Part shown: positions 1 through 64,000 of the stretch, one piece after another
How the letters are laid out: every line of letters begins with the position of its first letter
Position numbering within the stretch: position 1 is the stretch's first letter
Origin: an uncultured Candidatus Saccharibacteria bacterium
GTDB taxonomy: Bacteria > Patescibacteriota > Doudnabacteria > UBA920
Length of the DNA stretch: 64,000 nt
Assembly: GCA_964436545.1 (NCBI GenBank)
Contig: CAYTCJ010000001.1
Span: 78,392-142,391, forward strand
Reading direction: 5' to 3'
Position numbers and translations under genes: made by a program
The notes under the pieces: model-generated
Told to the model about the DNA's origin: nothing
Databases searched by the model: none
What the model saw: the letters and a program-made list of their open reading frames with translations, nothing else

Positions 1-1
1 G

Positions 2-883
2 TTGGACGACAGGGTGGTGGTGTTAACCGCCGATTTAGCCGAAAGTACTCGGGTAGAAGGTTTTGCCAAAAAATTTCCAGACAGGTTTATTGAATGCGGG
101 GTAGCGGAGCAAAATATGATGGGGGTGGCAGCCGGCTTGGCGCTTTATGGCAAAATTCCGTTTGTGGCTTCTTACGCGGTTTTTTCTCCGGGCAGAAATT
201 GGGATCAACTTAGAGTGAGCGTTTGTTATTCTAAAGCAAATGTAAAAATTGCCGGGGCGCATACCGGCGTATCGGTCGGTCCCGATGGCGCTACTCACCA
301 AGCTTTGGAAGATATTGCTATGGTAAGAGTTTTGCCGGACATTGTAGTGGTGGTGCCCTCTGATGCCATTGAAGCCAAAAAAGCCACTATGGCATTAGGC
401 ATAAAAGAAGGTCCGGCGTATGTTCGTTTAACTCGCGACAAAACTCCTTTAATTACCACAGTGGAAACCCCGTTTAAAGTGGGGAAGGCGGAAATTTTTA
501 AATCCGGTAATGATGTGGCCATTATTGCCTCCGGACCGGTGTTGTATAATGCGCTTTTGGCAGCACAGGAATTAGAAAAAGAAGGTATAAGTTGTATGGT
601 GGTAAATAATCACACTATTAAACCCATTGATACTCAAACCATTGTGGAGGTGGCTAAAAAATGCGGAGCAGTGGTAACAGTGGAGGAGCATCAAATTATG
701 GGTGGGTGTGGGAGCGCAGTGTGTGAAGTTTTGGCACAAAATTATCCGGTGCCAGTGGAAATGGTGGGCATGAATGACACTTTTGGAGAGAGCGGTAAAC
801 CGAATGAGTTAATAGAAAAATATGGAATGGGAAAATATGCTATAATAAATAAAGTAAAACAAGTACTAAAACGAAAAAAATGA
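2..883 (+). CDS. tkt: Transketolase C-terminal section (pyrimidine-binding and C-terminal domains), 5'-partial at window edge
   Basis: ORF translation matches the transketolase C-terminal half (ECGVAEQNMMGVAAGLA, TGVSVGPDGATHQALEDIA); the N-terminal end runs off the window. Confidence 0.8.
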   Translation: MDDRVVVLTADLAESTRVEGFAKKFPDRFIECGVAEQNMMGVAAGLALYGKIPFVASYAVFSPGRNWDQLRVSVCYSKANVKIAGAHTGVSVGPDGATHQALEDIAMVRVLPDIVVVVPSDAIEAKKATMALGIKEGPAYVRLTRDKTPLITTVETPFKVGKAEIFKSGNDVAIIASGPVLYNALLAAQELEKEGISCMVVNNHTIKPIDTQTIVEVAKKCGAVVTVEEHQIMGGCGSAVCEVLAQNYPVPVEMVGMNDTFGESGKPNELIEKYGMGKYAIINKVKQVLKRKK

Positions 884-1335
884 AACAAAAACATTATTAT
901 CAAGGCTTTACCCTCATAGAACTCCTGGTAGTAATTGCCATTATTGGCCTGTTAGCGAGTGTGGTGTTAGTGAGTTTAAATTCGGCTCGGAAAAAAGCGA
1001 GGGAGACTAAACGACTTGCAGACATAAAACAACTTCAAACTGCTCTGGAATTGTATTATGATGCCAATAATGCTTATCCACCAGATGGTGGATATCCTTT
1101 CTCCGACACAACTAATTCTGTAATTGCAGGTCCTACCAAGGCTTTGGGTCCTTATTTAAGCAAAATCCCAAATGATCCATTGTATGGAACGGGATGGGCA
1201 TCTTACCATTATGTTGGAAATACGACAGAGTATGGGATTTATTATTGTCGGGAAATTGCAACGCCAAGCTGTTGTTATGTAAGATCAGCAAATGGACCAG
1301 ATTCGGGTTGGTGGGGAGTTTCGGCTTGTCCATAA
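880..1335 (+). CDS. Type IV pilin-like / pseudopilin with class III (prepilin peptidase) signal
   Basis: N-terminus MKQKHYYQG|[20 protein letters not shown] is the canonical G-F-T-L-I-E prepilin cleavage and methylation motif; start overlaps the tkt stop (ATGA). Confidence 0.75.
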   Translation: MKQKHYYQGFTLIELLVVIAIIGLLASVVLVSLNSARKKARETKRLADIKQLQTALELYYDANNAYPPDGGYPFSDTTNSVIAGPTKALGPYLSKIPNDPLYGTGWASYHYVGNTTEYGIYYCREIATPSCCYVRSANGPDSGWWGVSACP

Positions 1336-1347
1336 AAATATTATTAA

Positions 1348-1953
1348 ATGATAAAAAATAATAAAAACCAATCCTTAACGGGCTTCACCCCAGTTAGAGC
1401 TTTAAAAAGTTTGATGCAAAATTTTAAAAAAAGTATTTTATCAAATCCGGTTTTTCAATATAAATCACCAACGGTAGCTCTAACGGGGTTCACCCTCATA
1501 GAACTTTTGGTTGTAATTGCCATTATTGGCCTGTTGGCGAGTGTGGTGCTCGTAAGTTTAAACACGGCTCGAACCAAAGCACGAGATACCAAAAGAAAAG
1601 CAGATTTAAAGCAACTCCAAACAGCTACAGAATTAAGATTTGATGCGGTAAATGATTATCCGGCTTCGGCAGGATGGTTTAGTAATCCCGGACACGGTGG
1701 ACTTGATGCTGCTTTAGTTCCTACATATGTGAGTAAGGTTTCAGATGACCCAATAAACACTGGTAGTAATATTTATATGTATTGGCGAAAAGATACTGTT
1801 GCTTATGGCTGTTTAACAAATTTAGGAGCAGACAAGTTTGCGTATTATGCGAAATTAGAAAATCCTACTGCTGAAGACCAAGCTACAATTTCTGACTCTT
1901 TTGATATATGTGTAAGAAACACATGGGGTATGAATTATAAAGTTGGACATTAA
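1348..1953 (+). CDS. Type IV pilin-like protein (paralog 2); start codon uncertain (alternative ATG near 1414)
   Basis: Contains [23 protein letters not shown] plus an upstream degenerate copy LTGFTPV; N-terminal nucleotide sequence about 85% identical to the neighbouring pilin genes. Confidence 0.65.
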
Positions 1954-1955
1954 TT

Positions 1956-2465
1956 ATGAAAAATAATAAAGGATTTACCCTTATTGAACTTCTAGTAGTT
2001 ATTGCCATCATTGGCCTATTGGCCAGTGTGGTGCTCGTAAGTTTAAATTCGGCCCGAGCTAAAGCGAGAGATGCCAAAAAAATATCTGACTTTGCTCAAA
2101 TTAGTAAAGCTATTCAATTATATTACGACAAGAATAACACTGTGCCACCGAATTTAGTCAACGGAAATGAATCTTGTGAGTTTGTCACTAACACAACTCA
2201 GTATGTTCAAACCATGCAAAATTTTGTTTCAGCCGGTTTTCTCTCCAGTGTTCCCAAGAGCCCGGGGACACAGGGTTATAATAGGGGATACTGCTATTTT
2301 GATTATGGGCCTAACAATAACATAGGAGTTTTGTTAGTTACTCAGCTAGAAAGCGCCACCCCATCTACCACCGGACTTTCACCTTCTTGCAGACCTTGGG
2401 CTTCCGGCACAAATTGGTGTGATCAATCTATAAATAATTATTATTGTTTATGCGTCCCCTATTAA
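1956..2465 (+). CDS. Type IV pilin-like protein (paralog 3)
   Basis: MKNNKG|[20 protein letters not shown] prepilin motif; variable Cys-containing C-terminal domain. Confidence 0.75.
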   Translation: MKNNKGFTLIELLVVIAIIGLLASVVLVSLNSARAKARDAKKISDFAQISKAIQLYYDKNNTVPPNLVNGNESCEFVTNTTQYVQTMQNFVSAGFLSSVPKSPGTQGYNRGYCYFDYGPNNNIGVLLVTQLESATPSTTGLSPSCRPWASGTNWCDQSINNYYCLCVPY

Positions 2466-3001
2466 AAAAAATTATTTTACAATCAAAATTGTATAAGTCT
2501 AACAGTGGTTTTACTCTCATAGAACTCCTTGTAGTTATTGCCATTATTGGTCTGTTGGCCAGTGTGGTGCTTGTAAGTTTAAATTCCACTCGAAAAAAAG
2601 CCAGAGATGTTAAACGATTGGCGGATATTAATCAAATCCAAAAAGCTCTGGCGCTCTATTACGATGCCAATGGTCAGTACCCAGCGCCTACGAGTGATGC
2701 CAGCTGTGGTGGATACGATACCACGGCTGACGGAACATTTTTATCGGTTTTAAGAACCGCCGGTTATTTAAGTAAAGATGTTTTAGATCCATCGATTAAT
2801 AGCAGTTGCCAGAATTATAAATATTATAGATATTCAGCGGGTGATAGCGGATGCGATGCCAATAAAGGCGCTTTTTATGTAATTGGAGTGGTGGATATGG
2901 AAACCAGTAGTGGCGCACATCCCGACAATCCTGGATTTTCCTGCACCGGGAGAAATTGGACAGGTGAATTTGAATGGGTAACCGGACAGTATGAAAAATA
3001 A
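2444..3001 (+). CDS. Type IV pilin-like protein (paralog 4); likely real start at TTG near 2495
   Basis: SNSG|[20 protein letters not shown] motif; C-terminal domain has several Cys. Confidence 0.65.
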   Translation: MFMRPLLKKIILQSKLYKSNSGFTLIELLVVIAIIGLLASVVLVSLNSTRKKARDVKRLADINQIQKALALYYDANGQYPAPTSDASCGGYDTTADGTFLSVLRTAGYLSKDVLDPSINSSCQNYKYYRYSAGDSGCDANKGAFYVIGVVDMETSSGAHPDNPGFSCTGRNWTGEFEWVTGQYEK

Positions 3002-3067
3002 ATTTTTATAATTATTTGAATACTTTATTTATTTTAAGCTTTAGTGTTAAAGCTTCACGATTAATGT

Positions 3068-4087
3068 ATGTTGGATATTATTTCTATCGGCGACGCCACC
3101 ATTGATACATTTTTGTTTATTGATGATTTGGAAATTAAAAAAATTAATGGCCAAACCAAGGCGATTTTTAATTGGGGAGATAAATTACCGGTAAAAGAAC
3201 TTTATAAAACTGTGGCGGGTAATGCCGCCAATAACGCGGTGGGGAGTGCTCGGTTGGGTTTAAAGACCGCTTATTATACCGTCTTGGCGCACGATGTCGG
3301 CGGGAGAGAAATTATTCACAAAATGAAAAAGGAAGGCGTATCGGAGCGTTATATTGTAATCGATGAAAAACACAGCACTAATGCATCGTTTGTCATTTCT
3401 CATAAAGGCGAGAGAACTATTTTGGTTTATCACCAACATAGAAAGTATAAACTACCGCCTTTAGTTCCATCGAGATGGGTATATTTAACCAGTATGGGTG
3501 AGGGGTTTGAGTCTATTTATCCCGAGTTGTGCCAGTATATAGACAGATATCAGAGTAATTTGGGTTTTAATCCCGGCACGTTTATGCTCAGAGCGGGAGT
3601 TAAGGTGAACAAAGAAATTTTAAAGCGAACTACGTTGTTATCTGTTAATGTGGAAGAAGCGCAAAGTTGGGTGGGGGAGAATAATCGAGATCCGGAAATG
3701 CTGTGTAAAAAATTGTTCAATCTAGGCCCGAAAATTATTGCCCTTACCGATGGCCGAAGAGGGGCTTATTCCTATAGCGAGCAAGGGTTTTATTATGTAC
3801 CGGAATATCCCGGACCCAGAATAGAAGCCACGGGTGCGGGTGATGGTTTTACTACCGCTTATATTGCCGGGTTATTCTATGGGTTGCCACATGCTCAAGC
3901 ACTTAAGTGGGGTCCGGTAAATGCGGGAAGTGTGGTGCAAAAAATTGGACCGCAAGCCGGTTTACTAACCAAACAGGAAATTGCATTACAATTAAAAAAA
4001 TTAAAAAAATTTGAAACCATCAACATTACCGATGCCAAGAGTAAAAAACAGGTAATGGCTATGGTGGCAAAAAAGAAAGATACATAA
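3068..4087 (+). CDS. PfkB-family carbohydrate kinase (ribokinase/phosphofructokinase-like)
   Basis: PfkB signature GAGDGFTTAYIAGL near the C-terminus; N-terminal GDATIDTF; sits in a glycolytic gene cluster. Confidence 0.7.
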   Translation: MLDIISIGDATIDTFLFIDDLEIKKINGQTKAIFNWGDKLPVKELYKTVAGNAANNAVGSARLGLKTAYYTVLAHDVGGREIIHKMKKEGVSERYIVIDEKHSTNASFVISHKGERTILVYHQHRKYKLPPLVPSRWVYLTSMGEGFESIYPELCQYIDRYQSNLGFNPGTFMLRAGVKVNKEILKRTTLLSVNVEEAQSWVGENNRDPEMLCKKLFNLGPKIIALTDGRRGAYSYSEQGFYYVPEYPGPRIEATGAGDGFTTAYIAGLFYGLPHAQALKWGPVNAGSVVQKIGPQAGLLTKQEIALQLKKLKKFETINITDAKSKKQVMAMVAKKKDT

Positions 4088-4090
4088 TTT

Positions 4091-4306
4091 ATGAGTAACT
4101 TAGCAGGGAATAGCGTAGCTTCCCAAAACCCGATTTTTCGATTTTGCTTAATTGCCTTTTTAGGGAGTGTGGGTTTGGGCTTGGTATTGAGTTGGCGAGC
4201 TACCAGTTTTATTACTTCGGAATATCAAGAAATTCCTCAATCCGCCCGAATGGTAAAAATTAAAAATATGAATAAGTTAACTCAAGAAAATTTAAAAGAC
4301 AAATAA
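4091..4306 (+). CDS. Small hypothetical membrane protein
   Basis: 71-aa ORF with one hydrophobic segment filling the gap between the PfkB kinase gene and gap; no recognisable family. Confidence 0.25.
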   Translation: MSNLAGNSVASQNPIFRFCLIAFLGSVGLGLVLSWRATSFITSEYQEIPQSARMVKIKNMNKLTQENLKDK

Positions 4307-4313
4307 TTTTTAT

Positions 4314-5339
4314 ATGGCACAACACATTAAAATTGGAATCAATGGGTTTGGAAGAATTGGCAGGCAGGCGTTTAAAATCGCTCTCGGTAAGCCGGAAATT
4401 GAAGTGGTGGGGATAAACGATTTGTCACCCACTTCGGTTTTGGCGCATTTGCTGAAATACGATAGTAATTACGGCCGGTTTGGTTTGGAAGTGAGTTTTG
4501 ACGAAACAAATTTAATTGTAGCGGGTAAAAAATATCCGGTAGTTGCAGAAAAAGAACCGGAAAAATTACCTTGGGGCAAACTGGGGGTAGACGTAGTTTT
4601 AGAATGTACTGGCCGGTTTACAGATAGTGAAAAAGCAGGAGCTCATTTGAAGGCTGGGGCAAAAAAAGTGATTATCTCCGCTCCGGCAAAAGACGAAGGT
4701 GTAACCCCCACCATTGTTTTAGGGGTGAATCACGACAAATACAAAGGCGAAAATATCATTAGCAATGCTTCTTGCACGACCAATTGCATTGCGCCGGTTT
4801 TAGATGTGCTAAATAAAAAATTCGGTGTGGAAAAAGCTTTTATGTCCACTATTCATAGTTATACCGCGGAACAGAATTTGGTAGATGGTCCGCCACCCGG
4901 AGGCAAATCCAATGACTTAAGAAGAGCTCGGGCGGCTGCCATCAACATTATTCCCACTACGACTGGCGCTGCCATTTCCGCCACCGAAGCCATTCCATCG
5001 CTCAAGGGCAAATTTGATGGTGTGGCGTTTAGAGTCCCAACGCCTGTTGGTTCATTATCGGATTTTACAGTTTTACTTAAAACTAATGTTACTAAAGAGC
5101 AGGTGAACCAGGCCTTTATTGAGGCTTCGAAAAATTCCCATTATCAAGGATACTTGGAAGTTTCTACGGAACCTTTGGTGCTTAGCGATATTGTGGGCGA
5201 CCCGGCCTCTTCGATTGTAGATTTGTCTTTAACTCAAGTGGTAGATGGCAATTTTATAAAAGTGGTGGCTTGGTATGACAACGAGTTTGGCTATAGTAAT
5301 CGGTTGGTAGAGGAAGTAATTTTAATACAGCGACACTAA
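4314..5339 (+). CDS. gap: Glyceraldehyde-3-phosphate dehydrogenase (type I)
   Basis: IGINGFGRIGR NAD-binding motif and the active-site SNASCTTNCIAP segment. Confidence 0.95.
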   Translation: MAQHIKIGINGFGRIGRQAFKIALGKPEIEVVGINDLSPTSVLAHLLKYDSNYGRFGLEVSFDETNLIVAGKKYPVVAEKEPEKLPWGKLGVDVVLECTGRFTDSEKAGAHLKAGAKKVIISAPAKDEGVTPTIVLGVNHDKYKGENIISNASCTTNCIAPVLDVLNKKFGVEKAFMSTIHSYTAEQNLVDGPPPGGKSNDLRRARAAAINIIPTTTGAAISATEAIPSLKGKFDGVAFRVPTPVGSLSDFTVLLKTNVTKEQVNQAFIEASKNSHYQGYLEVSTEPLVLSDIVGDPASSIVDLSLTQVVDGNFIKVVAWYDNEFGYSNRLVEEVILIQRH

Positions 5340-5357
5340 TATGCCAATAGCACGCTA

Positions 5358-5735
5358 ATGACGCTAATAATAGAACCACAATTATCCTTTAAGATTACAG
5401 GGTTGTGTTTTAAGGTTCATAATAAACTTGGCAGATTTGCAAGCGAAAGACAATATTGTGATGAATTAGAAAAGTTGTTCATAGAAACCGGATTGAGTTA
5501 TGAAAGAGAATGTGATATTAAAACCTTAGTCCCAGATTCCCCAAAAGGTAATAGAGTAGATTTTTTAATTGAAAAGCGAATACTGTTAGACGCAAAGGCT
5601 AAAAAGTTTGTGACCAAAGAAGACTATTTACAAATGATTCGTTATTTAGAGGCATCAAAACTGAAACTCGGATTAATTGTAAATTTTAGAAATACTTATA
5701 TTAAACCGAAGCGTGTAATTAATAGTAAAATTTAA
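5358..5735 (+). CDS. GxxExxY family protein (PD-(D/E)xK nuclease-like small protein)
   Basis: 125 aa with the typical C-terminal YLQMIRYLEASKLKLGLIVNF pattern and central DFLIEKRILLDAKA of the GxxExxY / TIGR04256-like family. Confidence 0.6.
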   Translation: MTLIIEPQLSFKITGLCFKVHNKLGRFASERQYCDELEKLFIETGLSYERECDIKTLVPDSPKGNRVDFLIEKRILLDAKAKKFVTKEDYLQMIRYLEASKLKLGLIVNFRNTYIKPKRVINSKI

Positions 5736-5779
5736 TTAGCGTTATTCGCGTGATGAATTTGTAATTTCGTGTCGCCTGT

Positions 5780-7009
5780 ATGATTAAATATTTAAGAACA
5801 TCAGTCATAAAGCATAAAACCGTAATTTTACGGCCGGATTTAAATTGTCCCATAAAAAATGGACGTGTAAGCGATGATTTTAGAATTCGGCAGAGTTTAC
5901 CCACCATTCAAGCATTAAGAGACCAAGGTAATAAGCTAATTATTTGCGGGCATTTGGGTCGGCCTAAAGGTGAGTGGCAAGCCGAATATAGTTTTGCTCC
6001 GGTGGCTAAACAACTGGCGGAGTTATTAAATTTAAAATTTGTCCAAACCGATGGCACTTTGCCCGATTATCAGATTCCGCATTTAATTTTTTTCACCGGC
6101 AATTTAACCAGTGATCAAAGCCTCAGTCAAGTTAAACAGAGTTCCGGTAAAGATGTGGTGTTTTTGGAAAATTTAAGATTTTATCCGCAAGAAGAAAAAA
6201 ATGATCCTCAATTTGCCAAACGTTTAGCCACTTTAGGTGAAGTGTTTGTTTTAGATGGTTTTGGAGTAGTGCATCATCCGGCGGTTTCGGTAACGGGTTT
6301 GGCGGAACACTTGCCCGCTTACTGCGGATTGTTATTGGAAAAAGAAATTAAGGCTTTAGATATGGTGTTAAAGCATGCCAAAAAACCTTTGGTGGTTATG
6401 ACAGGCGGGGTTAAGCTTTCCGAAAAAGTGGGCGCTTTGGAAAATTTGGGTAAAACCGCCAATAAAATTTTAGTGGGCGGGGGAGTGGCCAATTTAATGT
6501 TTAAGGTAAAAGGCTATGAAGTCGGTGTGTCTAAATTGGAAGAAGCTCAAACGCAAACCGCGTGGCACATTTTACAAAACTTTAAAGATAAATTAGTTTT
6601 GCCGGTAGATGTAGTGGTGGCTAATGCCAACATGGATAAACAGTCAATTCGCGTGTGCAGTCCGCACGAGGTTGGCCCCAATGAACAAATTTTAGATGCC
6701 GGACCCAAAACGATTATGGAATTTTCCAAAGTCATTAAAACTGCCAAAACTTTAGTCTGGAGCGGACCTTTGGGATTGTATGAAAAATCGCCTTTTCATC
6801 ATGCGACGTTTGCTTTGGCGCGCTTAATTGGTGGGCGGGGCAAAGGCAAGGCTTTTGTGGTGGTCGGGGGCGGGGATACGGTTGATGCTGTAAGGCAATC
6901 TCAGCAATTTGAACATATTGATCATGTCTCCACCGGCGGAGGCGCGATGCTGGAATATTTGGCCGGAGAAAAATTAGCCGGCATTGAAGCTTTAAAAAAA
7001 CATGATTAG
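5780..7009 (+). CDS. pgk: Phosphoglycerate kinase
   Basis: N-terminal RPDLNCPIKNGRVSDDFRIRQSLPTI and C-terminal GGGDTVDAV...STGGGAMLE motifs. Confidence 0.95.
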   Translation: MIKYLRTSVIKHKTVILRPDLNCPIKNGRVSDDFRIRQSLPTIQALRDQGNKLIICGHLGRPKGEWQAEYSFAPVAKQLAELLNLKFVQTDGTLPDYQIPHLIFFTGNLTSDQSLSQVKQSSGKDVVFLENLRFYPQEEKNDPQFAKRLATLGEVFVLDGFGVVHHPAVSVTGLAEHLPAYCGLLLEKEIKALDMVLKHAKKPLVVMTGGVKLSEKVGALENLGKTANKILVGGGVANLMFKVKGYEVGVSKLEEAQTQTAWHILQNFKDKLVLPVDVVVANANMDKQSIRVCSPHEVGPNEQILDAGPKTIMEFSKVIKTAKTLVWSGPLGLYEKSPFHHATFALARLIGGRGKGKAFVVVGGGDTVDAVRQSQQFEHIDHVSTGGGAMLEYLAGEKLAGIEALKKHD

Positions 7010-7011
7010 GT

Positions 7012-8418
7012 ATGGCACAGCATCAGCAAAAATTAAAACAAGTTGTAGAGCGGATTCGGTTTTTGTCATCTAATCAAGAAAAAGCGTATGTTTACCACGG
7101 GTCTACCAATACCACCCGAGCTTTGAAGTTTAAAAAAAATCACGTTGTGGATTTAAGTGATTTTGGCAATATTTTGGACATTGATGTGCAAAGTCAAACG
7201 GTAATTTGTGAGCCCAATGTGCCTATGGATAGGTTAGTGGAGGCGACTTTAAAGTATGGTTTAGTACCGCCGGTAGTTATGGAATTTCCCGGTATTACCG
7301 TGGGCGGGGGGATTTCCGGAGGAGCCGGAGAAAGCAGTTCGTTTAAACATGGTTTGTTCCATAATACGGTATTGGAAATGGAAATTGTGTTAGGTAATGG
7401 GGAAGTCGTTAAGGCTTCGCGAGAACAACATTCGGATTTATTTTGGGGAGTGGCGGGCGCTCTGGGTACTTTGGGGATAATTACCCAAGTTAAATTAAAA
7501 TTAATCTCTGCGAAAAAATTTGTTAAGGTGGAATATCAAACCGTTAAAAATTTTAGTCAAATGCAGGAAGTGTTAACGAGTTATGCCAAAACCACAGAAT
7601 ATGATTTTATGGAAGGGATTATGTACACTGCCAAATTGGGCGTTGTAATTTTGGGAAAGATGACCGATATTAGTGAGAAACCGGAAGTAATTGGTTTAAA
7701 TAAATCTTGGGGGAGGTGGTATTATAAGCATATTCAGTTTAGATTAAAAAATAAAATTTTTTGCGATTATTTCCCTTTGAGGGATTTTTTATTTCGTTAC
7801 GACAGAGGGGCTTTTTGGATGGGAGAGTATTTTTTTAAATTATTTCATTTGCCTGCCAATCGCCTAACTAAATGGATTTTTAATGCTTGGCTAAACACTC
7901 GGGCATTGTATCGCGCTTTGCATTCCGCCAATTTGGCGCAAAAATATATTATTCAAGATTTATGTTTACCGGCGTCAAAGGTGTGGGAGTTTTGTAAATT
8001 TTTGGAGAAACATTATAAAATTTACCCGTTGTGGTTTATTCCCTTAAAACCGGAAAGTCAACCGTGTCAATTATCCTTTGCCAATTTACCCGGCGAAGCT
8101 TTAGTGAGTATCGGAGTGTATGGCACGAGTGGTTTAATTAATCGGCGGGAATTGAAGAAAAATATTTTATTAAGTCAAAAATTGCAAAGTTTAGGCGGGA
8201 GAAAATGGTTTTATGCGACTAACTATTATTCCCGAACAGAGTTTTGGAAAATTTATAATCTTAAATGGTACGGTAGAATGCGAACCAAATATTCCGCCAA
8301 AAATTTATTTCCCGATATTTTTACTAAACTCACCACCAATGTTCAGAGTAAACCGGAAATTTTTAAAGGGTTTTTTAGGTTTTTGTTACACAAGAAGTAT
8401 TTAAAACTAAAAAGTTAA
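7012..8418 (+). CDS. FAD-binding (PCMH-type) oxidoreductase, DHCR24/Diminuto-like
   Basis: Collinear similarity to 24-dehydrocholesterol reductase: GITVGGGISGGAGESSSFKHGLF, DLFWGVAGALGTLGII, KSWGRWYYKHIQ, IYPLWFIPL. Confidence 0.7.
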   Translation: MAQHQQKLKQVVERIRFLSSNQEKAYVYHGSTNTTRALKFKKNHVVDLSDFGNILDIDVQSQTVICEPNVPMDRLVEATLKYGLVPPVVMEFPGITVGGGISGGAGESSSFKHGLFHNTVLEMEIVLGNGEVVKASREQHSDLFWGVAGALGTLGIITQVKLKLISAKKFVKVEYQTVKNFSQMQEVLTSYAKTTEYDFMEGIMYTAKLGVVILGKMTDISEKPEVIGLNKSWGRWYYKHIQFRLKNKIFCDYFPLRDFLFRYDRGAFWMGEYFFKLFHLPANRLTKWIFNAWLNTRALYRALHSANLAQKYIIQDLCLPASKVWEFCKFLEKHYKIYPLWFIPLKPESQPCQLSFANLPGEALVSIGVYGTSGLINRRELKKNILLSQKLQSLGGRKWFYATNYYSRTEFWKIYNLKWYGRMRTKYSAKNLFPDIFTKLTTNVQSKPEIFKGFFRFLLHKKYLKLKS

Positions 8419-8448
8419 ATATGGTATAATTAATTAGTCCCATAAAAG
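8419..8448 (+). promoter_or_regulatory. Extended -10 promoter (TAAATATGGTATAATTAAT) upstream of gpmI
   Basis: TGGTATAAT matches TGnTATAAT; an identical 19-mer recurs at 21862. Confidence 0.5.
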
Positions 8449-8456
8449 GGCTAATT

Positions 8457-10271
8457 ATGCCCAGTGATTTGAAACAAAATTTACTCGCTAGCGTCCCGGT
8501 TTTACCGCAAGTCCCGCACCCACCCCTTGCGGAGATTTTACATGGAAAAGCGGTCGGGGTAAGTGAGATAACAACACAGAATCTTAGTTTACCTCCCACG
8601 ACTCCAGCTACAACCAGCGAGACGCCATATAAAGGCGTAGGAGGCTTGGGTGATTCACCGGTATTTCAAAAGTTGGTTTTGGTAATTTTAGACGGTTTTG
8701 GTGTAGCCAGTCCTGCCCATGGCAACGCTATTTATCATGCACATCGGCCGACTTTGGATTATTTGGTAGCGAATTTTCCCAGTTTAACTTTGCATGCTTC
8801 CGGGCCTTTGGTGGGATTGCCTTGGGGAGAAATGGGTAATAGCGAGGTGGGGCATTTAAATATTGGCGCCGGTCGAATTGTGGGGCAAGATTTACCCAGA
8901 ATTACCACCAGTATTCAAAACGGGGAATTTTTTAAAAATCCTGCTTTGTTAGATGCCATGGTGCATGTGAATAAATTTAATTCCAAATTGCATTTAATGG
9001 GTATGGTTTCCGCCGGCGGGGTGCATAGTTTAGACCAGCACTTATATGCCCTTTTGTCTTTGGCCGAAGACCAGGGTATTCAAAAGGTTTACATTCATAT
9101 GTTTACCGATGGCCGAGATACGGAAGAAAAAGTGGCTTTGGAAGATATCAAAAAATTAAGGCAAAAAATTGCCAAAATTGGCGTGGGGGAAATTGCCACT
9201 GTTACCGGAAGGTTTTACGCTATGGATAGGGGCGGTCACTGGAACCAGACCACTGCCACTTACGAAGCTTTGGTGTTTGGTAAAGGGGAAATGGCTCATT
9301 CGGCCGAAGACGCGGTTTGGAAAAATTATCAAAATGGCGTTTACGATGAAATGATTAAGCCCACCGTAATTTGTGAAATTGGTCCCGGTGGGGGCGAATA
9401 CCCGGTGGCTAAAATAGACGACAACGACGCAGTGATTTTTTTTAATTTTCGTCCCGACCGAGCCATGCAACTTACTCAAGCCTTTGTGGAGCCGGAAAAA
9501 TTGGCTCAGAATTTTAAACATCCGAGGTTAAAAAATTTGTATTTTGCGACCATGACCGAGTATTCGCAAAATTTAAACATTCCCATTGCCTTTCCCAGAG
9601 TGGATTTAAAAAATAATTTGGCGGAATATTTGGCTAACAACGGCGTGAGCCAATTTCATATTTCGGAAAGTGAAAAATTTGCTCACGTAACTTCTTTTTT
9701 TGATTGTGGAATTACCAACGCTCTACCTAACGAAGAAAGAAAAATTATTGCCAGTCCGGACAACGGGAGAAACTATGTGGATCATCCGGAAATGTCTGCG
9801 GAAGAGCTTACCGATACTTTAGTGAATAAAATTAACAATACCCCGTGCCGGTTTTTTGTTGCCAATTTTGCCAATGCTGATATGGTAGGCCATACGGGTT
9901 CCTTAAAAGCCGGTATAAAAGCGGTGGAATCTTTGGACAAGCAACTCAAACTAATTTTAGAAGCTTGCTTGGAAAATCAGGCTTGCTTGATAATTACGGC
10001 CGATCATGGCAATATTGAACAGTTAATTAATGTGAAAACCGGCAATATAGATAAAGACCATACCACTAATCCGGTGCCATTATTGGTTGCCAATTTGCCA
10101 ATGAAATTTGCAAGCCCTAAAGATAAAAATTTTATGAGTTTATCCGCAGAGGTTCCCGAAGGTGCCATTTGCGATATTGCACCCACGGTTTTGGCTTTAA
10201 TGGGCATGAAAAAACCGGCGGAGATGACAGGGGTGAGTTTAATACCAAGTATTAGAAATTTTAATTTTTAA
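8457..10271 (+). CDS. gpmI: 2,3-bisphosphoglycerate-independent phosphoglycerate mutase with about 65-aa low-complexity N-terminal extension
   Basis: LVILDGFGV, SEVGHLNIGAGR, ANADMVGHTG, TADHGN motifs of iPGM. Confidence 0.9.
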   Translation: MPSDLKQNLLASVPVLPQVPHPPLAEILHGKAVGVSEITTQNLSLPPTTPATTSETPYKGVGGLGDSPVFQKLVLVILDGFGVASPAHGNAIYHAHRPTLDYLVANFPSLTLHASGPLVGLPWGEMGNSEVGHLNIGAGRIVGQDLPRITTSIQNGEFFKNPALLDAMVHVNKFNSKLHLMGMVSAGGVHSLDQHLYALLSLAEDQGIQKVYIHMFTDGRDTEEKVALEDIKKLRQKIAKIGVGEIATVTGRFYAMDRGGHWNQTTATYEALVFGKGEMAHSAEDAVWKNYQNGVYDEMIKPTVICEIGPGGGEYPVAKIDDNDAVIFFNFRPDRAMQLTQAFVEPEKLAQNFKHPRLKNLYFATMTEYSQNLNIPIAFPRVDLKNNLAEYLANNGVSQFHISESEKFAHVTSFFDCGITNALPNEERKIIASPDNGRNYVDHPEMSAEELTDTLVNKINNTPCRFFVANFANADMVGHTGSLKAGIKAVESLDKQLKLILEACLENQACLIITADHGNIEQLINVKTGNIDKDHTTNPVPLLVANLPMKFASPKDKNFMSLSAEVPEGAICDIAPTVLALMGMKKPAEMTGVSLIPSIRNFNF

Positions 10272-10284
10272 TTTTATAAATTAA

Positions 10285-11988
10285 ATGCAGAAAAAGTGGA
10301 AAGTCAAGCCGAAAGTTCCCAGTGAATTAGCATCAAGATATGAAAATTTTGATCCGTTTTTAGCGCAACTGTTATATAATCGGGGACTTACTGAGTCGGA
10401 TCAAATTACAGAATTCTTAAACACCGAATACGAAAGGCTACATAGCCCTTTTTTATTTAAGGATATGAAAAAAGCGGTTAAGCGAATTTGGCAAGCCATT
10501 GAGCAACAGGAAAAAATTTGTATTTACGGCGATTACGATGCCGATGCCATTACGGCCAGTGTGGTTTTACTCCAGACTTTTCGTTATTTGGGGGTGGAAG
10601 CAGGTTACTACATCCCAGACAGGTTTAGCGAAGGTTATGGGATTAATTTGCAAGCTTTGGAAAGTCTTAAAAATCAAGGGGTTAAATTGATTATTACGGT
10701 TGATTGCGGAACTAATGCCCGAGAGGCAGGCGAATGGTGTAAAGAGCATAATATTGATTTGATAATTTCCGACCACCACGAAATTATTGGCGAAATGCCT
10801 AAGGCTTTTGCGCTCATTAATCCTAAAAATCCACAAGAGATGTATCCGGACCGAGAAATTACCGGAGTGGGGGTGGCGTTTAAGGTGGCGTGTGGAATAT
10901 TAAAAAATCAAAAATCAAAAATCAAAAATCAAAATTTTATGGAAGGTTGGGAAAAGTGGCTTTTAGATTTAGTGGCCATTGGCACAGTTGCCGATTGTCA
11001 TAAGCTGTTAGGGGAGAATCGAATTTTGGTGAAGTTTGGTTTAAAGGTATTGGCTAAAACCAAATGGCTCGGGCTTCAAGCGCTTATAGCTTCTGCCGGC
11101 TTGGATTTTAACCGGCAGTTACCCGATACTTATACTTTAGGCTTTGTGCTTGCTCCTCGGCTGAATGCCACGGGTCGGTTAGAGCATGCCGGTTTGGCAG
11201 TAGATTTGTTAATGTGTAGCGATGCCATTAAAGCCCAGCAGTCGGCTATGGCCATTGAACAACTGAATCTCAAGCGCCAAGAAACCACGGCATTAATTTT
11301 GAGCGAGGCCCGAGAGCAGGCTTTGCAAATTCAAAATCGACCGGTGTTGGCCATTATGAATGCGCAGTGGCATAAGGGCGTCGTGGGGTTGGTGGCCGGA
11401 AAATTGGCAGAGGAATTTTACAAACCCACTTTTATTTTGGCACAAGAGGGAGCCGAGGCAACCGGCTCGGCTCGCACAGTGGGTAATTTTAATGTAGTGG
11501 ATGCTTTAACTTATTCCGCTAAACATTTAATTCGTTTTGGGGGGCACAAGCAAGCTGCGGGTTTAAGTTTGGATCCCAATAAGTTTGAAAATTTTTATAT
11601 CAGTCTGCTCGAGTTTGCCAACCAAAATCTAACCGAGGATGATTTATCACCCATATTGGAACTGGAAGCAGAGCTAAATGCTTCTGACCTACAACTTACA
11701 ACTTACAACTTACTCGCAAGCCTAGAGCCTTTTGGAGTGGGCAACTTTAAACCTAAGTTTCTAATTAAATCAGCGGAAATCATTTCGCAAAAACCCGTGG
11801 GTGCCAACCAGCAACATTTACAAATGCAAATTCAAATCGGCAGTAAGGTGATTCCGGCTATTGCGTTTAATTTTTCTCCGGTTAAAATTCCCGGTTTGGT
11901 AGATATAGCTTGTGAGTTGCTATTAGATGAGTGGCAAGGTAGAAAAAATTTAAAACTCAGAGTTATAGATATTATTGGAGTGAGTTAA
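10285..11988 (+). CDS. recJ: Single-stranded-DNA-specific exonuclease RecJ (contains two in-frame short tandem repeats)
   Basis: DHH motifs (YGDYDADAITAS, ISDHHE) and the DHHA1 region; repeat-encoded KNQKSKIKNQN and LQLTTYNLL segments. Confidence 0.85.
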   Translation: MQKKWKVKPKVPSELASRYENFDPFLAQLLYNRGLTESDQITEFLNTEYERLHSPFLFKDMKKAVKRIWQAIEQQEKICIYGDYDADAITASVVLLQTFRYLGVEAGYYIPDRFSEGYGINLQALESLKNQGVKLIITVDCGTNAREAGEWCKEHNIDLIISDHHEIIGEMPKAFALINPKNPQEMYPDREITGVGVAFKVACGILKNQKSKIKNQNFMEGWEKWLLDLVAIGTVADCHKLLGENRILVKFGLKVLAKTKWLGLQALIASAGLDFNRQLPDTYTLGFVLAPRLNATGRLEHAGLAVDLLMCSDAIKAQQSAMAIEQLNLKRQETTALILSEAREQALQIQNRPVLAIMNAQWHKGVVGLVAGKLAEEFYKPTFILAQEGAEATGSARTVGNFNVVDALTYSAKHLIRFGGHKQAAGLSLDPNKFENFYISLLEFANQNLTEDDLSPILELEAELNASDLQLTTYNLLASLEPFGVGNFKPKFLIKSAEIISQKPVGANQQHLQMQIQIGSKVIPAIAFNFSPVKIPGLVDIACELLLDEWQGRKNLKLRVIDIIGVS

Positions 11989-12156
11989 CATTTTATCATT
12001 TTATCATTCTAACATTCTAACATTTTAACATTTTAACATTCTAACATTTTAACATTCTAACATTTTAACATTCTAACATCTTATCATCTTAACATCTTAA
12101 CATTCTAACATGGGTTGTTTTTTGATAGATGATAAAATATTATTATGTTAGAATGA
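11988..12156. repeat. Tandem 8-bp repeat array (CATTYTAA, about 15 units) followed by a short inverted copy
   Basis: cattttaacattctaa... units between recJ and rnhA; 3' segment gatgataaaat...ttagaatg is the reverse complement of the units. Confidence 0.8.
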
Positions 12157-12163
12157 ACTTATT

Positions 12164-12655
12164 ATGAAACTCATTATTTATACCGATGGGGGAGCGCGGG
12201 GTAACCCGGGTCCGGCGGGGATTGGGGTAGTAATCACCAACGAAGCCGGAGAAATTCTTGGTAAACATCAACAATACATTGGTAAAGCTACCAACAATGT
12301 GGCGGAGTATAAGGCGCTCATCCTTGCGCTTCAGAAAGTGCAGGAAATTCTAGATATCAAATATCAAATATCAAATCAGATTCATCTCCCCCCTCCCTTA
12401 CCCTCCCCACAACAAGGGGGAGGGAATTTGAATCTGGAAATTAGAATGGATAGTGAGTTGATTGTTCGGCAGATGCAGGGGAGGTATAAAATCAAAGACC
12501 CCACACTTCAGGTTTTGGCGGGTCAGGTATTAACTTTAATTAAAAATTTTCATCTCGTGAATTTTACGCACATCCCCAGAGCGCAAAATCAGGAGGCTGA
12601 TACTTTAGTTAACTCAGCGATCGATGCTTATTTAGCGCAGGCTAATGAAGTTTAA
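12164..12655 (+). CDS. rnhA: Ribonuclease HI with about 24-aa repeat/hairpin-encoded insertion
   Basis: IYTDGGARGNPGPAGIGVVI, NNVAEYKALILAL and MDSELIVRQM motifs; insertion ILDIKYQISNQIHLPPPLPSPQQGGGNLNLE lies between conserved blocks. Confidence 0.85.
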   Translation: MKLIIYTDGGARGNPGPAGIGVVITNEAGEILGKHQQYIGKATNNVAEYKALILALQKVQEILDIKYQISNQIHLPPPLPSPQQGGGNLNLEIRMDSELIVRQMQGRYKIKDPTLQVLAGQVLTLIKNFHLVNFTHIPRAQNQEADTLVNSAIDAYLAQANEV

Positions 12656-13954
12656 GTCGCGGTCATCTAAAATCCATAAAGTCTTTTTATCTTCCGACAA
12701 GAAGCAGGTTTTAATATTTTTGCCCGAATAGAGCAAGAATTGGTTGGGTGTTGGCTCAGAGCTTAATTCTGAGGCGTAAATTTGGTTTTGGTGAGTAAAG
12801 ATGACATAGTCTAAATCTTCTTCAATCATCGGGTGGAGCAGTGAATAGTTAGGGAGGGAGGCGGAGGAGAGTTGGTTTTTTTGGTTAAGGTAAAAGAAGG
12901 ATTGATTAGTTTGCCAAATAAGTCCGTTAGTGGGGCTACTTAGGGCTTGAGTAAAGGTGCGGGAAATTTCCACTAAGTTTCCGGTTTCTAGACCGAATTG
13001 GTATAAATTTTGGGCGGAATGGAAATAGACGAATTTTTTATTAACCGAGTTTAGTGTAATGGATTTTAACGGGGAGGGTAGTGTGTAGAGAGTTTGGAGG
13101 TTTTGAGTTTTTACATCTAAACTTTTTAATTCGGCGGATTGGGCGGTTTCGTTTATAAAATAAAGTTTATCTTCTTGATATTGAAAATCAGTCAGGGTTT
13201 CGGTAGTGCTGAGTAGTAAAGGTTTTTTGCTCTTTAGGCTTAAAAGATAGGGTTTATTTTTATCCAGAAAGATAATTTCGCCTTGGTTATTGAGAGTTAA
13301 ATGCGTAGCGGAATTAGGCAGGGTATCGGTAAGGTCTAAAAGTGTTTGGGTATTGAGTTCTACCAGTAAAACCGGTGGTTTTTTTTGAGTTGGCTGGCCG
13401 GTTAACAATAAAAAATTGCCATTGGGGGAAGCTGTAAGTTTATTGGTGACTTTTGGTAAGGTAAGTTTTGCCGGAGTGCTGGAAGAATTATTTTTCTTGA
13501 GCCAATACAAGGTTGTATTATCTACAGCGAACAGCTGGTTGTCTTTTACCCAGAGGTCGTTTAGGTTGGTAAGCAAAGTAGAGGTGGCGCTAGGGGCTCT
13601 GAATAAAATAATTTTTTTGTCTTCGGGTTTGGCCCAAAAAACTTTACTCGGTTCCAGTTTAATGGTGGTTTGCCAAGTTTGGTAATGAGGTTTTTGGGCG
13701 GTTAATAAGTATTGGCCTTGTTGTAAATCGCGAATGTATTTATATTCCGCGTTGCCCAAATTTTGTTCCAAGTTATTTAGGTAAATGGTTGCATCCGCCG
13801 GCTCAATTTTAAAAGCAATAATGCCGGTAGAAATAATTTTTTTGGTATGCCAGTTTAATTTTTTTCCACTCACAAAGAGAATAATTAGCGGTACGGTAAT
13901 GCCAAAAATTATAAAGCCAGCGACAATTAAACTGTATCTAAATTTTTTATTCAT
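12632..13954 (-). CDS. Hypothetical membrane-anchored protein (N-terminal TM, PEGA-like segment, beta-propeller-like C-terminal region)
   Basis: N-terminal hydrophobic helix; PADATIYLNN is PEGA-like; long repeat-like beta-rich tail. Confidence 0.4.
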   Translation of the reverse strand: MNKKFRYSLIVAGFIIFGITVPLIILFVSGKKLNWHTKKIISTGIIAFKIEPADATIYLNNLEQNLGNAEYKYIRDLQQGQYLLTAQKPHYQTWQTTIKLEPSKVFWAKPEDKKIILFRAPSATSTLLTNLNDLWVKDNQLFAVDNTTLYWLKKNNSSSTPAKLTLPKVTNKLTASPNGNFLLLTGQPTQKKPPVLLVELNTQTLLDLTDTLPNSATHLTLNNQGEIIFLDKNKPYLLSLKSKKPLLLSTTETLTDFQYQEDKLYFINETAQSAELKSLDVKTQNLQTLYTLPSPLKSITLNSVNKKFVYFHSAQNLYQFGLETGNLVEISRTFTQALSSPTNGLIWQTNQSFFYLNQKNQLSSASLPNYSLLHPMIEEDLDYVIFTHQNQIYASELSSEPTPNQFLLYSGKNIKTCFLSEDKKTLWILDDRDLNFISLR

Positions 13955-14272
13955 AAGGTTTACGCACTACCATTTTTTTAAACTGGCAAAGCCAGATTTT
14001 CAAAAGTAGTTTTGGTCAATTTCTTCGTTATTTTCTTAAAATTTTACTCATCGTAGGCAGGGCTACGCTTTTGCAAAATCCCTGCCTGCCGGCAGGCAGG
14101 TTAAGCAAATGTCTTGAAATTGCCTCAATGCGTAAGCCCTATTTAAGTAATAGTGTAGCTTAAAACGTGAGTTGTTTCAATATTGGTAATTTGTTATAAT
14201 TGGCTTTGAATTAAGTATGAAGTAGCGGTAATTATTAAATTTTGCTTAATTCTGACTTCTTAATTTTATACT

Positions 14273-15280
14273 ATGTTTGAGAATAAAATCGGAATAGATT
14301 TAGGCACTGCCAATACTCTGGTATTTTTACCCAAAAAGGGCATTATTATTAATGAGCCCACAGTGGTGGCAATTTCCATTGAGGATAATAAAGTGTTGGC
14401 TGTGGGACAAGAAGCTAAAGAAATGCTCGGGCGGACTCCGGAAACCATTGTGGCCAGTCGGCCAATGAAAGATGGGGTAATTGCCGACTATCGGGTAACC
14501 GAAGCCATGCTCAGATACTTTATTAATAAAGCTTTGGGTCGCGTGCGTTTTTTTCGGCCCGAAGTTATGATTAGCGTGCCCGGGGGAATTACTTCTACAG
14601 AAAGGCGAGCAGTAATTGATGCCGGAGTGAGCGCGGGCGCCAGAAGCGCTTACGTGATTAAAGAAACCGTGGCTGCGGCAATTGGTGCCGGCATTCCCAT
14701 TGGGGAAGCGCGGGGTAATTTAATTATTGATATTGGCGGAGGCACCACCGATGTGGCGGTGTTGTCTTTGGGCGGGATTGTAAATTCCACTTCGGCACGC
14801 GTGGCCGGTAACCAAATTGATGCTTCCATTGTGGAATACATTAGAAAGAAACACGGTTTGGCCATTGGGGATAGAACCGCGGAAGAAATTAAAATTACCA
14901 TTGGCAGTGCTTTGCCGGTGTCTGAAGAAGAAGTAATGGAAGTAAAAGGGCGGGATAATTTAACCGGTTTGCCAAAGACCGTAAGTGTTTCCACCAACGA
15001 AATCACTCAAGCGATTCAGGAAGATTTAAAAAATATTGCCCGCGCTGTTAAAGTGGTTTTGCAAGAGACTCCGCCGGAATTAGCCAGCGATGTAATTGAT
15101 CGGGGCATGATTATGACCGGAGGCACTTCTTTATTAAGGAATTTAGACCAATATATTAGCCAAAGTGTGGGAGTGCCCTGTTTCTTGGCCGACGAGCCTT
15201 TATTGTGTGTAGCCAAGGGCACCGGGCTGGCGTTAGATAATTTGGATAGTTATAAAAAGAGTATTTTAAGCTCCAAATAA
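14273..15280 (+). CDS. mreB: Rod shape-determining protein MreB (actin homolog)
   Basis: IGIDLGTANTLVF, IIDIGGGTTDVAV and MIMTGGTSLLRNLD motifs. Confidence 0.95.
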   Translation: MFENKIGIDLGTANTLVFLPKKGIIINEPTVVAISIEDNKVLAVGQEAKEMLGRTPETIVASRPMKDGVIADYRVTEAMLRYFINKALGRVRFFRPEVMISVPGGITSTERRAVIDAGVSAGARSAYVIKETVAAAIGAGIPIGEARGNLIIDIGGGTTDVAVLSLGGIVNSTSARVAGNQIDASIVEYIRKKHGLAIGDRTAEEIKITIGSALPVSEEEVMEVKGRDNLTGLPKTVSVSTNEITQAIQEDLKNIARAVKVVLQETPPELASDVIDRGMIMTGGTSLLRNLDQYISQSVGVPCFLADEPLLCVAKGTGLALDNLDSYKKSILSSK

Positions 15281-15420
15281 AGCTTTCTGCTAGCAAAGGC
15301 TGTTTGAGCGCCGGAGTTTTCCTATAAACCGGAATTAGGCAAAACTAAAAAAGTTTGGTATACTAATGCCATACGCGGTTAAACAAAATTTTTGAAACAA
15401 AAGTCAATACCATTTATAAT

Positions 15421-15915
15421 ATGATCGAGTCATCTCAGGGAAATAGCGGATTTAAAAAATCATTGTATGTTTTTTTATGTTCGCTTTTAGGCATGCTATT
15501 GTTTTTAATTTTGCATCGCTTGTTGGTGATTGGTTATTTTTCTGTAACGAGTAATAATTTAATGCAGACTTTGACCGCTGATCCGATCTTGGAATTGGCG
15601 CTGGAGTATTTGTCTTTATTTTTTGCTGTGTTAGCCGGCAGTTGGTATGGAATATGGCTGGGCCTTGGGTGGTATACTTGGGTTTATGAAAGTGAAAATT
15701 GTCGTCAAGGTTTGGTTGAGCATATTGTTAAAACATATTGGCCCAGTAAAACGGTGAAACATGATTTACACGAAAAAGTAAAAAATTTATCTGAACATTT
15801 GGCAGTGAGTGTGGCGAGTAAAAAAACTGTGGGTGTAAAACCCAAAATTAGTAAACCCAAAGCAATTAAGAAAAAAATCATTCGAAGAACATCTAAGACA
15901 AATGGCAAAGTATAA
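15421..15915 (+). CDS. Hypothetical membrane protein
   Basis: Three or four predicted TM helices and a Lys-rich C-terminus; lies downstream of mreB. Confidence 0.35.
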   Translation: MIESSQGNSGFKKSLYVFLCSLLGMLLFLILHRLLVIGYFSVTSNNLMQTLTADPILELALEYLSLFFAVLAGSWYGIWLGLGWYTWVYESENCRQGLVEHIVKTYWPSKTVKHDLHEKVKNLSEHLAVSVASKKTVGVKPKISKPKAIKKKIIRRTSKTNGKV

Positions 15916-16309
15916 GCTACAATCCGAGGCGTTAATTAGTTTTGGGTCAATCCTCAAATGGGGTTTGGTAATGTGGTTAATTTTGTTTGTATTCAAGTGG
16001 TGGTTTTTGGCTTGGCTGGGGGCTGTGGCTTGGGTAGTGTGGGTGTATTACGTTTTAATTATTTTAGCCAGTCGAAAATTAAGCAGAAAGTTTGGAGTAA
16101 TTAATATTCTGGAAGCCGGATTTATTGGGATTATTTGGGGAATTATGATTTTATTTTTAGATTCTTTGGTGGCCAAAAAATTTTTAGATGCCTCTGTATT
16201 TGTGAATAAGGCATATTGGCTGAGTTATTTTGTAATGTTTGTGTCAGTATTTTTTTTACACCAAAAACGGCATATTGCTATTCGGCAGGAACAAGCGCAT
16301 CACCATTAG
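15902..16309 (+). CDS. Hypothetical multi-TM membrane protein (possibly MreD-like)
   Basis: 135 aa, about four TM helices, position downstream of mreB. Confidence 0.35.
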   Translation: MAKYKLQSEALISFGSILKWGLVMWLILFVFKWWFLAWLGAVAWVVWVYYVLIILASRKLSRKFGVINILEAGFIGIIWGIMILFLDSLVAKKFLDASVFVNKAYWLSYFVMFVSVFFLHQKRHIAIRQEQAHHH

Positions 16310-16488
16310 CAAACTCCCGCACCACCACTTTTTTAAACTGGCAAAGCCAGCTTTATAAAAAGTGGTTTTGGTCAATTTCTTCGTTATTTTTTGAGAATTT
16401 TATTCACCGTAGATAAACTACGCTTCATAAAATTCTCAAAAAATGCCTCGAAATTGACTCAATGCGGTAGTTTGCTTATTAAATTCCA

Positions 16489-16516
16489 TTGACAGTTTAG
16501 CTTAAAATGTTAATAT
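16489..16516 (+). promoter_or_regulatory. Sigma-70-like promoter (TTGACA, 16-nt spacer, TAATAT)
   Basis: Near-consensus -35 and -10 hexamers directly upstream of the T-box-like leader. Confidence 0.5.
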
Positions 16517-16524
16517 ACTTATTA

Positions 16525-16715
16525 AGTAAATAGTATAAAACTATAGCGAAGTCGCGATTCGCTTTTGTTGCTGGTAAAATGTCAGACGGTTAGGCTCGCC
16601 GTAAAAAGAGCAATAAGTGCAGACCGAATTTTCGGATTAAGGCAAAAGCAAGGTGGTACCGCGGGAAAACCCGCCCTTGTGAATAACTTATGGTTATTCT
16701 TAAAGGCGGGTTTTG
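16525..16715 (+). promoter_or_regulatory. T-box-like leader: conserved antiterminator box AAGGUGGUACCGCGG (16648-16665) followed by an intrinsic terminator (16668-16715)
   Basis: 13 of 14 match to the T-box consensus AGGGUGGNACCGCG; downstream hairpin AACCCGCCCTT...AAGGCGGGTTTT. Confidence 0.5.
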
Positions 16716-16747
16716 TAATTGCCCGAAAATTTTGAAGGGAGGAGCTC

Positions 16748-17065
16748 ATGAAAGTAATAACTATGCGGGCTCGTCCCGCGCTCTGTTTAACTTTTTTTCT
16801 TTTCTCCTTTCGGGTGTTTCGGCCCGTAGGGGAAAGCGAATTGAGGGTTCTTTGGTCCAGGTGGACCAGGGAAACAGTGGGAAAAACACTTCCCATACCC
16901 TCCACGAAACTCTCCGTTATACCCCTTAAAAAAGGTGTGGTGGAGGTAACCTTCTCCGGCTCAAGCAAGATGAGCCCGGAGGAAGCTAAAAAAGCCGGCG
17001 AATCGCTGGCAGAATTCTTGCAGTATCATCTGTTTAGTTATTCGCTCTGGCAACAGGGCAAATAA
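16748..17065 (+). CDS. Hypothetical protein downstream of T-box-like leader (coding status uncertain)
   Basis: Strong RBS GGGAGGAG 5 nt before ATG; 105 aa with no recognisable family; the region is also rich in RNA-like hairpins. Confidence 0.3.
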   Translation: MKVITMRARPALCLTFFLFSFRVFRPVGESELRVLWSRWTRETVGKTLPIPSTKLSVIPLKKGVVEVTFSGSSKMSPEEAKKAGESLAEFLQYHLFSYSLWQQGK

Positions 17066-17300
17066 AAAACTGATGATTTCCATGCGCGCTTTAAGTGTTT
17101 CGGAGGACATTTAAGGCGCGCTAAATTTTTATTTGACCCCCGTTAGAAGTTTTATAAACGAGTTATGAGCAATTAATAGAAATCCAAAGCATTGTCTTTA
17201 ACTTCTAACGGGGTTGACAAAAGGTAAACGAAAGTTTACTTTTAAGATATAAACTAATAACTTGCCACAAAACAGTTTTGAGTTATTACTTATTAATTAG

Positions 17301-18680
17301 TTGTTATCAGTTATGACTCCCATTATCTTACATTTAGATATGAATAGTTATTTTGCCTCGGTGCTTCAGCAAGACAACCGGGCTTATAGAGGCAAGGTTT
17401 TAGGTGTGTGTGAGCATTTGGGCGGAATTATTATTTCTGCCAGCAAAGAAGCAAAAAAATGGGGTATAAAAACCGGCACGCCGGTGTGGGAAGCCAAAAA
17501 ACTTTATCCCAAAATTATTTTAACTCATACTACAGCGGAAAGGTTTAGGTTTTATACTCGTCGGTTAATTAAATTGGTTTCCGACTATACCGATCAGGTG
17601 GAAGTCTATAGCATAGATGAAGTGTTTCTTGATATTACGCGGACGTGTAATATCAGCCAATCAGCTTATCAGCATACAAGCTTGTCAGCTGGAGGGGGAG
17701 TTAATCCGTTTGCGGAAGCGGTAAATATGGCTTTGGAAATTAAACACCGCATGAAGCAGGAGGTGGGGGATTATTTAACTTGCAGTATTGGCATTGCGGA
17801 AAATAAAGTTTTAGCGAAAATCGGTTCAGATTTTAAAAAGCCGGATGGCATAGTAGTGATACAAAATTCTAAATCCGAAATTCTAAATCCGAAACAAATT
17901 TTAAATTCTAAATCCCAAATCTTAAATTTGCAAAAAGAAGATTTGTATCATTGCTTAAAGCTCACAGATGTGCCGGGAATTGGGGAGAGACAAGCAAAAA
18001 ATTTACATGCTCTAGGCATTAAAACTTTAGTGGATTTAAAACATTATCCCCAAAGTCATTTAATGGCTCGTTTTGGTAGAATTACCGGACATCATTTGCA
18101 TAATTTAGGCCAATTAAATGCTTCGTGGAAAACTTTGGTTCATCAACAACAAGAAATTAAATCAATCGGTCATATGTACACTTTGCCTAAAGAGTATCGA
18201 AAGCCGGAATTTTTTGAACCCGTGTTATTTAAACTGTGCGAGATGGTGGCTAGGAGGCTGAGGCGGAAAAATTTAGAAGGGAATGTAATCCATGCTTTTT
18301 GTTATTTTGAAGACCATCAAAATTGCGGTAATAGTTTGAAGGTGGGGGATTATATAAGTGATGGGCGGGAAATTTTTAGGTATGCCTCGGATATTTTAAA
18401 AATTTTAAATTCCCCCGCCTTCGGCACCCCCTCTTTGGCCACAGAGGGGGGAGGGGGAGTTAGGAAATTTAGCATGATTGGTATTACCATATCTAATTTA
18501 AGACCAGCCACAGGGCAATTAAGTTTATTTGGGCATAAAGAAGAGAATACAGGGTTATTAAAAGCTTTAGATAAGATTAATAACAAATATGGCGAATTCA
18601 CCGTAGCTCGTGCGCCAATTTTAGCTACCGGCAAAGTTTTTCGCGACAGTGTGGGTTTTGGCAGAGTTAAAGAGCTCTAG
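17301..18680 (+). CDS. dinB: DNA polymerase IV (Y-family) with in-frame repeat and hairpin insertions
   Basis: ILHLDMNSYFASV, SIDEVFLDIT and the PGIGERQAKNLHALGIKTLVDL HhH motif; inserts NSKSEILNPKQILNSKSQILNLQ and NSPAFGTPSLATEGGGGVRKF. Confidence 0.85.
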   Translation: MLSVMTPIILHLDMNSYFASVLQQDNRAYRGKVLGVCEHLGGIIISASKEAKKWGIKTGTPVWEAKKLYPKIILTHTTAERFRFYTRRLIKLVSDYTDQVEVYSIDEVFLDITRTCNISQSAYQHTSLSAGGGVNPFAEAVNMALEIKHRMKQEVGDYLTCSIGIAENKVLAKIGSDFKKPDGIVVIQNSKSEILNPKQILNSKSQILNLQKEDLYHCLKLTDVPGIGERQAKNLHALGIKTLVDLKHYPQSHLMARFGRITGHHLHNLGQLNASWKTLVHQQQEIKSIGHMYTLPKEYRKPEFFEPVLFKLCEMVARRLRRKNLEGNVIHAFCYFEDHQNCGNSLKVGDYISDGREIFRYASDILKILNSPAFGTPSLATEGGGGVRKFSMIGITISNLRPATGQLSLFGHKEENTGLLKALDKINNKYGEFTVARAPILATGKVFRDSVGFGRVKEL

Positions 18681-18779
18681 GTTATCCACATGCTTGACAA
18701 ATAATTTTTGCATGATAATCTTAATTCACAATTGAATATTTGTATAGACCTTTTGCAAAAGGTCTTATGTATAAATCGT

Positions 18780-18998
18780 TAATTTGGAAGTCGCGCTCCA
18801 AAGATGATGTGTCGCAAAATCGACAACGGAAACCAATCCGTAAAATTTGGTTCGGAATTATTGTTCCGGCCTGAGAGTCTTAAAGTAATATTTAAGGAAA
18901 ACAAGGTGGTACCGCGGTGAATCAATATCACATAGTAGATTGAGAATCCGTCCTTGAAAATAACAGTTTTTGTTATTTTTGTGGACGGATTTTATTAT
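18780..18998 (+). promoter_or_regulatory. Second T-box-like leader: AAGGUGGUACCGCGG (18903-18917) followed by an intrinsic terminator (18944-18998)
   Basis: Identical 16-mer CAAGGTGGTACCGCGG to the copy at 16650; hairpin AATCCGTCC...GGACGGATTTTATT. Confidence 0.45.
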
Positions 18999-19203
18999 TA
19001 GTAGGATTTTCGCTTTTGCAAAATACTCCCTCTGTTATTCCGAGCGAGTCTTCGCCAGCTGGCGGACGAGCCGAGGAATCCCTTATATATTCAAGACTTA
19101 AGGGATCCCTCCCATCTCCGCCAAGGCTACGGTGGGCAGGCCACTCATCTAAATTTACTAAGATAGGCTTGCCCGACGAAGCTTTGAGCGTAGTCGGGTT
19201 GGG

Positions 19204-20148
19204 ATGACAACAAAGACGGAAGTTCTAAAAAATTTTATGAATTATTTAAAAGATAACGATCTGACGCCCAAGCAAATTAAAGAAATTTTAGAATTAAGTG
19301 CTAAAGTCAAAGCCGAACCACAAACTTTTAGCCAAATTTTAAAAGGTAAGACCGTGGCCTTGTTGTTTGAAAAGGCTTCGCTCAGAACCAAATTTACTTT
19401 ACAAATTGGCATTGAACAATTGGGGGGTTATTCGGTTTTAAATGATGGTAAAATTCCAGACAGAGAGCCCATTGCCGATATTGCCAGAAATTTGGAAAGG
19501 TGGGTAGATATGGTTGTGGCGCGGGTGTATGCGCATGCTACCTTGGAAGAATTGGCCAAAAATTGCTCGAAACCGGTAGTCAATGCTTTAAGTGACTTAT
19601 ATCATCCGTGTCAGATTCTAGCCGATATGCTTACTTTGCAAGAAAAGTTTGGAGATTTAAAAAAAATTAAATTAGCTTTTGTCGGCGATGGTAATAATGT
19701 GTGTAATTCGCTAATTTTAGCCGGGATGGCTTTGGGGTTAGATTTAAGAGTCGTAACACCTGCTTCCTACGAACCGGAACAAGCAGTGGTGGCAAAAGGC
19801 AAGAAGTTAGGGGTGGGGAGTCATGGCCGTTTATTGATTACCCATCGGATTGCGCAAGCCGTGAAAGGTGTGGATGTGATTTATACCGACACTTGGGTAA
19901 GCATGGGACAAGAAGCCGAGGCCGATGTGCGCAGAAAGGCTTTTAAAGGTTTTCAAGTAACCGAAACAATGTTTAAGTTAGCTAAAAAGTCAGCGGTGTT
20001 TATGCATTGTTTACCCAAGCATCCGAACGAAGAGGTGGCTGATGAAATTTTTGAATCGTCAAGGTCGTTGGTTTTTGAGCAAGCGGAAAATCGTTTGCAT
20101 ACCATAAAAGGTTTGCTGATTTATTTGAATTCGTTTAAAGATTCGTAG
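19204..20148 (+). CDS. argF: Ornithine carbamoyltransferase
   Basis: SLRTK carbamoyl-phosphate motif, DTWVSMG and HCLP ornithine-binding motifs. Confidence 0.85.
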   Translation: MTTKTEVLKNFMNYLKDNDLTPKQIKEILELSAKVKAEPQTFSQILKGKTVALLFEKASLRTKFTLQIGIEQLGGYSVLNDGKIPDREPIADIARNLERWVDMVVARVYAHATLEELAKNCSKPVVNALSDLYHPCQILADMLTLQEKFGDLKKIKLAFVGDGNNVCNSLILAGMALGLDLRVVTPASYEPEQAVVAKGKKLGVGSHGRLLITHRIAQAVKGVDVIYTDTWVSMGQEAEADVRRKAFKGFQVTETMFKLAKKSAVFMHCLPKHPNEEVADEIFESSRSLVFEQAENRLHTIKGLLIYLNSFKDS

Positions 20149-20160
20149 TCCGCTTGAAGT

Positions 20161-21858
20161 TTGGGTTTATGGTATGATGTAAGAGTGAAATTTATTAAAA
20201 ATTTTGGAAGCTATATATACAATAACCCTGCGGGACAATGGATTCCGGTGTTTTTAATTTTAGTTGTTGGCACAGGTTTTTATTTTCAAAATTTAGGCAC
20301 GAGTTACATTACGCTGTGGGACGAGGTTGTGCATGTGAATGTGGTAAAAAATTTAAGCCAAACTTGGTGGCCACCCAAGTTGCATTTAACCGACATTGGG
20401 AGCGATTTTCAGGATTGGACCAATAATTATATTTGGGTGCATAAACCGCTGTTACCTTTATATCTTCAGGCCTTGGTATATAAATTTTCTCCCACTTTGT
20501 GGGCGTTTCGTTTGCCTGGGGTGATTTTCGCTTTAATGACAGGTGGGTGTTTATTTTGGCTGGTGAAAAAACATTTTGACGTAATTTCGGCTTGGGTGGT
20601 TTGCAGTTTTTTTGTGTTTAACCCGTATGTTTTGGAACTGGTAAAAGGTCGGCAGTTTTCCGGACTTCACGATTTAATGTTTGTTTTTTTTGGAGTTTTG
20701 GCGTTAAACCAACTTTTAAAGATAAGTAATTTGGGAGGGAGTTGGTTGTGGTTTGGTTTATTGGCCGGACTGGGTTATTTAAGCAAAGGCGGATTGGCTT
20801 TTTTATTTTTTATCCCTCTGTTAGCCATAGTGGGGCATCAACCAGCTAAAAAAACCGTAAGTTTAAATTTTTTGTATGCCGGTTTGGTTACACTAATAAC
20901 TATTTTTCCGGAAAAAGTTTATTTGTTAATTGTGTATCCGGCGGAATATTTTTTTGAACAGAGTTTGCAATTTTTACACTTGTTTAAATATTTGGAATAT
21001 TGGGGCCGGCCGTGGGATTATTATTTAAGTGTGTATTTAAGAGATATGCTCACGCCCCAAATGTATTTGGTGGGCTTGGCCGGAGTGGGGTTTGGTTTGT
21101 ATGCTTGGACCAGAGATTTTAAACTAAAGCTTTTAACCTTGTGGGTGTTGGCTTTTTTAGTGCCCCTATCGGTGGGCATGACAAAAATTTCCAATTTTAT
21201 TTTGGCAATTTTGCCGGCAATATATATTTTACTCAGTCAATTTTTTCTTTGGCAAATGCGCACTAAAAAGTATGCGGAGGTTTCGGCTTGGGCGAGTTTA
21301 AGTCTGGTGGTGTATGGGTTAGTCCGTTTAGATGTTGGCAGAATTAAATTGCATTTGTTTCAAGACTTTGCCGGAGTGCAAAGATTCGCTCTGGCGGGGT
21401 TTTCGCTGTTAGGGTTGGCTGTGTTATACAGCGGGTTTAAATTTATAAGCCAAAAAATTAATTTGGCAAGGACGGCTAAAATTTTATTGGGACTGAGCGG
21501 GTTACTCATAGTAGGCACTTACTTACGGGCCATGCAAATTAATAATCGTAAGTTTTTAAGTTTTGCCGATTATCCGGTGCAGGCCAATTTAAGCACCGTA
21601 GCGTCTAACTTGTCCGCCACTTTACCGCACAATGCCATTGTGCTCACTTATTTTCCCACGCTCCCCAAGTCGCACTTATACTTTCAATATTTTGCCAGCC
21701 GAGATGCGATGGAAATTTATAATCGACAACCTTTATTTTTGTTATTACAACAACTGCCCAAAAATCGCCCGAAATTTGTTTTATCAGAAATACCTCTCAG
21801 TTTTGAAACTTTGGCCTTAATTACCCCAGAGAGGTTATATTTCTATCAAGTCAAATAA
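20161..21858 (+). CDS. GT-C fold glycosyltransferase (ArnT/PMT-like, family 39/83) integral membrane protein
   Basis: 565 aa with about 12 TM helices; N-terminal loop region typical of dolichyl/undecaprenyl-phosphate sugar transferases. Confidence 0.5.
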   Translation: MGLWYDVRVKFIKNFGSYIYNNPAGQWIPVFLILVVGTGFYFQNLGTSYITLWDEVVHVNVVKNLSQTWWPPKLHLTDIGSDFQDWTNNYIWVHKPLLPLYLQALVYKFSPTLWAFRLPGVIFALMTGGCLFWLVKKHFDVISAWVVCSFFVFNPYVLELVKGRQFSGLHDLMFVFFGVLALNQLLKISNLGGSWLWFGLLAGLGYLSKGGLAFLFFIPLLAIVGHQPAKKTVSLNFLYAGLVTLITIFPEKVYLLIVYPAEYFFEQSLQFLHLFKYLEYWGRPWDYYLSVYLRDMLTPQMYLVGLAGVGFGLYAWTRDFKLKLLTLWVLAFLVPLSVGMTKISNFILAILPAIYILLSQFFLWQMRTKKYAEVSAWASLSLVVYGLVRLDVGRIKLHLFQDFAGVQRFALAGFSLLGLAVLYSGFKFISQKINLARTAKILLGLSGLLIVGTYLRAMQINNRKFLSFADYPVQANLSTVASNLSATLPHNAIVLTYFPTLPKSHLYFQYFASRDAMEIYNRQPLFLLLQQLPKNRPKFVLSEIPLSFETLALITPERLYFYQVK

Positions 21859-21861
21859 ATA

Positions 21862-21890
21862 TGGTATAATTAATAACATCAATCATTCAA
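21862..21890 (+). promoter_or_regulatory. Extended -10 promoter (identical 19-mer TAAATATGGTATAATTAAT)
   Basis: Exact repeat of the gpmI promoter motif upstream of ORF 21909. Confidence 0.5.
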
Positions 21891-21908
21891 TTTTGAAAGG
21901 AAATAAAA

Positions 21909-22172
21909 ATGGCAGAAGAACAATATAAGCAAATGCTTACCGATTTAATTAAAAAGCAAATGGTCGTGTTAGGGCCGAATATTGCTTTAGATAAAGCCAG
22001 AAAAGTGGCGGGTTTAAAGGTAAGTGATGAAGGCAATGTTTTAGTTGTGGAGGGGGATCCGCAATTGGTGTTAAAAGGCGTGGCCAACGAATATATGCAG
22101 TTGTCCGGACAAATTGCGCAAATGACTTTAAATAGTTTGGTGGAAAAGTATCCAACTTTAAAAAGCTTATAA
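21909..22172 (+). CDS. Hypothetical small protein
   Basis: 87 aa; RBS GAAAGGAAA upstream; preceded by an extended -10 promoter motif. Confidence 0.35.
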   Translation: MAEEQYKQMLTDLIKKQMVVLGPNIALDKARKVAGLKVSDEGNVLVVEGDPQLVLKGVANEYMQLSGQIAQMTLNSLVEKYPTLKSL

Positions 22173-22198
22173 AAACCAACAGGTAGGTTTGTTTTACT

Positions 22199-23863
22199 AT
22201 GTTTTTAAACTATTTGTTAATAATTAATTTTTTAATGCTGGCCATTGTGGTTACCGGCTACGCTTATTCCAGTACCCGGGAAAGAAAATATTTACATTCA
22301 GCGGCTTCGCAATCTTTGGAGCTTCAGCAAAAGGTGTATCAGGCGCAAGTTTTAAAAGAAATCAACGAAAGAATCGGTTATTCTTTAGATACTAACAAAA
22401 TTGTAGACATTATTACCAGCAGTTTGGGTAATTTATTGGAATACGATACGGTTTCGTATATGGTATTGGAGGCTAACCAAAAAGTGGTGTTTAAGTGCCA
22501 AGTGGAAAATTCGGTGAGTCATAAGTTTATTGAGGAAGTGAAAACCAAAATGTTAGATTCTTATTCGGCAATTTTAAACACCCACATTACTCCGGAAAAA
22601 ATTGACGAAAGTATTACCGGCAACATTTTGGATGATAGTTTAAAAGTCAGTGTGTTGTCTTTTTTTAATTTACCCGTGGTTATTTCCGGCAAATTAGTCG
22701 GGTTAATTAATGTGGCCAGTCAAACCAAGGGTCAGTATGGCGATAATCAGGCCACCATTTTATATACCATCACCAACCAAGCCGCTTTGGCTGTGTCGAA
22801 ACTGCAAGCGGTGTTGGAAAGCGAAAAAGGTAAATTGGCGGGAATTATTTATTCTTTAATCGATGGGGTAATTATGGTAGATACCGATAACCAGTTAATG
22901 GTTTATAACCCCACGGTGAGGAAAATTTTTAATTTACCGGCCGACAAACCGCTTACCATTTTTGACATTGTCGATGGTTTGGCGGGAAAAGTGGATTTAC
23001 GCACTAAAATTGAACAAGCCATTAAAGAAGACAAGCCGGTAATTGCTCCGGAAGTGTATTTAAAAGATAAAGCTTTGGAAATTACGGTTTCGCCGGTAAA
23101 AGATACCTCTGGGAATGTGTTTGGCGCCAGTGTGTTATTCCACGACATTACCACAGAAAAGTCGCTGGAAAAATTAAGGCAAGAATTTACCGCCATGATG
23201 GTGCATGAACTTAGAGCGCCTTTAACCGCAGTTAGGTGGTCCTCGGAAAGCATGGTAAAAAATTTAGCTACGGCCCAGGGGATTGATCCGCAAAAAATTA
23301 AAGACACGGCAGTTACCATTGAAACCGCTTCCAATAATATGCTGGAGTTGGTGAATGATTTGTTAGACGTGGCAAAAATTGAAGCGGGCAAATTTGAGCT
23401 GAATTTGCAAGATAACGATTTGGTGGAAATTTTAGTTTCGCAAGTTAAAGCTTTTAAATCTCAGGCGGAAATGAAGCATTTAACCATCAATTTAACCAAT
23501 CCGCCCAAATGCGTGGTAAAATTAGATAAAGTCAGAATTTCTCAAGTTTTGGGTAATTTGTTGTCTAATGCCATAAAGTATACGGACAGTGGTGAAGTGC
23601 AGGTGGATTTGCAAGTTAAAGAAGCGGAAAACCAAGTGGTGGTAGCGGTTAAAGATTCGGGGATTGGCATTCCTCAAGAAGATCTGAATTTGTTGTTTTC
23701 TAAGTTTAAACAATTAAAATCGGGCGATCGAAGCCGGAAAGGCACGGGTTTGGGTTTGGTGGTAAGCAAGGGGATTGTGGAGTCGCATAACGGGAAAATT
23801 TGGGCGGAAAGCGCGGGAGAAAATTTGGGCAGTATTTTTTATTTTTCATTACCAATTAAATAA
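22199..23863 (+). CDS. Sensor histidine kinase (N-terminal TM, GAF/PAS-like sensor, HisKA, HATPase_c)
   Basis: H-box MVHELRAPLTAV; N, G1 and G2 boxes NAIKYT, DSGIGIP, GTGLGL. Confidence 0.85.
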   Translation: MFLNYLLIINFLMLAIVVTGYAYSSTRERKYLHSAASQSLELQQKVYQAQVLKEINERIGYSLDTNKIVDIITSSLGNLLEYDTVSYMVLEANQKVVFKCQVENSVSHKFIEEVKTKMLDSYSAILNTHITPEKIDESITGNILDDSLKVSVLSFFNLPVVISGKLVGLINVASQTKGQYGDNQATILYTITNQAALAVSKLQAVLESEKGKLAGIIYSLIDGVIMVDTDNQLMVYNPTVRKIFNLPADKPLTIFDIVDGLAGKVDLRTKIEQAIKEDKPVIAPEVYLKDKALEITVSPVKDTSGNVFGASVLFHDITTEKSLEKLRQEFTAMMVHELRAPLTAVRWSSESMVKNLATAQGIDPQKIKDTAVTIETASNNMLELVNDLLDVAKIEAGKFELNLQDNDLVEILVSQVKAFKSQAEMKHLTINLTNPPKCVVKLDKVRISQVLGNLLSNAIKYTDSGEVQVDLQVKEAENQVVVAVKDSGIGIPQEDLNLLFSKFKQLKSGDRSRKGTGLGLVVSKGIVESHNGKIWAESAGENLGSIFYFSLPIK

Positions 23864-24009
23864 AATGTTCAATTTTTAATTTACAATTTTCAAAATTTTT
23901 TTTGCTTGGAAATTGATAATTGAGAATTGAAAATTAAATAATAATTTAGTCATTTCTAAATGTACTCACATTAGATGAGGCTAGGTTATATAATTTTGAA
24001 GGGATTATT

Positions 24010-24393
24010 ATGGCGAAAATTTTAGTTGCCGAAGATGACAAGCTCATTTCCGGCTCACTCTGTGACGGTTTAAAGGCCGCCGGTTTTGAGGCTTTTCCCG
24101 CTTACGATGGCGAGGAAGCAGTGGCAAAAGCCAAAGAAATTAAACCTGACTTGGCGTTGTTAGACATTATGATGCCAAAATTGGACGGGATTGGCGTGTT
24201 GTGGGAGTTTAAATCTAATCCGGAAACCGAAAAGTTGCCGGTAGTGGTGCTTACGAATATTGGCGATGTAGACACCATTAGCAAAATTGTGGAAGCCGGA
24301 GCTACTGACTATTTATTAAAGAGCGACCAATCTATAGACGAAGTCGTAAAAAAAGTGAATGAGGTGTTAAACCGCTCAGTGAAGCTGGGTTAG
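24010..24393 (+). CDS. Stand-alone response regulator receiver (CheY-like)
   Basis: ILVAEDD, LALLDIMMPKLDG and VVLTN receiver motifs. Confidence 0.85.
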   Translation: MAKILVAEDDKLISGSLCDGLKAAGFEAFPAYDGEEAVAKAKEIKPDLALLDIMMPKLDGIGVLWEFKSNPETEKLPVVVLTNIGDVDTISKIVEAGATDYLLKSDQSIDEVVKKVNEVLNRSVKLG

Positions 24394-24398
24394 TAAAT

Positions 24399-24818
24399 AT
24401 GAAAGTTGTTTTACAAGATCAATTTAGGTATATTTTACGGGTAGATGCCGGCGAAGAAGTTTTTGCTCAGCTTAAAAATTTTGCCGAGGCACATCAGATT
24501 TCATCCGCTTATTTTAGCGGGATTGGGGCGTGTAGCCAAGCTCAGCTCTCGTATTTTAACTTGCACAGCCGGCAGTACCAAACCCACTTATTTGGCGAAG
24601 ATATGGAAATTGTGGCATTAACCGGAAATGTGTCGCTCCTTAATGGGGAGGTGGCTTTGCATGCGCACGCGGTATTGGCTAAAGCGGATTTCACATGCCT
24701 AGGCGGGCATGTTATGAGTTTGACCATTTCTGCCACTTGCGAAATTTTTTTAGTTAAATTGGCAGAGCCGATGCACAGAACTTTTCAGACCGCATTAAAT
24801 TTAAATTTATTAAGTTAA
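24399..24818 (+). CDS. PPC-domain (DUF296) predicted DNA-binding protein
   Basis: Matches the DUF296 pattern: RVDAGEEV, FSGIGACSQAQLSYF, LTGNVSLLNGEVALHAHAVLAKAD, CLGGHV. Confidence 0.6.
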   Translation: MKVVLQDQFRYILRVDAGEEVFAQLKNFAEAHQISSAYFSGIGACSQAQLSYFNLHSRQYQTHLFGEDMEIVALTGNVSLLNGEVALHAHAVLAKADFTCLGGHVMSLTISATCEIFLVKLAEPMHRTFQTALNLNLLS

Positions 24819-24822
24819 CTTT

Positions 24823-25332
24823 ATGGATATTTTAGCTCATAGCTTGTGGACTAACGCGGTATTTTATAAAAAATTCAGACTGGAAACTCGGCAACGTTTT
24901 TTGGCCGTGTTCTTTGGGGTCTTGCCCGATTTAGTATCGTTTGTGCCCAGCACTGTTTATTTACTGTTCGTGGGCAAGCGGTTTTCACCGGCTTTGTTTG
25001 GCTCCGATTTGTGGGTATTTAAATACGCGGAAGCCTCGTATAACTACTCTCATTCCATGGTGATTTTTTTGGGTATCGCGTTATTAATTTTCGTTATTAG
25101 AAAAGGTAAGGTGTATTGGCCTATGTGGGGCTGGGCTTTGCATATTGTAATAGATATTTTTACGCATAAAAATTTTTACGAAACGCCGTTTTTGTTTCCT
25201 TTGTCGGGTTTTCGGTTTAGTCATGGGATTTCGTGGGCGCATCCCACTTTTATGTTGGTAAATTATTTGGCTTTAACCGCGGTTTATTTAATTTGGTTTT
25301 TGGTGTTACGAAAAAAATATGCCAAAACCTAA
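24823..25332 (+). CDS. Membrane-bound metal-dependent hydrolase-like protein (DUF457/YdjM-like)
   Basis: MDILAHSLWTN start, conserved His pairs (HIVIDIFTHKN), multi-TM. Confidence 0.4.
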   Translation: MDILAHSLWTNAVFYKKFRLETRQRFLAVFFGVLPDLVSFVPSTVYLLFVGKRFSPALFGSDLWVFKYAEASYNYSHSMVIFLGIALLIFVIRKGKVYWPMWGWALHIVIDIFTHKNFYETPFLFPLSGFRFSHGISWAHPTFMLVNYLALTAVYLIWFLVLRKKYAKT

Positions 25333-25819
25333 AATTAAAGAATTTTTTGTCATTGCGCATAATATTCGCTCCTTGCATAATGTGGGTTCAATATTTAGAA
25401 CCGCCGATGCGTTTAACATCACCAAAATCTATTTAACCGGGTTTACCGGCACGCCTGAGCATTATGTGCACCGGCAAAAAATTGAAAAAGTCGCTTTAGG
25501 GGCGGAAAAATTGGTGCCTTGGGAGTATGTAAAATCGCCCACTAAATTAATTAAGACCTTAAAAGCCAAGCAGGTGCAAATTGTGGCGTTAGAAAATCAT
25601 TTGCCTAAAGGGGTAAAGCTGGCTGGCCTTGTGGCGTTACATAAATTTAAACCCAAATTTCCTATTGCCTTAGTTTTGGGACAGGAAAGAAAGGGGATAA
25701 GCCAAGCGATACTGAATTTGTGCGATACAGCCGTGGAAATTCCCATGTATGGGCAAAAAGAAAGTTTAAACGTGTCTGTGGCGTTTGGAATTGCCGGTTT
25801 TTGTTTGACTGGGAAGTAA
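25319..25819 (+). CDS. SpoU/TrmH-family RNA 2'-O-methyltransferase
   Basis: SLHNVGSIFRTADAF, LVLGQERKGIS and LNVSVAFGIA SPOUT motifs. Confidence 0.8.
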   Translation: MPKPKIKEFFVIAHNIRSLHNVGSIFRTADAFNITKIYLTGFTGTPEHYVHRQKIEKVALGAEKLVPWEYVKSPTKLIKTLKAKQVQIVALENHLPKGVKLAGLVALHKFKPKFPIALVLGQERKGISQAILNLCDTAVEIPMYGQKESLNVSVAFGIAGFCLTGK

Positions 25820-25883
25820 TTGGGTTATATGCAAAATTGTTTTTGTGGATATCTGGAAAGTATAAGTAAAATCCTCAATAAAA

Positions 25884-25912
25884 TCAGCACTTTTGCTGGT
25901 TTTTTTATTTAA
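25884..25912 (+). terminator. Putative intrinsic terminator after the TrmH-like gene
   Basis: CAGCACTTTTGCTG hairpin followed by a run of seven T. Confidence 0.45.
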
Positions 25913-26115
25913 CCCTTTGGGTTTACTTTAGGGTTTTTGTGGTGTATAATTACATTAATTGGTGAAGAGTGGTATAAGGTGGTAAAAAATGGTGAAATTT
26001 GTGGATATCTTAAAACGCTGAATGTCCACTGAATTGACTGCAGTCGCTGAAAAAACGCTGAAGTCTTTGTCGGCGATTAATCAGCGTACACATCGGCCAT
26101 TAATCAGCGGTAAAT

Positions 26116-26547
26116 ATGTTTATAGGTGAATATCAAGCCAGCATAGATGAAAAAGGTAGAACCGCAGTGCCGGTTAAATTTAGAAAACTGTTAAAAAAGA
26201 AAGTGGTGGTTACTCGAGGTTTGGACCAGTCGTTATTTTTATACAATGTAGATGAGTGGAAAAAGTTAGCGGAAAAATTGGCTAGTCTCCCAATTTCTAC
26301 CGGTAACACCCGAGCTTTTTCCCGGCTCATGTTAGCCGGCGCTATGGATGTGGAAGTGGACAAGCAAGGCAGAATCAGTTTACCCGGGTATTTAAAAGAT
26401 TTTGCAAAGATGCAGAAGAAAATTATTTTTGCCGGCTTGTATAATCGGGTGGAAATTTGGAGCGAAGAGTTATGGAATGTATATAAAGCACAAACCGAAA
26501 AAGACAGTAACATTATTGCGGAACAGTTAGGCAGTTTGGGAGTATAA
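26116..26547 (+). CDS. mraZ: Transcriptional regulator MraZ
   Basis: Two SpoVT/AbrB-like halves with GEYQASIDEKGRTAVPVKFR and DKQGRISLPGYL. Confidence 0.9.
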   Translation: MFIGEYQASIDEKGRTAVPVKFRKLLKKKVVVTRGLDQSLFLYNVDEWKKLAEKLASLPISTGNTRAFSRLMLAGAMDVEVDKQGRISLPGYLKDFAKMQKKIIFAGLYNRVEIWSEELWNVYKAQTEKDSNIIAEQLGSLGV

Positions 26548-26570
26548 GATAATTGACCAAAATTTGAAAA

Positions 26571-27542
26571 TTGACCAAAATTGACAAAAATTATCAGCAC
26601 ACACCAGTTTTATTAAATGAGGTGTTGGAGTATTTAAACCCCAAGCCGGGACAAAATTTTGTAGATGCAACTTTAGGCGGAGGCGGATATAGTTTGGCCA
26701 TTTTGGATAAAATATTACCGAATGGCAAACTTCTCGCAATTGATTTGGATAAAGATGCGATTAAAAATTTTCAATTTACAATTTCCAATTTTCAAATAAA
26801 AAATCAGGCATTAATCACACTGCATCACGGGAACTTTAAAGATATAGATGAAATTTTAAAGAGTGAGAATTTTCCTAAACCTGACGGGATTGTGGCGGAT
26901 ATTGGGTTATCTTCTTACCAGTTAGACCAAGCCGGCAGAGGGATTAGTTTTCAGAAACAGGAAGAATTAGATATGCGGTTTAACTCCCACACTCCGGGGT
27001 TAACTGCCAAAGAGATTTTAAATAATTATTCGGAAACCGACTTAAGAAAAATTTTTGAAGATTATGGAGAAGAAAAGTTTAGCAGACAAATTGCCCGAAA
27101 GGTGTATGAGTTAAGAGGTAAGGGTCAAGCATTAAATACCACGGCGCAATTGTATCAATTGATTCAAGAAGCTTTGCCCAAACCCTATAAACACAAAGCC
27201 GACAGTAGCGCCAGGCGGATTTTCCAAGCTTTAAGGATAGCGGTAAATGGAGAATTGGAAAATTTGGCGGTTTTTTTACCCCAAGCGTTTAAGGCTTTAA
27301 CACCTGGGGGCAGGTTGGCAATTGTGAGTTTTCACTCTTTGGAAGACCGAATAGTTAAACAGTTTTTTGCCGGGTTGGCTAAAGGCTGTGTGTGTCCGCC
27401 CGAGTTTCCGGTATGCGTGTGCCACCAAAAGCCGGCAGGTAAAATTTTAACCAAACAGCCCATAGTGGCGGGCGATGCCGAAATCTTGCAGAATTCTCGC
27501 AGTCAATCGGCCAAATTAAGAGTAGTGGAAAAACTTATTTAA
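26571..27542 (+). CDS. rsmH: 16S rRNA (cytosine1402-N4)-methyltransferase RsmH
   Basis: HTPVLLNEVLEYL, DATLGGGGYS, VSFHSLEDRIVK. Confidence 0.9.
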   Translation: MTKIDKNYQHTPVLLNEVLEYLNPKPGQNFVDATLGGGGYSLAILDKILPNGKLLAIDLDKDAIKNFQFTISNFQIKNQALITLHHGNFKDIDEILKSENFPKPDGIVADIGLSSYQLDQAGRGISFQKQEELDMRFNSHTPGLTAKEILNNYSETDLRKIFEDYGEEKFSRQIARKVYELRGKGQALNTTAQLYQLIQEALPKPYKHKADSSARRIFQALRIAVNGELENLAVFLPQAFKALTPGGRLAIVSFHSLEDRIVKQFFAGLAKGCVCPPEFPVCVCHQKPAGKILTKQPIVAGDAEILQNSRSQSAKLRVVEKLI

Positions 27543-27579
27543 AAAATAAAAACATAAAATCAAAAATTAATTATCCTCT

Positions 27580-27936
27580 ATGTTAAAAGAATTCGCTTTA
27601 CCTTCCAGTTTGGTCCAATCTAAAAATTTTCACGGTTTTAAACTTGAGACTCGTTTGGCTCCGGCTAAAATAATTGCCGGAGTGTTAATTGCTCTCAATG
27701 CAGTGCTCTTAATTTCTTACATTGTGGGGGTGAATTTACGAGCTTCCAGCGGGTATGAAATAAAAAGTTTGCAAACGCAAATTAATAATTTAAACCAAGC
27801 TAACAAAAAATTGAATTTAGAAATTGCGGAAAAAAGCTCGGTGGCAAATTTGGAAATGGAACTCTCTAACCGCGGGTTTGTGCCGGTAAAAACCGCAATT
27901 TTCTTAGAAGCCACTCATGGCTACACCATGCGATAA
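27580..27936 (+). CDS. Cell-division protein FtsL-like (single TM plus coiled coil)
   Basis: 118 aa with one TM then a coiled coil (LQTQINNLNQANKKLNLEIAEK); conserved dcw position between rsmH and ftsI. Confidence 0.5.
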   Translation: MLKEFALPSSLVQSKNFHGFKLETRLAPAKIIAGVLIALNAVLLISYIVGVNLRASSGYEIKSLQTQINNLNQANKKLNLEIAEKSSVANLEMELSNRGFVPVKTAIFLEATHGYTMR

Positions 27937-27938
27937 TT

Positions 27939-29672
27939 ATGGGCAGAACGTTTAGTAAACCTCCGGATAATTTTTTTAAAAGAACAGCCTTGGTGTCTGT
28001 TTTTTTCTTATTGGCGTTTGTGGTAATTGCCGGCCGATTGTTTTTTTTACAGGTGGTAAATGGGAAAGCCGCCCGCTTGTTGGCGGAAGATCAGCACAGT
28101 ATTTTTACCAAACTGTTAGCCACTCGCGGGGAAATTAAAATTACCGATAAATTTTCTCAAGGTCCCATAATTGTTGCCACCAATATTAAAAAACCTTTGG
28201 TGTATGCGGTGCCGGGCGCCATTGTTAACCCCGAGGCCACGGCTATAAAACTGAGCGGGATTTTAAAAATGGATGAAAAGGAAATTTTAGCCAAGTTTGC
28301 CGATGTTAAACGCAAGTATGTGCCCATTAAAAAACAGTTAACCGAAGCGCAAGCGCGCGCCATTAAAGACTTAAAATTGAGTGGAATTAATTTTGATACC
28401 GAAGATATTCGCGTGTATCCGGAAAACAGCTTGTTGTCCCAGACTTTGGGTTTTGTGGGTTATAAAGAGCAAACAAAAGAAGGCTTGTATGGTTTGGAAA
28501 AATATTTTGAAACCGAGTTAGCCGGGAAAAACGGGCAAATTTTTCAGGAGGCGGGCGCAAAGGGAGCGTGGGTGTTTGGTGCAGCGCGGGAATTAACTCC
28601 ACCGGTAGACGGCATGAACTTAATTTTAAGCATAGACAAATCCATTCAGTTTAAAGCGGAAACTGTGCTTAAAACAGCGGTTAAGAAACACGGGGCCGAT
28701 GCCGGCAGTGTAATTGTGGCTGACCCCAAAACCGGACAAATTTTAGCTCTGGCCGGATACCCGGATTTTAACCCCAATGAATACAACAAAGAAGAAAACC
28801 CTAAAACCTATTTAAACCAAACGGTAACCGGCGTGTATGAGCCGGGGAGTGTGTTTAAGCCTTTAACTATGGCGTTCGCCATAAACGAAAACAAAATTAC
28901 TCCGAGCACCACTTATGTAGATACCGGCAAAGTGGAAATTGACGGGTACGAAATCAAAAATTCCGATTTAAAAGCTCATGGCAAACAAACCATGACCGAA
29001 GCTTTGGAAAAATCTTTAAATACCGGATTAATTTTTGCCAAAGAACAAATTGGCAACCAAAAATTTTACGAATACGTGCAAAAATTTGGTTTTGGCAAAC
29101 CCACGAACATTGAACTCTCGGAACAAAAAGGCAACTTGGATAATTTAAAAGCCAACATTAAAGTAAATTTTCATACCGCCAGTTTTGGGCAGGGGATTTC
29201 GGTAACCCCCATTCAACTCATTCAGGCTTATACGGCCATTACCAATGGCGGAAAAATGTTAAAGCCCACGTTATTAAAAGCCAAAATTTGGCCCGATGGT
29301 AAAACCGAAGTGGTTAACCCAAAAGTTATTGGCGAGGTAATTAATGAGAAAACCGCCAATATGGTTTCTGCTATGATGGTCAACGTGGTGGAAAACGGGC
29401 ATGGTAAACGCGCCGGAGTTAAGGGCTACTACATTGCGGGAAAAACCGGCACAGCGCAAGTGTCCAAAAAAGACGGCAAAGGTTACGAAGCCGATTTAAC
29501 CATTGGTTCGTTTATTGGGTTTGGGCCGGTGGAAGACCCCAAATTTTTAATGTTAGTGAGAATTGACCACCCCAAAGATGTCACTTTTGCGGAAAGCACA
29601 GCAGCGCCGGTGTTTGGCGAAATTGCCGAGTTTATTTTGCATTATTTAAACATCCCACCCACTCGGCCTTAG
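27939..29672 (+). CDS. ftsI: Peptidoglycan D,D-transpeptidase (class B PBP, FtsI/PBP2-like)
   Basis: N-terminal TM; SVFKP (SxxK), SLN (SxN) and KTGTA (KTG) motifs. Confidence 0.85.
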   Translation: MGRTFSKPPDNFFKRTALVSVFFLLAFVVIAGRLFFLQVVNGKAARLLAEDQHSIFTKLLATRGEIKITDKFSQGPIIVATNIKKPLVYAVPGAIVNPEATAIKLSGILKMDEKEILAKFADVKRKYVPIKKQLTEAQARAIKDLKLSGINFDTEDIRVYPENSLLSQTLGFVGYKEQTKEGLYGLEKYFETELAGKNGQIFQEAGAKGAWVFGAARELTPPVDGMNLILSIDKSIQFKAETVLKTAVKKHGADAGSVIVADPKTGQILALAGYPDFNPNEYNKEENPKTYLNQTVTGVYEPGSVFKPLTMAFAINENKITPSTTYVDTGKVEIDGYEIKNSDLKAHGKQTMTEALEKSLNTGLIFAKEQIGNQKFYEYVQKFGFGKPTNIELSEQKGNLDNLKANIKVNFHTASFGQGISVTPIQLIQAYTAITNGGKMLKPTLLKAKIWPDGKTEVVNPKVIGEVINEKTANMVSAMMVNVVENGHGKRAGVKGYYIAGKTGTAQVSKKDGKGYEADLTIGSFIGFGPVEDPKFLMLVRIDHPKDVTFAESTAAPVFGEIAEFILHYLNIPPTRP

Positions 29673-29727
29673 CTAGGTTTATTAGCCTTGCGAGATTAGT
29701 AAAAATTCGGTAAGATAGGTAAATTAT

Positions 29728-30732
29728 ATGTCCAAAATTATGTCTAAAACTCAAGTGAATGTAGAACTGCACAGTCATTTAGGGAGCGCGGTGCATCCGT
29801 CTATTTTATGGTCCATTGCACACAGGCAAGGCATAAAACTGCCCACTAAAAATTATTGGGAGTTTGAAGACATGATCACCATGTCCGGCACAGAGAAAAA
29901 TAAAAATTTAGTAGAAATGGATAGACGGTTTTTTCACTGGACCGAACTAATTCAATCTTCGCCTGAAGCCATAGAAGAATCGGTCAAGTCTACCATTGGC
30001 GGAGGCTACCGCAAATGTAATATTGTAGTACACGAACTCCGGTTTAACCCCATGAAGCGTAACCGAGGCGGAGAGCGGGATTTGGACCACATAATTATGT
30101 CCGCAGTGTGGGGTATGGATAAAGCGGTGCTGGAATATCCTCAAGTAAAAGCGGGCATTATTTTAATGATGGATAGGACTTTAGATTTCGCGCAAAACGA
30201 AATTATTATTAAAAAAGCCATTAAGTATAAAGCTAAAGGCATTATTGGTGTAGATTTAGCTGGACCAAACCGCAAAACTTTTAGCATGCAAAAACATGCG
30301 GAGTTGTTTGCTTTGGCGAGACGTGCGGGTTTGGGGATTACAGTGCATACCGGAGAAGAAGCGCAATTGGCGGAAATGCGGTATGTGGTAAAAGCAATTA
30401 AGCCCGACCGAATCGGCCACGGGATTCAGTGTCATAAAGATAAAGCGCTTATGGCCGAAGTGGTGAAAAATAACATCACGTTGGAAATTTGTCCGACTTC
30501 TAATTTAAGAAACAGCGTGATTAAAGACAGTAATCAAATGAAAACCGCGCTCAAGACTTTACTGACGAACAAGGTAAAATTTACCATCAATACCGATGGT
30601 CCGGAAATGTATAAATCCAATATTTTAGACGAGCAAGAGTTTTTGCTCCAACAGAAAATTTTAAGCCCACAGGAACTTGCCCAAACCATTGCTTGGGCCA
30701 AGGAAGCGAGTTTTGTTAAACAGGAGCACTAA
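29728..30732 (+). CDS. Adenosine/adenine deaminase family amidohydrolase
   Basis: VELHSHLGS metal-binding start, HTGEE and FTINTDGP motifs of the A_deaminase family. Confidence 0.6.
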   Translation: MSKIMSKTQVNVELHSHLGSAVHPSILWSIAHRQGIKLPTKNYWEFEDMITMSGTEKNKNLVEMDRRFFHWTELIQSSPEAIEESVKSTIGGGYRKCNIVVHELRFNPMKRNRGGERDLDHIIMSAVWGMDKAVLEYPQVKAGIILMMDRTLDFAQNEIIIKKAIKYKAKGIIGVDLAGPNRKTFSMQKHAELFALARRAGLGITVHTGEEAQLAEMRYVVKAIKPDRIGHGIQCHKDKALMAEVVKNNITLEICPTSNLRNSVIKDSNQMKTALKTLLTNKVKFTINTDGPEMYKSNILDEQEFLLQQKILSPQELAQTIAWAKEASFVKQEH

Positions 30733-31624
30733 CTGCGGTTAAATTTTTTGCCGGTTTGGTTAGTAAGTAAATCCCCAAACAAATGGGGAATAAAGATAAA
30801 ATTTGCCAGTAAGTTGGAGATTGGTTTAAAATCAAGTAAGAAAAAATTAGTGTAAAAAAGGGCGTAATGCTGTTTAAGGCCGTGGCTTTGGTAATGCTTA
30901 ACCTGTGGATGCCTTCTATCCATAACATTTTGGTAAGGCCAAAGTGCAGTATGCCATTAAACAACAGCAAAAAAATAACCGGTTTTACGGAGGAATTGGC
31001 CACAGACTCAAATTGGTTTACCAAGAGAAGTAAAAAAGGTAAAGCTAAAACGGTGCGTAAGAATAAAATTATTTCGCTGGAGGCGATTTTTCTTAATTTT
31101 TGCTGGTAAAAATTGCCCACCGGCGCACACATGGTTGCCAATAGAATAAAACTATCTCCCAAGTTAATGGTTAAATTTTTGGGAAATAAAATAATTAGCG
31201 CACCCACCAGCATAGCCATGGCGCCATATAAATGCGTCCGCGATAAAAATTGTTTTTTCCAAAGGTTAAGAAAAATATAACTGAATAAAATTTCCAATAA
31301 CACGATAATGCTGGCATTGCCCGGGGTGGTATGTTTGAGTCCCAAATAATAAAGCGCATAGTAACCAAAGCCAATAAAAAGGGTAACGTAAAGACTTTCC
31401 ACCCACACTTGTTTTTGCCACACTTGATGCCATCGGTGTCTAAAACTAATTAGTCCGGCGAAAAAACCGGCAGAAATTATATAGGTAAGCACCAAAGAGA
31501 AAAAAGTGGGTAAACTGTTAAAAGTAATGGTGGCAAAAATGGGGAAAAAGCTGGCAATTACACTTTTGCTCATAATTGCCAGTTCGCCTTTATGGTTTTC
31601 CGAAGTAAAAGGGTGTTTAAACAT
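30716..31624 (-). CDS. EamA/DMT-superfamily transporter
   Basis: About 10 TM helices in two repeated halves. Confidence 0.5.
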   Translation of the reverse strand: MFKHPFTSENHKGELAIMSKSVIASFFPIFATITFNSLPTFFSLVLTYIISAGFFAGLISFRHRWHQVWQKQVWVESLYVTLFIGFGYYALYYLGLKHTTPGNASIIVLLEILFSYIFLNLWKKQFLSRTHLYGAMAMLVGALIILFPKNLTINLGDSFILLATMCAPVGNFYQQKLRKIASSEIILFLRTVLALPFLLLLVNQFESVANSSVKPVIFLLLFNGILHFGLTKMLWIEGIHRLSITKATALNSITPFFTLIFSYLILNQSPTYWQILSLFPICLGIYLLTKPAKNLTAVSAPV

Positions 31625-31730
31625 TATTAAATTATAGCATATCTAACTCTTTTCTTTTTTTGGGTTTTATTTTATAATATGTTAGTATTTGTTTAGGATT
31701 TGAGGTTTTAGAGTTTAAATTTTTGGATTT

Positions 31731-31815
31731 TGGGGGTGTCGCTCCGACCGTCGCTTTAAGCTATGGCGGACAGGCAAGTGGTAAGGCATCCCGATGGAAT
31801 CGGGACATACCGTAC
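31731..31815 (+). pseudogene. Degenerate tRNA-like fragment (5' part resembles the downstream tRNA-Gln, with a 31-nt insertion; no T-arm or acceptor 3' strand)
   Basis: TGGGGGTGTCGC...GCAAGTGGTAAGGCA aligns to tRNA-Gln; anticodon-like stem TCCCG/CGGGA; no TTCGAAT T-loop. Confidence 0.4.
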
Positions 31816-31865
31816 TGGAGTTTATTTAATCAGCATGATCTTTAATATATTTTTTTAAAAATGAT

Positions 31866-31940
31866 TGGGGTGTCGCCAAGTGGTAAGGCAGCGCCCTTTG
31901 GAGGCGCCATCCGTAGGTTCGAATCCTACCACCCCAGCCA
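31866..31940 (+). tRNA. tRNA-Gln (anticodon UUG)
   Basis: Manual fold: acceptor UGGGGUG/CACCCCA (U1:A72), D-stem GCC/GGC, anticodon stem GCGCC/GGCGC, loop CUUUGGA, T-loop TTCGAAT, encoded CCA. Confidence 0.85.
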
Positions 31941-32161
31941 TTTTTAAAAAAATAGATGTTTACAATCTATTTTAAAAGCTTGTAGTCACTTTTTGTTTTG
32001 GAATAATTTCAATATCAAAATTTATAATTTTAAAAAGCGGAGCATTTATTACAAGGCTTCGAATTTTTATTTGAAAATTTTTATTAGTAGATTACATGGC
32101 GGAGTAATTTGTTATATGGCAATTTGGAATAATCCATAATGGAATACTATCATATAAGTAT

Positions 32162-32383
32162 ATGCCGAGAGCAATTTATCAAGATGAGCATAAAAATATC
32201 GTTGAGCGTTTGAAAAAAGCGCGTTTTGAAGCCGGTATGGGGCAAATTGAAGTAGCAAAAAAACTTGGAAGAACTCAGTCTTATATTTCTAAAATTGAAT
32301 CAGGTCAAAGACGATTTGATATTTTGCAACTCAAAGAGTTTGCAAAACTTTATAAAAAAACCCTAGATTACTTTGTAAAATAA
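32162..32383 (+). CDS. HTH XRE-family transcriptional regulator; candidate restriction-modification controller (C) protein
   Basis: 73-aa Cro/C1-type HTH (QIEVAKKLGRTQSYISKIESGQ); stop overlaps the start of the next gene (TAATATG). Confidence 0.65.
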   Translation: MPRAIYQDEHKNIVERLKKARFEAGMGQIEVAKKLGRTQSYISKIESGQRRFDILQLKEFAKLYKKTLDYFVK

Positions 32384-32384
32384 T

Positions 32385-32957
32385 ATGCAAATTTTAGAAC
32401 ATAAAGCAAAAGTGTTTGGTTTGGAATGTAAGCTTGAGCTTTTGCATTTTGATAAAAATGATAGTAAGGAATGGAAGAGGATTTTTGACATTTGGAAAGA
32501 GCTTAAATTAGGGTTAAGAAAATATAAGTCTAGAGAACCTAATATGCCAGAAGGATTATCAGAAGTAGCTTTTTGTCTTTGGTCTGGCTCGGCTCGGTAC
32601 GTAAAACTTAAAGGCTCTAAAAAAGGAATTGCAGGCTCATTTGATACATTTGATTTAAAAAATAATAAAGCTCAACAGATAAAGGCTTGTAGTATTGAGT
32701 TTGATTTAACTTCGTTTGGACCAAAATCAAAATGGGATGATTTATATTTTATAGATTTTTATAATGACGGAAAAGTAGACGGTAAGTTTGATGTATATTT
32801 AATCTCAAATAAATACATTAAGAATCAATCACTCAACAAAAATGAGTTTTTTACCGATCAACAGAAACAAAAGAGAAGACCGCGTTTTGGAATTAAAAAA
32901 GAGATTATTCAAAAATATAGAATTAAGCCTTTGGCAACAAAAGTAAAAGTTTGGTAA
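32385..32957 (+). CDS. Putative type II restriction endonuclease (no family recognised by eye)
   Basis: 190 aa, translationally coupled to the C-protein gene; stop abuts the stop of the convergent C5-methyltransferase gene. Confidence 0.4.
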   Translation: MQILEHKAKVFGLECKLELLHFDKNDSKEWKRIFDIWKELKLGLRKYKSREPNMPEGLSEVAFCLWSGSARYVKLKGSKKGIAGSFDTFDLKNNKAQQIKACSIEFDLTSFGPKSKWDDLYFIDFYNDGKVDGKFDVYLISNKYIKNQSLNKNEFFTDQQKQKRRPRFGIKKEIIQKYRIKPLATKVKVW

Positions 32958-34535
32958 TTAATCCAGTGCTTTCATTATTTGTTTTGCCAAAGCTTCGATG
33001 ACTGGAACACTCACAGAATTTCCTGCTTGTTTATATAAGGCAGAATCTGAAATTTTTGGCAGAACATAATCTTTCGGAAAACCTTGAATTCTAAAACATT
33101 CCAAAGGGGTTAATTTTCGAATCCCTTTTTTATCAATAATTATTGGAACATTATGTCCGCCCATTCCCATATTTGCAGTTAATGTTGGGCAAACACCACT
33201 TTTGTTTTCTCTTACATACTGCCTGCGCCATTGGTAGACTTTACCTTCCTCTTTTACATAATTTTTTAGCTTTTCAAATAATGGTTTGTTATTATAATAA
33301 TATTTTACTGGGACATCTTTCTCTAGTAAATCAGTAATTTTAGTATTTAATCTAACTGGACTAGGAAATTCAAATTTGTCTGAATAAATCTTATTTTTAA
33401 AACCTACAATATATATCCTTTCTCGATTTTGAGGGATATTTCCATATTCCATAGTGTTTAAAACCTTAATTTTTATATAGTAGCCTAAGCTTTGTAATGT
33501 CTCCCCAATAATTTTAAATGTTTTGCCTCCGTCATGACTCTTTAAGTTTTTTACATTTTCCAAAAGAAAACCTGCTGGTTTTCTAGCTTCTAAAATTCTT
33601 GCAATATCAAAAAATAAGTTCCCTCTTCCTTTTTCATCATTAAATCCTTGCCTATAACCTGCAATAGAAAAAGCCTGACAAGGAAAACCACCTAACAGAA
33701 AATCAAATTTTGGTAAATCATCAATTCCAATTTTTCTGATATCTTCAATAACTAGTTTTGTATCTTTAAAATTTAGATCATAAGTATCCTTGCATTGTGG
33801 TTCAAAATCATTTGCGAAAACAGTTTTAAATCCGGCATTTTCAAAACCGAGTCTAATTCCTCCCACTCCAGCAAATAAATCAATTGTTTTAAAATCAAAA
33901 TTGGTTTTTTTCGTTTCTATTTCCCCTGATGTATTATTTGGATTACTAATGACTTGAATGACAACGCCTCTGACTTCAACATCAGCTCGAAATAATGTAG
34001 GCATGTTTGGATTTCTTGGTTCTAAATTAAAGCCCTTTCCTTTTCTGTAAAGTTTTTTTAGTGTAGCTTGATTATCGTCGATAATAGCAACAACTGTTTG
34101 GCCATTTTCAGCCACTGATTGATGTTTAATTATTACAACATCACCATCAAAAATTCCATCGTTAATCATAGAATTTCCTACGACTCGGAGTGCGTAATAA
34201 CCCTCCGATGTTTTTATTTGGGGGTTAATTACCGATATGGATCCATTGCGTTCTTCAATTGCCGGTAGGGGATAGCCCGCTCTAATATTGCCAATTATTG
34301 GGATTTCAATTATTGATTTTATTTGTTTTTTTAGTGTTAAACTTCTTGCAGAATTTTGGGATTTGGCAAGATAACCTTTAATTTTTAACGAATTAATATG
34401 TTCGTGGATAGTGGAAACTGCTTTAAGTCTTAATTTTTTTCGTATTTCTTCAATTGTTGGCGAAATACCGTTTTCAGCGATGTAGGTATTTATAAAATCA
34501 AAGACTTGTTTTTGTTTTTTAGTAAGGGATAGCAT
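32958..34535 (-). CDS. Fusion protein: LexA-like repressor (wHTH plus S24 autopeptidase) fused to a DNA (cytosine-5)-methyltransferase
   Basis: N-terminal 200 aa collinear with E. coli LexA (LTKKQKQVFDFI..., cleavage site AG in IRAGYP, GNSM Ser, ATLKKL Lys); C-terminal FKTIDLFAGVGG (motif I), GGFPCQAFSIAG (motif IV) and ENV (motif VI) of C5-MTases. Confidence 0.8.
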   Translation of the reverse strand: MLSLTKKQKQVFDFINTYIAENGISPTIEEIRKKLRLKAVSTIHEHINSLKIKGYLAKSQNSARSLTLKKQIKSIIEIPIIGNIRAGYPLPAIEERNGSISVINPQIKTSEGYYALRVVGNSMINDGIFDGDVVIIKHQSVAENGQTVVAIIDDNQATLKKLYRKGKGFNLEPRNPNMPTLFRADVEVRGVVIQVISNPNNTSGEIETKKTNFDFKTIDLFAGVGGIRLGFENAGFKTVFANDFEPQCKDTYDLNFKDTKLVIEDIRKIGIDDLPKFDFLLGGFPCQAFSIAGYRQGFNDEKGRGNLFFDIARILEARKPAGFLLENVKNLKSHDGGKTFKIIGETLQSLGYYIKIKVLNTMEYGNIPQNRERIYIVGFKNKIYSDKFEFPSPVRLNTKITDLLEKDVPVKYYYNNKPLFEKLKNYVKEEGKVYQWRRQYVRENKSGVCPTLTANMGMGGHNVPIIIDKKGIRKLTPLECFRIQGFPKDYVLPKISDSALYKQAGNSVSVPVIEALAKQIMKALD

Positions 34536-34714
34536 TTTAATTAAATTAGTAATTATTTAACTATATTAATAATAACCGAATAAAAGCCGAAAAGCAAAGC
34601 AAGTTGTCCACAAAGTTTTTTTAATACAGGAGAATATTGTAATAATCTAAAGAATATAATAAACTAGAAATACTTACTCAAATGGCTAAGTTGTAAATAA
34701 TTTAATATTTTCTT

Positions 34715-34987
34715 ATGAAAATTGTGGTAAAGGCTAAGACCGGGCAAAAAACAGAAGCCGTTTTGGCGCCTCCCTTAACCTTATTTAAACCTACTCCCAC
34801 CGCTTTAGAAACTTACATTGTTAAAACCAAAGCTAGGCCCATTGGCGGTAAAGCCAACGAAGCCATTGTTCAATTATTAGCCCAACATTTTAAAGTGCCC
34901 AAAACTTCCGTAGTGTTGGTGTTGGGGGCTCATGCCAAGCAGAAAGTTTTTGAAATTAATTTAGGACATTCATACCGCCACCCTTAA
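34715..34987 (+). CDS. DUF167 (YggU-like) family protein
   Basis: KAKTGQKTEAV, GGKANEAIVQLLAQHFKVPKTSVVLVLG pattern of the YggU family. Confidence 0.6.
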   Translation: MKIVVKAKTGQKTEAVLAPPLTLFKPTPTALETYIVKTKARPIGGKANEAIVQLLAQHFKVPKTSVVLVLGAHAKQKVFEINLGHSYRHP

Positions 34988-35044
34988 GACGGGCAGAATC
35001 TGAACTTTAAGACCAAATCAAGCTCTTGTCGTTCTTGATCAAAT

Positions 35045-35560
35045 ATGAATGTCCTAAGGTATGTTAATATGACTTATTTATTTTCCATTACCGCGGGTAT
35101 GTGCATAAGTTATTTGGCTTTGCATTGGGTGTTTGCGACTTTTTTTAAAAGTCGTCTGGTACCCTCTACCCAAAGTCCTTTTTCTCTAATTTCTTTAGGG
35201 ATAATTGTGCTACTTAGTTTGGCAAGTTATGCGCTGGCTGGCTGGGTTTCTAACCCGGAATTAAGCAACCGTTTATTGCATATGCTAGGCGGGGGCTTTT
35301 TAGCTATGGCAACTTGTTTTTTGGTGGTGCGCGACAGCCGGTTTATTGTTAGCCGAACCCAATTTTTACTACTGAGTTTTTTGGTAGTTATGGCTCTGGG
35401 GGTGGGGAATGAAATAGTGGAATTTGTTCTGCAAAATTATTTTTATTGGAAGTTTGCGCAAACCGTAAACGATACTTGGTTAGATTTAGTAAGTAATCTG
35501 CTGGGTGCTTTGGCCGGCGGGGTAGTGTTTACACCTTGGGTAAAAAAACAGCTACATTAA
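35045..35560 (+). CDS. Hypothetical multi-TM membrane protein
   Basis: 171 aa with about five TM helices. Confidence 0.4.
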   Translation: MNVLRYVNMTYLFSITAGMCISYLALHWVFATFFKSRLVPSTQSPFSLISLGIIVLLSLASYALAGWVSNPELSNRLLHMLGGGFLAMATCFLVVRDSRFIVSRTQFLLLSFLVVMALGVGNEIVEFVLQNYFYWKFAQTVNDTWLDLVSNLLGALAGGVVFTPWVKKQLH

Positions 35561-35574
35561 CTCCATACTCTTAA

Positions 35575-35871
35575 ATGCTAAAAATTAATTTTACCGCAAA
35601 GGTGTGGTTATATAACGGGCACAGTGCTTGGCACTTTATTAGCCTGCCCAAAACCTTGTCCGCAAAAATTAAAAAACTTTTTTTGGGTCTGGAAAGAGGT
35701 TGGGGTTCTTTGCCGGTTAAAGTCACGCTGGGGGAGAGTGTGTGGCAAACCTCCATTTTTCCGGACAAAAAAACCAACAGCTATTTATTGCCCCTGAAAG
35801 CCGGCATCCGGAAAACAGCCCACCTAAAAGTTGCAGATAAAGTAAAAGTCAGCTTGGAAATTTTAGTGTAA
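35575..35871 (+). CDS. DUF1905 family protein
   Basis: WHFISLPK..., WGSLPVKVTLGESVWQTSIFPDKK...YLLPLKAGIRK matches DUF1905. Confidence 0.6.
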   Translation: MLKINFTAKVWLYNGHSAWHFISLPKTLSAKIKKLFLGLERGWGSLPVKVTLGESVWQTSIFPDKKTNSYLLPLKAGIRKTAHLKVADKVKVSLEILV

Positions 35872-35885
35872 TTAAACTTCCTTTT

Positions 35886-35945
35886 TACCCTCCTTCCTTT
35901 GTGGTCTTATTCGCGCGAATAAGACCACAAAGGGGGAGGTTTTAA
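35886..35945. repeat. Long perfect palindrome, C-rich/G-rich flanked (terminator-like; related to the hairpin-element family)
   Basis: CCTTTGTGGTCTTATTCGCG / CGCGAATAAGACCACAAAGG 20-bp arms flanked by CCCTCC...GGGGGAGG. Confidence 0.6.
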
Positions 35946-36041
35946 GTAAAATGAGGCGGGCTGAGACACAAAATTTACAGTTTCGTTAATTTTTGTTATA
36001 TTTAAATCGCCGAATATTATTTAAATATTAGCTGAGCAACC

Positions 36042-36665
36042 ATGAGCCTATTTTTCCCCAAACAGCCGGAATTTTTTAAGAATTTGCATGAGTTAAACCA
36101 TCATTTACAGGCCATAGTAAAACTTTTTTCTCGGTTTGCTCAAGAGTTTAACAATTTTAGTGAATTTTCCAAACGAGCTTCGGAAATTGAACATTTGGGC
36201 GACGAAAAAACCCACGAAATTATTACCCAACTAAACACCAGCTTTATGACTCCCATAGACCGGGAGGATATTTATTTGTTAGCTCACCAGTTAGATGACA
36301 TTATAGATTTAGTGGAAAACATAATTCATAACGTGCAACTTTACGGGGTGGAGAAGAAATTTTTTGGCTTGGAAGCTTTTGCTCCGCTTATGCTTCAGGC
36401 TGGGGAAGAAATGGGTAAAATGCTAACGGTTATGGAAAAATTAAAGCACACGTCCGAATTAGTAGAAGTAAAAATTAGAATTCATAATTTGGAAGACGAG
36501 GCGGACAAAATTTTTACCGAGGCGATTAGTAAATTATTTAATTCGGAAACCAACCCCATTACGGTAATTAAAATTAAAGACTTACTGGAAAATTTGGAAC
36601 AAGTGTTAGATAAGTTTCAGAATGTTTGCAACATTATTGAAGGGATTGTGGTTAAAGCAGGGTAG
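36042..36665 (+). CDS. DUF47 / PhoU-like phosphate transport regulator homolog
   Basis: 207 aa helical protein adjacent to pit (as B. subtilis ykaA sits beside pit); helical-repeat pattern. Confidence 0.55.
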   Translation: MSLFFPKQPEFFKNLHELNHHLQAIVKLFSRFAQEFNNFSEFSKRASEIEHLGDEKTHEIITQLNTSFMTPIDREDIYLLAHQLDDIIDLVENIIHNVQLYGVEKKFFGLEAFAPLMLQAGEEMGKMLTVMEKLKHTSELVEVKIRIHNLEDEADKIFTEAISKLFNSETNPITVIKIKDLLENLEQVLDKFQNVCNIIEGIVVKAG

Positions 36666-36676
36666 GGCTTACAACT

Positions 36677-37669
36677 ATGGAGCACATTACGCTGTTTATT
36701 ATCTTTATTATTTTTATTGCGTTAGCTTTTGATTTTACCAATGGCATTCACGACGCGGCTAATTCGGTAGCCACCATTGTATCTACCCGCGTCTTAAGTC
36801 CGCGTCAGGCAGTGGCTTGGGCGGCTTTTTTTAATTTTATCGCTTTTTTAGTGTTTGGTACTTCGGTGGCCAAAACCATTGGGAAAGGGCTAATTGATAT
36901 TGCTGTGGTGACTCCGGCAGTGGTTTTAGCCGGATTGTTAGGCGCCATTCTATGGAATTTAATGACTTGGTATTTGGGTTTGCCCACCAGTTCCTCTCAC
37001 GCGCTAATTGGCGGGTATGTGGGTTCGGCTGTGGCCAAAGGCGGGTTGAAGGTAATTTTGTGGGCAGGCTGGACCAAAACTTTGGTGTTTATTGTGTTTG
37101 CGCCTTTAATTGGGTTTTTTCTGGCTTATCTTTTTATTATTATCACTTCTTGGGTGTTGTACAAGCGTCAAGCTTCTCCCACTCCGGTGAACGTGTGGTC
37201 AAAACGGTTGCAATTGGTTTCCGCAGCCCTGTATTCTTTAGGCCATGGGGGCAATGACGCGCAAAAAACCATGGGGATCATTACCAGTTTATTGGTTTCT
37301 GCCGGAGTTTTATCGACTTTTAAAATTCCGCTGTGGGTGGTGCTTTCTGCCCACGGGGCCATGGGACTAGGGACTTTACTGGGCGGATGGCGCATTGTTA
37401 AGACCATGGGGCAGAAAATAGTAAAATTAAGACCCATAGATGGCGTGTGCGCGGAAACGGCCAGTGCGATTAGTTTGTTTATTTCCACTCATTTTGGCGT
37501 GCCGGTGTCCACCACGCACGTGATTACCGGAGCCATTTCCGGCGTGGGTGCCAGCCGAAGACTGTCTGCGGTTCGTTGGCATGTGGCTTTCAAAATTTTG
37601 TGGGCATGGGTGCTTACCATTCCTTGCGCAGCTGTAATGGGGTTTGTGTTATATTGGGTAAGTCATTAG
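36677..37669 (+). CDS. pit: Inorganic phosphate transporter, PiT (PHO4) family
   Basis: GIHDAANSVAT and GGNDAQKTMGII paired motifs; about 10 TM helices. Confidence 0.8.
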   Translation: MEHITLFIIFIIFIALAFDFTNGIHDAANSVATIVSTRVLSPRQAVAWAAFFNFIAFLVFGTSVAKTIGKGLIDIAVVTPAVVLAGLLGAILWNLMTWYLGLPTSSSHALIGGYVGSAVAKGGLKVILWAGWTKTLVFIVFAPLIGFFLAYLFIIITSWVLYKRQASPTPVNVWSKRLQLVSAALYSLGHGGNDAQKTMGIITSLLVSAGVLSTFKIPLWVVLSAHGAMGLGTLLGGWRIVKTMGQKIVKLRPIDGVCAETASAISLFISTHFGVPVSTTHVITGAISGVGASRRLSAVRWHVAFKILWAWVLTIPCAAVMGFVLYWVSH

Positions 37670-37685
37670 CCTTGGGAGCCTAATT

Positions 37686-38240
37686 GTGCAAAAACAGATT
37701 ACTTATCAACATCAAACTCTGCCTTATTGTTTAAAGGTGAGTAGTAGAGCAAAACGGATGCGGTTAAGCGTGGCGTGCGACGCTTCGGTCACTTTAACTC
37801 TGCCTAGGGGAATGGATTTTTGCGTGGCGGAAAAGTTTTTACAAAAGAAGTTAAATTGGGTAGTTAAAGCTTTGGAAAAATTTAAGCTCATTTCACACCG
37901 GATACTGCCGAAATCCAGCCGACGTGAATATTTGCATTACAAACAGCAGGCTTTTAAGTTAGCGGTGGCTAAGGTGCAAGCCTTAAACCAACATTACGGG
38001 TTTGAGTACAAACACATTCGCATCAGAAACCAAAAAACTCGGTGGGGGAGTTGCAGTCGAAAAGGCAATTTAAATTTTAATTATAAAATTGTTTTTTTAC
38101 CCGAAGACCAACTGAATTATTTGGTGGTGCATGAGCTGTGCCATTTGAAAGAGTTTAATCATTCTCCGGCGTTTTGGCGGTTGGTGGCAGAGACCATTCC
38201 CAATTATCGCCACTTAAGAAAACTCCTGCATACCTGGTAA
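37686..38240 (+). CDS. YgjP-like metal-dependent hydrolase (DUF45, WLM/SprT-like)
   Basis: HExxH in VVHELCHLKEFNHSPAFW; typical 180-aa length. Confidence 0.7.
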   Translation: MQKQITYQHQTLPYCLKVSSRAKRMRLSVACDASVTLTLPRGMDFCVAEKFLQKKLNWVVKALEKFKLISHRILPKSSRREYLHYKQQAFKLAVAKVQALNQHYGFEYKHIRIRNQKTRWGSCSRKGNLNFNYKIVFLPEDQLNYLVVHELCHLKEFNHSPAFWRLVAETIPNYRHLRKLLHTW

Positions 38241-38309
38241 CCATTCGCGCGCTTGCCCGCCTCTGGAGGGAATGGTTACCAGATTACAATAGTAGTTTTT
38301 TGATATTTT

Positions 38310-38510
38310 ATGAACGGACAACTGAGAGACAATATTAGCATAGGTTTAGAAGTGGAAGTGGTTTTAAAAGCCCACCAAAAAACCGGGCAATTAACCCGGG
38401 GGAAGGTTCTGGAAATTTTAACGAATTCCGCTTTTCATCCGCATGGCATTAAGGTAAGGTTAGCTTCCGGTCAGGTGGGTAGAGTTCAGCACATCATCAA
38501 TCAAAAATAG
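38310..38510 (+). CDS. YwbE-like small protein (DUF2196)
   Basis: GKVLEILTNSAFHPHGIKVRLASGQVGRVQHI matches the YwbE family. Confidence 0.55.
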   Translation: MNGQLRDNISIGLEVEVVLKAHQKTGQLTRGKVLEILTNSAFHPHGIKVRLASGQVGRVQHIINQK

Positions 38511-38511
38511 A

Positions 38512-39915
38512 TTACCTGGAAAAAGATTTTTTAAAAGCCCTGCCGAACCTCGGACGACCGAATCGTGAAAAAGGATTGGGTTTTTTTCGGGCGCCAAAAC
38601 CGGAACGGGAACGGTTAAAACGACCATTGGTAAGCCGTTCGTTATTTTCCGAATGGGTAGGGGAGTCAAATTTTTTGTAAATCGGTTTGGGGGTAGCGGA
38701 ATTGTTAAGGCCCAGCGGAGGCGTTTGGTTAAACGGTGCTCGGTAACTTGGTCGGTGAGCGGAAAAATTTTTAAACGGCGCAACCGGTCTAGAGGAAGCC
38801 AAGTTTTTGGTGGGCAGTTGTTTTTTAATTAAACGTTCAATGTTCCAGACATCGCGTTTTTGGTCTAAGGTAGCCAAAGAAATGGCATGGCCGGCTTGTT
38901 CGGCTCTGCCGGTTCGGCCGATTCTATGCACATAGTCGCTGGCTTGTTCGGGTAAATCGTAATTAATTACCAATTCAATGCCACTTACGTCCAGGCCACG
39001 AGCGGCAATATCGGTTGCCACTAAGACGCGGTATTTGCCCAGCTTAAAGCCTCGCAAAGCTTCTAACCTTTGACTTAAAGATTTGTTGGAATGGATTTCG
39101 GTGGCTGTAAATTTTTGTAATTTTAATTCGCCGGCAATTTTTCTGGCTCCGTGTTTGGTACGGGAAAAAACCAAAGTACTGCCTTTGTATTCATTTAAAA
39201 TTTTCAACAATTCCGGCATTTTACCTTGTCGGTCCACAAAAATTATTTCTTGAGTCACTTTGCTGGCAGTGGAGCCGGCCGGTGCCACTTCCACTCGCAC
39301 CGGTAGCTTCATATAAGTGGAAGCGATTTTAACAATTTCCGGGTCCATGGTGGCGGAAAAGAGCATGGTCTGTCTTTCCTTGGGTACGTGGTTTAAAATT
39401 TGTTTCAATTGGGGGGCAAAACCCATATCTAACATTCTATCGGCTTCGTCTAAAACTAAAATGCCAATATCGGCTAAGCCAATACTTTTTTGTTCTAAGT
39501 GGTCAATGAGTCTTCCGGGGGTGGCAATAATTACGTGGGGCCGGTTTCTTAAAGCATACATTTGGCGAGAGATGGCTTCGCCCCCAATTAATACGGCGGT
39601 TTTTAAGCCTAAGCTTCTGCCTAAATTTTGCAAGGCTTCGTTAACTTGAATGGCTAATTCGCGGGTAGGTAATAAAACGAGGCCTTTAAATTTATTTTGC
39701 GCAATTCTTTGGAGCATGGGCACGCCAAAACCTAAGGTTTTGCCTGTACCCGTTTGAGCAATACCCATAACGTCTTTGCCTTCTATGGCAATGGGTATGG
39801 CTTGCAGTTGAATGGGAGTAGGGGTTTTAAAGCCTTTATGAGTAAGAATTTCTAACAGCTTAGGCGCAATGCCTAGGCCGTGAAAGGAAGTTTCGTTGTT
39901 ATTTATTGGGGTCAA
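38512..39915 (-). CDS. DEAD-box ATP-dependent RNA helicase with RG-rich C-terminal tail
   Basis: AQTGTGKT, PTRELA, DEAD, SAT and HRIGRTGR motifs. Confidence 0.95.
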   Translation of the reverse strand: MTPINNNETSFHGLGIAPKLLEILTHKGFKTPTPIQLQAIPIAIEGKDVMGIAQTGTGKTLGFGVPMLQRIAQNKFKGLVLLPTRELAIQVNEALQNLGRSLGLKTAVLIGGEAISRQMYALRNRPHVIIATPGRLIDHLEQKSIGLADIGILVLDEADRMLDMGFAPQLKQILNHVPKERQTMLFSATMDPEIVKIASTYMKLPVRVEVAPAGSTASKVTQEIIFVDRQGKMPELLKILNEYKGSTLVFSRTKHGARKIAGELKLQKFTATEIHSNKSLSQRLEALRGFKLGKYRVLVATDIAARGLDVSGIELVINYDLPEQASDYVHRIGRTGRAEQAGHAISLATLDQKRDVWNIERLIKKQLPTKNLASSRPVAPFKNFSAHRPSYRAPFNQTPPLGLNNSATPKPIYKKFDSPTHSENNERLTNGRFNRSRSGFGARKKPNPFSRFGRPRFGRAFKKSFSR

Positions 39916-39964
39916 TTGATAGGGGTTAAAACTAAGATTATAATTATATCACAATCCTTTTATT

Positions 39965-40648
39965 TTGTCAATTATCGATTCTATAAGAATGAATAAAAGG
40001 TGTGATATAATATTTAGGTTAAAAATTAAATACACATTAATGGAAAATACACATCAACATCATGAACAGCTCCCCGGTGGAGTGCAAAAAGTTTTTTTGG
40101 TTTGGGTAGGCGTGTTAGCTTTAAGTTTTGGGTTTGCGTTTTTGGTTGGTCAACAAGTGCTCAGAATGAGCGCAAATGATCCGCAAACCGAAATTATGGC
40201 AAGTTTTTACGAAAGTTTAAGCCAAGGTCAGGATCCCAGTTTGTTTGGTTCTATTCCGCCGGTGGATATGGCTAAAGATTTAACGCCTTTTGTAAATATT
40301 TACGATAGCGAAGGTAAGTTTGTAGCCGGTAACGGACAATTAGATGGGGCCAACCCCAGTCCGCTTAAAGGGAGTTTGGCCACAGCCAAGCAAAAAGGTG
40401 AAGTGTATTTTACTTGGTCACCTAAGGCAGGAGTAAGAATTGCCACTATTTTAAAACCTTACAAAGCAGGTGAGAAAGAAGGTTATATTTTAACCGGTAA
40501 ATCTTTAAAAATCGCTCAAGGGAGAATTGCCAATTTAATGAAGATTGCTGTATTGGGTTTTGTGGTTTCGGTTTTAGTATTGTGGGTTGTGTTAAATTTG
40601 TTAGGATATACCAAACATACATTGCCACATAAAGCTGGCCATGTTTAA
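39965..40648 (+). CDS. Hypothetical membrane-anchored protein (probable start at ATG 40040)
   Basis: TM helices near the N- and C-termini with a soluble middle region; no recognisable family. Confidence 0.35.
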   Translation: MSIIDSIRMNKRCDIIFRLKIKYTLMENTHQHHEQLPGGVQKVFLVWVGVLALSFGFAFLVGQQVLRMSANDPQTEIMASFYESLSQGQDPSLFGSIPPVDMAKDLTPFVNIYDSEGKFVAGNGQLDGANPSPLKGSLATAKQKGEVYFTWSPKAGVRIATILKPYKAGEKEGYILTGKSLKIAQGRIANLMKIAVLGFVVSVLVLWVVLNLLGYTKHTLPHKAGHV

Positions 40649-40703
40649 GGAATAAGTTTCAGTTAATAACTAAAAGCCTGGCATAGCCAGGCTTTTAGTA
40701 TAT

Positions 40704-41321
40704 TTAAGATGATCTCGTCATGAGCTGTTTTAAAGCCACTTTAAGTCTTTTTTCGTATTCAGATATTCTTGCCTTAACGGTGTTTATGTTTATTTTCTCA
40801 TCTTCTGCAATTTCTTCATAACTCATACCCTCCTGTTTTTTTAATTGGTATAATTTTATAGTGTATAAAAGATAAGTTTTTTTCACCCCGTGAGGGTCAT
40901 GAGTTATTTTGTTGAGTAACTCCCGATTGGCTTTTTCTAGTAAGTCTTTTGCTATTAATCCTTGGTCAAAATTTCTAGGAGGGTGAGGGATGGCATCTAA
41001 ATTATTTTCTTGATTAACATCTACAATTCGTTGATGAGGTCTGCTGGCACGAATGGCATCTATGGCGGTATGATTGACAATTGTAATAAGCCAACCTATT
41101 AAATTTTGTTTATCTTGTTGTGTAGATATGTTTGCCGTTGCTTTAAGTAAGGCTGTTTGGATAATATCTTCAGCTTGTTCGATTAATAAGCGGTTTCCCC
41201 GAAATTTTTTTTTAATATGAGTGAGCAGTAATTTTCTAAGCTCCGGAGAGTTAATGAAATCAATTAGTTCTATTGGATTAATTTTTTCAGGAACTAAAAA
41301 TCTCTGATCTGGGTTAGTCAT
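40704..41321 (-). CDS. Sigma-70 family (ECF-type) RNA polymerase sigma factor; start trimmed to avoid overlap with glnA
   Basis: Region 2 (AEDIIQTALLKA, LIGWLITIVNHTAIDAIR) and region 4 HTH (MSYEEIAEDEKININTVKARI). Confidence 0.65.
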   Translation of the reverse strand: MTNPDQRFLVPEKINPIELIDFINSPELRKLLLTHIKKKFRGNRLLIEQAEDIIQTALLKATANISTQQDKQNLIGWLITIVNHTAIDAIRASRPHQRIVDVNQENNLDAIPHPPRNFDQGLIAKDLLEKANRELLNKITHDPHGVKKTYLLYTIKLYQLKKQEGMSYEEIAEDEKININTVKARISEYEKRLKVALKQLMTRSS

Positions 41322-41346
41322 ATTTGCCAAGAAGAGTTTTAAATTA

Positions 41347-42423
41347 TTAGGCTTCGGGTTTAAAATTTTCCCAGTGGTATTTGTCGGGGTTAAAGCCTTC
41401 TCCACAAGTGGTTTCAATAAGCGCCGTGGCAATTTGGTAGGGGTCTAAGTTGGCAGCGGGGCGCCTGTCTTCCAAATAACCTTTTTTAGCATTGGCAGTG
41501 GCCATGGGGATTCTAATGCTCGCGCCTCTATCGGAAACGCCATAGCGGAATTGTTTATAACTGCAAGTTTCGTGTTTGCCGGTTAAGCGTTTGTCGTTGT
41601 TGGCGCCATACACGCGCATGTGGGCGTTATGAAATTTGCCCAGTTGTTCACAGGCTTTATTAATCACTTCCAGTCCGCCATCTTGGCGCATGGCTTTGGT
41701 GGAAAAATTGGTATGGCCACCGGCGCCATTCCAATCGCCAGTCATGGGTTTGGGGTCCAGTTTGGCATACATTTCAAAATCTTCGCCATGGCGATATAAA
41801 ATCCAACGTGCCAGCCACAACTGGTCGCCGGCTTCCAAAGGCGGAAGTACGCCAATTTGAAATTCCCACTGCGCCGGCATGACTTCGGCATTAATGCCGG
41901 AAATGGCAAAGCCGGCTTTTAAACAATCTTTTAAATGGGCTTCTACAAGTCTTCGGCCATAGACTTCGTCGCTACCCACTCCGCAATAATATTTGCCTTG
42001 CGGGTGAGGAAAACCGTCTTTAGGCCAGCCATAGGGCCAATCTTTGCGGTAGAGGGTGTATTCTTGCTCAAAGCCAAACCAAGGTTCGTGTTCTTGATAT
42101 TTTTCCGCCACTTGTCTAAGCACACTGCGGGTGTTAGTGGGGTGGGGAGTGCCGTCGGCATTTAAGACTTCGCACATGACTAAAATGTTAGGCTCTCCCC
42201 GAATCGGGTCGGGCATAAAATACACCGGACGCAAAGCGCAGTCGGAAAAATGACCTTCGGCTTGTTCGGTGCTACTGCCGTCAAAACCCCAATCGGGGAT
42301 GTCTTTAACTTCTCTTACTGGGCCATCTAAAACTTTGGTTTTGGAACGGAGTTTGGCAGTGGGTTTTTTGCCATCCATCCAAATATATTCTGCAAAAATT
42401 TTTGCCATATATTTTTTTGCCAA
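41347..42423 (-). CDS. glnA: Glutamine synthetase, type II (eukaryote-like)
   Basis: Collinear with GSII: DWGFDGSSTEQAEG, PWFGFEQEYTL, NAEVMPAQWEFQIG, GNWNGAGGHTNFSTKAMR. Confidence 0.9.
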   Translation of the reverse strand: MAKKYMAKIFAEYIWMDGKKPTAKLRSKTKVLDGPVREVKDIPDWGFDGSSTEQAEGHFSDCALRPVYFMPDPIRGEPNILVMCEVLNADGTPHPTNTRSVLRQVAEKYQEHEPWFGFEQEYTLYRKDWPYGWPKDGFPHPQGKYYCGVGSDEVYGRRLVEAHLKDCLKAGFAISGINAEVMPAQWEFQIGVLPPLEAGDQLWLARWILYRHGEDFEMYAKLDPKPMTGDWNGAGGHTNFSTKAMRQDGGLEVINKACEQLGKFHNAHMRVYGANNDKRLTGKHETCSYKQFRYGVSDRGASIRIPMATANAKKGYLEDRRPAANLDPYQIATALIETTCGEGFNPDKYHWENFKPEA

Positions 42424-42795
42424 ACTTCAAAAAAGTGAAGTTATTACCAAAAGTTTAAGGGTTGTTTAAATTTAGCCTTGGGTTTTTGGTATCTAAACTT
42501 TGCTTTTTAGAATTTTAACAATAGAATTCACAGGACTGCATGTTTTAGCTAGGGCAAAGCCCTAAGCTTTAAAACATGCATTTAGCCAATTACTTCGTTA
42601 TTTTGCTACGCTTTTTGTCGCCGTATGATGCATACGTCTCCAAAAATTCTCGCAAAATGTCTTGTTCTTGACTAAACCTGTAAATTCTAAATTAATTTTT
42701 TATATTTTTAATATAGCAAATTTTTCGGAAAAAAAGGTGTGGACAAAGGGGGTGGTAAGTTGTAAGTTGGTAAGCGAGTAAGTAAATAAGCAGGT

Positions 42796-42840
42796 AAGAA
42801 AATAAGAAAAGCGCGCCGGTGGATGGTACCGGCGCGCGGG
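42796..42840 (-). terminator. Intrinsic terminator on the minus strand (GC hairpin plus U-run)
   Basis: Minus strand reads GCGCGCCGGUACCAUCCACCGGCGCGC followed by UUUUCUUAUUUUCUU. Confidence 0.6.
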
Positions 42841-42849
42841 AAAGCTTGA

Positions 42850-43047
42850 TCACTTGCGCGGAAAGCACTCGTGATCGGCTCGCCCCGCCCACTCAACGGT
42901 GGGCGACGGTTGTTTCGGGGGTTCCGCCGGCGGTCGCACCGGCGGGCGGGGGTGCTCAAGTGAGCAACCCCCTGAAGTGGTGGGGGTGGGCAGGGCGTCG
43001 GCCGCATGGCGGTCGACCTCCGGCCCGTGAGGATCCCATTCTTGCAT
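42850..43047 (-). CDS. GC-rich small ORF (65 aa, Pro-rich) with consensus RBS; an alternative reading is a structured RNA
   Basis: AAAGGAGGATACC-ATG RBS, ORF spans a sharply GC-rich segment, and an intrinsic terminator follows immediately. Confidence 0.35.
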   Translation of the reverse strand: MQEWDPHGPEVDRHAADALPTPTTSGGCSLEHPRPPVRPPAEPPKQPSPTVEWAGRADHECFPRK

Positions 43048-43286
43048 GGTATCCTCCTTTCAAGGAGGAGTTTAAAGGAAAGCTGGGAAAATTGTCAAAT
43101 CTTAATGATAGTTTAAAGAAATAATGTTTTGCAATTTATTATATAGAAAATGGATTCCAGATCCATCCACCAGATGGCGGACGGGATGACAAGACAGAAT
43201 TTATCAGACCAATATGACCAATACGTCTGATGGCGTAGTTTGTGTGTTATAATATTCAATATCCAAATAATTAAACTAGACCACCA

Positions 43287-43931
43287 ATGAATAATTCCAT
43301 GCAAGAGAACCATAACCTAAATTCCAATCACGGGCCCATAGCTGCCAGTTTGTATGTGGCGTTTCAAATTATTGCCAATGTCTTGGCAGTTAAAATCGCC
43401 CTCATTCCGTTTACGACTTGGGCAGTGGCCGGCGGAACCATTATTTATCCGTTTACTTTTACCTTGCGAGATTTTGTGCACAAGACTTTGGGTAAAAAAC
43501 AAGCGCGTCAAATTGTAATTTTGGCTGTCTTGGTAAATGTGGTGATGGCAATTTGTTTAATCTTGGTGGGTAAATTAGCTCCGGCTCCGCAGTGGGGACT
43601 GCAGGAGGCGTATGAAAAAATTCTTTTGCCAGTGGGGAGAATTGCAATTGCCAGCATAATTGCGCAAATGGTTTCGGAGTTGGTAGATACGGAAATATTT
43701 TCTCGGGTGTATAAAAAATTCGGAGATGTGGAAGCGGTTTTAATTTCCAATACCATTGCGTTAGTGATAGATAGTTTGTTGTTTGTAGGAATTGCGTTTT
43801 ATGGCACTTTGCCCGGGGCGGTGTTGTGGCAAATTATTGTGGCGCAATTAGGGGTAAAATTTGTGCTGAGCGTTATTTCTTCGCCCACGGTAAAACTCAT
43901 CCCGAGGCAAGTGGAAATGGAGAAAATATAA
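43287..43931 (+). CDS. Queuosine-precursor transporter (YhhQ/QueT, DUF165/VUT family)
   Basis: 214 aa, about six TM helices, conserved ASLYVAFQIIANVLAVKI and YPFTFTLRDF pattern of the YhhQ family. Confidence 0.6.
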   Translation: MNNSMQENHNLNSNHGPIAASLYVAFQIIANVLAVKIALIPFTTWAVAGGTIIYPFTFTLRDFVHKTLGKKQARQIVILAVLVNVVMAICLILVGKLAPAPQWGLQEAYEKILLPVGRIAIASIIAQMVSELVDTEIFSRVYKKFGDVEAVLISNTIALVIDSLLFVGIAFYGTLPGAVLWQIIVAQLGVKFVLSVISSPTVKLIPRQVEMEKI

Positions 43932-44022
43932 AGCAGATTGCTAATGACTAATGACTAATATCGAATGACAAATTAAATTATTATCTATCGTATTTTATTC
44001 GTCATTGATTGGAAATTAGTAA

Positions 44023-45027
44023 TTAGGTTTTAGACATTGTGCTTGATAAGGTTTTTTGATATTTTTTTAAGCGAGTTTCAATTGCCTCAAAGTCTAAGTT
44101 GGTAAGTTTAAGGGTGCCAAAATCTTCCACACAAAAACTGGCTAAGACCGTGGCTATTTCGCAAGCGGTTTTAATAAAATTTAAAGTGGTATTTTGGTGT
44201 TTGGCAATATAACCCATAAGGGCGCCGGCAAAAACATCGCCGGCGCCGGTGGGGTCTTTAACTTTTTTAAGTTTAACTGCGGGCAAAGAAAAGTGGTTGA
44301 GTTTGGCGTTTTTGCCATTGGCAAAAAATAATGTCATACCTTGGGCGCCTTGCTTAATAATGAGCAAGGGTTTAAGTTTGGGGTTCATGAGTTTATAAAT
44401 TTTTTGCGCGCTGTCAAACAGGTTGGTAGTGTGAGAAAGTTCTTGCGCCTCTGTTTCGTTCAGCGTAAGCAGGTGGACTTGTTTGATGACTTTTAGCAAA
44501 TCGGCCTTGGCAGAGTTTATCCAAAAATTCATGGTGTCCAAACCAATAAATTTTGTCCGCTGGGCCGATTGGATTTGTTTTAAAACTTCCAGTTGCAGTT
44601 TAGGGTGGATATTGCCTAAAAATACATAGGTGGATTGGGCGTGTCTGAAAGTTAGTTCAGGGACAAAGTCGGCAAAGACGCCCAATTCGGTTTTTAGGGT
44701 ATCGCGGTGGTTTAAATCTTTATGGTATTTGCCTTGCCAATGAAAAGTTTTACCCGGTTTTTGCTTTAAGCCGGAAATATCCACTTTGTGTTTTATAAAG
44801 ACGGAGAAATGTTTAAAATCATTGCCTACCACGCCCACAATGGCTGTGGGGGCAAAAAAACCGGAGGCCAAAGCAAAATGGCTGGCGCTCCCGCCTAAGG
44901 TCTTGTGGATTTCGCCAAAGGGCGTAATGATGCTATCGTAGGCAATGGAACCCACGCATAATAGCTTGGAAGGTTGACCTGGAGTTTTTCCCATAATATA
45001 ATTATAGCAGATGATTAGACTTACCAA
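44023..45027 (-). CDS. PfkB-family sugar/nucleoside kinase (second paralog)
   Basis: PfkB signature DPTGAGDVFAGALMGYIA; N-terminal LLCVGSIAYD. Confidence 0.7.
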   Translation of the reverse strand: MVSLIICYNYIMGKTPGQPSKLLCVGSIAYDSIITPFGEIHKTLGGSASHFALASGFFAPTAIVGVVGNDFKHFSVFIKHKVDISGLKQKPGKTFHWQGKYHKDLNHRDTLKTELGVFADFVPELTFRHAQSTYVFLGNIHPKLQLEVLKQIQSAQRTKFIGLDTMNFWINSAKADLLKVIKQVHLLTLNETEAQELSHTTNLFDSAQKIYKLMNPKLKPLLIIKQGAQGMTLFFANGKNAKLNHFSLPAVKLKKVKDPTGAGDVFAGALMGYIAKHQNTTLNFIKTACEIATVLASFCVEDFGTLKLTNLDFEAIETRLKKYQKTLSSTMSKT

Positions 45028-45402
45028 TGAACAATTAATTAAAGTTTCAGATATAGCATCGCAAGTTGGGACAGTGGCTTTTAGTTCTGCGATTTTGCCC
45101 TCGGTTTCTGATTTAAAAGGAGTTTGGATGCTTTTTAGTCTTACTTTTGCCTTTGCTTTATGGTATTGGAGTATAATTATAATAAAAATAACAAAGGAAA
45201 TTTAAAATTATGAAAATAGAATTATTTTATGTGGTTTTAGGAATTGCAGTGTTGGCGATCATTTTGGTTGCCTTGCCGACTTTGCTTGACAAGCGGAAAA
45301 AATAAGCGTAAGCTGGAATTAAGATGAATAAGAAATTAGCCCAAACTGTAGTTATGATGATGCCTTTTGCTACTCGCAAAGGCTAGTTTAGATATTATTT
45401 CT

Positions 45403-45440
45403 AAACCCCGCCCTTTGCAAAGGGCGGGGTTTGTTTTTTA
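45403..45440 (+). terminator. Intrinsic terminator
   Basis: CCCCGCCCTTTGCAAAGGGCGGGG perfect hairpin followed by TTTGTTTTTT. Confidence 0.75.
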
Positions 45441-45772
45441 TCCCCTCTGAGGGGAATCATACACAGTAGCGGGTGAGTAAGACGAATATTCACACTTTGT
45501 CATTCCGGAATTCTGCTCTTTGTCCCAAAGGGCGGAATATCCGGAATCCAGTTATCATAGAAACTAAATTTTGGATTCCGTCTTAGGTGTACTTGCCCAG
45601 GATGATACCAGAGTTATAAAAAGGGTAATTAAACTTTATGAAAATATTTTATTACATAAATCAAAACATGATGATGCGAACCCGCTTGTGGAAGTGGCTA
45701 AATTGCGCGTGAGTTTTCTCCTTCGCAGTTTTGCCACCTTCACCAGGTAGGCAAAATTTTAGGGAGGAAAAA

Positions 45773-46615
45773 ATGAATTGCATTTACATCAGCGACACTC
45801 TGGGCGACGACAATGCCCGGGGTCGCATCACCACGCGTCTTTTGACGGGGATCGGCGAGTCTGTCTTCACCTCGGTCACCCCAATTGGGGTGGATAGCGA
45901 AGTAGAGGGGTTCGTTCAGTTGGTTGACCTGCTGGACGCAACCCGGGGGAACAAGGCGGTAATTCTGTTCAACGTCGCCCCTAGGGGCGTGAACAAGAAG
46001 CGACTGCCGAACGGTTCGCCGTTTGGACATCTGCGGGTGGGGAACGCGGATATTTTCCCGACTGTGGAGGGTCGGGTGCTTCCGCTCCTTCAAAATCTTT
46101 TGAACAGGCGCCTGCGGGTGCGAGTTCACGAGATTTGTCCAGAGGTGCTGGGGGCGGTCGGGATTCCGCGGTACCAGTGGAAGTACGTGACTTCCACGCA
46201 GTTCCGTTCCTACGAGTTCCTTCCTGACCTGGCCAATGCGGTCATGTCAGGTAAGGAAGTTCCGGGACGGGAAATGGCGGTGGCACGGATCCGTGGGGGC
46301 GGGGGTTTCGTCGGGATAGTGGACAAGTTCGGCAACATTAAAACAACGGCGTTGCCGAGCGACATCGGCTTTCGTCCCGGTCGCACGCTTGCCCTGGATC
46401 TTGGTGGCACAGAGGTTCGCCTCCCGTGCTACCCGAAACTCAAGGACGTCCCGTGTGGTACCCTCGCCGCGGTCGTGGGTTCGTCTGGCCTCTGGGTCGG
46501 GCGGGCGAACAAGCGGTTCGTTGAGATAGTTGTGCAGAAAGGGGACGCGTCGTCCCGTTTGTACGACCTCACCGGGGTCGCCGTGGCCCCGGGACTCAAA
46601 TTGCAGTTCGCGTAG
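45773..46615 (+). CDS. GC-rich, likely horizontally acquired gene; SAM hydroxide adenosyltransferase (DUF62 / fluorinase-chlorinase) family-like
   Basis: GGGAGG RBS 5 nt before ATG; about 60% GC by eye; motifs IYISDTLGDDNARG (compare SDLGTTDDS), VAPRGVN (compare VDPGVG), DKFGNIKTT (compare DxFGNV). Confidence 0.45.
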   Translation: MNCIYISDTLGDDNARGRITTRLLTGIGESVFTSVTPIGVDSEVEGFVQLVDLLDATRGNKAVILFNVAPRGVNKKRLPNGSPFGHLRVGNADIFPTVEGRVLPLLQNLLNRRLRVRVHEICPEVLGAVGIPRYQWKYVTSTQFRSYEFLPDLANAVMSGKEVPGREMAVARIRGGGGFVGIVDKFGNIKTTALPSDIGFRPGRTLALDLGGTEVRLPCYPKLKDVPCGTLAAVVGSSGLWVGRANKRFVEIVVQKGDASSRLYDLTGVAVAPGLKLQFA

Positions 46616-46624
46616 ATGCGCAAA

Positions 46625-46665
46625 AGCGGGCGGACCTTAACCAGTCTGCCCGCCGTTTTTATTTA
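46625..46665 (+). terminator. Intrinsic terminator after the GC-rich gene
   Basis: GCGGGCGGAC...GTCTGCCCGCC hairpin followed by GTTTTTATTTATTT. Confidence 0.7.
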
Positions 46666-46857
46666 TTTAAATGTTTTTTGGTTTCGTAGGGTTTTTTGGT
46701 GTCGGCTTTTTATTATGTTTATAATCCCAATCAGTACCGCCTTCAAAGGGGTGTAATCCAGAAAGGACATCTTCGTAATGTGTTTCCTCTGGCTCTGGTA
46801 AATAGTTTTCTGTTTTTTTTGGCATAATTCTTAATTCACTATTCATAATTCTATCTT

Positions 46858-48378
46858 TTATCCCAAACTGTGCCTTAACACAGCTTGTTTTTCTATGAGT
46901 TTAGTTAATGATTTTTGAGTAAAAATTTGTTTATGGAGCTGGGCGGATAACTGTTGGTGGGCTTTGGCTTGTGGGGTTTGGGCGCTAAATTCGGTGAGTA
47001 AATAACTTTCTAAAGCCTGAACATCTTGCCAAACCTGTTTTAAACCCGGGAATTTTTTACTTAAAGCCAAAAGCCCCGGTTTGTACAGGAATTGACCGGC
47101 GAATAATAAATCTGTTTTTAAATTCAGATAAGTTTTTTCTAAAAGTTGAATTGTGCCATTATCTATGGCGGTTTTTATGCCTCTGCCGGTGCCAATTAAT
47201 TCCGGAGGCAAGCCTAAAGCATATAAACTGCCGGTAAAGCTAATGGCTCTGGGCAAGCGCACTTTGCCTGTGCCTCGACTATAACCAAACAAGCCAATAT
47301 GTTGAACTCTTTCCCGTCTTTTGGGAAAATGTAAAGCCACTTGATTAATGAGAGGAGCCAGGCTTTCTACGGTGGGTTGGTAAACAGCTTCAAAGGTTTG
47401 AGTAAGTTGGATTAAAGTTTGTTCTTCGGTTGGGCTTAGGGTTTTGGCTGAGTGTTTGGGGAAAGTTTCGTTAAAGTAAGTAAGCGCTTTTTTAACTTGC
47501 GCTTTGGGAAAATCGTAACGAAAAGCACTTTGGATGGTGGTGGTTTTTACGCCTCGGTATTCGGCACAAAAAGCTTCCGGTGAATTGGGGTTAAGTCCGC
47601 CTCGAAAGGGTAAAGTGCCGGCGCCAATAATTGGGTAGAGGGGCAAACGATGTTTTTTACTAAAGTGCAAATAGCGGGAAAAGGCAAGTTTTATGGCCAA
47701 AACTGTGGGGACCAAACCGGAGTTTAATGCCGGGTCGGAACGCGCCACAAAAGGCCTTAAATATTTGGGTCGGCTTTTAAATTTGTGTTCATAAAGCGCC
47801 AAATATTTTTCTAAAATTTTATGAGAATGAATAATGCTGTTAACGGTTTCAAACAAAGGAATGACTTCTAAAAACATTTCGCAATTTTCTTCCATGCGGT
47901 TAAGCGGGTGTCTTAAGCAAGCAATTTCTTTAAAAGCTTCTTGAATGGCAATTAACTCCTCGGCGGTTTCGGTCATGGGTAAAATTACTTCAAACAAAGG
48001 GGGGGCGTGAAGTTGGGTTTGGCGAGCTAGGCCGGTTGCCGTGAGTATGCCCATTAGCGCCCGAGACATTCGGAATTCGTGCTGAACTTTGGGGTTGGGC
48101 AAACGGAAAGTTAAAAATTTATTTTTGCCTAATTGATGAGTTTTAAAATAATCGTAATGATCGGCTAACATTCTTTCTACTACCGATTCATCGACTAATT
48201 TACCTTCCCAGTCCCACATGTATTCATCGGTATTTAAGTCTTTAAAACAGGTAAAGCTTTCTTGGGTTTCGTGGACAGCCGGAATAAACGCACTGTTTTT
48301 TTGCCAAAAAGGCACCGAGGCGTGGTCGGGGTGCTGAGTGGCCATACAGCTGGGGATTTTGCGGGGGGATTTTTTCAT
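46858..48378 (-). CDS. ppcA: Phosphoenolpyruvate carboxylase, archaeal type (PepcA family)
   Basis: N-terminal MATQHPD signature of archaeal-type PEPC; about 500 aa length; internal similarity blocks. Confidence 0.7.
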   Translation of the reverse strand: MKKSPRKIPSCMATQHPDHASVPFWQKNSAFIPAVHETQESFTCFKDLNTDEYMWDWEGKLVDESVVERMLADHYDYFKTHQLGKNKFLTFRLPNPKVQHEFRMSRALMGILTATGLARQTQLHAPPLFEVILPMTETAEELIAIQEAFKEIACLRHPLNRMEENCEMFLEVIPLFETVNSIIHSHKILEKYLALYEHKFKSRPKYLRPFVARSDPALNSGLVPTVLAIKLAFSRYLHFSKKHRLPLYPIIGAGTLPFRGGLNPNSPEAFCAEYRGVKTTTIQSAFRYDFPKAQVKKALTYFNETFPKHSAKTLSPTEEQTLIQLTQTFEAVYQPTVESLAPLINQVALHFPKRRERVQHIGLFGYSRGTGKVRLPRAISFTGSLYALGLPPELIGTGRGIKTAIDNGTIQLLEKTYLNLKTDLLFAGQFLYKPGLLALSKKFPGLKQVWQDVQALESYLLTEFSAQTPQAKAHQQLSAQLHKQIFTQKSLTKLIEKQAVLRHSLG

Positions 48379-48630
48379 ACTCTTTCATTTTTTCACAATC
48401 TTTTGTTAATGTCAAAAATTTGGTATTATATGAAAAGGTTATAGGGGTTAGGTTTTAGTTGTCCATTTTTACCATAAGCTCGCAGAGCTAAGTTTATAAT
48501 TCTTTTAGCTTTGCTTGGTCTAATTCTTATAACACTTACCGGTGGGCTTGGCGGGGCAATGGTGTATGGTCCCAATGCCGACCCTTTCTTTAAACCAGTT
48601 TTTGAGTTGTTGATGCGGTAAAAGTTTTTT

Positions 48631-48663
48631 AACCCCTCCTGGAACAGGAGGGGGAGGGGGTGG
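48631..48663 (+). repeat. Hairpin element (forward copy) directly upstream of the DUF559 gene
   Basis: CCCCTCCTGGAACAGGAGGGGGAGGGGGTGG; ends 4 nt before the ATG and supplies GGAGG as RBS. Confidence 0.7.
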
Positions 48664-48667
48664 TAGA

Positions 48668-49018
48668 ATGAATTATCTTTATAACAATATTAAATTAAAA
48701 TTAGTTAGAAAGCACTTACGAAATAATTCCGGTTTGCCTGAGATTATTCTTTGGGAGCAATTAAGAGCAAGCAAGTTGGGAAAAAAATTTAGAAGACAAT
48801 ATGGTGTAGGTAAGTTTGTTCTCGATTTTTATTCTCCCCAAATTCGGTTGGGTATTGAATTAGACGGAGCTACGCATGATAACATAAAAAGTTTTGAGAA
48901 AGATATAATTAGGCAGAAATTTATTGAAAGCCAAAATATAAAAGTAATTAGATTCCAAAATAAAGATGTTTTAGAGAATTTAGAAGGGGTAATTAATGAA
49001 ATAAAAAAATATTTGTGA
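48668..49018 (+). CDS. DUF559 endonuclease-domain protein (Vsr-like fold)
   Basis: LPEIILWEQLRASKLG..FRRQYGVGKFVLDFYSPQIRLGIELDGATHD...KVIRFQNKDVLENLEGVINEI matches DUF559. Confidence 0.75.
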   Translation: MNYLYNNIKLKLVRKHLRNNSGLPEIILWEQLRASKLGKKFRRQYGVGKFVLDFYSPQIRLGIELDGATHDNIKSFEKDIIRQKFIESQNIKVIRFQNKDVLENLEGVINEIKKYL

Positions 49019-49020
49019 TA

Positions 49021-49060
49021 CCACCCCTTAGTCCCCTCCTATTTTAGGAGGGGAAAAAAG
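49021..49060 (-). repeat. Hairpin element (inverted copy) directly downstream of the DUF559 gene
   Basis: Reverse complement reads CCCCTCCTAAAATAGGAGGGGACTAAGGGGTGG, matching the upstream copy. Confidence 0.65.
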
Positions 49061-49065
49061 TATTT

Positions 49066-49139
49066 GCGGGATTCGTACAGTGGCAGTATGCGACCTTCCC
49101 AAGGTTGAGACGAGGGTTCGATTCCCTTATCCCGCTCCA
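49066..49139 (+). tRNA. tRNA-Gly (anticodon CCC)
   Basis: Manual fold: acceptor GCGGGAU/AUCCCGC, anticodon stem CGACC/GGUUG, loop UUCCCAA, T-loop TTCGATT, encoded CCA. Confidence 0.85.
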
Positions 49140-49289
49140 AAAAGTAAAACTTGATAATATAAAAAGTCATTGAAAATTATATGGGGCAATGGCGCCAATT
49201 ATCGTTGAGAATGATTTAGGAAAAATTGTATAAAGTTTGTAAAATTACTCTATTTTATGTATAATTAAGGCAATTAAAGCCTTTTTTAT

Positions 49290-50585
49290 ATGACATCAAA
49301 AAATCTAAGTCTGGAAAGCTACAAGGGTACTCGGGATTTTTATCCCGCAGATCACTTTATTCAGGACTATATTTTTAGCGTTTGGCGCAAGGTGGCTAAA
49401 AAATACGGTTACGTGGAATACAGCGCTTCCATTTTAGAAGAAACCGAGTTATACAAGGCCAAAAGTGGCGATGAAATTATCAATGAACAAACCTATTCGT
49501 TTATGGACCGCGGGGGTCGGGAAGTTACGATTCGTCCGGAAATGACTCCTACGGTGGCGAGAATGGTGGCGCAAAAGCGCAAAGAGCTATCTTTACCTCT
49601 GCGGTGGTTTAGTATTCCCAATTTGTTTCGTTACGAAAAACCTCAACGAGGCAGACTTAGAGAACATTGGCAATTAAATGTCGATATGTTTGGCGTGGAA
49701 GGCAAAGACGCCGATGTGGAAATTGTGCGCTTAGCTTACGATATGATGAAAACTTTTGGCGCCAAAGATGAACAGTTTGTGATTCATTTAAACAGCCGAA
49801 AATTTCTGAATCATTTATTAATTGACTTTTTAAGGCTAAATGAAACGGAAAAGAAAAATACCGCTAAACTTTTAGACCGAATGCGTAAATTAAGTCCCAA
49901 AGAATTTGAGGAACAGGGTGAGGCAATTTTAGGTAACGCCAGATTTAAAGTTTTGCATAAAATTATTGGCACCAACGATTTAAACGATTTACCGGAAGAA
50001 ATTCAAGCTCATGAATCGGTAGGTGAATTAAAAGCCATTATGCAAGAGTTGAACTCCTTGGGTGTTAAAAATTTGGCTTTTGATATTGGTCTTGTTCGGG
50101 GTTTTGATTATTACACCGGCACGGTGTTTGAAATGTACGACACGAGTCCTTCTAACCCCAGAGCTTTGTTTGGGGGAGGTAGGTATGACGATTTAGTGAG
50201 TATATTTGGCGTGGAAAAAGTTAGTGGCATTGGGTTTGGGTGGGGTGATGTAACGACTCGTGACTTTTTGGAAACTTACAATTTATTGCCTAAGTACAAA
50301 ACGGAAGTGGATTTATACATTTGTCATTTGGAAGGGTTTAAAACTCCCTCAGTGACGTTGGCTGACGATTTAAGAAAATTAGGCTTAAATGTGGCAGTGG
50401 ATTTAACCGATAAAAAATTACCCGCGCAAATTAAATTTGCCGACCGAGAAGGGATAGGGTTTATTTTGGTAATTGGCGATGAAGAAGTGAAAAATAATAA
50501 ATATAAACTTAAAAATTTAAACTCCGGCGAAGAGCAGACTATGTTTAAAGAGTCGGTGGTGGAATTTATTAAAGCCCAAAAATAA
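49290..50585 (+). CDS. hisS: Histidyl-tRNA synthetase
   Basis: KGTRDFYP, RPEMTP and RYEKPQRGRLREHWQ class II motifs; anticodon-binding C-terminal domain. Confidence 0.85.
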   Translation: MTSKNLSLESYKGTRDFYPADHFIQDYIFSVWRKVAKKYGYVEYSASILEETELYKAKSGDEIINEQTYSFMDRGGREVTIRPEMTPTVARMVAQKRKELSLPLRWFSIPNLFRYEKPQRGRLREHWQLNVDMFGVEGKDADVEIVRLAYDMMKTFGAKDEQFVIHLNSRKFLNHLLIDFLRLNETEKKNTAKLLDRMRKLSPKEFEEQGEAILGNARFKVLHKIIGTNDLNDLPEEIQAHESVGELKAIMQELNSLGVKNLAFDIGLVRGFDYYTGTVFEMYDTSPSNPRALFGGGRYDDLVSIFGVEKVSGIGFGWGDVTTRDFLETYNLLPKYKTEVDLYICHLEGFKTPSVTLADDLRKLGLNVAVDLTDKKLPAQIKFADREGIGFILVIGDEEVKNNKYKLKNLNSGEEQTMFKESVVEFIKAQK

Positions 50586-50620
50586 ATTTACTCTTAGAGA
50601 ATATTGAAAATGGAAATTTT

Positions 50621-51049
50621 ATGGAATTGCAAGTCGGAGTAAAAATTTTACTGCAAAATTCGGAAGGAAAATTTTTGGTATTATTAAGAAACCCCCAAAC
50701 CTACCCGGATGCCGGAGAGACTTGGGATATTCCAGGTGGGCGGATTTTGCCCGGAGTGAGTTTGTTAGATAATTTAAAGCGAGAAATTCAGGAAGAAACT
50801 CAATTAGACTATACAGAAGAGCCGAAATTAATTTCCGCTCAAGATATATTTGCTCACAAATCCACAGACAAAAATCTTCACCAGCTAGCCGAACGACATG
50901 TGGTGCGGTTAACTTATTTGGGCATTATAACCGGCGAACCCGCTATTAACCGGCAAGAGCATTTGCAGTATAAATGGTTAAGTTTAGCGGAAATAAAAAA
51001 ACTTCCCAATTTGGATAAATATTTAAAAGCAATAATAGAAAAATTATAA
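50621..51049 (+). CDS. NUDIX hydrolase
   Basis: Nudix box PGGRILPGVSLLDNLKREIQEETQL. Confidence 0.8.
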   Translation: MELQVGVKILLQNSEGKFLVLLRNPQTYPDAGETWDIPGGRILPGVSLLDNLKREIQEETQLDYTEEPKLISAQDIFAHKSTDKNLHQLAERHVVRLTYLGIITGEPAINRQEHLQYKWLSLAEIKKLPNLDKYLKAIIEKL

Positions 51050-51051
51050 AA

Positions 51052-51897
51052 ATGGAAAAAAGAATTGGTTTACCAAAGGATCGGATTAGGGAGTTAAGGT
51101 CAAGCTTGCATCATTATGAACAAGTACAAGCAGGAAAAGTAAGGGAATCTCATGGTATTGATACCCGAACCAATGCTAAGAGTGTAGTAGACTTTTCAGA
51201 TAGGAGTTCCTGGAATAGGTTTGATGAAAATCAAACTGAAATTTCTAAAGATTTTAAAGGAGTTTTAGGGGAAAGTTTAGATATTAACGAATTTTTATTT
51301 TTTAGATTTCCTGGTAGGGAAGATTTGGTTTTGATTGAGGTGGGTGGACCCGGGTATGGTTTAAGGGCTAGTATGCCACAGGTGGCAAGGTCTTATGCTA
51401 TTTGTTTGGAGGATAAAGATATTTACAATTATAGTAGTAAAATTTTAGATCCAACATCGCACACAGTAGTTTCCAGAGTAAGTGTAAATAATCAACAAGT
51501 GCCAGCAGATTTAACACAACCGGAAACTTTTAGAGAATTAAGTAGAGTAATGTCAGGTACCAAGGCAGATGTGTTAATTGAACGAATGTATCGGGGTTGG
51601 AAATACATTTATCAAAAGCCAGAAGTATTATTCCATATATTAAATAAATATTATAAGTTAATGTCTGATAATTCAGTAATGTTTATTCAATTAATATACA
51701 AACATCCAACTGATATGGAAAAATTTAGTGAGTTTATTAATCAAGTAAATTTAAAATTTTTAGGTAAATTAAAAATTAAATTTATAAAACTTTCTGGAAT
51801 GAATTATCACTATACACTTTTAATAGAAAAATTTCCTGGTTGTCCTAAGGAGTTGACCTCGCTCAGACAAAATAAAACTTACCAGCATGAACATTAG
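51052..51897 (+). CDS. Hypothetical protein (possible Rossmann-like fold)
   Basis: LIEVGGPGYGL glycine-rich segment; no confident family. Confidence 0.35.
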   Translation: MEKRIGLPKDRIRELRSSLHHYEQVQAGKVRESHGIDTRTNAKSVVDFSDRSSWNRFDENQTEISKDFKGVLGESLDINEFLFFRFPGREDLVLIEVGGPGYGLRASMPQVARSYAICLEDKDIYNYSSKILDPTSHTVVSRVSVNNQQVPADLTQPETFRELSRVMSGTKADVLIERMYRGWKYIYQKPEVLFHILNKYYKLMSDNSVMFIQLIYKHPTDMEKFSEFINQVNLKFLGKLKIKFIKLSGMNYHYTLLIEKFPGCPKELTSLRQNKTYQHEH

Positions 51898-52435
51898 TCG
51901 TGAAATTGCAAACAATTTAATGTGTGAGTGGGTAAAGTCCGAAAGTCTTAGAAACCATATGTATAGTGTGGAAAAAGCTATGCGGGCTTACGCTAAAAAA
52001 TATGGTGGCAATGAGGAAATATGGGGCATGGCCGGATTACTTCACGATTTTGATTATGAAAAGTTTCCTGAAGTGAATGCAGAAAAACAGACGGGACATC
52101 CGTTTGAAGGCGTTCGGCATTTGCAAAGTTTAGGCTACCCGGACGAAATTATTCAAGCCATTTTAGGCCACGCACTATATAGCGGAGTGCCCAGAACCAC
52201 CCCCATGGCCAAGTGTTTATTTGCCGTAGATGAGTTATGCGGGTTTGTGGTGGCGGTTTCTAAAATGAAACCCGATGGGTTAAATAGTTTGGAAGCTAGG
52301 TCAGTTAAGAAGAAGTTAAAAGATAAAGGTTTTGCCGCTAAAGTCAGCCGAGCAGATATTGCTTTAGGGATAGCGGAGTTAGGTGTAAGTGAAGATGAGC
52401 ATATAGATTTTGTGATAAAAGCCCTAAGAGATTAA
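51887..52435 (+). CDS. HD-domain phosphohydrolase (YqeK-like)
   Basis: H...HD motif (LLHDFDY), about 180 aa. Confidence 0.6.
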   Translation: MNISREIANNLMCEWVKSESLRNHMYSVEKAMRAYAKKYGGNEEIWGMAGLLHDFDYEKFPEVNAEKQTGHPFEGVRHLQSLGYPDEIIQAILGHALYSGVPRTTPMAKCLFAVDELCGFVVAVSKMKPDGLNSLEARSVKKKLKDKGFAAKVSRADIALGIAELGVSEDEHIDFVIKALRD

Positions 52436-52463
52436 TTTGTTGTAATTAGGAGATATAAACAGA

Positions 52464-53324
52464 ATGAAAAAAATAATCAGTATTTTAATTATAGTAGTGT
52501 TAGGTTTATGGGCTTTTGAATTTTATTCCAACCACACTGCCAAAATTAAACAATGGACAAAAAGTTTAAAACAAGGCGAGGTGATTGAAAATTTACACAC
52601 GGAAATTTTTACCCCCGGGGGACTTAGAGCTAAATTTGAATCCGTCAACGCTAAGTTAACTTTAAAAGGTGTTATTGAACAGACCAATCAGGAACGGGTG
52701 CAGTACGGTAAGACAATCTTGCAGGAAAATGAAGAATTAAACCAAATGGCTTTACTAAAGGTGCAGGATATGTTTGCCAATCAATATTTTGAACACCTTT
52801 CGCCTTTAGGCAAAGGTCCGGCAGATTTGGCAAAACAGATTGGTTATGCTTATATTAGTGTGGGGGAAAATTTAGCTTTAGGAAATTATAAAGATGATGC
52901 AGAGTTGGTTGACGCTTGGATGAACAGTCCGGGGCATAGAGCCAATATTTTAAATGGGAAATTTACAGAAATTGGCGTGGCGGTAATGAAGGGTAAGTTT
53001 GAGGGTAAAACCACTTGGCTTGCTGTGCAAGAGTTTGGTCGGCCCACTACCGAATGTCCCAAGGTGGATGAATTTTTAAAAGCTCAAATCGATGCCAATA
53101 CGGTGGAAATTAATACTTTAGAAAAGCAAATTAATCAACTTAAGTTGGAAATTGAATCTGCTACTGAGCCCAAAAGTAAGAGCGAATTAGAAATTTATAA
53201 CAAACAGGTAGAGGCCTATAATGCGCTTATAAAAGTCTTTAATAATCGAATTGATCAGCAAAAAGAGGTGGTGTTTAGGTTTAATTCTCAGGTTAAGGCC
53301 TTTAATGCGTGTATTGGAGAATAG
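52464..53324 (+). CDS. CAP/SCP/PR1-like domain protein with N-terminal TM and C-terminal coiled coil
   Basis: QTNQERVQYG...GENLALG...WMNSPGHRANIL...EIGVAV CAP-domain motifs. Confidence 0.65.
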   Translation: MKKIISILIIVVLGLWAFEFYSNHTAKIKQWTKSLKQGEVIENLHTEIFTPGGLRAKFESVNAKLTLKGVIEQTNQERVQYGKTILQENEELNQMALLKVQDMFANQYFEHLSPLGKGPADLAKQIGYAYISVGENLALGNYKDDAELVDAWMNSPGHRANILNGKFTEIGVAVMKGKFEGKTTWLAVQEFGRPTTECPKVDEFLKAQIDANTVEINTLEKQINQLKLEIESATEPKSKSELEIYNKQVEAYNALIKVFNNRIDQQKEVVFRFNSQVKAFNACIGE

Positions 53325-53377
53325 TGAAAATTTAAACAATTTGTTATAATAATTTAAAGAACATTAATTGAAAATAT

Positions 53378-54541
53378 ATGAACAAAAAATTTGTAGTTTT
53401 GGGATTAATGTCGGTTTTTTTGTTGGCTCCCAGCACACAAGCAGCGGAGTTTTTGGCACCCAAGTCAAACGAGGATCCCAATGTTACTGTATCAGCCTCG
53501 GAAAGTAGAAAAAATTTATATGCTGTGGGCGCCAATGTAACTGCCAATGGTGTCATTCAAGGGGATTTAATGACAGCCGGAGGTATGGTTACCGTTATTG
53601 GTGATGTAGAAGAAGATTTAAACGTGGCGGGCGGATCTTTGGCTTTAAGTGGAAAAGTAGGGGGTGATGCTCGAGTCGTGGGTGGAAATTTAACCATTTC
53701 CGGACCCATTGCCGGAGATTTATTAGTTGCCGGAGGCAACATTAGCTTAACCGAAAAAGCCAGCGTAGGCGGAGATTTAATTTTAGCCGGCGGAAATGCA
53801 ATTTTAGATGCGCCGGTGGCTGGGGATGTGCGGGTTATGGCCGGAAACTTAACTATTAATAATAAAATCAGTAAAGCAGTCAAAGTGAGGATTGCCGGGG
53901 ACCGAAAAAACGAAGGTAATTTGGTTTTTGGACCCAAGGCCGAGGTAATGGGTAAAATTCAGTATAAGGGAGTTAAGCCCGCTGTGGTAAAAGAAGGGGC
54001 AAAAGTTACGGACATAGAATATACCCCAATAGTTAAAGTTAATCATCGAGCTTGGTTAGGTATGGGAGTGGTGGTTAAGTTTTTGGCGATTTTATTGACC
54101 GTGTGGGTGTTAGTAAGATGGCAGAAGGAAAAATATCAACAATTGGCAACCGGAGTTATGGAAAAGTTTTGGGAAAATTTGGGCATTGGTTTAGTGGGTG
54201 TAATTGTCACACCAATTATTGGCATACTGTTATTAGTAACTTTTGTTGGGTTTTATATTGGGATTATTTTATTACTCTGGTATGTGTTAGTATTATTAAT
54301 GGCTTATTTACTCGCTGTGATGGTTTTGGGTTTGTGGTTAATGAAGACTTTAAAAGTCAGAGCCGATTATGCCATATTAGATTGGAAGACGGCTGTGTTT
54401 GGTTCGGTCGGAATGTTGGTTTTAGGTTTTATTCCGGTGGTAGGTTGGTTGGTTTGTTTGGTAATCTTTTTAGCTTCTGTGGGTGGAATTCTAAAAGTCG
54501 GAAAACAAAAGTGGGGAATGAAAAATATATCGAACATTTAA
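53378..54541 (+). CDS. Secreted beta-helix repeat protein (DUF4097/bactofilin-like repeats) with C-terminal multi-TM anchor
   Basis: Signal peptide; about eight repeats of G(G/D)xLxVxGGNxxL; four or five C-terminal TM helices. Confidence 0.4.
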   Translation: MNKKFVVLGLMSVFLLAPSTQAAEFLAPKSNEDPNVTVSASESRKNLYAVGANVTANGVIQGDLMTAGGMVTVIGDVEEDLNVAGGSLALSGKVGGDARVVGGNLTISGPIAGDLLVAGGNISLTEKASVGGDLILAGGNAILDAPVAGDVRVMAGNLTINNKISKAVKVRIAGDRKNEGNLVFGPKAEVMGKIQYKGVKPAVVKEGAKVTDIEYTPIVKVNHRAWLGMGVVVKFLAILLTVWVLVRWQKEKYQQLATGVMEKFWENLGIGLVGVIVTPIIGILLLVTFVGFYIGIILLLWYVLVLLMAYLLAVMVLGLWLMKTLKVRADYAILDWKTAVFGSVGMLVLGFIPVVGWLVCLVIFLASVGGILKVGKQKWGMKNISNI

Positions 54542-54559
54542 CATTTAATATCTATAATT

Positions 54560-54841
54560 ATGGGAATTTTTGACAAACTTAAAGACATTAATGAAATGCG
54601 CAAGGAAGCCAAAGTGATTCAAGCGCAAATGGCTACTGTGGTAATTTGTGGGGCTTCTTCTGGGAGTAAAATCAAATTGTCTATGGATGGTAACTTTGAA
54701 GTTAAATCCGTAGAGGTGGATGCTTCTGTAGTCGGTGATAAAAGCGAAGTGGCGAGACACATTCGCTCGGCTTTGGAAGATTTGTTTAAAGATTATAAAA
54801 AACAAATGCAAAAGAAGTTTGGACAGTCATTAATGGGATAA
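54560..54841 (+). CDS. ybaB: YbaB/EbfC nucleoid-associated protein
   Basis: 93 aa, MRKEAKVIQAQMA...GSSGSKIKLSMDGNFEVKSVEVD pattern. Confidence 0.65.
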   Translation: MGIFDKLKDINEMRKEAKVIQAQMATVVICGASSGSKIKLSMDGNFEVKSVEVDASVVGDKSEVARHIRSALEDLFKDYKKQMQKKFGQSLMG

Positions 54842-54988
54842 TGCGATGCACATATATGTATTGAATTATGAATCAAGAATTATGAATTATGAGGTAAGAG
54901 TAAAGAATTATGAAGTATGTCCCGCAGAGCGGGATCCCTGCCTTGTCGGCAGACAGGCGTCTTTGGTGGAAATTATAAAGTAAGAACA

Positions 54989-55879
54989 ATGATTAGAATT
55001 TTAATTAAAGTCTTATTGTTGGTAATTGTTTGTTTGCCATTTTCAGCCAAAGCCTTAGATATTCAAGATTTTGCACAAGGCGCCATGAATAACGGTTTAA
55101 CGGCGGAAAGTTATTTGGTAATTGATAGTACGAACGGAAAAGTATTAATGCAAAAAGATATCCAAAAAACTTGGACTCCGGCTTCGCTTACCAAATTAAT
55201 TACGGCTTTGGTGGTATTGGATAAAAATCCAAAATTACAAGGCAATGTCACGATTAAAAAAGCCGATGAAGTAGGTGGGGCTAGAATTGCCACCAAACCC
55301 GGTGTAAGTTATAAAGTAAAGGATTTGTTTTTTGCTATGCTGGTGGCTTCGGCTAATAATGCGACCAATGCTTTAGCCAGAAGTACGGGGCTAAGTTCAG
55401 AGGAGTTTGTTGCTAAAATGAACGAAAAGGCTAAAGTTTTAGGTGCTATTAATACTGTATTTGTGGAGCCCACAGGTATTAGTGAAAAAAACGTCAGCAC
55501 AGTTGAAGATTATGCCAAAATTGCTCAAAAAGCTTTTGCGAGCCAAACTATTTTATTAGCGGGAAAAACCGCGGAATATAATTTTAGGGCCATTAATAAT
55601 AAACGATATTTGCATAAATTAAAAAATACTAATAAACTCTTAAAAGATGGGGAAATGGAAATCATTGCGGGTAAAACCGGTTACCTAGATGAGTCAAAAT
55701 ATAATTTTACCGCTTTAGTAAAGGACCAGTTTAATCAATCGGCCATTATTGTTTTGTTTGGAGCCAAGGATCCAAGCGCACAATTTAGAGAAACCAAACA
55801 ACTTACGTTTTTAAGCGGGTTGGTTAAACAATTAAATTTTTTGGGTGGGGCGGTGTTAGGCGTTGATGATGTTAAGTAA
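54989..55879 (+). CDS. D-alanyl-D-alanine carboxypeptidase (S11, PBP5/6-like); the ORF extends upstream to 54917 through a GC-rich hairpin region
   Basis: SLTK (SxxK), SAN (SxN) and KTG motifs; signal peptide beginning MIRILIKVLLLVIV. Confidence 0.75.
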   Translation: MIRILIKVLLLVIVCLPFSAKALDIQDFAQGAMNNGLTAESYLVIDSTNGKVLMQKDIQKTWTPASLTKLITALVVLDKNPKLQGNVTIKKADEVGGARIATKPGVSYKVKDLFFAMLVASANNATNALARSTGLSSEEFVAKMNEKAKVLGAINTVFVEPTGISEKNVSTVEDYAKIAQKAFASQTILLAGKTAEYNFRAINNKRYLHKLKNTNKLLKDGEMEIIAGKTGYLDESKYNFTALVKDQFNQSAIIVLFGAKDPSAQFRETKQLTFLSGLVKQLNFLGGAVLGVDDVK

Positions 55880-56010
55880 AAATAACTGTTTTATTTATTT
55901 TTGTTATTCCGAATTTATTTCGGAATCTCTTTAAAAAAAATAAGGTAAGCATAGATTCTGAAACAAGTTCAGAATGACAATTAATAATCAACCAAGATAC
56001 TAAAAAAATT

Positions 56011-56724
56011 ATGGGAAATATATATTCAAATCAAGACGATAGCAAGTTAGGAACTAAGAGAGTTGTAACCATTGGGATTGTAGTTTTATTATTTCTAGGT
56101 TTTGGATATTATTTGTTTACAATTTCCGGCGGAGTACCAACTTCCGGGAGTGTGGATTTTAATTTAAAAGATGTGAAGCCCACCGACAAATTGCGTGAAG
56201 TTCAGGTCGATGACCATATTTTAGGCAATCCACAGGCTAAAAATACCATGGTGGCGTTTGAAGATATTCAGTGTCCGGCTTGTAAAAATTATGAACCAAT
56301 TTTAAAATCTTTTGCAACTGAATTAAAAGAGACTAAGGTGGTGTTTCGGCATTACCCATTACCTATGCATAAAAATGCCGGTTTGGCGGCTTTGGCCTCG
56401 GAAGCGGCCAATTCCCAAGGTAAATTTTGGGAATGGGTAGGCTTGGCTTACGAGAGACAAGAGAAATGGTCGGAGCTTTCCAATCCCACAGAAATATTTG
56501 TGGAAATTGCCAAAGATAGCGGAGTGAAGGATTTGGAAAAATTTAGATTGGATGTAAACAATAAAACTTTTAAAGCCAGAGTGGAAACCGATGTCAGAGA
56601 GGCAGTGGGTTTAAATGTGGGTGGCACCCCGACTTTGTATTTTAATGGCGTTAAACTGGAATTAGCCAGCTTAGAAGGCATAAAACAGCAAGTGGAGAAG
56701 ATTTTAAATAGCAATCAGCAATAA
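56011..56724 (+). CDS. DsbA/BdbD-like thiol:disulfide oxidoreductase, membrane-anchored
   Basis: CPAC active site in a thioredoxin fold; N-terminal TM. Confidence 0.75.
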   Translation: MGNIYSNQDDSKLGTKRVVTIGIVVLLFLGFGYYLFTISGGVPTSGSVDFNLKDVKPTDKLREVQVDDHILGNPQAKNTMVAFEDIQCPACKNYEPILKSFATELKETKVVFRHYPLPMHKNAGLAALASEAANSQGKFWEWVGLAYERQEKWSELSNPTEIFVEIAKDSGVKDLEKFRLDVNNKTFKARVETDVREAVGLNVGGTPTLYFNGVKLELASLEGIKQQVEKILNSNQQ

Positions 56725-56938
56725 GCGAATCAGCAGTCAATAATCAAATCAGTAAGTAAGTTGGTAAGTTGTAAGTGAGTAAGTAGAGAAGTTGGTAAAA
56801 ATAAATTTAGGGCGACGTGGATGTAGAGTCCAAAATGCCTTAGGTCTGCGGTAGGGACGTGCTCAAGTGAGCAGGTATTATTATTGTCAAATAAAGTTTA
56901 AAAAATTAATAAAATTATTTTAGAAAGGAATCAAATAT

Positions 56939-57133
56939 ATGACCCCCCATTTAACCCCGCCTAAAACATTGCAAGGGCCAGATCATCATTATAAAGATGA
57001 TCCAAGAAATCCAGAACGTAGGAGGGTAAGGGGAGGGGTGGAAAAAATGCACGGAGGTGATTTAGATTTAGAGGATAAGCGGTTAGATGATTTAAAAAAA
57101 GAATTAGATGAACACAGAGGGAAACCAAAATAA
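56939..57133 (+). CDS. Hypothetical small highly charged protein
   Basis: RBS AGAAAGGAA upstream; no recognisable family. Confidence 0.25.
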   Translation: MTPHLTPPKTLQGPDHHYKDDPRNPERRRVRGGVEKMHGGDLDLEDKRLDDLKKELDEHRGKPK

Positions 57134-57305
57134 TAATTTTAAATTTATGTCATCAAAAATATCCAAAGCTGAGTTTTCTAGGACAATTAGAGAAAGAAGA
57201 ACAAGGGAAGGTGACGGAAGACAAAATCTTGATAATGACGATCAGGATGCAGAAGGAAAATATGTTGAAGATGGAGAACAACCAGAAGAAGAAACAGAAG
57301 AATAA
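57108..57305 (+). CDS. Hypothetical small acidic protein
   Basis: 65-aa ORF with an acidic, low-complexity C-terminus. Confidence 0.2.
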   Translation: MNTEGNQNNNFKFMSSKISKAEFSRTIRERRTREGDGRQNLDNDDQDAEGKYVEDGEQPEEETEE

Positions 57306-57339
57306 ACTTATCTAAAATTTATTTAACAAAAGTTTATTC

Positions 57340-58698
57340 TTGAGAGGTTTTGGTCTATGGGTTATAATGGGTGGTATGAAACAGAACTCCCCCAGACCCC
57401 TTCTTTCGAAAAGAGGGAAGAGAGAGCTCCCTAAGGGAGAGAGAAAAAAGGTGCTGATTGCATTAAGCGGTGGAATTGACAGCGCGGTTTCGGCATATCT
57501 ACTTATCAAACAGGGCTTTGAGGTGGAAGGTGCGTTTATGAAGAATTGGACGAGCCAAGAGGGATTACTTAAAAACGAATGTCCGTGGCTTTCGGACAGG
57601 CGAGATGCCTTAAGGGTGGCCGGATTTTTAGGCATTAAACTGCATACGTTGGATTTTGAAAAGCAATACCAAAATACGGTAATGAAGTATTTTTTTTCCG
57701 AATACAAAGCCGGCCGAACCCCCAATCCGGATGTAATGTGCAATAAGGAAATTAAGTTTAAATTGTTATATAATTGGGCTCGCCATCACGGATTTGATTA
57801 TTTAGCTACGGGACATTATGCCCAAGTAGTAAGTAGTAAGTTAGTAAGTAATAAGTATGAAAAACAAAAAACTTACAACTCTACAACTTACAACTTACAA
57901 CTTTTTCGGAGTAAAGATGAATTCAAAGATCAAACTTACTTTATCTATAACATCAAAAGCGAACAATTGCCACATTTATTATTCCCAATTGGGGGGATGA
58001 AAAAAACCGCTGTGCGTGAGTTGGCGCGAAAAATAAAATTGCCCAATGCGGAAAGAAAAGAAAGTATGGGCCTCTGTTTTGTGGGTAAAATTCGGCTGAA
58101 AGATTTTTTACAACAAAAAATAAAAGCGAAGAAAGGGGAGATAGTGTTGGCTTCGGGTTTGTCATCTCGGCCTTTGAGCCGGGATCTAGAATTAAAGAAC
58201 TGGATTCCGGATAGCCTTTCGGGTGCACTCAAGGCTTCTGGAATGACAGAATTGGTTATTGGACAGCATTTTGGGCTTCATAACTACACTATTGGCCAAA
58301 GACAGGGGATACAAGTGGGCGGTAAAGGCGGGCCGTATTATGTTTTAAGTAAAGATTTAAAGCATAACCGACTTTATGTAACCAATGATCCCAATGACAA
58401 AAGGTTGTTAGTCAAAGAAGTGCAAATTCATAGTGTGAATTGGATAACTCCCCCTAACCCCCTCTTTGGAAAAGAGGGGGGAGGGAGAATTTCCCCTCTT
58501 AAAATAAGAGGGGATAAAGGGGTGATATTACTTGGTAGATATCGTCATCAGGGGGAGCTGGTGCCACTTACAGTATCTCAAATAAACCAAGATTTATATA
58601 AAATAATTTTTAAAACTCCACAAAAAGCTGTTGCCAGTGGGCAAAGTTTGGTATTATATAAAGGTAAGGAATGTGTGGGAGGGGGAGTAATTGGGTAA
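57340..58698 (+). CDS. mnmA: tRNA-specific 2-thiouridylase MnmA with three in-frame repeat/hairpin insertions
   Basis: PP-loop LIALSGGIDSAV, catalytic CNKEIKF and GLCFVG; insertions at 57387-57445, 57826-57903 and 58448-58524. Confidence 0.85.
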   Translation: MRGFGLWVIMGGMKQNSPRPLLSKRGKRELPKGERKKVLIALSGGIDSAVSAYLLIKQGFEVEGAFMKNWTSQEGLLKNECPWLSDRRDALRVAGFLGIKLHTLDFEKQYQNTVMKYFFSEYKAGRTPNPDVMCNKEIKFKLLYNWARHHGFDYLATGHYAQVVSSKLVSNKYEKQKTYNSTTYNLQLFRSKDEFKDQTYFIYNIKSEQLPHLLFPIGGMKKTAVRELARKIKLPNAERKESMGLCFVGKIRLKDFLQQKIKAKKGEIVLASGLSSRPLSRDLELKNWIPDSLSGALKASGMTELVIGQHFGLHNYTIGQRQGIQVGGKGGPYYVLSKDLKHNRLYVTNDPNDKRLLVKEVQIHSVNWITPPNPLFGKEGGGRISPLKIRGDKGVILLGRYRHQGELVPLTVSQINQDLYKIIFKTPQKAVASGQSLVLYKGKECVGGGVIG

Positions 58699-59037
58699 AT
58701 GAGCAAAAATGACAAGAATAAGTAAGAATGACAAGAGTGAAAAATAAGAATTAGCAAAAGAATAAATTCATTAGGCTCGTCAGAGGCAGTTCAACCAGTT
58801 CATCCGGCTGAAGGAGTTAATAATCCTCCTGCTAGAGGAAACGGTAATACTGCAGAAATATCTGAATTAGCAATACTCTTTTCTAGAAAAGCAAAAATAG
58901 AAACACAACTATTAGCTCTTGAAGCATTACACGAAGCTGAGTTTACGGATAATGAGGTTAGAAAATTTATGGATAATTTAAAGCAAGAATTACAGAAAAT
59001 TAATGAACAAATTAAAGTATTAAATAAAGGTTAAAAT

Positions 59038-59682
59038 ATGGCAGAAGATGATTTTTTAAAAAATTTGGAAATGCAAATGGCTGGAGTGACAGGAGGCGAT
59101 GGTTTAACTGATGAAGAAAGAAGAATATATAACACAGTTACGCAAGCTCTACAGTCAGGAACAGGAGATAATTTAACCCGAGAGCAGATTACAACCTTTA
59201 AGAAAGCTCGACAAGTTTTGGAAGAAACACACAGAAAAGCAAATAATCCGGAAAATATTACAGTAAATATTCGCCCCGGAGTGCCTTTAAAAGTAAAGCG
59301 TTCAAATGGACAAATAGACGAAGGTTGGACTTTGGCCTATAATCAGAGGTATTTAAATGAAGGGAGGGTTGTTATTGAAAAAGATAAACAAGATGGAAAA
59401 GGTGGACAGCTTCAAAAAGAAATTCCAATTAAAGATTTAGCAGAGGTGAATGATTTAGCTAGAATAATGAGTGAACCAGAAAATGTAATGGAGTGGGGAG
59501 GGTTTGGGGTATTAGATAGAATAAAAATAAAACAAACCGGTGAGATACGACTTATTCATCAATTTGCAAAAAGAGATGGTGAGGTGAAGGCAAAAGTAGC
59601 AATGAGTGGAGATAGTCATAAAAATTTTAAATTTGAATATTATAGTTTTGAGCAAATAGAAAGAGTACCGCTTAGGTATTAA
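59038..59682 (+). CDS. Hypothetical protein (AT-rich)
   Basis: 214-aa ORF with no recognisable family. Confidence 0.35.
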   Translation: MAEDDFLKNLEMQMAGVTGGDGLTDEERRIYNTVTQALQSGTGDNLTREQITTFKKARQVLEETHRKANNPENITVNIRPGVPLKVKRSNGQIDEGWTLAYNQRYLNEGRVVIEKDKQDGKGGQLQKEIPIKDLAEVNDLARIMSEPENVMEWGGFGVLDRIKIKQTGEIRLIHQFAKRDGEVKAKVAMSGDSHKNFKFEYYSFEQIERVPLRY

Positions 59683-59781
59683 AACGAAAAGTTAAATAAA
59701 AAAATAAGGGTTATCATTGTGTGGCACAAAGATAACCCTTATATATTTATTTATTCACCAAAAAATGGGAACAAGAGGAAT

Positions 59782-61809
59782 TTATGGTTTAAGGAATTTT
59801 ACCATTAACAGAGCCACAATGTTGATAATTTTTATCATGGGGTTTATAGCTGGACCGGCAGTGTCTTTGTAAGGGTCGCCTACGGTGTCGCCGGTAACTG
59901 CCGATTTATGAGCATCACTGCCTTTACCCCCAAAACTGCCTTCTTCAATATATTTTTTCGCATTATCCCAAGCAGCTCCGCCTGTGGTCATACTAATACC
60001 CACAAACAAACCGGTTACTATGGTACCCACCAAAAGTCCGCCTAAGGCTGCTGCTCCCAAAAGCCAACCCACCAATACCGGTACCACTACCGGAATTAAA
60101 GCCGGCACAATCATTTCTTTTATGGCAGATTTGGTGACAATGTCTACGGCTTTGGAATAGTCGGGTTTTGCGCTACCTTCCATTATGCCTTTAATTTCTC
60201 TAAATTGTCTTCTAACTTCTTCTACTACGGCTTTGGCTGCATTACCCACGGCGCTCATGGCAATAGAAGCAAATAAGTAGGGCAAAAGGCCACCAATTAA
60301 CAAGCCGACTAAAACTTTACTATCCGATAAATCAAATACCGAGGAAATCCCCGCTAAATTTAATTCTTGAGTGTAAGCGGAAAACAAGACCATAGCTGCC
60401 AGGCCAGCCGAAGCAATGGCGTAGCCTTTAGTTACGGCTTTTGTGGTGTTGCCTACGGCGTCCAAAGGATCGGTAACATCTCTCACGCTTTTATCTAACC
60501 CCGCCATTTCCGCAATACCACCGGCGTTATCGGTTATTGGGCCAAAAGCGTCTATGGCTACAATTATTCCGGTAAGGGAGAGCATGGACATAACGGCTAA
60601 AGCTACACCATACAGACCGGCTAAATTGAACGTTATTAAAATTGCCACCACAATTACCAAGACTGGCGCAGCGGTAGATTGCATACCCACAGCTAAGCCT
60701 TTAATAATATTGGTGCCGTGTCCGGTGGTGGAGGCTTCTGCAATGTCTTTAACCGGTGAAAAGCTTTTGGAAGTGTAATATTCGGTAATTAAAACCACTA
60801 AGGCAGTAACTAACAAACCAATTAAGGCGGAGTAGTATAAATTCATTTCCGGATAAACGCCGTTGTTGCCCATTAGTTTTTTAGTGACCGGATAAAAAGC
60901 AATGGCCGAAAGGATGCCGGAGACAACTAAGCCTTTATACAAAGCGCCCATAATATTTTGGCTTTTACCCAAGCGCACAAACCATGTGCCAATTATGGAA
61001 GTAACTATGGATACCGCGCCAATCAATAAAGGAAATAATATGGCGTTTTCCGTGGCAGTAGCATCATTTGTTGAAACTGTTGTAAATGTAAAACTACCTA
61101 GGAGCATTACGGCAATAGTAGAGACCACATAAGTTTCAAACAAGTCTGCTGCCATACCGGCGCAATCACCTACGTTATCGCCCACATTGTCTGCAATCAC
61201 CCCGGGATTTCTTGGATCATCTTCCGGAATATTGCTTTCAATTTTACCTACCATATCTGTTCCCACGTCTGCGCCTTTAGTAAAAATTCCACCGCCTAAG
61301 CGGGCGAAAACCGAAATTAAACTGGAACCAAAAGCTAAGCCGGCTAAAGCGGGTAAATTATGAGTAACTAAATAAAAAGTGGAAACGCTTAATAGTCCAA
61401 AACCCACTACAAACAGGCCGGTTACGCTTCCGCCTTGGAAGGCTAAAGCCAGGGCCGGACCCAAACCTTTTTTGGCAGCTTCGGCAGTTCTAACATTGGC
61501 TCTTACCGAAATATGCATACCCACAAAGCCGGCCACAGCGCTTAAAATTGCGCCTACCAAAAAGGCCACAATGGTTTGGTTATCAAACTTACCCAGTTTT
61601 AGTAAAACAATTACCACCACAGCCACAATGGCTACGGTTTTGTATTGGCGGGCCAAATAGGCTTTGGCACCGGCTTGAATAGCCTGGGCGATTTCTACCA
61701 TTTTGCCTTCACCTTGGGGGCTTTTAAGAATTTTATATATTAAAAACGCTCCATACAGAAGCGCTAAGACCGAAGCGCCAATGACGCCGGCTAAGTAGCT
61801 ATTTTCCAT
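59782..61809 (-). CDS. hppA: Membrane-bound proton (or sodium)-translocating pyrophosphatase
   Basis: [26 protein letters not shown] and [14 protein letters not shown] signature motifs; about 15 TM helices. Confidence 0.95.
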
Positions 61810-61862
61810 TAGTTTATGTATTAATATTTAATGATATTATTATAGTTATTTTTGGAGAAAAA

Positions 61863-62450
61863 TCAAGCTCGGGGATGGGTGTTTCTCTTTATTTGGGAAA
61901 TATCTTCCAAAATTCTTCCATGATAAATAATCAGTCCCATGCTAATGGAAATTTGTGCTTTTTGGAGTAACGCAGACCAAGCTTTTAATAAGTTGACATC
62001 CATTTCATATGGAGGGTGAAAATTTTCCGTAATGGAAGCCAGTCTTTCGGAGTTTTGAAAAAAAAGCTTAGAGGTTACTTGGGTGGTTAGCTGAATTTTG
62101 TCTTCGTAAGTTTTTAATTGCTTAAGGCATTTTGGGTGGTTTAGTGGATTTTTTAGCAATTTTTCTAATTGGTTTATTTGCCCACCTAATTCATCTAAAT
62201 CTGTTTGAAGCAGAATTAAACGTTCTTTAATATCAGCTAAGGTTTTTTGGTTTTCCGGCGATAACGATTTGGGAGGGTCAGGGAGGTTAACTTGCCTCTC
62301 GGCGTTTTTTCTTAATCTTGTGGCTTCCCTTTTTTGCCCAACATAGTTTTTGATTTTTTCGCCAATTGTGTTCCCCGCGGTTATACCAAAAATCGTCAAG
62401 CCTAAGCCGGTTGCTATTTCTCGTCGTGTAAATGGTTCTTGGGGTTTCAT
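61863..62450 (-). CDS. Hypothetical protein (N-terminal TM plus coiled coil)
   Basis: Hydrophobic N-terminus and a coiled-coil segment; adjacent to the next ORF. Confidence 0.35.
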   Translation of the reverse strand: MKPQEPFTRREIATGLGLTIFGITAGNTIGEKIKNYVGQKREATRLRKNAERQVNLPDPPKSLSPENQKTLADIKERLILLQTDLDELGGQINQLEKLLKNPLNHPKCLKQLKTYEDKIQLTTQVTSKLFFQNSERLASITENFHPPYEMDVNLLKAWSALLQKAQISISMGLIIYHGRILEDISQIKRNTHPRA

Positions 62451-62996
62451 TTAGAAAAATTTTACCGAATTAACCATCGCTTCAAATAAGGGTTTTAAAG
62501 TTAAAGATACCCCTAAGTCAAAAGTAAAATAGTTGGCATTATCTTTTACTCCCAATACCATACCATCTAAGCTTAAGGCTTCTTTGCCAGCGACTTGAGT
62601 TTTTTTTGCGGGGAGGTCGCTGAGTGCGTAGTAGTTATCTTGAGAAATATAAATATGGATATTACTGTATTTGGCACCTGGGTCTATTTCTACCACGTAG
62701 TAGCCGTTTTGATTATTGATTGATTTAATTTTCCATTCGGGTTTATATTTAAATTCAAATTTGTATTCGGTGTTGGTATAAGTTTTCCAATCGGCAGTGT
62801 CTATGGTTATGGTTGGCTCAGATTGGGGTTTTTCTACAGCTTGGGTAATGGGCAGAGCAGGTTTTTTTACAGTTTCAAGAAAAGGAGTAGGCTGGGAATA
62901 ATCTTTATACATAAACCAACTGGCAAACACTCCAAAAACAGCAATGGTAAATAATATAAGAAAACTTCTGGATTCTAAAGAAAGATTTTTTTTCAT
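62451..62996 (-). CDS. Hypothetical secreted/membrane-anchored protein
   Basis: N-terminal TM or signal peptide; no recognisable family. Confidence 0.35.
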   Translation of the reverse strand: MKKNLSLESRSFLILFTIAVFGVFASWFMYKDYSQPTPFLETVKKPALPITQAVEKPQSEPTITIDTADWKTYTNTEYKFEFKYKPEWKIKSINNQNGYYVVEIDPGAKYSNIHIYISQDNYYALSDLPAKKTQVAGKEALSLDGMVLGVKDNANYFTFDLGVSLTLKPLFEAMVNSVKFF

Positions 62997-63296
62997 TTTT
63001 GTATTTTTAGATTATTTATGATTTTTGCTCTCCTGTTTTTTCCTCCCTTGCTTGTCCACCACAGCTTTAGCGACGGTGGAACGGGAGGAGTTAGGGGAGG
63101 GTGATAAAAGGTTTATTTATTAAAGAGTTTATCCAGCCCCGCTTGGTTGCCACAATAATATAAATTTTTGGTTAAATTTACACAAAAACCCGGGTTTTTG
63201 GCAATAAAGGAATATTTGGGTAAAAACCAGTATAAGAAAATTAAAACTCCGGCAAGAATAACGTAGAATAAAAATTTAAAATGTTTAAACATTTGT

Positions 63297-63371
63297 TTGG
63301 CTGCCCGGGAAGGATTCGAACCTTCGATGGAGGATTCAGAGTCCTCTGCCTTACCGCTTGGCTACCGGGCA
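63297..63371 (-). tRNA. tRNA-Gln (anticodon CUG)
   Basis: Manual fold of the reverse complement: acceptor UGCCCGG/CCGGGCA (U1:A72), anticodon stem GAGGA/UCCUC, loop CUCUGAA, T-loop TTCGAAT, encoded CCA. Confidence 0.85.
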
Positions 63372-63480
63372 AAGAGGCTATGATAATCTGGATTTTGCCC
63401 AGTATCGTGATTTATTTAATAAACCCTAATTATTATATAGTATTTATACCAAAAAATAAAGTATTTGCTATAATACCAAA

Positions 63481-64000
63481 ATGCACAAGCTGATTAAAAT
63501 CTTAAAATATTTAGGGGTGGGGGTAATGGCTTTACTGCTTGTAGATGCCGGGTTGGTGTTTGGTTTTGCTATAAAATCATCAAATATCCAAAAAGCTGAT
63601 GCCATAATTATAATGGGTGCGGCCATAAATAGTCCGGCTTTGTATAACCGCAGTTTGACGGCCTTAACTTTATACGAACAAAATTTAGCGCCGATTTTGG
63701 TTTTGTCAGGCGGGCGTATTTCGGACAAAGATATTTCCGAGGCCACTTATATGCAAAGAGTGCTTCAGAGTAAGGCGAATAAGCCTTTAAATGTAATTTT
63801 AGATGAGCAGGCGAGTAATACTTTGGAAAATATCAAAAACTCAAAAAATCAGCTACCAGACGCCAAAGCTATTATTGTTATTACAGATAAATTTCATTTG
63901 GCCCGAAGTGTGATTACTGCAAAATTTTTAGGCTATAAAGCAGTGTTTTGGGCTGCGCCGAAAGGGGAATATTATCCAAAAAGTGGGTGGGCTTTTTATT
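63481..64000 (+). CDS. DUF218 (YdcF/SanA-like) domain protein, 3'-partial at the window edge
   Basis: Open frame from ATG 63481 to the window end; N-terminal TM then ADAIIIMGAAINSPALYNR...ILVLSGGR typical of DUF218. Confidence 0.55.
   Translation, partial: MHKLIKILKYLGVGVMALLLVDAGLVFGFAIKSSNIQKADAIIIMGAAINSPALYNRSLTALTLYEQNLAPILVLSGGRISDKDISEATYMQRVLQSKANKPLNVILDEQASNTLENIKNSKNQLPDAKAIIVITDKFHLARSVITAKFLGYKAVFWAAPKGEYYPKSGWAFY

Follow-up and report, generated by a model that had tools for sequence, protein, structure and literature searches.

A DUF559 gene occupies positions 48668-49018 (plus strand) of the window, by which we mean the whole 64-kb stretch of Patescibacteria/Doudnabacteria-like DNA that was analysed. 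Sequence inspection resolved the surrounding region, 48633-49054, into this open reading frame set between two inverted copies of one element, with the frame starting 3 nt after the left copy and ending 1 nt before the right one. The left element comprises a hairpin, CCCCTCCTG-GAA-CAGGAGGGG (48633-48653, plus strand), followed by GA and a third block, GGGGGTGGT (48656-48664), from which AGA leads to the ATG at 48668. The right element, in plus-strand reading, opens one base past the stop codon with its own third block, ACCACCCC (49020-49027), and continues through TTAG into the hairpin TCCCCTCCTA-TTT-TAGGAGGGGA (49032-49054). These cassette ends form an inverted pair (I1) of 27 nt with 81% complementarity. 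A first-pass annotation of this DNA had described a 116-aa DUF559 frame tightly bracketed by inverted copies, which the sequence bears out, and its coordinates were correct to 1-2 nt, save that the right element ends at 49054 (49059 with the adjoining A-run) and not at 49060.

Outside the elements, the A/T flank TTTTTTAA (48625-48632, plus strand) includes a T-run (48625-48630) complementary to the A-run AAAAAA at 49054-49059 (plus strand). The first pass had proposed looking for target-site duplications, but neither these nor any other direct duplication was seen in the sequence at the cassette ends, where the two runs merely lengthen the inverted repeat. A search for other DUF559 copies had likewise been proposed, and the gene is single-copy within the 64-kb window. 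The sequence GGAGG at 48653-48657, 10 nt before the ATG, is a candidate ribosome-binding site for DUF559. The neighbouring tRNA-Gly(CCC) gene (49066-49139, plus strand) lies outside the element, and was the only match in an Rfam scan of 48400-49300 (E ≤ 10), with no RNA family covering the repeats.

The 116-aa product scores 89.8 bits against PF04480 (gathering cut-off 20.6; E = 1.3e-25) in a match that covers positions 4-107 of the 109-position profile and places it among predicted nucleases of the Vsr-fold PD-(D/E)XK type. Residues K40, F41, R42, R43, Q44, D53, E64, D66, H70, and D79 are invariant in 28 homologues and, judging from the fold family, D53, E64, D66, H70, and D79 form the predicted catalytic core. 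The closest solved structure is PDB 3HRL (E = 9e-11), a structural-genomics entry titled "Endonuclease-Like Protein", and the NCBIfam YcjD model is matched below its cut-off. A Pfam search of the protein returned only DUF559 and related restriction-endonuclease-fold models and no transposase family, while PADLOC gave weak partial matches to restriction-type domains and no assignable defence system. The family is very large, with 17,979 clusters at 50% identity. Its carriage by phages or plasmids is essentially nil (1 match in 50,697 phage records; rare on plasmids), so that a reading of the gene as a classical transposon or homing endonuclease lacks support.

Three-block mirror motifs in the window

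The element had been taken for a hairpin in the first pass, but its design goes beyond one. It is a three-block mirror motif of the intrastrand triplex-forming class, consisting of Y (CCCCTCC), a loop, R (GGAGGGG), a short loop, and R′ (GGGGTGG). Y pairs with R by Watson-Crick rules and R′ repeats R in mirror order, each A of R being faced by T or A, so that one DNA strand can fold a Y:R hairpin and lay R′ in its major groove, where G.GC and T.AT triads would form. The left motif (48633-48664, plus strand) reads CCCCTCC(TG), loop GAA, (CA)GGAGGGG, loop GA(G), GGGG(G)TGGT, and the right motif (49020-49054, minus strand) reads TCCCCTC(CT), loop, (AG)GAGGGGA, CTA, AGGGGTGGT. Both give 7 triads with 0 mismatches under the mirror rule, and their DNA hairpins have computed energies of −10.2 kcal/mol (left, z −3.0) and −9.9 kcal/mol (right, z −2.9). 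Triplex formation by the window motifs is predicted from this sequence design, the computed folding being of Watson-Crick pairs. In both copies R′ adjoins the gene, and each DNA strand therefore has a foldable motif 5′ of it. The unit at 48633-49054 is a Vsr-fold nuclease gene packed between inverted intrastrand triplex motifs.

Seven such motifs occur in the 64 kb, four of them in frame within genes for RNase H, DinB, and MnmA, as the first pass had suspected in pointing to orphan copies inside other genes. The RNase H motif (12390-12423, minus strand) splits the Pfam match around it, and another lies in the DinB (Pol IV) gene at 18428-18460 (plus strand), identified by mirror-rule scan and Pfam. 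A cluster in MnmA (58447-58525; mirror-rule scan, Pfam, and folding) combines one hairpin with a third block on both sides, giving motifs on both strands (58447-58489), and a second plus-strand motif at 58492-58525. The orphans differ in sequence from the two cassette motifs, but all 7 of the 7 window motifs have the order Y-loop-R-loop-R′ with R′ antiparallel to R, and each yields 7 triads with 0 mismatches under G.GC and T.AT/A.AT pairing. The pattern CCCCTCCT N3-9 AGGAGGGG was found twice in the window against 0.00 times in 100 dinucleotide-preserving shuffles, and the full three-block motif 7 times and never in 50 block shuffles. Motif density is 0.11 per kb in the window compared to 0.022 per kb in 80 unselected CPR loci. 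Under the ITxF definition (stem of 6-15 triads, loops of 1-6 nt), the cassette motifs are of conforming size: they have 7-8 triads, their hairpin loop is 3 nt when the stem is extended as far as possible, and their second loop is 2-4 nt; many relatives' motifs contain a small G/C hairpin within the second loop, which is beyond the ITxF loop limit.

The mirror rule was evaluated on 141 hairpins picked with no regard to a third block. In 61 of the 141 the block that follows is a perfect mirror and in 4 a perfect direct copy, the mirror fitting better in 93 cases and worse in 8, and a control with swapped tails gave a mean of 19.7 perfect matches; the direct-repeat alternative for the third block was rejected on these counts. 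The longest triad runs reach 10, as in AAGGAGGGGG followed by GGGGGTGGTT. Across 15 cassettes whose two copies differ, Y, R, and R′ covary within each copy, with 6 mismatches between R′ and its own R against 50 with that of the partner copy. An RNA panhandle, in which GGGGTGGT would pair with ACCACCCC from either side of the gene, was rejected as a conserved feature on the same counts, since third blocks fit their own hairpin. The two motifs of one cassette can also differ in subtype.

Recurrence of the unit and the orthologous locus

The association of motif and gene extends well beyond this genome. Among 76 GTDB DUF559 loci from many phyla, 59 have a loosely defined motif within 150 nt of the gene, 29 have one on both sides, and 17 have none. 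With the same loose definition, motif density is 3.9 per kb near DUF559 and 0.10 per kb more than 500 nt away (~38-fold), and the strict definition gives 1.84 and 0.048 per kb. A hairpin scan of DUF559 loci made independently of the motif found hairpins upstream in 70% and downstream in 61%, compared to 0.7% in control segments. R′ faces the gene by a preference of about 2:1 rather than by strict rule, with other orientations in Deinococcus and E. coli, and in many phyla 20-90 nt separate the upstream motif from the start codon. The motif also accompanies more divergent DUF559 genes, namely those of Neisseria, Picosynechococcus, Deinococcus, and Sphingomonas and that of E. coli (ycjD). This recurrence of the repeat-nuclease arrangement across many phyla suggests that DUF559 may be the missing partner enzyme of the repeat family.

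Comparison of copies at different loci shows homology limited to the gene and its repeat-bearing flanks. Two copies in one genome (L014 and L015) are alike only around the gene, over 732 nt at 90%, and another pair (L044 and L050) shares 594 nt at 95% in differing contexts; duplicated units take in the repeats and sometimes 70-190 nt further out. Doudnabacteria homologues are found in three different neighbourhoods and keep homologous loops. In several lineages, the gene is kept at an orthologous locus (L009/L045/L019 and L031/L063), which points to vertical descent.

The comparison of orthologous loci proposed in the first pass revealed that the cassette is missing between PEPC and tRNA-Gly in six relatives (L084, L085, L086, L088, L104, and L117). 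The empty sites of L086 and L088, which are distant relatives at ~60% protein identity, have no motif at the cassette position. A conserved promoter-like block ending in GGTATTATA (48380-48430, plus strand; local alignment to L084 2701-2751) stands 21 nt from tRNA-Gly in L084 and ~635 nt from it in the window, cassette included. Within that interval, a 36-codon open reading frame (48511-48621, plus strand) is the 3′ remnant of a membrane-protein gene present at full length between PEPC and tRNA-Gly in L086 and L088. It is context outside the cassette, and the ~200 nt between promoter block and left motif are this native remnant and not cargo. The unit would have entered the gap between the tRNA-Gly gene and its promoter, and probably shares a transcript with the tRNA.

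The first-pass view of a minimal mobile cassette stands insofar as gene and both repeats act as one unit in many phyla; it falls short in that target-site duplications are absent and the tRNA, which had been thought meaningful, is incidental. Of 81 DUF559 loci, only 2 have a tRNA within 300 nt, and no integrase of the kind expected for a tRNA-targeting integrative element was found.

Comparison with known repeat systems

Motifs of the BoxC, PIT, and TM type have been catalogued since the 1990s. Known as PIT, TM_ECO, or BoxC, bacterial intrastrand triplex motifs fold as a triplex in vitro (TM_ECO, by CD and NMR), while DMS footprinting in vivo failed to detect the triplex (Holder et al. 2015, PMC4666352). 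The same study linked the class to local genome instability, reported Salmonella to be devoid of TM_ECO, cited earlier work in which it had no terminator or promoter activity, and reported neither transposase or integrase remnants nor any mobility-related gene near the motifs; a link to DUF559 is absent from it (PMC4666352). The cassette motifs share with this class the purine-motif layout of class II, in which a C-rich arm, a loop of 3-9 nt, and a G-rich arm are followed by a short second loop and a mirrored G/T-rich arm, and the window motifs are similarly multi-copy, dispersed, single or in inverted pairs, and linked to local rearrangement. They differ in block sequences (CCCCTCC/GGAGGGG/GGGGTGG in the window, CCCTCNCCC/GGGNGAGGG/GGGTGAGGG for the known motifs), in host (a Patescibacteria/Doudnabacteria-like genome as opposed to a proteobacterium), and in that some lie in frame inside genes, TM_ECO being reported as always intergenic (PMC4666352). 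Identity with TM_ECO proper (CCCTCNCCC N3-6 GGGNGAGGG N3 GGGNGAGGG, intergenic) was rejected, as the blocks are others and four motifs are in coding regions: the window motifs belong to the same class as TM_ECO and are not TM_ECO itself.

In the REPIN/RAYT system, RAYT is an HUH/Y1 transposase and the repeat an imperfect palindrome with a conserved GTAG head. REP/REPIN repeats and RAYT have reportedly been described by Nunvar in 2010, Bertels and Rainey in 2011, and Ton-Hoang in 2012. There as in the cassette, a single small gene is framed by inverted copies of a structured, genome-dispersed repeat, with orphan singlets and doublets across the chromosome, and both systems are chromosomal rather than phage- or plasmid-borne; repeat abundance, which tends to follow gene presence in REPIN/RAYT, may do so with DUF559. 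The enzymes and repeats are nonetheless different, namely a Vsr-fold nuclease against an HUH/Y1 (IS200/IS605 TnpA-like) transposase, and a hairpin with a mirrored third strand, i.e. a triplex design, against a plain imperfect palindrome. By analogy, the DUF559 cassette may work like REPIN-RAYT, of which it is not a member.

Other systems resemble the cassette in part. Insertion sequences and MITEs also place terminal inverted repeats around one gene, and gene-less inverted doublets are MITE-like, but the cassette, for all its inverted repeats, has no match to a known transposase family, no target-site or other direct duplication, and no series of nearly identical copies within the window. The Vsr-like homing endonuclease family (I-Bth0305I, PDB 3R3P), which is grouped with DUF559 in a PD-(D/E)XK survey, shares the related fold, the minimal, stand-alone, selfish-looking gene, and patchiness at orthologous loci; DUF559 differs in having no intron, intein, or phage context, in repeats that move with the gene, and in examined empty sites that lack the repeat. 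Rickettsia palindromic elements resemble the RNase H, DinB, and MnmA orphans in being short structured repeats that conserved protein genes tolerate in frame, but are unrelated to them in sequence and structure, and are not known to have an associated nuclease. Within the protein family itself, the uncharacterised E. coli YcjD and N. gonorrhoeae NGO0050 (PDB 3HRL) each have an intact or degenerate triplex motif no further than about 100-170 nt from the gene, these flanking motifs being single or degenerate where the window has a tight inverted pair.

Models for the nuclease and its repeats

Taken together, we consider it somewhat probable (roughly 55%) that the cassette pairs a repeat with its cognate nuclease in a system similar to REPIN/RAYT but unrelated to it in enzyme and DNA structure. 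As we infer its mechanism, DUF559 would recognise the motifs, folded or duplex, and nick at or near them, and this nicking would copy, maintain, or mobilise the cassette and, in trans, the orphan motifs, in which case DUF559 would serve triplex-motif repeats as RAYT transposases serve those of the REP/REPIN type. A broader version, more tentative and at somewhat less than even odds, is that DUF559 proteins are the cognate enzymes of BoxC/PIT/TM repeats and their relatives in cyanobacteria, CPR, and others. Cassettes would then be autonomous selfish elements whose ends fold into purine-motif DNA triple helices and whose sole gene is a Vsr-fold nuclease, and solo motifs and inward-facing doublets, including those in frame in genes, would be their non-autonomous progeny.

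E. coli offers a natural comparison, with one ycjD gene and 23 motifs in K-12, where four of the five gene-less motif doublets share the inward-facing geometry of the cassette. By published counts, genomes of phylogroups A, B1, and C have 18-30 motifs and those of B2 have 0-2. The gene ycjD occurs in A, B1, and C and is replaced in B2 (PMC12817139); other ycjD-less groups have 6-15, and O157 strains keep 11 motifs though without ycjD. In our own E. coli sample, ycjD-positive genomes had 3-6 near-exact places and ycjD-negative genomes mostly 1. This correlation of gene and motif is confounded by phylogeny, and fits equally well a different role for the protein, that of a host caretaker. Here, motifs that spread by other means would endanger replication, DUF559 would be a structure-specific repair nuclease resolving them, and the gene would sit among motifs for autoregulation or be retained by motif-rich lineages. 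The tie of the motif class to local genome instability (PMC4666352) is consistent with such a role, as are the chromosomal and often vertically inherited gene and the weak tie of motif subtype to protein clade (48.5% against 45.3% identity, a weak and confounded difference), which suggests recognition of structure and not sequence. However, it leaves unexplained the packing of the gene within 1-3 nt between two inverted copies, the travel of the repeats with the gene to new loci, and the motif-free orthologous sites at that exact position, and we regard it as unlikely.

A purely cis-regulatory function of the repeats, which would insulate, stabilise, or throttle, at the RNA or DNA level, the expression of a nuclease that may be toxic, appears slightly less likely still. 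The upstream copy would overlap the ribosome-binding site and the orphans would be unrelated to the protein. Indeed, both in the window and in Doudnabacteria homologues a GGAGG contributed by R′ or the R/R′ junction precedes the start codon by 7-10 nt, the hairpins are stable, and the cassette lies within a tRNA transcription unit, so that the hairpins must let transcription through. Yet the downstream copy and the in-gene orphans cannot serve translation initiation, the upstream motif is 20-90 nt from the start codon in many phyla, and motifs of the class are dispersed by the dozen without any gene. The mirror third block also has no role in a plain RNA hairpin, purine-motif triplexes being known as a feature of DNA rather than RNA.

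Gene-less doublets raise the question of homing, in which DUF559 would cut an intact inverted doublet and be copied in by repair, the repeats being halves of the target site. Inward-facing doublets without a gene, with spacers of 16-27 nt, are present in E. coli, the frame exactly fills the gap between the two R′ blocks, and the Vsr-like homing endonuclease family of I-Bth0305I is grouped with DUF559. Homing is nonetheless improbable. No motif stands at the cassette position in the empty sites of the distant relatives L086 and L088, a duplicated unit brings its repeats with it and at times another 70-190 nt, phages hardly ever encode the family (1 of 50,697 records), and the gene, which stands alone between other genes, has no intron or intein context. 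Least probable is that the repeats are ordinary terminators, one of the upstream gene and one of DUF559, whose likeness is due to chance or to base composition: each is an intergenic, G/C-rich stem-loop, with a stop codon adjoining on one side, but no T-run follows either (tails GAGGGGG and AAAAAA), the same three-block sequence flanks DUF559 in many phyla, earlier work cited by Holder et al. found no terminator or promoter activity (PMC4666352), and intrinsic terminator identity is contradicted by a terminator/promoter scan that reports neither hairpin, by shuffles in which the pattern is expected 0.00 times, and by copies inside coding regions.

In the searchable literature, whether on the DUF559, YcjD, and Vsr proteins or on intrastrand triplexes, no study was found that connects the family with the repeat. 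A cognate pairing of the two would join two loose ends, the triplex-motif repeats and a large uncharacterised nuclease family represented in almost all phyla and, among others, in E. coli (YcjD) and Neisseria. Both would gain a testable function, that of a nuclease reading a DNA triple helix or its precursor hairpin, for which E. coli K-12 with its one gene and 23 motifs allows a direct test, and a triplex-specific nuclease would also serve as a reagent. If true, the link would add a second, mechanistically unrelated partnership between a repeat and a resident enzyme beside REPIN-RAYT and, should the cassettes be autonomous elements with the solo motifs as their progeny, a previously unrecognised class of selfish element.

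The cassette and its three-block mirror motif

The DUF559 gene (48668-49018, 116 codons) is framed by two inverted elements, which together with it form a cassette of 422 nt (48633-49054). Its product is a clear member of the family (PF04480, E=1.3e-25, 89.8 bits vs a cut-off of 20.6), with the conserved core residues D53, E64, D66 and H70 intact. The left element (48633-48664) consists of the hairpin CCCCTCCTG-GAA-CAGGAGGGG, then GA, then GGGGGTGGT, and the ORF starts 3 bases past it. On the right, a third block (ACCACCCC, 49020-49027) lies 1 base past the stop and is followed by TTAG and the hairpin TCCCCTCCTA-TTT-TAGGAGGGGA (49032-49054). Outer flanks, TTTTTTAA and AAAAAA, prolong the inverted repeat. 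The window has two matches to the hairpin pattern, vs 0.00 in 100 shuffles. The first-pass annotation, which described a nuclease ORF framed by inverted elements, matches the sequence; the G/C-rich hairpin it reported is present, but is not a plain hairpin, since each element carries a third block as well.

All window copies share one design. A pyrimidine arm (Y) is followed, across a loop, by the purine arm (R) that pairs with it, and a second, short loop leads to a third block (R'), which repeats R in reverse order, with T or A replacing each A of R. Examples of Y/R/R' are CCCCTCC / GGAGGGG / GGGGTGG and, at 12390-12423 on the minus strand, CCTCCCC / GGGGAGG / GGAGGGG. Scanning the window for this mirror rule, with 7 triads required and no mismatch allowed, recovered seven motifs (plus strand, 18428, 48632, 58459 and 58492; minus strand, 12390, 49021 and 58447) vs none in 50 block-shuffled windows, and a direct-copy rule for R' yielded one-mismatch matches only. 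Under Watson-Crick folding, Y and R are predicted to form the hairpin while R' stays unpaired. An intramolecular DNA triplex of the purine motif, built from G.GC and T.AT triads, classically has just this order, Y-loop-R-loop-GT-strand.

The third block varies with R among loci (AAGGAGGGGG with GGGGGTGGTT, AGGGGGAGA with AGAGGGGGT, AAGGGGAGG with GGTGGGGTA, AAGGGGGGG with GGGGGGGTT). Across 141 hairpins near DUF559 genes, picked without reference to the third block, a perfect mirror block lay within 45 nt in 61 and a perfect direct copy in 4; the mirror scored higher in 93 and the direct copy in 8. Swapping tails among hairpins gave a mean of 19.7 perfect matches and a maximum of 30 (500 trials). 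In 15 cassettes with differing motifs, R' showed 6 mismatches in total to its own R vs 50 to its partner's, although these motifs were preselected by the mirror rule, so that the 141-hairpin test is the fair one. Since R' fits its own R and not its partner's, the conserved feature is the fold within each element rather than flank-to-flank pairing across the gene. Opposite an A in R, T is commonest in R' (166 T vs 49 A). The second loop, between R and R', often holds a small extra G/C hairpin, e.g. tggcgcgtagcgcc (L002, L004, L005, L036, L048, L055 and L163-L165, all loci from other genomes), which the window copies lack.

Orphan copies inside other genes, also reported previously, proved to be in-frame motifs in RNase H (12390-12423, translated insert PPPLPSPQQGGG), DinB (18428-18460, TPSLATEGGGGV) and MnmA (58447-58525, TPPNPLFGKEGGGRISPLKIRGDKGVI). 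These inserts are Pro/Leu/Gly-rich, and Pfam matches to the host proteins are interrupted or lengthened where they occur; in being in-frame inserts in conserved genes they resemble Rickettsia palindromic elements. Three tandem ATATCAA heptamers (~12354-12374) adjoin the RNase H motif in the same inserted stretch. Further strong G/C hairpins of a different kind lie at 45403-45432 and 42811-42945; a AAACCCCGCCCTT-TGCA-AAGGGCGGGGTTT hairpin followed by Ts looks like an ordinary terminator, and GCGCGCCGG-type hairpins cluster in a locally G/C-rich stretch. Between 32001 and 34000, G+C is 0.30 vs ~0.40 elsewhere, and GC skew is close to zero.

Linkage of DUF559 to the motif across phyla

The closest homologues of the window protein are from Candidatus Doudnabacteria. 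We compared 80 DUF559 loci fetched from GTDB species representatives, spanning Patescibacteria, Nitrospirota, Acidobacteriota, Bacteroidota, Cyanobacteria, Planctomycetota, several proteobacterial classes and others. When the flanks were read, the same nucleotides surrounded the gene in different phyla; in an Ignavibacteria locus (L006), for instance, ccccctccttaccaaggagggggtagggggtggtt lies upstream and accaccccctgccccctccttggtaaggaggggg directly past the stop. C/T-armed G/C hairpins within 120 nt of the gene, scored with the third block ignored, occurred on the upstream side in 54 of 77 loci and on the downstream side in 47 of 77, vs 0.7% of 1,142 control segments taken from these loci. The full motif, loosely defined, was present in 59 of 76 loci (both sides in 29), at 3.9 per kb in the flanks vs 0.10 per kb at distances above 500 nt; a strict definition gave 1.84 vs 0.048 per kb, the same 38-fold ratio. 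R' points toward the gene about twice as often as away.

The motif also accompanies more distant family members (33-40% identity), namely a Picosynechococcus plasmid copy, the Sphingomonas and Deinococcus copies described below and, in degenerate form ~100 nt upstream, the N. gonorrhoeae homologue of PDB 3HRL. The link between DUF559 and the triplex motif is general. Protein clades track motif subtype only weakly, a pattern more in keeping with recognition of shape than of exact sequence, or with frequent flank replacement.

On a Sphingomonas plasmid (L169, NZ_CP155755.1 67228-67623), DUF559 and its flanking motifs are wedged between the alpha and next subunit genes of NAD(P) transhydrogenase, which looks like insertion into an operon. 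In Deinococcus proteolyticus pDEIPR03 (L168) both motifs face outward, with R' pointing away from the gene, and the inverted repeat runs on for ~15 nt more (GGGCCAGCGTTGCTG / CAGCAACGCTGGCCC). Gene callers often over-extend DUF559 ORFs into the repeats (proteins P0016, P0046, P0054, P0061, P0069 and many family entries), so that the proteins acquire false tails at the N or C terminus (...EGGGSL, LPPPAPSL and HPSLLRRG, for example); this may explain the many 150-190-aa members.

Several other identities were set aside. The cassette hairpins lack T-runs and were not called in a terminator scan, and Rfam held no family for them. The adjacent tRNA-Gly(CCC) (49066-49139), previously read as meaningful, has little parallel elsewhere, a tRNA lying near DUF559 in only 2 of 81 loci. 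Target-site duplications were sought at the cassette ends and none was found, and a check for further DUF559 copies returned a single gene in the window. Phages almost never carry the family (1 of 50,697 records) and plasmids seldom do (33 of 72,556), most of the plasmid matches being to large secondary replicons or to records of chromosome size that were deposited as plasmids. PADLOC gave weak domain-level matches only.

Unit-like behaviour and the PEPC / tRNA-Gly locus

Gene and flanks behave as a unit and show no synteny. Two copies in an Isosphaeraceae genome are 90% alike over 732 nt, from -191 to +150 around the gene, and share nothing beyond, and Geobacter and Desulfuromonadaceae copies have 594 nt in common at 95% in different surroundings. 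Doudnabacteria homologues at 66-68% identity lie between Rpe and transketolase (L163, L165) or beside dnaX (L164), keeping the window architecture and an identical left loop, TGGAACA.

Six relatives found via HisRS (L084, L085, L086, L088, L104, L117) keep PEPC beside tRNA-Gly, and none has DUF559 within ~4 kb; the cassette has been gained or lost here. The orthologous-locus comparison stands to that extent, but this is not a clean empty site, since the relatives are distant (HisRS ~60% identical) and two of them have the tRNA in the opposite orientation. A promoter-like block at 48380-48430 (...AAAATTTGGTATTATA) aligns to L084 2701-2751 and ends 21 nt upstream of tRNA-Gly there vs ~635 nt in the window; the cassette appears to have inserted into the tRNA leader, where it would be co-transcribed with the tRNA. 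Of the ~635 nt, about 200 are what remains of the 3' end of a gene for a ~170-aa membrane protein (HPIxVHFPIAL... type), seen as a 36-codon ORF at 48511-48621. Since L086 (745-1266) and L088 (2272-2817) have a full-length copy of this gene between PEPC and tRNA-Gly, the locus has been rearranged. In both relatives 30-40 nt separate its stop from the tRNA, with no motif there. The 422-nt cassette accounts for the extra DNA, the repeats presumably arriving with the gene. Other lineages keep DUF559 at an orthologous locus, and descent is therefore often vertical.

Orphan motifs occur in the relatives' PEPC / tRNA-Gly region at positions differing from the window's (L084 2655-2695, L088 1980-2050, L117 2460-2515). 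In L084 and L088 they directly adjoin the start codon of PEPC, and the region has the look of a triplex-repeat hot spot. In the closest relative (L082, HisRS 77% identical), DUF559 is 44% identical, has its own motif (AAAGAGGGAG then GAGGGAGTTT) and sits between two ~120-nt direct repeats (2757-2875 and 3290-3410) that contain more hairpin motifs.

Known triplex repeats and a possible role for the nuclease

Intrastrand triplex motifs have been catalogued in 5,246 prokaryotic genomes and plasmids (Holder et al. 2015, PMC4666352). Among them, TM_ECO (CCCTCNCCC N3-6 GGGNGAGGG N3 GGGNGAGGG) corresponds to the earlier PIT elements, was related by its authors to BoxC repeats, and has 3,610 copies in 262 proteobacterial genomes; the triplex forms in vitro by CD and NMR, inverted pairs occur, and local sequence variability is associated with it (PMC4666352). 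No function was reported, and the words "endonuclease" and "Vsr" are absent from that paper (PMC4666352). Because they share this published design, the window repeats are, judged by sequence, new members of the known class with another block sequence, although some lie inside genes, unlike TM_ECO.

In E. coli K-12, the stop codon of ycjD lies inside a degenerate hairpin, and Holder's TM number 9 comes 168 nt downstream, on the same strand as the gene. Two features lie in between (L162, 1351204-1351760): a partial duplicate of the ycjD 3' end, ~50 nt past the gene, and after it a degenerate motif. Phylogroups A, B1 and C, as well as ST69 and ST182, carry ycjD between sapF and fabI; assemblies carrying eefRABCD, including ST11 (group E), have that operon at the same site (2026 study, PMC12817139). 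A search of 5,426 complete genomes found the ycjD region in 3,377, and among 60 sampled, ycjD-positive genomes had 3-6 near-exact motif places and ycjD-negative ones mostly 1. We take strains 042, UMN026, IAI39 and SMS-3-5 to represent groups D and F. These four carry 6-15 TM_ECO copies, B2 strains 0-2, O157 11, and the listed A, B1 and C strains 18-30, except UMNK88 with 13 (PMC4666352). Such a trend would be expected if the repeats depended on the gene, but phylogeny confounds it and it is not clean. Four of five K-12 motif doublets are inward-facing, with spacers of 16-27 nt, and have the cassette geometry without the gene.

The family comprises 17,979 clusters at 50% identity (E<=0.001; 4,976 at E<=1e-10), most of them stand-alone proteins of ~115-170 aa. 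Surveys of the PD-(D/E)XK superfamily give DUF559/YcjD only as predicted nucleases. We found no paper connecting DUF559 to a triplex repeat in the literature searchable without subscription, so a prior description elsewhere is possible. As rival readings, DUF559 might be a host repair nuclease for triplex-forming DNA, the repeats might be purely cis-regulatory hairpins, or DUF559 might home into motif doublets. We instead propose a cassette working like REPIN-RAYT, although its enzyme is not an HUH transposase, and the cassette is therefore not a member of that family. DUF559, as a Vsr-fold nuclease, would recognise the triplex motif and nick at or near it, nicking would copy or maintain the cassette, and the enzyme may also act in trans on solo motifs and doublets.

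Follow-up and report, generated by a model that had tools for sequence, protein, structure and literature searches.

The mnmA gene in the window (the whole 64-kb stretch of DNA analyzed here, from a Doudnabacteria-like genome of the Patescibacteria/CPR) carries four short hairpin elements that belong to three dispersed families. It is probably best read as an intact gene colonized by selfish, MITE- or RPE-like hairpins, which permissive loops tolerate, the G-rich family among them having come from the ends of a unit that encodes a DUF559 protein.

The mnmA gene and its hairpin elements

The coding sequence, its predicted promoter, and the four elements lie at the following positions.

57340 to 57368, forward strand: sigma-70-like promoter, TTGAGA-17-TATAAT, 11 of 12 matches to the consensus
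57376 to 58698, forward strand: mnmA coding sequence, 440 amino acids from ATG 57376 or 415 amino acids from the alternative GTG 57451
57383 to 57447, forward strand: element i, degenerate hairpin copy of the G-rich family, followed by a CTCCC/GGGAG hairpin, the Shine-Dalgarno-like run GGGAGAGAG, and GTG 57451
57823 to 57906, forward strand: element ii, AT-rich hairpin of GTAAGT(A/T) repeats in 7-nt/15-nt units and their complement, adding 20 amino acids
58150 to 58256, forward strand: element iv, about 105 nt with TGTCAT...ATGACA terminal inverted repeats, adding 31 amino acids (LSSRPLSRDLELKNWIPDSLSGALKASGMT)
58444 to 58530, forward strand: element iii, G-rich double hairpin (iii-a, 58446-58487; iii-b, 58491-58530), adding 18 amino acids

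According to Pfam, the mnmA product is a three-domain protein with a PP-loop ATPase (HUP), a central PRC-barrel, and a C-terminal beta-barrel (PF03054, E = 6.8e-72; PF20259, E = 1.2e-17; PF20258, E = 9.3e-15). It is 100% identical to protein P0001 and matches Escherichia coli MnmA (PDB 2DER) with an E value of 5.7e-73, and the core of its AF2 model aligns in Foldseek with 2HMA, 2DER, and 2DEU at TM scores of 0.77 to 0.78. The SGGIDS motif aligns with SGGVDS of E. coli (PP-loop SGGxDS), and C122 (in NPDVMCNKE) and C234 (in GLCF) align with the E. coli catalytic residues C102 and C199; the PP-loop and both cysteines are invariant in 118 orthologs. With the PP-loop, the cysteines, and the three Pfam domains in place, mnmA is a genuine, intact, and apparently functional tRNA 2-thiouridine(34) synthase gene that tolerates several repeats, in agreement with the initial annotation, which had described an essential enzyme gene with several insertions.

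That annotation had recognized three in-frame repeat blocks, and their positions and translations hold, but the count does not. The alignment to MnmA structures that it had proposed, carried out with 2DER and insert-free orthologs, revealed element iv as a fourth insertion of about 31 amino acids. The product is indeed overlong, although not by the roughly 90 amino acids first estimated: it exceeds that of orthologs with empty sites (358 to 359 amino acids) by about 81, of which 20 belong to element ii, 31 to element iv, 18 to element iii, and about 12 to the N terminus. Without all four elements about 359 amino acids remain, which is the length of the insert-free orthologs. In two such orthologs, L010 and L088, 8, 7, and 12 amino acids are present at sites ii, iv, and iii.

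Elements ii, iv, and iii are in frame and contain no stop codons, and their hairpins have z-scores of -4.39, -2.62, and -3.41 relative to shuffled sequence, compared with approximately 0 in core coding controls. The arms of element ii (57824-57856 and 57871-57903), built of 7-nt/15-nt tandem units, are 76% complementary and fold with -22 kcal/mol; element iii folds with -43.6 kcal/mol and has an outer pairing, ACTCCCC/GGGGTGA, that resembles the terminal inverted repeat of a MITE. Positions 57385-57426 of element i are a direct repeat of 58446-58487 in element iii (83% identity), and the core motif of the two has three matches in the window where 0.01 would be expected. As a hairpin element i is degenerate (z = 0.18), and its orthologous copies in L167 and L082 are more intact.

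The 3' end of the promoter is 8 nt upstream of ATG 57376, and L167 keeps its -10 box. Such a promoter would place the transcript start at about this ATG, so that element i would be either a leaderless N terminus or 5' untranslated region (UTR). The TAA of the G-rich family reads AGA in element i, and the frame from ATG 57376 therefore stays open. GTG 57451 is preceded by a good Shine-Dalgarno sequence, and in the close ortholog P0003 the gene as called by JGI begins at the equivalent valine. The original description of element i as a degenerate hairpin copy is thus retained, but its N-terminal placement is in doubt, and the element may be noncoding 5' UTR rather than an N terminus.

The three internal elements are predicted to be translated as extra surface loops. 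In the AF2 model, each insert is a loop of low pLDDT between two paired beta strands: that of element ii is at the tip of the beta hairpin E149-154/E173-178, that of element iv is between strands E254-259 and E292-298, and that of element iii is between strands E345-356 and E385-389. The inserts are rich in Ser, Pro, and Arg, with a net charge per residue of +0.10 compared with +0.06 in the core.

Related repeats in the window and the DUF559 unit

Members of the same families were also found between genes, in dinB, and in rnhA, and recJ contains related short tandem repeats.

10903 to 11713, forward strand: two repeat blocks in recJ (ORF 10285-11988)
12354 to 12425, forward strand: ATATCAA tandem repeat and a ACCCTCCCC...GGGGAGGGA hairpin in the RNase H ORF (12164-12655)
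17649 to 17951, forward strand: two in-frame insertions in dinB, ISQSAYQHTSLSAGGG at about 17649-17711 and a AAATTCTAAATCCG tandem block at 17864-17920
18408 to 18468, forward strand: G-rich hairpin (z = -2.63) in frame within dinB (DNA polymerase IV; ORF 17301-18680)
45497 to 45590, reverse strand: intergenic relative of element iv, TGTCATTCCGGAA ... ATCCGGAATCCAGTT, in inverted orientation
48625 to 49062, forward strand: putative small mobile unit of about 440 bp, with a DUF559 ORF (48668-49018) between inverted hairpin repeats
56751 to 56805, forward strand: intergenic GTAAGTTG tandem repeat with the unit of element ii, and a second copy at 42752-42806

The G-rich family has six or seven copies in the 64 kb and is read in three different frames, at the mnmA N terminus, in mnmA element iii, and in dinB; the heptamer family of element ii occupies four or more loci. 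The IMS_C match of dinB is 15 amino acids longer than the Pfam profile, and the ISQSAYQHTSLSAGGG and AAATTCTAAATCCG insertions are defined by gaps relative to PDB 7yll and by TRF. Peptides of the LISLSAYQHI type occur both in a dinB insertion and at mnmA site iii of other orthologs. The RNase_H/RVT_3 matches of rnhA are interrupted by about 28 amino acids. In recJ, an AAAAATC block of 4.6 units (10903-10934) corresponds to a 13-amino-acid insertion relative to PDB 8y30, and a TACAACT block of 3.4 units (11689-11713) has the heptamer of element ii. Within the surrounding 15 kb, mnmA is far more colonized than its neighbors, for which a pure tolerance model is insufficient.

The DUF559 ORF encodes 116 amino acids with a Vsr-like PF04480 domain (E = 1.3e-25; closest PDB entry, 3hrl). 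The terminal repeats of its unit (48625-48667 and 49019-49062) belong to the family of mnmA elements i and iii, and the right terminal repeat and hairpin iii-b are colinear, with 87% identity over 39 nt (E = 2e-8). All six DUF559 loci compared, which represent five genomic contexts, are bracketed by inverted ends consisting of a hairpin, a GC hairpin, and GGTGGTAGA. The HD-CAP spacer, 28 nt long in the window, has 190 nt and three family hairpins in L167 and hairpins together with DUF559 in L168; DUF559 is missing from L167 at both of the sites that are filled in the window or in L168. Judged by sequence, at least the G-rich hairpins look like stray ends of a DUF559-carrying mobile element. 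For the families of elements ii and iv, no autonomous partner was found.

In a HMMER search with the 38-amino-acid peptide of site iv, the sole match was an unrelated repeat protein (P0121), which is uninformative about translation of element iv in other genes, and a concatenated query of the iv and iii peptides gave no scored candidates in other protein families. Rfam reported only tRNAs above the gathering threshold in the window and sub-threshold noise (CbSR1 and let-7) for the mnmA hairpins. Three functional assignments were considered and rejected. The G-rich intergenic hairpins are not intrinsic terminators, having no downstream T-run on the relevant strand. Splicing or intein-like removal does not fit copies that are all in frame and stop-free, with one family read in three frames. 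The hairpin loops (e.g., CUUUGGA and CUUUCGA) as tRNA anticodon-arm mimics autoregulating MnmA do not agree with the unrelated hairpins and loops found at the same sites of orthologs.

Site occupancy and turnover among mnmA orthologs

Among 120 mnmA orthologs of 333 to 492 amino acids, site ii is occupied in 112, site iv in 64, and site iii in 59. The inserts at any one site are unrelated hairpin peptides with lengths from 0 to about 58 amino acids, and in P0010, P0049, and P0055 a single ortholog has one element at two sites. All 19 uninterrupted orthologous loci, which were retrieved via conserved peptides and not via intact ORFs, have a single open frame through the inserts. L013 was considered as a frame-disrupted mnmA and dismissed, the break being a scaffold gap of 100 N. 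Insert turnover at a few loops is a clade-wide phenomenon with insertion hot spots, broader than the three separate insertions described in the initial annotation.

Between the window and its close relatives L081 and L167, mnmA differs by indels of 15, 63, and 81 nt and by replacements of whole elements. Gains, losses, and replacements among close relatives are in multiples of 3 nt. The genes neighboring mnmA are mostly 84 to 98% identical with nearly no internal indels. Segment by segment, the identities of mnmA form a recombination mosaic with breakpoints near the elements. A search for a clean target-site duplication found none; the sole candidate, a 17-nt imperfect direct repeat on either side of the 81-nt extra element in L081, fits slippage or deletion equally well.

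Element ii is common to the window, L081, L084, and L166; element iv to the window, L081, and L167; and element iii also to L082 and L165, whose proteins are only 66 to 75% identical to that of the window. Together with the N-terminal element in L082 and L167, this distribution makes most of the elements older than the "very recent insertion" suggested in the initial annotation, and only some of the gains, losses, and replacements (the indels and whole-element replacements relative to L081 and L167) are recent. The same distribution bears on whether the insertions are chimeric assembly errors. Repeats do break assemblies, the gap in L013 has duplicated sequence and lies exactly at site iv, and many DUF559 homologs are on very short contigs. 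However, L081, an independent JGI assembly, also has elements ii, iv, and iii, at 98% identity, and the N-terminal element is shared together with element iii by L082, L083, and L165 and together with element iv by L167, always in frame and at the same codons, so that we give assembly error almost no credence.

Origin of the elements and relation to known systems

In the mechanism that we favor, elements i and iii and the dinB copy would derive from the hairpin-containing terminal inverted repeats of the approximately 440-bp unit, whose DUF559 protein has a Vsr-like PD-(D/E)xK fold, and the G-rich copies in mnmA would be solo or doublet ends of this unit, analogous to MITEs or REPINs. Hairpins would be inserted, lost, and replaced via nuclease-plus-repair or recombination, possibly mobilized by the DUF559 protein; element i would add an N-terminal extension or, as 5' UTR, supply a ribosome-binding site. 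Selection would then retain only stop-free copies whose length in nucleotides is divisible by 3 and which lie in structurally permissive loops, the inserted peptides being putative neutral passengers, and homologous recombination among related strains would shuffle the hairpin alleles.

Conservation of element iii is significantly higher than that of the coding sequence on either side of it (91% versus 71%, p = 9e-5; 89% versus 60%, p = 9e-7), which counts against passive junk. Its third-position identity is 93% compared with 57% in the core, its stems are invariant with substitutions restricted to the loops and the spacer, and L165 has 100% stem conservation, with divergence starting exactly at the element boundary. 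This pattern is the main argument for a nucleic acid role, in which purifying selection on DNA or RNA (a binding site, a recombination or repair signal, or mRNA stability or pausing) would keep the hairpins and the peptide would be a by-product; the weaker conservation excess of element ii (p = 0.02 and 0.11) and the position of the recombination breakpoints are also in its favor. We nevertheless consider this role rather unlikely, given that unrelated families replace one another at the same site, so that no single sequence or loop is required, that insert-free orthologs exist, and that in the window the N-terminal copy, still intact in L167 and L082, is in a state of decay. The invariant stems, moreover, offer no covariation to test, no Rfam family is matched, and high conservation could instead have come about through recent spread, or through gene conversion by copies elsewhere in the genome.

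Origin in situ, by replication slippage or template switching (microsatellite and hairpin-templated copying) rather than mobile insertion, would account for some properties of element ii and other short-period blocks. The length polymorphism for which the initial annotation had proposed a test is present: the lengths of element ii are 84 nt (window), 69 nt (L081), and 78 nt (L084). A single 15-nt unit block separates relatives, the heptamer forms one-armed tandem arrays in recJ and two spacers, and the TACAACT block of recJ shows no change in length when aligned to PDB 8y30. But the dispersal of the heptamer family within 64 kb and the complete replacement of element ii by unrelated hairpins in L167 and L082 make such an origin unlikely, and it is inapplicable to elements iii and iv. 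A different possibility is an adaptive role of the loops in the protein, where extended beta-hairpin arms, basic or disordered, might for example help to bind tRNA or a partner in the reduced proteome of a CPR bacterium, with hairpin DNA as raw material. The repeated lengthening of the same three loops among the 120 orthologs and the composition and charge of the inserts point in this direction. Close relatives, however, have unrelated sequences of widely differing length at a site, insert-free orthologs persist, the loops are modeled with low pLDDT, the same DNA families are also intergenic, and conservation sits at synonymous positions rather than specifically in the amino acids, all of which makes adaptive loops quite improbable. 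The selection for disordered loops proposed in the initial annotation is likewise not favored, the pattern fitting dispersed selfish hairpins that have passed a frame, stop codon, and loop filter.

The colonization of mnmA by selfish hairpins has its closest parallel in the Rickettsia palindromic elements (RPEs), which are palindromic repeats in frame in housekeeping genes (Ogata et al. 2000, reviewed in PMC10969869). The mnmA repeats resemble these elements, in a new lineage: several short palindromic families are in frame in unrelated housekeeping genes, are predicted to be translated at sites that may be compatible with the fold, and also have intergenic copies. The likeness is one of analogy, and no sequence relation is expected. 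In contrast to RPEs (about 100 to 150 bp), the elements described here are about 40 to 105 nt long and their host belongs to the CPR/Patescibacteria; throughout the clade the same few loops are filled again and again by unrelated families that replace one another, one family is tied to a DUF559 unit, and the conservation of at least one element exceeds that of the surrounding host gene.

MITEs, including intragenic ones, are known from the Coxiella QMITEs (PMC5896051) and from ERIC and BOX elements (PMC10969869). As in MITEs, the elements are small and nonautonomous with terminal inverted repeats, the G-rich family appears related to the ends of a larger unit with a gene of its own, and in-frame ORF fusions occur, but the putative autonomous partner is a Vsr/DUF559-type nuclease rather than a recognized transposase. 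REPs, which are extragenic by definition, occur in a diagnostic REP-RAYT-REP layout in which the mobilizing gene, RAYT, encodes a Y1 (IS200/IS605-like) transposase and lies between inverted REP copies. The G-rich family shares with REP/REPIN-RAYT systems the short GC-rich dispersed hairpins, some in doublets, and a candidate gene flanked by inverted hairpins (at the six DUF559 loci), but the flanked gene encodes a PD-(D/E)xK fold, and copies of the hairpin elements lie within mnmA, dinB, and rnhA, several of them probably translated. The Vsr-like (EDxHD) homing endonuclease I-Bth0305I belongs to the VSR/DUF559 clade (PMC3424549) and is a precedent for a nuclease of this clade as a selfish, mobility-promoting enzyme, although it is encoded in a group I intron and the DUF559 genes are free-standing between hairpin repeats. 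Coding palindromes are also known from mitochondrial genes of Nematomorpha (PMC6649704). There, too, inverted repeats are in functional protein genes with both arms translated, and protein function and a stringent nucleic acid hairpin are both preserved; those repeats are long, perfect, and placed over conserved regions, whereas ours are short, imperfect, members of dispersed families, and confined to variable loops of a bacterial gene.

No relevant report emerged from a literature search on intragenic palindromes or MITEs in CPR/Patescibacteria and on a mobile role of DUF559. It is conceivable, although less likely than not, that DUF559 genes with hairpin inverted repeats are previously undescribed small mobile or homing-type elements in Doudnabacteria/CPR. 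Nuclease-induced repair or gene conversion would place copies of their solo or doublet ends in a small number of permissive loops in essential genes, mnmA among them, where these copies would be translated and swapped as cassettes between strains, under nucleotide-level constraint exceeding that on the surrounding codons.

Hairpin elements of this kind inflate or fragment gene calls in metagenome-assembled genomes (through start codon choice and scaffold gaps) and yield spurious "novel" peptide segments, and they can mislead CPR marker-gene alignments and phylogenies. If the colonization of mnmA is as we propose, the phenomenon of selfish DNA inside protein-coding genes known from Rickettsia would extend to the Candidate Phyla Radiation, for which we found no prior report, and much of the variation in MnmA length within one clade would reflect hairpin turnover at a few loops. 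The tiny DUF559/Vsr-like unit with its hairpin ends would then be a candidate for the mobilizing activity, and a widespread domain of unknown function would thereby be assigned a role.

Elements in the mnmA gene

The window MnmA, of 440 amino acids from the ATG at 57376, is identical to database protein P0001, contains three of the three MnmA Pfam domains, and aligns with Escherichia coli MnmA (2DER) at an E value of 5.7e-73. In this alignment the SGGxDS PP-loop and the two catalytic cysteines are conserved, and these residues are invariant across 118 orthologs. The initial annotation had listed three in-frame repeat insertions (i, ii, and iii) in mnmA. All three were found, with translations that agree with it, but the alignment to 2DER, besides supporting the identity of the gene, breaks at a fourth, element iv, which spans residues ~260 to 293 (LSSRPLSRDLELKNWIPDSLSGALKASGMT) and has no E. 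coli counterpart. The insertion finding is real and broader than was first seen.

57340-58698, + strand: mnmA ORF, encoding MnmA
57383-57447: element i, at the 5' end of mnmA (also N)
57823-57906: element ii
58150-58256: element iv
58444-58530: element iii, with hairpins iii-a (58446-58487) and iii-b (58491-58530)

Element i (57385-57426) copies the beginning of element iii at 83% identity, and the motif common to both has 3 matches against 0.01 expected. Copies i, iii-a, and iii-b belong to a G-rich family with the signature CCCCTCTTT-loop-AAAGAGGGG. Element ii is an imperfect inverted repeat whose arms (57824-57856 and 57871-57903, 76% complementary) are composed of 7-nt/15-nt tandem units, element iii is a double hairpin, and element iv ends in TGTCAT...ATGACA. 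Predicted RNA folds are much more stable than those of shuffled sequence for element ii (z = -4.39) and element iii (z = -3.41); element iv gives z = -2.62, element i shows no gain (z = 0.18), and two core coding stretches used as controls give z ~0.

At sites ii, iv, and iii the empty state is 8, 7, and 12 amino acids, as found in the 358- to 359-amino-acid proteins of the deep-branching loci L010 and L088, against 28, 38, and 30 in the window. The additional 20, 31, and 18 residues, together with ~12 at the N terminus, explain the entire excess length of MnmA. An AlphaFold model built with the 118 orthologs (mean pLDDT, 73.9) has a core matching 2HMA, 2DER, and 2DEU (TM, 0.77 to 0.78). In the model each internal insert lies between paired strands (E149-154/E173-178, E254-259/E292-298, and E345-356/E385-389) with a pLDDT of ~45 to 65, so that the inserts look like extensions of connecting loops.

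Element i stands as a copy of the start of element iii, but its earlier description as an N-terminal insertion in the protein is in doubt. The ATG at 57376 lies 8 nt beyond the end of a near-consensus promoter, TTGAGA-17-TATAAT, with no room left for a ribosome-binding site, and GGGAGAGAG precedes a GTG at 57451 at the correct spacing. The JGI gene call for P0003, from related locus L167, whose 5' region is nearly identical to that of the window, begins at the valine of this GTG. Conversely, the ATG and its frame are kept in L167 and in a second relative, L082, and in the mnmA 5' copies of all three the usual TAA of the G-rich family is AGA or AGC, so that the frame stays open. The copy is visibly decaying in the window. 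Translation and nontranslation of element i are about equally likely.

The surroundings of mnmA include small, highly charged ORFs of 64 and 65 amino acids on its 5' side (within 56939-57305) and a 214-amino-acid ORF on its 3' side (59038-59682), none of the three with a Pfam match, and a further G-rich run, AGGAGGGTAAGGGGAGGGGTGG, in the 5' region (within 57015-57045).

Turnover and conservation among orthologs

The elements are not an artefact, because independent assemblies show them at identical codons. Locus L081 (JGI 3300045379) has elements ii, iv, and iii at 98% identity, elements N and iii are common to the window, L082 (NCBI), and L083 (ENA), L165 has element iii, L084 and L166 have ii, and L167 has N and iv. 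Length polymorphism of element ii across strains, which had been proposed as a check, was observed: the L081 copy has exactly one 15-nt unit block fewer than that of the window. In locus L013, a 100-N scaffold gap with duplicated flanks (1100-1200) falls exactly at mnmA site iv, and assemblers therefore break at these elements.

Among the 120 closest homologs, of which those bearing names are Doudnabacteria or Patescibacteria, length ranges from 333 to 492 amino acids and varies almost wholly at the N terminus and the three internal sites. Extensions occur at site ii in 112 of the 120, at site iv in 64, at site iii in 59, and at a fifth site in 2. Insert peptides at any one site are unrelated between orthologs and resemble translated palindromes (PPLTKGRLGGV, SLRG...LAMT, and GLSAKRIGLS...LALSPARYTL). 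One element occupies two sites within a single protein in P0010, P0049, and P0055, and element families are patchy on a core-only neighbor-joining tree. A single open frame runs through the inserts in 19 of 19 orthologous loci with uninterrupted sequence; these were retrieved by conserved peptides rather than by intact ORFs, and the result speaks against removal of the inserts and for a need to read through them.

Genes neighboring mnmA in the L167 genome are mostly 84 to 98% identical to those of the window at the protein level, and the 12 genes around mnmA have nearly no internal indels. As most C/G-rich hairpins in the mnmA-centered loci of relatives also lie inside mnmA, the gene is a local hot spot. 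Two neighbors are more diverged, an archaeal-type PEP carboxylase at 75% and another gene at 49% (46858-48378 and 51052-51897); this pair within a syntenic block suggests that allelic replacement by recombination is frequent in the population.

The mnmA of L167 has hairpins at sites ii and iii unrelated to those of the window, an additional 81-nt G-rich hairpin at site iv, and a 63-nt element at the fifth site. That of L081 has ii and iii in common with the window and the 81- and 63-nt elements in common with L167. Over 58318-58443 the window is 94% identical to L081 and 71% to L167; over 58534-58698, L167 and L081 are 96% identical and the window is at 83 to 84% to either; in the spacer 3' of mnmA, the window and L167 are 98% identical. 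Because the best-matching partner changes along the gene, mnmA is a mosaic produced by recombination, and its breakpoints lie close to the elements. The 17-nt imperfect direct repeat flanking the 81-nt indel fits either duplication at insertion or deletion between repeats.

Elements shared between orthologs are conserved above the surrounding gene. Between the window and L082 the core is 79.9% identical (third positions, 57%) and element iii 90.8% (third positions, 93%); between the window and L084 the core is 74.6% identical (third positions, 50%) and element ii 86.1% (third positions, 88%). Compared with 90 nt on each side (Fisher test), element iii is at 91% versus 71% (P = 9e-5) and 89% versus 60% (P = 9e-7), and element ii gives P values of 0.11 and 0.02. 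In L165 both stems of element iii are identical to those of the window, all changes are in the loops and spacer, and divergence starts exactly at the element boundary. Selection at the nucleotide level, recent spread of a conserved element, and gene conversion from other copies are possible causes of the excess conservation.

Dispersed families and the DUF559 unit

Relatives of the mnmA elements occur elsewhere in the window.

18408-18468: G-rich family copy in dinB, in frame
12400-12425: G-rich family hairpin in rnhA
48631-48664 and 49018-49056: two intergenic G-rich family copies
11689-11713: element ii heptamer family, in recJ
42752-42806 and 56751-56805: element ii heptamer family, in spacers
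45497-45590: relative of element iv, intergenic, inverted
48625-49062: DUF559 unit (ORF 48668-49018, 116 amino acids), bracketed by inverted G-rich hairpin copies

The dinB product has insertions of 17 to 21 amino acids relative to PDB 7yll and a 15-amino-acid excess in its IMS_C domain, a 13-amino-acid insertion in recJ lies at an AAAAATC repeat, and the Pfam match for RNase H is interrupted by ~28 amino acids at a repeat plus hairpin.

Other repeats were also recorded. The recJ stop codon is immediately followed by 16 tandem copies of the 8-nt TTAACATT (11985-12169), with a partial inverted complement at 12129-12169. Spacers 19041-19200 and 45351-45600 are dense with several GC-rich hairpin families, including a CGCCAAGGCT...GCCCGACGAAGC type that is also the 63-nt in-frame insert at the fifth mnmA site of L081 and L167. 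No other local fold in the window is as strong an outlier (z = -5.7) as that of a perfect 38-nt palindrome (CCTTTGTGGTCTTATTCGC / GCGAATAAGACCACAAAGG; 35896-35933) in the spacer separating ORFs 35045-35560 and 36042-36665. About 275 nt at 42795-43070 are 70% GC in a 38 to 40% GC genome, with a predicted fold of -148 kcal/mol. They hold no long ORF, match nothing in Rfam even at E <= 1, and could represent either a structured RNA that lacks annotation or clustered GC-rich hairpin repeats. Eight tandem TGAATTA repeats (54862-54970) lie at the annotated start of a peptidase S11 ORF (54917-55879); the first ~17 residues of this ORF (SRRAGSLPCRQTGVFGG) have no counterpart in the L167 ortholog and resemble a translated repeat, and the true start is therefore probably downstream.

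The ORF of the DUF559 unit encodes a DUF559/Vsr-like protein (Pfam E = 1.3e-25; PDB 3hrl, E = 9e-11). The right end of the unit matches mnmA iii-b at 87% over 39 nt (E = 2e-8), including the TAAAATA loop and the GGGGTG(A/G)TAT tail. Homologs at 63 to 72% identity, plus a more distant copy in locus L168 (about 44%), were found in four genomic contexts beyond that of the window: HD/CAP, ribulose-phosphate epimerase/transketolase, DnaX/559-amino-acid protein, and aminoacyl-tRNA synthetase/alanine racemase. Five of six loci have the layout [CYCCTCC-loop-GGAGGRG][small GC hairpin][GRGGTGGTAGA]-ATG ... stop-[TCTACCACC][hairpin][hairpin], the window copy without the small GC hairpin; unlike these five, L168 has flanks formed by family hairpins in a direct repeat of ~120 nt. 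The HD-CAP spacer exists in three states: the window has 28 nt there, L167 has 190 nt that include three family hairpins, and L168 has hairpins together with DUF559. With a terminal architecture common to homologs across contexts, the DUF559 unit has the look of a small mobile unit not yet described, and no paper on DUF559 units with hairpin ends was found. A survey of PD-(D/E)xK nucleases places VSR, DUF559, and a group I intron homing endonuclease in one clade (PMC3424549). Adjoining the unit is a tRNA-Gly(CCC) gene (49066-49139), which in L167 lacks a neighboring DUF559 unit and has the opposite orientation (1975-2055), indicating local rearrangement at that site.

Origin and known analogues

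The best-supported reading treats the elements as hairpin repeats of the same kind as MITEs, REPINs, or RPEs, either selfish or neutral. The G-rich family would originate from the ends of DUF559 units, whose protein may mobilize these hairpins; mnmA would retain only viable copies, in frame, stop free, and in permissive loops, and strain-to-strain recombination would then shuffle them. Among known systems the Rickettsia palindromic element comes closest (PMC10969869), with the coding palindromes of Nematomorpha mitochondria as a more distant parallel (PMC6649704); no CPR literature on such elements was found. Four features are new relative to both cases: the host lineage (CPR), the way in which unrelated families reoccupy the same loops again and again, the conservation of element iii above that of its surroundings, and the association with DUF559.
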